DNA of 64,000 nt from NCBI RefSeq assembly GCF_044324785.1, contig NZ_CP172127.1; one strand, given 5' to 3'. This stretch comes from Escherichia coli (GTDB taxonomy: Bacteria > Pseudomonadota > Gammaproteobacteria > Enterobacterales > Enterobacteriaceae). Below the pieces are notes generated by a model, which was not told where the DNA came from, made no database searches, and saw only the letters and a program-made list of their open reading frames with translations. Within the stretch, counting starts at the first letter, position 1. Each line of letters opens with the position of its first letter. Positions 1-64,000 of the stretch are shown here, piece after piece. The position numbers and the translations under genes were made by a program.

Positions 1-44344: not shown

Positions 44345-44680
44345 TCAGCGTTGAGTGGGATAAATAGCGATATAGACGTAACCACAGGAACCCAGCGTAT
44401 CGGCTTCGCAGGTTAGTCCTTTGGCGTATAGCGTGACGGTACGTTGTTGGCAGGGGGAGAGTTCACCGTCAGCCAGTTTCAGCTCCAGTTGTTTCATCAG
44501 CACCGGAAAAGCCTGGTCGATATGCAGCAGATCCGGGGAGCTGAATTTCCCGGTGATTGCGGCCCGATCAGCTAGGTAATGCAGGTTATGTCTTTCCTGT
44601 ACCAGTCGAGCAGTGAAGCGTGGTGTTACGGTACAGGGAAGCCCCCATTCTTGTTGCATGACCTTGTCCTTTTGCAGCAT
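44345..44680 (-). CDS. CbeA/YeeU/YfjZ-family antitoxin
   Basis: Core WGLPCTVTPRFTARLVQERHNLHYLADRA...LYAKGLTCEADTLGSCGYVYIAIYP; an alternative start at 44659 has RBS aagga. Confidence 0.85.
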   Translation of the reverse strand: MLQKDKVMQQEWGLPCTVTPRFTARLVQERHNLHYLADRAAITGKFSSPDLLHIDQAFPVLMKQLELKLADGELSPCQQRTVTLYAKGLTCEADTLGSCGYVYIAIYPTQR

Positions 44681-45153
44681 TACAGCCAGCCCCGTTCGGC
44701 AAAAGAGAGGACATCCCCCGCCCCAATAATGAAATGATCCAGCACCCTCACTTTCACCAAATCCAGTGTCTTAACAATATTCGTTGTAATAAGTCTGTCG
44801 GCCCGACTGGGTTTCGTCACGCCGGAGGGATGGTTATGCGCAAGGATCACTGCTGCGGCATTGTGCCGTAGCGCAGATTTCACAATCTCACGGGGATGTA
44901 CTTCTGTGCTGTTAATCGTGCCGAGAAATAGCGTTTCGTGTTCCAGCAGTCGGTTCTGGTTATCGAGGTAGAGCACAACAAACATTTCCCGCTCCTGTCG
45001 TGCCAGATGCAGTTGCAGCCAGGTTTTTGTGGAGTCAGAGGAAAGAAAAGATTCGCCAGGATTGCGTTGATATTTCTCCAGCAGACGCATCGCACGGCGG
45101 ATAGCGCGTTGTTCACTCACCGAAAATACCGGTGTTAGCATCAGTTCAGACAT
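44680..45153 (-). CDS. RadC-like JAB-domain protein (YeeS/YfjY/YkfG family)
   Basis: 157 aa; JAMM motif (HNHPSGVTKPSRAD); RBS aaggaaa; stop overlaps the antitoxin start. Confidence 0.85.
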   Translation of the reverse strand: MSELMLTPVFSVSEQRAIRRAMRLLEKYQRNPGESFLSSDSTKTWLQLHLARQEREMFVVLYLDNQNRLLEHETLFLGTINSTEVHPREIVKSALRHNAAAVILAHNHPSGVTKPSRADRLITTNIVKTLDLVKVRVLDHFIIGAGDVLSFAERGWL

Positions 45154-45182
45154 CGTATTTCCTTTACTATTAATAGCGTTGT

Positions 45183-46001
45183 TTATGAGGCCAGTTGCAA
45201 CATGTTTTCAGCCATCACCCACAGGGCGCGGTTGAGCCTGACATCACCGTCGATGCCTTTAATGGCGCGGGTGTGCGTGCGACCACCTTTTGCCGTGCGC
45301 CCGTTTAAACCACCTTTGATCAGGTTCTCCTGAATACGCTGGTAGGTCGTCCACAGATCGCCGGATTCATCCTGCCAGCGGCGGGGAGCCAGCAACTGGG
45401 ATTCCGTCACTGGCTGGTGCTCTTCGCCAAAGCGGTACGTCAGCGCCGCCTTTGCCAGCGCCTGTTGCGCAGGGGGTGGCAGCATCAGCGACTGCATGGC
45501 ATCGCGTTTCTCTTCAACCTGGTCAAAAACACTGAGGACTTCATAAGCGCCTTCAATCACTTTCTCCACCACATTGCCTTTATGCGGTACCCGTACTTCA
45601 CCAAACGACTCGCCGCAGACCAGTCCGTTACAACAAACAGATCGGAACAGCCCTGGCAGCATCTGATATGAACTGGAACCGTCATGGCTGTTGAGAAGAA
45701 TAATTTCCGGCACCTGGTTGCGATTGATCTGGTCTTCCCGGCGCAGACGCAGCATGTGTTTTGTATGCTCACGTTTACCCACATCACGAACGCGGGTCTG
45801 GCAGGCAAAGAAAGGATGAAATCCTTCACGCTGGAGGTTATCGAGCAGAGTAATGGTGGGAATATAGGTATAGCGTTCGCTGCGTGATTCGTGCTTATTT
45901 TCCCCAAATACGCTGGGGACATACTGCATCAGTTCGTCATGAGTTAATGGGCGATCGCGACGGATTTGATTTACGTGACCAAAGCGGCTGGCTAATTTCA
46001 T
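45183..46001 (-). CDS. DUF932-family protein (YfjQ/YafZ-like)
   Basis: 272 aa; length and context match K-12 prophage paralogues yfjQ/yafZ; RBS aagga. Confidence 0.75.
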   Translation of the reverse strand: MKLASRFGHVNQIRRDRPLTHDELMQYVPSVFGENKHESRSERYTYIPTITLLDNLQREGFHPFFACQTRVRDVGKREHTKHMLRLRREDQINRNQVPEIILLNSHDGSSSYQMLPGLFRSVCCNGLVCGESFGEVRVPHKGNVVEKVIEGAYEVLSVFDQVEEKRDAMQSLMLPPPAQQALAKAALTYRFGEEHQPVTESQLLAPRRWQDESGDLWTTYQRIQENLIKGGLNGRTAKGGRTHTRAIKGIDGDVRLNRALWVMAENMLQLAS

Positions 46002-46187
46002 GGTGAATTCCTTAATAAAGAATATAAAAAACAGGCCGCATCTTCTGAAAAATTGCGGCTAATTTAATGCGTGATTAAAACGGACGGTAGTATAGGTGGG
46101 ATAAAATAACAGGTACGTGCAGATATTAAATTACATTCCGGCAGTGAATATATGAAAGTGATATAGTGCTGAAATAATACATATCTG

Positions 46188-46218
46188 AATTCTCCCGGTG
46201 ATAGTCACCGGGAGAATT
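46188..46218 (-). terminator. Strong hairpin downstream of the 284-aa gene
   Basis: 14-bp perfect stem aattctcccggtga / tcaccgggagaatt with 3-nt loop, 19 bp after the stop; T-rich run follows on the minus strand. Confidence 0.55.
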
Positions 46219-46236
46219 TAAGTTTGAAATGACACC

Positions 46237-47091
46237 TCAACCACGGGATAATCTTGTTTCTATTCCCTGAACTCTTTCGTCTATTAACCTTTCAATAACA
46301 GATATTTTATCTGACTTGTAAAATTTAACCAGAAAATCCAGACGCTCTTTATGCGTATCACTGATAGACTCCCTTTCCCGTTTTTCAGAAAGTTTACGTC
46401 TGAAGTTTTTTTGGTAAAACGCTTTATTTATTTTCTTTACCGCTTTCTGCTGGAGGTCATCATCCGCTGACCATAAATCCAGCATGGCATAAACGGCGTG
46501 ATAGGTTTCTACACTATTCAGTGGTTCCGGGATTTGAACGGGGTCTAAATGGTTTCCTGTATTACTACCGTGCTCTTTCTGGAATTTATTAATGTAATTA
46601 TAAGCCCATATACAGACTTCGTCATTATCCTCATTAAGCCAGCGTAATTTTATTCTCTGATGTTCATTTGCCCTCCAGAATACAAGCCTCTCATATAGCC
46701 ACTGTCTCATCAACGGTGCCTGATTAGTCTCAATATTAATATAGTCCAGTAATGCAACGATGATTGAGTATCTTTCGCTATGACTTGCAGGAGAATCTGT
46801 TATTCCGGCTTTCTGATACCAGTTAATGTTTAAATTTGTGCCCAGCTTTTCGTTAATTGACTCCATACAGCGGTAATCAAGACACATCACGCCCCATAGC
46901 CAGAACGTCGCTCTTTCATTTTCTTTTAACCAACTAAAATATTTCTCCGGCAGAAGCATCGTATTAATCGACAGCTCCAGTGAGCGAATAAAATTACTTC
47001 GCTGAATGGGATCGGGATACCCGACCTCGAGGGCTGTATTAATAATTCTCTCCGAAAGGAGATGTATCTGGATTGTTCCCGTCAAACGCAA
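46237..47091 (-). CDS. Hypothetical protein, no confident family
   Basis: 284-aa ORF in AT-rich DNA; TTG start at 47091 preceded by GGGAG; first ATG is at codon 45 (46959); Trp-rich N-terminal half, charged helical C-terminus. Confidence 0.55.
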   Translation of the reverse strand: MRLTGTIQIHLLSERIINTALEVGYPDPIQRSNFIRSLELSINTMLLPEKYFSWLKENERATFWLWGVMCLDYRCMESINEKLGTNLNINWYQKAGITDSPASHSERYSIIVALLDYINIETNQAPLMRQWLYERLVFWRANEHQRIKLRWLNEDNDEVCIWAYNYINKFQKEHGSNTGNHLDPVQIPEPLNSVETYHAVYAMLDLWSADDDLQQKAVKKINKAFYQKNFRRKLSEKRERESISDTHKERLDFLVKFYKSDKISVIERLIDERVQGIETRLSRG

Positions 47092-47783
47092 ATTGATTTG
47101 CTCCCTGAATGTTTTTCCTGATGTACCAGAAAAGAAACCTGCTGGTTCGGATGTCCTTCACTGCTATTGATGAGCGCACATTAACGGCCATTGTTCTACC
47201 TCGTCATCCTTGTTAAATCAGCAAAAAGCAATAGCGTAATTATGACGTGTTTTTGAAGTAAAACCGTAGCAATAAATCAATAAAAGTGGGAAATGCGTAG
47301 TAATATCGTGTTATTCCATAGTAATAGAGTACCATTAACGTAGTTTTTTATTTATCACCATACTCACAGCTTCCGCCCGTAGAAAACGGCTGGATAGTCT
47401 TAAATTTTTCCACGTATAGCCCTGGTGGCTTTACGGGTGAAACCTCCCAGGATAACGAGTTGACATCTGGAAGATGTCATTCATGACCGCAACTCATAGA
47501 TTAGATCAATGTATTAATTATAACTTAAGAGTGAAATCCTTTATCTTCAGGAACAGATAATTAACTACGAACACCAGTAAATACCGGGCTTCTACTCTTT
47601 TTATCACCCTTTCTTTATGAATCAACATTGCCGGTATTAATATTATGTTTATCACTCATTCATTAGATTCAGCATATAGAGGGATGACACCAGAGACAGG
47701 GAAAAGTAATCCAGATCGGCATAGCTCAGTGAAAAGTTACTACAGCACTTATGGATATGTAACCAACCACAAGGAACTGAAGC

Positions 47784-48398
47784 ATGAAACTGAATGAACG
47801 ATATGGCAAGCCTAATGCACACTATATGAAACGTCTGGAAGAGATTACTCGCTATGCGATGGATGATTACGCCAGAATACTGGCTTTCAGAGTGGATTTA
47901 TTACTGCCAGTGGATAATAGCCATAAAGGGTATGACTCAGCGGTTATTACCCGTTTTATAGCCTCACTGAAAGCACAGATAGCCGCATATTTACAACGGC
48001 GCAGGAGAGACGGTAAACGTGTTTACCCCTGTAAGCTGCGATATGCATGGGTAAGAGAATTTGGTGAACTGAATGGCAACAAGCATTATCACATGCTGTT
48101 GTTGGTTAATCGGGAAGTATTCAGGAATACCATGCTGAATACGGAGAATTCAGCGCAACCTCGCGGATTGCTGGTGGGAATGGTAGCGCGAGCATGGGCT
48201 GTGGCGCTTAGACGTACCGAAGATATGGCAAATAAAGTCCCCTTTCATTTACCAGGCGTCTCTTATGAACTGGATCGCAGAAATGGCACAAATACGGACT
48301 TTTTCCGCAGCTACATATACCACATCAGTTATCTGGCGAAGGAGTACACCAAAAACCACGATGACGGTGAACGTAACTTTGGTTGTAGTCAGGGATAA
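47784..48398 (+). CDS. YfjJ/YagK-family protein (inovirus Gp2-like)
   Basis: 204 aa, RBS aaggaa; family assignment by resemblance to the K-12 prophage proteins YfjJ/YagK. Confidence 0.75.
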   Translation: MKLNERYGKPNAHYMKRLEEITRYAMDDYARILAFRVDLLLPVDNSHKGYDSAVITRFIASLKAQIAAYLQRRRRDGKRVYPCKLRYAWVREFGELNGNKHYHMLLLVNREVFRNTMLNTENSAQPRGLLVGMVARAWAVALRRTEDMANKVPFHLPGVSYELDRRNGTNTDFFRSYIYHISYLAKEYTKNHDDGERNFGCSQG

Positions 48399-48515
48399 GT
48401 AATTTATTACCGGAGAAGTGATTGTAATGGCGGAGTATGCAACATCATCTTAAATTAATGGGTTAGTGTTGCTGCTCCTGTCTTTTATCAACGTAAAGAC
48501 AGAAGGACAATCGTC

Positions 48516-48734
48516 ATGAAAAATCAACCGAATACCGATACTGACCTGATGAATGACAAACTGGTGACGATGGCATTTATTACCACGTTTACTGGCCTGA
48601 CTGACAAATGGTTTTATAAACTGATTAGTGAAGGCAAGTTTCCAAAGCCTGTCAAGCTGGGGCGTAGTTCCCGCTGGCGGGAAAGTGAAGTTAAACGCTG
48701 GCTGACGGAACGTATTGCAGAATCCCGCAATTAA
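48516..48734 (+). CDS. alpA: AlpA-family phage/island transcriptional regulator (excisionase-like HTH)
   Basis: 72 aa with HTH (LVTMAFITTFTGLTDKWFYKLISEGKFPKPVKLG..SSRWRESEV), RBS gaagga. Confidence 0.85.
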   Translation: MKNQPNTDTDLMNDKLVTMAFITTFTGLTDKWFYKLISEGKFPKPVKLGRSSRWRESEVKRWLTERIAESRN

Positions 48735-48953
48735 TCTCCCTGACACTCTCTCTACACGCCTTCCCCGTAAGCATTAATCAGCACAAATGCTATATCAATA
48801 AGCGTCTGACAGGGCCGTTGCTGTGCATCTATCGACGCGTAACTTCATTATACCCGGATGAAATACGTTTCGTTTAACGTTGTCGAAAAATAATTAACCG
48901 GAGAATAGCCTGCTTATTTAGCAGGAATTCCCCGGATACAGCCACAGATAAAA

Positions 48954-49739
48954 TTAGGAATTAAATGTCCAGCTACCCGTATCGGTCACAATGTCAGCTT
49001 CAATGATACGGTCACACTTCATATATTTGAACGTAGCCACATCACCGAATTTATATTTAGCTGGCAGGGTTCTGTTACCGGCGCTCTCCATTTTACAGTT
49101 CCCTCTGTTTACCCGAATGGATTTCAGCACCACGTTGTCATCAGTGATAGTGAGCTGAATAACACCATATTTGGTATTCCAGCCTTCATTACTGACGGAG
49201 CTGCCGAACTGAACTTTAAATGGTGATGTCGTAGGTTGCTGTGCCTGCTGTTGTTGAGAGGGAGCAGGTTTATTTGCCTGCTGGCTACCAACGCTATTAA
49301 TGCCATTCTGAAGGAGGCTTCTGGAAACCTTAATGGTACCCGGCTTGCATGATACTGTGCTGGTTTCCTGCCCCATTGCATTCATGACAGTGTAATAAGC
49401 ATCACCTGTACCATCATATTCTGAGTAATTGACTGCAACCGCGCCTTCGATATCTTCATTTTCTCCACGTAATGTGAAAGAAGCGGTTCCTGCTCCCGGA
49501 TTAGCCGCCAGAGTCTGTTTCGCTTCGCCGGAAGGAATATCCAGTTTAATAACAGAGCCGCTCTCTTCGGAGTCACCGCCAGGATTTTCAAAACTGATAT
49601 AAACGGTATTGCTGACGTGGCTGAGTGTCATTTGCTCACCGTTATCAAGCAGACATTGCAGGTCATAGGCCCCGACAGCATAAGCAGGGTGGAATGCAAA
49701 TAAAGATACAAACAATACAGGTATAATGATTGGTTTCAT
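48954..49739 (-). CDS. Secreted/periplasmic protein of unknown function
   Basis: 261 aa; N-terminal signal peptide (MKPIIIPVLFVSLFAFHPAYA), Gln-rich linker, four Cys; 12 bp downstream of the GTPase gene. Confidence 0.65.
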   Translation of the reverse strand: MKPIIIPVLFVSLFAFHPAYAVGAYDLQCLLDNGEQMTLSHVSNTVYISFENPGGDSEESGSVIKLDIPSGEAKQTLAANPGAGTASFTLRGENEDIEGAVAVNYSEYDGTGDAYYTVMNAMGQETSTVSCKPGTIKVSRSLLQNGINSVGSQQANKPAPSQQQQAQQPTTSPFKVQFGSSVSNEGWNTKYGVIQLTITDDNVVLKSIRVNRGNCKMESAGNRTLPAKYKFGDVATFKYMKCDRIIEADIVTDTGSWTFNS

Positions 49740-49751
49740 TAAGCACTTTCC

Positions 49752-50765
49752 CTATCCAAAAAAATGGTCCCAGGCATTACCAGCCCACTCGATAAGTTTG
49801 TCTTTCCCCTTTCGGGTAAGCTCTTTGACAGGCTTTGGTAACGGAAAAGAATCAATAACGTCGTCGAGTATCCCGGAGATTACGCTGCCAAAGCCGTTTT
49901 TTGCTTCCGTCTTTACTTCGTCGGTTTTGAACTCATCCTTAACCTGCGAAGCCGTGCTACTTTTAGCCCGATCAGGCAAAGCCCGAATAATAGTCTCTAC
50001 CAGACGAAGAATGTTGTAGCCCTCATCGGCGGAGACAGGTGTCACCGGATAGTGCGTAAAACCAAATCGTTCAGTAATGTAGGCTTCTTTCTTTTCGATG
50101 TTGATGCGCTGTGCAGGAGATGGCTGATGCAGATGAGTATCCCACTCGCGGAATGGCTCAATTTTATCAACCTGGTTAAGGACGAATAAAACGCGCTCAC
50201 CCCCACCAGCAGGGAGCAGAACATTGTTGTAGAAATGCTCATCCGCAGAAAAGGCCCGATCGTCTCCTTTTATTACCCACAGGATGAGATCCAGGGAGGG
50301 AAGCAAATTACGGTATAAATCTTCATACTCCTTATCCCGCCGGGCATTCTCACCGACACCAGGTATATCAATGATCTTCAGCGAGTGTTTGCCGAAGCGT
50401 ATACGCAATTCCTGAACTTCACGAGTACATGCCTCAACGTCGCTAACTGCACAAACCTCCCCTTTAAACAACGCATTACATACACTACTTTTCCCCGCGC
50501 CTGTTTTTCCCATGACACCAATTACGGGTTCATAGTCGATGGCTTCACTGATTTTGTTCAACAGCTTTTCCCGCAGTGGCTGAGGGAAAATATCAAGAAT
50601 ATCCCTGATGTCAGGTATGTGCGGCTTGCTATCACCTTTTTGCTCGTTGCTACCATTACGTTCTGGAAATATATTGCTCCACATTCCCAAAATCCCGCCT
50701 TCCCTTCTGGTGACGCCACTGGCATCAGTAATCATCCGGCCTTCGCCCTTTACCGGGTCATCCAT
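49752..50765 (-). CDS. YfjP/YkfA/YeeP-family GTPase
   Basis: 337 aa; G1 motif GVMGKTGAGKSS, G3-like DIPGVGE; RBS aaggag 7 nt upstream of ATG 50765. Confidence 0.8.
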   Translation of the reverse strand: MDDPVKGEGRMITDASGVTRREGGILGMWSNIFPERNGSNEQKGDSKPHIPDIRDILDIFPQPLREKLLNKISEAIDYEPVIGVMGKTGAGKSSVCNALFKGEVCAVSDVEACTREVQELRIRFGKHSLKIIDIPGVGENARRDKEYEDLYRNLLPSLDLILWVIKGDDRAFSADEHFYNNVLLPAGGGERVLFVLNQVDKIEPFREWDTHLHQPSPAQRINIEKKEAYITERFGFTHYPVTPVSADEGYNILRLVETIIRALPDRAKSSTASQVKDEFKTDEVKTEAKNGFGSVISGILDDVIDSFPLPKPVKELTRKGKDKLIEWAGNAWDHFFG

Positions 50766-50803
50766 ACGATGTCTCCTTTTTAATTTGAAATGAACGTTGT
50801 CTG

Positions 50804-51487
50804 TTACTCTCTGAAGGTCTGAATTACGTCACTTATGAAACGAAAGTGAGGGAGGGCTGAAATGAACTCTTCACTGGCAGTCAGAGCATCAAGTTCAGGC
50901 TTTCTGCGAAAAGAGGTATCCAGAACGGTTACGGCATTAACGTCTTCCATCCGAAACACCTGTAAATTTCTGGTGCGGGTAGCAACAAGAAACCAGTTTT
51001 TGGATTGAAATATCAAACGGCGGGGAGCTACTGCTTCGTAGCTTTTACCGTTAACTAATAATGTAACGGCGCGGTAGTCGCGGATAGCTTCCGCCAGTTC
51101 CAGAAAACAGGCGGTTTGTGTAACTGGAGATGGCAGCCCTCCATGCCCTATAAGGCACGGCGAGCTTCCGGAGTTACTGGTAATCAGTCGAATTAACCTG
51201 CGATTCTGAGCCGGAATAATCCCTGAAATCCCGGAATTACGGATAAACGCAAAGGTGTTGGGTGAGTGCTCCCAGCCCGTTCGGCGGATAAGTCGGTAGC
51301 TTCCGCTGGAATGCTCGAGATCCAGATGGATCAGGCGTTGCTGAAAATCCCGCTGTAGGGTGCGTTCTGAGACACCAAATTCATCAGCTAATACTTTAAG
51401 CTCCAGAGATTCACCAGCCAGTAAGCGGCTGATAATGACTGATAGCCTGACAGACAGGCGGTCATGATGATCATGCTGTGTTTTCAT
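50804..51487 (-). CDS. HTH plus WYL-domain transcriptional regulator (YfjR-like)
   Basis: 227 aa from ATG 51487 (MKTQHDHHDRLSVRLSVIISRLLAGESLELKVLADEFGVSERTLQRD...); C-terminal WYL-like region. Confidence 0.7.
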   Translation of the reverse strand: MKTQHDHHDRLSVRLSVIISRLLAGESLELKVLADEFGVSERTLQRDFQQRLIHLDLEHSSGSYRLIRRTGWEHSPNTFAFIRNSGISGIIPAQNRRLIRLITSNSGSSPCLIGHGGLPSPVTQTACFLELAEAIRDYRAVTLLVNGKSYEAVAPRRLIFQSKNWFLVATRTRNLQVFRMEDVNAVTVLDTSFRRKPELDALTASEEFISALPHFRFISDVIQTFRE

Positions 51488-52062
51488 GGTGGGGACAGTC
51501 CTGTTCTCCCAAAATATCATGGTATTGATACGGGAGATTATGCCGTACAGGTACGACACGTTATGTCGTACCAAAGGGGAGTGGATAGAAAAAATGGCGA
51601 AGATGCGAAAAGTTTATTAATGCATTGAAAAAGATGAATTAATAATGAACTTGGGTAAAAGCGCCATCAAAATACGACACGACCTGTCGTATTTTGTGTT
51701 AGCCGGGAAAGGATATCTGCTACTTACTAAAATGATTTAGTGCTGAAAATATTTGTAAGCCAATAAATAGACCGGTATTACGGAGTAACGCCCAGGCTAT
51801 GTTAACGAGCCCGCTGTTTTATTGGCTCAAAAAACATATCCCAGAGATGATCAGCCATACCCTCGTTAGTGAGCAAGGTATCCCTTGAGTAGCCATGGCT
51901 GAAGACGCCCATTGATGGGCGAAAACCAAGGTTCTGGCCGTTAGAACAGTTATGTCGTTAAACACATCACCACCATATGCCATCCGGCTCACTTCGTCGG
52001 CCAAATTAGTGTGATATTCTTTTCAGAATTCCTGTTGTATCCACAACATAAGGCGATGATTG

Positions 52063-55000
52063 ATGGAACAGTCTCTCAATTTTGAAATGTTGCGCAGCCA
52101 GTGGCCGGAACTGGCTGAACTCGCGTGTATGGCGGAACGCTATGTTCACTCCGATCCGGAAAGCTGCCTGGTTAAGCTGCGCAACTACACCGAATTGATG
52201 GTGCGCTGGTTGTATCGTCAGGAGCGGTTGCCGGAAGGTATTAAGGCTAATCTTTACGATTTAATGAATGCTGATGTCTTTACCAGCATGATGCCGGAAG
52301 CCATCATCATGAAAATGGATGCGCTGCGTATCCATGGCAACCGTGCCGCGCACGGCGGACGTATCAAAGCTAAAGATACCTACTGGCTGCTCAAAGAAGC
52401 GTATTTGTTGGGAATTTGGCTGTATGTTCGCTACGCCCACGGTAATGTTGATGACTGCCCCAAATTTACACTCCCTCCATTAACACAATCTTCAGGTCGT
52501 GCAGATGAAAAACGTCTGGAAGATGCAATCAAGGCTCAGGATGAAAGCCGTGAGCGCGAACTGGCGCTACAACGCGCACTACAGCAAGAACAGGAAAAGG
52601 CCGAACACCTCACTCAACGCCTGAATGAAGCCAGAGCGCGTAACCAGCATGTTGCCGATATTCTCTCTATTGATGAAGCTGAAACCCGCCGTCGCCTGAT
52701 TGACTCTCGCCTGCTTGCTGCTGACTGGAATGTAGGCGAAGAACTTAAAAATACCGATCAGGTTACACAGGAACATCCAGTTAAAGAACAGCCTACCGCT
52801 ACCGGTGACGGTTATGCGGACTATGTCTTGTGGGATGAGGCACACAAACCGCTGGCGGTGGTGGAAGCAAAAAAAACCAGCGTCAATGCCGAGCAAGGAC
52901 GAATTCAGGCCCGGCTGTATGCAGACTGGCTGGAAAAAGAATACGGTCAGCGTCCGGTCATCTTCTACACCAACGGTTACGATATCTGGCTGTGGGATGA
53001 CCATAAAACTCATGGTTATCCCCCGCGTCGGGTGTTTGGCTTCTACAGCAAGGAAAGCCTGCAATATCTTATTCAGCAGCGTGAAACCCGTCTACCGCTG
53101 AACAGTGTGCCGCACGTAAAAGACAACGAAGGTAAGGCCGTTGCCGGACGTTTGTACCAGCTTGAAACCATTGCCCGCGTTAGCGAACGGTTTACCAATA
53201 AATATCGTCAGTCATTAATCGTTCAGGCCACCGGCACCGGTAAAACCCGTGTAGCGATTGCACTGAGCAAACTGATGATTGATGCCCGCTGGGTAAAACG
53301 AGTCCTGTTTCTTTGCGACCGCAAGGAACTACGTAAACAGGCGGCGAATGCCTTTAATCAATTCACCAATGAGCCGCTGTATGTGGTCGGGAAATCGAAG
53401 AAAGCAGACAGGCAGAATGCCAGGATCTACATCGCCACCTATCCTGGTATGATGAAAATCATGGACCATTTCGATGTCGGTTATTTCGATTTGATCATCG
53501 CCGATGAATCCCACCGCTCTATCTACAACGTCTACGGCGATCTGTTTAAGTATTTTGATGCCCTCCAGATTGGCCTGACGGCCACGCCGATTGACATGGT
53601 GAGTAAAACCACTTTCGGCCTTTTTGGTTGTGAAGGACGTATTCCTACCGCCAACTACAGCCTGGAAGATGCCATCGCCGATAACAATCTGGTTCCCTAT
53701 GAGGTTGTCACACACACCACAGAATTCCTGCGCGAAGGCATCAAACGGGAGAAATTAAGCGACGCACAAATCCGCGAGCTGGAAGAACAAGGTATAGATC
53801 CCAATACGCTGGAGTTTGATGGCAAGGCGCTGGATGAGGCGATCTACAACAAAGACACCAACCGCTATATCCTGCGTAACCTGATGGAAAATGGCCTGAA
53901 AGATCGGGACGGCCAGTTGCCAGGTAAAACCATCATTTTCGCCCGTAACCACAAACACGCGCTGCTGTTGAATGAATTGTTCGACGATATGTATCCGCAG
54001 TTTGCCGGACGCTTCTGCCAGGTCATCGACAACTACGATCCCCGCGCCGAGCAACTGATTGATGATTTTAAAGGGCTGGATGAAAGCACCAACAAAGAGC
54101 TGACCATCGCTATCTCTGTTGACATGCTCGATACCGGTATTGATGTCCCGGAGATTGTGAATCTGGTCTTTGCCAAACCGGTCAAATCAAAAGTGAAGTT
54201 CTGGCAGATGATTGGCCGTGGTACGCGCCTCTGTCCGGGGTTGTACGGTTACGACGATAACGGCAAACCGCTGGATAAACAGAAATTCCGCATTTTCGAT
54301 CACTGGGGCAATTTTGAGTATCACGAGCTGCATGCCGAAGAGGCCGAAGTCACAGCGACAAAATCGCTTGCACAAAAACGCTTCGAAGCGTGGGTTATGC
54401 TGGGGGCCGCTGCGCAACGTAAATTCGACAAACAGGCGGTGGATTTAGTTGCTCACCAGCTTCGCGAGCAAATCAACGCACTGGATGAAAAGTCGATTGC
54501 CGTACAGGAAAAGTGGCAGCAAAAAGCGCAGTACAGTGATGAAAAGGTGCTGCGCCAGCTTTCTCCGAAAACACAGCAGGATCTGCTATCTATTCTAGCC
54601 CCGCTGATGCAGTGGCTGGACGTGCGCGGGCAAAGCGATGCCATACGCTTTGATATGGATATTCTGGCGGCGCAAACTGCCCGTTATACCAACCCGGAAG
54701 AGCTGGATGTGCTCTGGCCGGCCATCGTCGAAAAAGTGGAGCGCCTGCCGCCGCATTTGGCGCAGGTGCAGCAACAGGGACAACGAATCAATCAGCTTCG
54801 TGATCTAGGCTGGTGGAAGCAGGCCAGTCTGGAAGAGCTGGAGGATATCCGCATTCATTTGCGCGGTATCATGCACCTGATGGAAAAAGACACGACGCCG
54901 AAATTTGGTTCGATACAGGTGGATATTACCGAAGATGCGAACCTGATCCAGACGGAGACCCGCAAAACCAACATCCGTTCGATTGATTTCAAACTCTATC

Positions 55001-64000: not shown

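Follow-up and report, generated by a model that had tools for sequence, protein, structure and literature searches.

A 64,000-nucleotide stretch of Escherichia coli DNA (the window; contig NZ_CP172127.1) carries on its minus strand, at 46237..47091, an open reading frame of 284 codons that opens with TTG and lies next to a divergent gene of the YagK/YfjJ family. A first-pass annotation took this frame for an intact monocistronic orphan gene with a GGGAG ribosome-binding site and a strong terminator, and likened it to YagM of the K-12 element CP4-6. The locus raises the question of whether this frame is a gene in its own right and, if it is not, to which gene it belongs and what the product of that gene might do. 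The frame exists as described, and it is almost certainly the 3' part of a 317-codon gene, of which it represents a frameshifted remnant (Table 1). The explanation that we favour for the locus as a whole, with a probability of about 55%, is a frameshifted copy of a backbone regulator bearing a ribbon-helix-helix (RHH) domain.

Reading frame, frameshift allele and 3' end of the gene

The best match to the window locus, GF4-3 (locus L001), is annotated by PGAP with a coding sequence of 317 aa, and alignment of the two reveals a sole consequential difference, CATCTCCTTTCGG in the window against CATCT-CTTTCGG in GF4-3. The ATG of GF4-3 that is equivalent to window position 47191 follows GAGG and a 7-nt spacer and opens the 317-codon frame, and the alignment places the native start at a position common to the homologues. 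All 12 clusters of homologues in the first search, down to 44% identity, have lengths of 313-324 aa and align over 98-100% of the query of 317 aa, and their first 44 residues are well conserved (KDIR.CRF.F.YI...FDGNNPD). The TTG is therefore not the native start, since relatives align to the upstream ATG behind GAGG and the first 11 codons of the TTG frame are out of frame. A GGGAG motif does occur where a ribosome-binding site had been proposed (47105-47101, 9 nt before the TTG), but it is coding sequence of the native frame, contained in the codons CAG-GGA-GCA (Gln-Gly-Ala); the alternative frame is open back to the TTG by chance. Both the TTG and the GGGAG are fortuitous by-products of the native coding sequence. 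The AT-rich non-coding stretch shared with the yfjJ-like gene is real, measuring 592 bp rather than the 684 bp first given, because its first ~100 bp are the true 5' end of the gene. The alignment makes evident a frameshifted remnant of a longer gene, the very finding that the first-pass annotation had itself set against an intact ORF, and the window locus is a recent pseudogene, or at best the source of an N-terminally truncated product.

Table 1. Features of the frameshifted gene, its upstream region and its neighbours, in window positions.
Feature	Position	Strand	Remarks
Whole gene, native reading	46237..47191	-	317 codons, conserved island gene; 954 nt plus 1 extra base, +1 frameshift
Extra-C site	47058..47059	-	CTCC in the window, CTC in relatives; frame shifts after codon 44
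Native start	47189..47202	-	ATG 47191-47189; Shine-Dalgarno GAGG 47202-47199; 7-nt spacer
5' fragment ORF	47039..47191	-	50 codons: native residues 1-44, 6 out-of-frame codons and a stop
TTG ORF	46237..47091	-	11 out-of-frame codons (MRLTGTIQIHL), then native residues 45-317
Probable RHH DNA-binding domain	46261..46389	-	Native residues ~268-310
Hairpin, perfect 14-bp stem, 3-nt loop	46188..46218		18 nt after the stop; possible terminator or 3'-end stabiliser
DUF932 gene, downstream neighbour	45183..46001	-	Begins the RadC/YeeU-CbtA/DUF4942 module
Divergent intergenic region shared with the yfjJ-like gene	47192..47783		592 bp, AT-rich, 37% G+C
-10-like element GTCATAAT	47239..47246	-	55 nt upstream of the ATG in the window
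Four same-orientation CTACG boxes	47382-47378, 47343-47339, 47300-47296, 47269-47265	-	191, 152, 109 and 78 nt upstream of the ATG; candidate operators
TTTATCAC, three copies in one orientation	47351-47358, 47600-47607, 47648-47655	+	Distal half of the intergenic region
YagK/YfjJ-family gene (inovirus Gp2/Rep-like), divergent partner	47784..48398	+	Pfam YagK_YfjJ_C E=4e-38, REP_ORF2-G2P E=2e-7
AlpA-family HTH gene, downstream of the yfjJ-like gene	48516..48734	+	Pfam Phage_AlpA E=2e-10

The frameshift is a real minority allele. Of 5426 complete E. coli genomes, 217 contain a 1.8-kb region of the locus at 95-99% identity, and a 71-nt probe over the extra-C site has a full-length match in 208 complete E. 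coli genomes, none of them identical; every match among those listed for this probe spans 70 nt. In these 208 genomes, as in homologues down to 44% identity, the gene encodes 313-324 aa. The exact 284-aa frameshift product is present on 19 contigs from separate assemblies in a public collection, and an independent assembly (L016, run ERR11491456) carries the identical extra C. The repaired protein, otherwise identical to that of the window, occurs on 256 contigs; since this intact allele faces only 19 frameshifted contigs, the mutation is recent and limited to a minority lineage. Neither programmed frameshifting nor phase variation was accepted as an explanation of the CC site, which offers no slippery or homopolymeric context and at which intact alleles dominate by the same count.

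Two observations on the distribution of the locus stand apart from the frameshift. A copy with 98.7% identity lies on a plasmid-classed record of 93.8 kb (NZ_AP023207.1, E. coli TUM18781; hits H2/H91); the complete-genome set has the locus at 220 places, of which no other is on a plasmid. The locus is also carried by two assemblies labelled DH5alpha (hits H28 and H47; 4.83 Mb), which are ~0.2 Mb larger than K-12 MG1655.

Several other accounts of the extra base and of the TTG frame have to be weighed against a genuine, inactivating frameshift. A sequencing or assembly error, which would leave the gene intact in the organism, suits a single-base indel in a short C run and the absence of the extra C from the complete RefSeq E. 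coli genomes matched by the probe; it is nevertheless very improbable, given that the frameshift product recurs on the 19 contigs of separate assemblies, the one inspected being identical in sequence, and that a 2-base run is not a typical site of homopolymer errors. It is conceivable, but doubtful, that the frameshifted copy still functions through a restart at the TTG, yielding a 284-aa protein that keeps the RHH and most of the helical body. A usable Shine-Dalgarno-like GGGAG and a start codon are available for such a restart, and the 273 codons downstream are identical to those of the intact allele and hence undecayed, an identity that equally fits a very recent mutation. However, the 44 residues that would be lost include a confidently modelled helix (residues 14-27) and some of the best-conserved positions of the family (R15, R18, F19 and F36-D42), and both restart signals are explained as by-products of the native codons. 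The initial reading, an intact monocistronic 284-aa gene with a TTG start and a GGGAG site that is related to YagM, can hardly be correct: its elements, from the frame and the GGGAG to the TTG and the hairpin, all exist, and gene callers emitted exactly the 284-aa product in some assemblies, but the conserved gene has 317 aa from the upstream ATG, the 11 initial codons are out of frame with respect to all homologues, and YagM shows no similarity.

YagM (b0279 of K-12 CP4-6; L002) shares with the window ORF a nominal length of 284 aa, which in the window is a coincidence because it results from the frameshift, and a place in a cryptic element with a YagK/YfjJ-family gene. By contrast, the native length of the window gene is 317 aa, and yagM is co-directional with yagK, with yagL between them. 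The comparison proposed by the first-pass annotation gave no relation (BLASTP E=3.2; hhalign probability 0.3% with the family profile), and YagM was rejected as a relative. The appropriate annotation is a frameshifted pseudogene of the 317-aa gene, and both the 284-aa TTG orphan and the link to YagM should be dropped. The finding in the window is, in this respect, an ordinary one, namely a pseudogene of a widespread 'hypothetical protein' that was wrongly delimited and wrongly likened to YagM.

The perfect 14-bp hairpin reported after the ORF was found at its place, with a 3-nt loop. The stem-loop is G+C-rich; the most stable 45-nt segment around it has a folding energy of -23.1 kcal/mol, the 76-nt hairpin region has z = -3.98 against dinucleotide shuffles, and the inverted repeat occurs once in the window. 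Its description as a strong terminator did not hold, as the stem has no U-tract behind it (tail CAGAUAUG / CAGAUAUGUAUUAUUUC) and the terminator scan, which asks for at least 5 T in 8, makes no call. Hairpins adjacent to the stop codon are also found in most homologous loci, namely at the homologous position in L010 (~6975-7010) and in L012, L013 and L004, where their sequences are unrelated and the U-tract is usually missing. The structure of the hairpin is therefore conserved and its sequence is not, suggesting a role at the 3' end of the RNA. An Rfam scan of 45900-48900 returned nothing meaningful, the one match on the hairpin being to a miRNA model with E=0.84.

The islands that carry the gene

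The first-pass annotation was right in seeing a real protein-coding gene, with no assigned family, beside a YagK/YfjJ-like gene. A divergent YagK_YfjJ_C gene accompanies the family gene in all 13 distinct loci besides the window, at protein identities from 99% to ~24%, and these loci include chromosomes as well as a Klebsiella IncFIB/HI1B plasmid. An AlpA gene lies beside the YfjJ-family gene in 11 of the 13; none was called on L012, a short contig with only a cut gene of 49 aa at the contig end, or on L013. All homologous loci contain an AT-rich spacer of 0.4-1.6 kb. The gene on the other side varies and can be a DUF932 gene, an MMR_HSR1 GTPase, a DUF3944 gene, a membrane protein, RadC or an antirestriction gene, and the wider neighbourhood is a DUF932/antirestriction/RadC/CbeA-CbtA/DUF4942 module. 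In the window, the surrounding 35 kb adjoin the fim operon and hold two type I restriction-modification systems, McrBC, AbiE, a SIR2-like gene and two DUF4942 genes. The family gene is a backbone gene of integrative defence islands with AlpA and Gp2/Rep-like genes.

Passages of two papers describe elements of this kind. Integrated mobile genetic elements with AlpA-like excisionases, HUH Rep-like initiators and RadC/ArdB/CbtA 'moron' modules are described, and shown beside the type 1 fimbriae operon, in passages of PMC12458937; islands transduced by jumbo phages, with a core of IntY, AlpA, an inovirus Gp2-like protein, RadC and YqaJ, are described in passages of 10.1101/2024.08.29.610337. According to these passages of both papers, islands with an AlpA and Rep-like or Gp2-like core deliver anti-phage defence systems. 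The window island matches the element classes set out in these passages. The phrase 'ribbon-helix-helix' was not found in the text of either paper, and the passages give no description of the family protein. No tRNA gene was found within the window, and no integrase among the annotated ORFs.

The island shows further features of its own. The two DUF4942 genes (34100-34933 and 43025-43882, both on the minus strand) lie ~9 kb apart with a type I restriction-modification system between them, and each ends an apparent RadC/CbtA-type module or remnant of one; the two DUF4942-ended modules therefore suggest two successive island insertions in one hotspot by fim. On the other side of the divergent pair, a minus-strand gene at 48954-49739, whose product has 261 aa, an N-terminus resembling a signal peptide and no Pfam match, adjoins a YfjP-like GTPase gene (49752-50765), and this pair recurs in L010/L011 and in GF4-3. 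Near the edge of the window, a 1263-aa protein (59098-62889, minus strand), whose sole Pfam match is an N-terminal SIR2_2, is possibly the product of a defence gene.

The protein family and its probable C-terminal domain

The gene is not the orphan that it had been called: an exhaustive HMMER search returned 188 clusters (50% identity) at E<=1e-3, of which 71 reached E<=1e-10, and the locus recurs in the 217 complete E. coli genomes given above. The intact protein belongs to an unnamed family of ~290-350 aa, the range into which nearly all clusters fall. Its members span Escherichia, Enterobacter, Citrobacter and Klebsiella plasmids to Shewanella, and every name given to them in the source records is 'hypothetical protein'. 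The window protein has no credible match in Pfam, NCBIfam, PHROG or PADLOC; the sole NCBIfam match (E=0.024), to the theta subunit of DNA polymerase III, scored 14.5 bits where the cut-off is 97 and was treated as chance. A phage origin is unsupported, because tblastn found no relative in 50,697 phage records.

AlphaFold2, run with a 100-sequence alignment, predicts an all-helical structure with very high confidence (pLDDT 94.4, pTM 0.84). The ~260-residue helical body has no detectable structural neighbour and, because the model is nevertheless confident, this body may be a new domain.

The last ~50 residues, which follow this all-helical body, are a probable RHH of the CopG/RepB-regulator type. 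It is the family profile and the distant members that give this signal, and its Pfam matches lie mostly below the gathering score. Among 100 family members, RepB-RCR_reg is matched by 17 and RHH_1 by 7, together 24, at E<0.01, always in the last ~55 residues. The sampled distant members score 14.5-18.2 bits against PF10723 (RepB-RCR_reg) and remain under its gathering threshold of 21 bits, the window-clade protein does not match this model, and a few members (P0179, P0181) carry precomputed PF10723 matches. When the family profile was compared with the PDB, the RHH protein 2kel was recovered with E=0.009 and CopG with E=0.4; direct hhalign comparison with CopG gave E=7e-5 and a probability of 63%, with 37 of 45 residues in register, and comparison with the RHH segment of MatP gave E=9e-4 over 41 columns. 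Distant members resemble textbook RHH sequences, for example KKALNTYLKNETKQRLDELAEHYGMRISDVLEKLINDHY.

The structural models of this region are less clear-cut. In the AlphaFold2 monomer, the C-terminus consists of a coil (275-277), a helix (278-291), a 3-residue turn and a second helix (295-316); these helices and the turn fit an RHH, and the monomer forms no strand. When the 78 residues 240-317 were modelled as a linked pseudo-dimer, the fold was poor (pLDDT 67, pTM 0.46), with a 7-residue coil at the expected ribbon and no DSSP strand, and a single-sequence PDB search with the C-terminus of the window-clade protein gave nothing sensible. Judged from the family profile, the intact protein is likely to bind DNA through an RHH.

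The comparison with CopG and RepB-RCR_reg (PF01402 and PF10723), small RHH repressors of the replication genes of rolling-circle plasmids, is instructive in both directions. The C-terminal ~40-55 residues of the family are in register with CopG (strand, helix, turn, helix), positions 22-80 of RepB-RCR_reg align with the family C-terminus, and the family gene adjoins a Rep-like gene whose expression the family protein could control. However, CopG has 45 aa and is co-transcribed with rep, whereas the family protein has 317 aa, carries its C-terminal RHH behind 260 helical residues and is encoded divergently; the RepB-RCR_reg matches are mostly sub-threshold, with none for the E. coli clade. MatP (PDB 4d8j and 3vea) was rejected as a relative of the whole protein, since the RHH segment aligns and neither the four-helix bundle nor the coiled coil does. 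Unlike the family protein, MatP is a chromosomal protein of 150 aa with a C-terminal coiled coil, and we do not consider the family a member of the MatP group.

Upstream boxes and possible functions of the intact protein

An alignment of intergenic sequences from loci with protein identities of 82%, 54% and 46% shows conservation only near the 5' end of the gene. In this zone the window has four CTACG boxes, a number reached by none of 2000 shuffles. All seven loci with protein identities of >=37% have two or three boxes in this zone (0-6 of 2000 shuffles each), and the boxes lie 50-210 nt upstream of the start in the window and in L010, L012, L013, L003, L017 and L018. The spacing of 43 and 31 nt recurs in L010, L013 and L003, and is kept between loci whose proteins are only 46% identical. 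CTACG is not found on the opposite strand within the zone; the boxes are missing from the plasmid locus at 27% identity and from the most distant loci. The -10-like element GTCATAAT is identical in the window, L012 and L013 and reads TCATAAT in L010, lying 55-62 nt upstream of the start; the promoter scan did not call it, because its -35 is poor. The proximal CTACG box overlaps the -35 position relative to this element. From their conservation the boxes are good candidate operators, and YfjJ or AlpA could be alternative binders. A triple GTGATAAA repeat in the distal intergenic region was set aside, being absent from other loci and not significant (33 of 300 shuffles).

These features allow a model for the intact protein to be sketched, in which it would regulate the divergent region, a role that we propose tentatively. 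The protein would dimerise through its RHH and bind within the AT-rich sequence shared by the two genes, with the CTACG boxes by its own -10-like element as the most likely sites. Once bound, it would control its own promoter, the divergent yfjJ-alpA replication/excision operon, or both, and the large helical body could provide oligomerisation or higher-order assembly, or the sensing of a signal. The protein may in this way act as a maintenance switch of the island that has been lost in the lineage of the window, and a broken switch is in keeping with the apparent immobility of this island within a composite defence locus. What is specific to the window is the broken copy; behind it stands an uncharacterised backbone protein with a probable RHH, whose mechanism we infer.

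Several observations speak against this model, and two other roles have to be weighed against it. The box spacing of 31-43 nt is unlike the adjacent repeats typical of RHH operators, the CTACG boxes are absent from the most distant loci, and the window-clade protein itself matches no Pfam, NCBIfam, PADLOC or PHROG model, all of which count against a regulator with an RHH. The intact protein could instead be an accessory for replication or segregation of the excised island, a DNA organiser resembling ParG/omega or MatP that binds iteron-like repeats close to an origin at which the Rep-like YfjJ acts. We regard this role as rather unlikely. It would account for the Rep_ORF2-G2P signature of the partner, for the best-matching Pfam model being a replication-regulator family of rolling-circle plasmids, for the same-orientation repeats spaced by roughly whole helical turns, and for the weak similarity to MatP; the latter, however, is confined to the RHH segment, and the overlap of the most proximal box with the -35 position suits promoter control. 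A cargo effector that does not bind DNA, for instance an antitoxin of the RHH type or a factor that acts in anti-defence or phage interference, would be at home in an island so rich in genes for defence and counter-defence; type II antitoxins often have RHH domains, and the helical body has no known fold. Such an effector is improbable, as the invariant position by YfjJ and the varying downstream neighbours argue against a toxin partner and against cargo status, and PADLOC gives no match. In particular, a type II antitoxin would be expected next to its toxin, and no conserved toxin gene adjoins the family gene, whose downstream neighbour differs between loci.

For the regulator of the divergent region, the closest functional parallel may be the Stl-type master repressors of SaPI/PICI satellites, which are likewise encoded divergently from an excision/replication operon across a long regulatory spacer; the islands of the family are thought to be helper-phage dependent as well. 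Stl uses an HTH and not an RHH and has no sequence relation to the family, so that the analogy is purely functional. Extending it, the family might be an unrecognised master regulator, equivalent to Stl, of widespread satellite-like islands that integrate at tRNA or tmRNA genes, carry defence systems and share an AlpA and Gp2/Rep-like core. An RHH on phased CTACG boxes would hold yfjJ-alpA off, and repression would be released when the helical body senses a signal of a helper phage or of stress. We hold this extension to be unlikely. With its invariant Rep-like neighbour, its probable DNA binding and its conserved upstream boxes, the family is in any case a testable candidate switch for islands that deliver defence systems.

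The K-12 element CP4-57, a related island, has an uncharacterised gene of similar size in the same place. Its product YfjH (b2623) has 318 aa and is encoded divergently from alpA-yfjI-yfjJ (L019 3645-4601), but it has no detectable sequence similarity to the family (hhalign probability 0.3%, BLASTP E=5.6), for which it was rejected as a relative, and its spacer to alpA is only 43 bp. Consequently, yfjH may be a non-homologous replacement in the same slot, and a positional analogue only.
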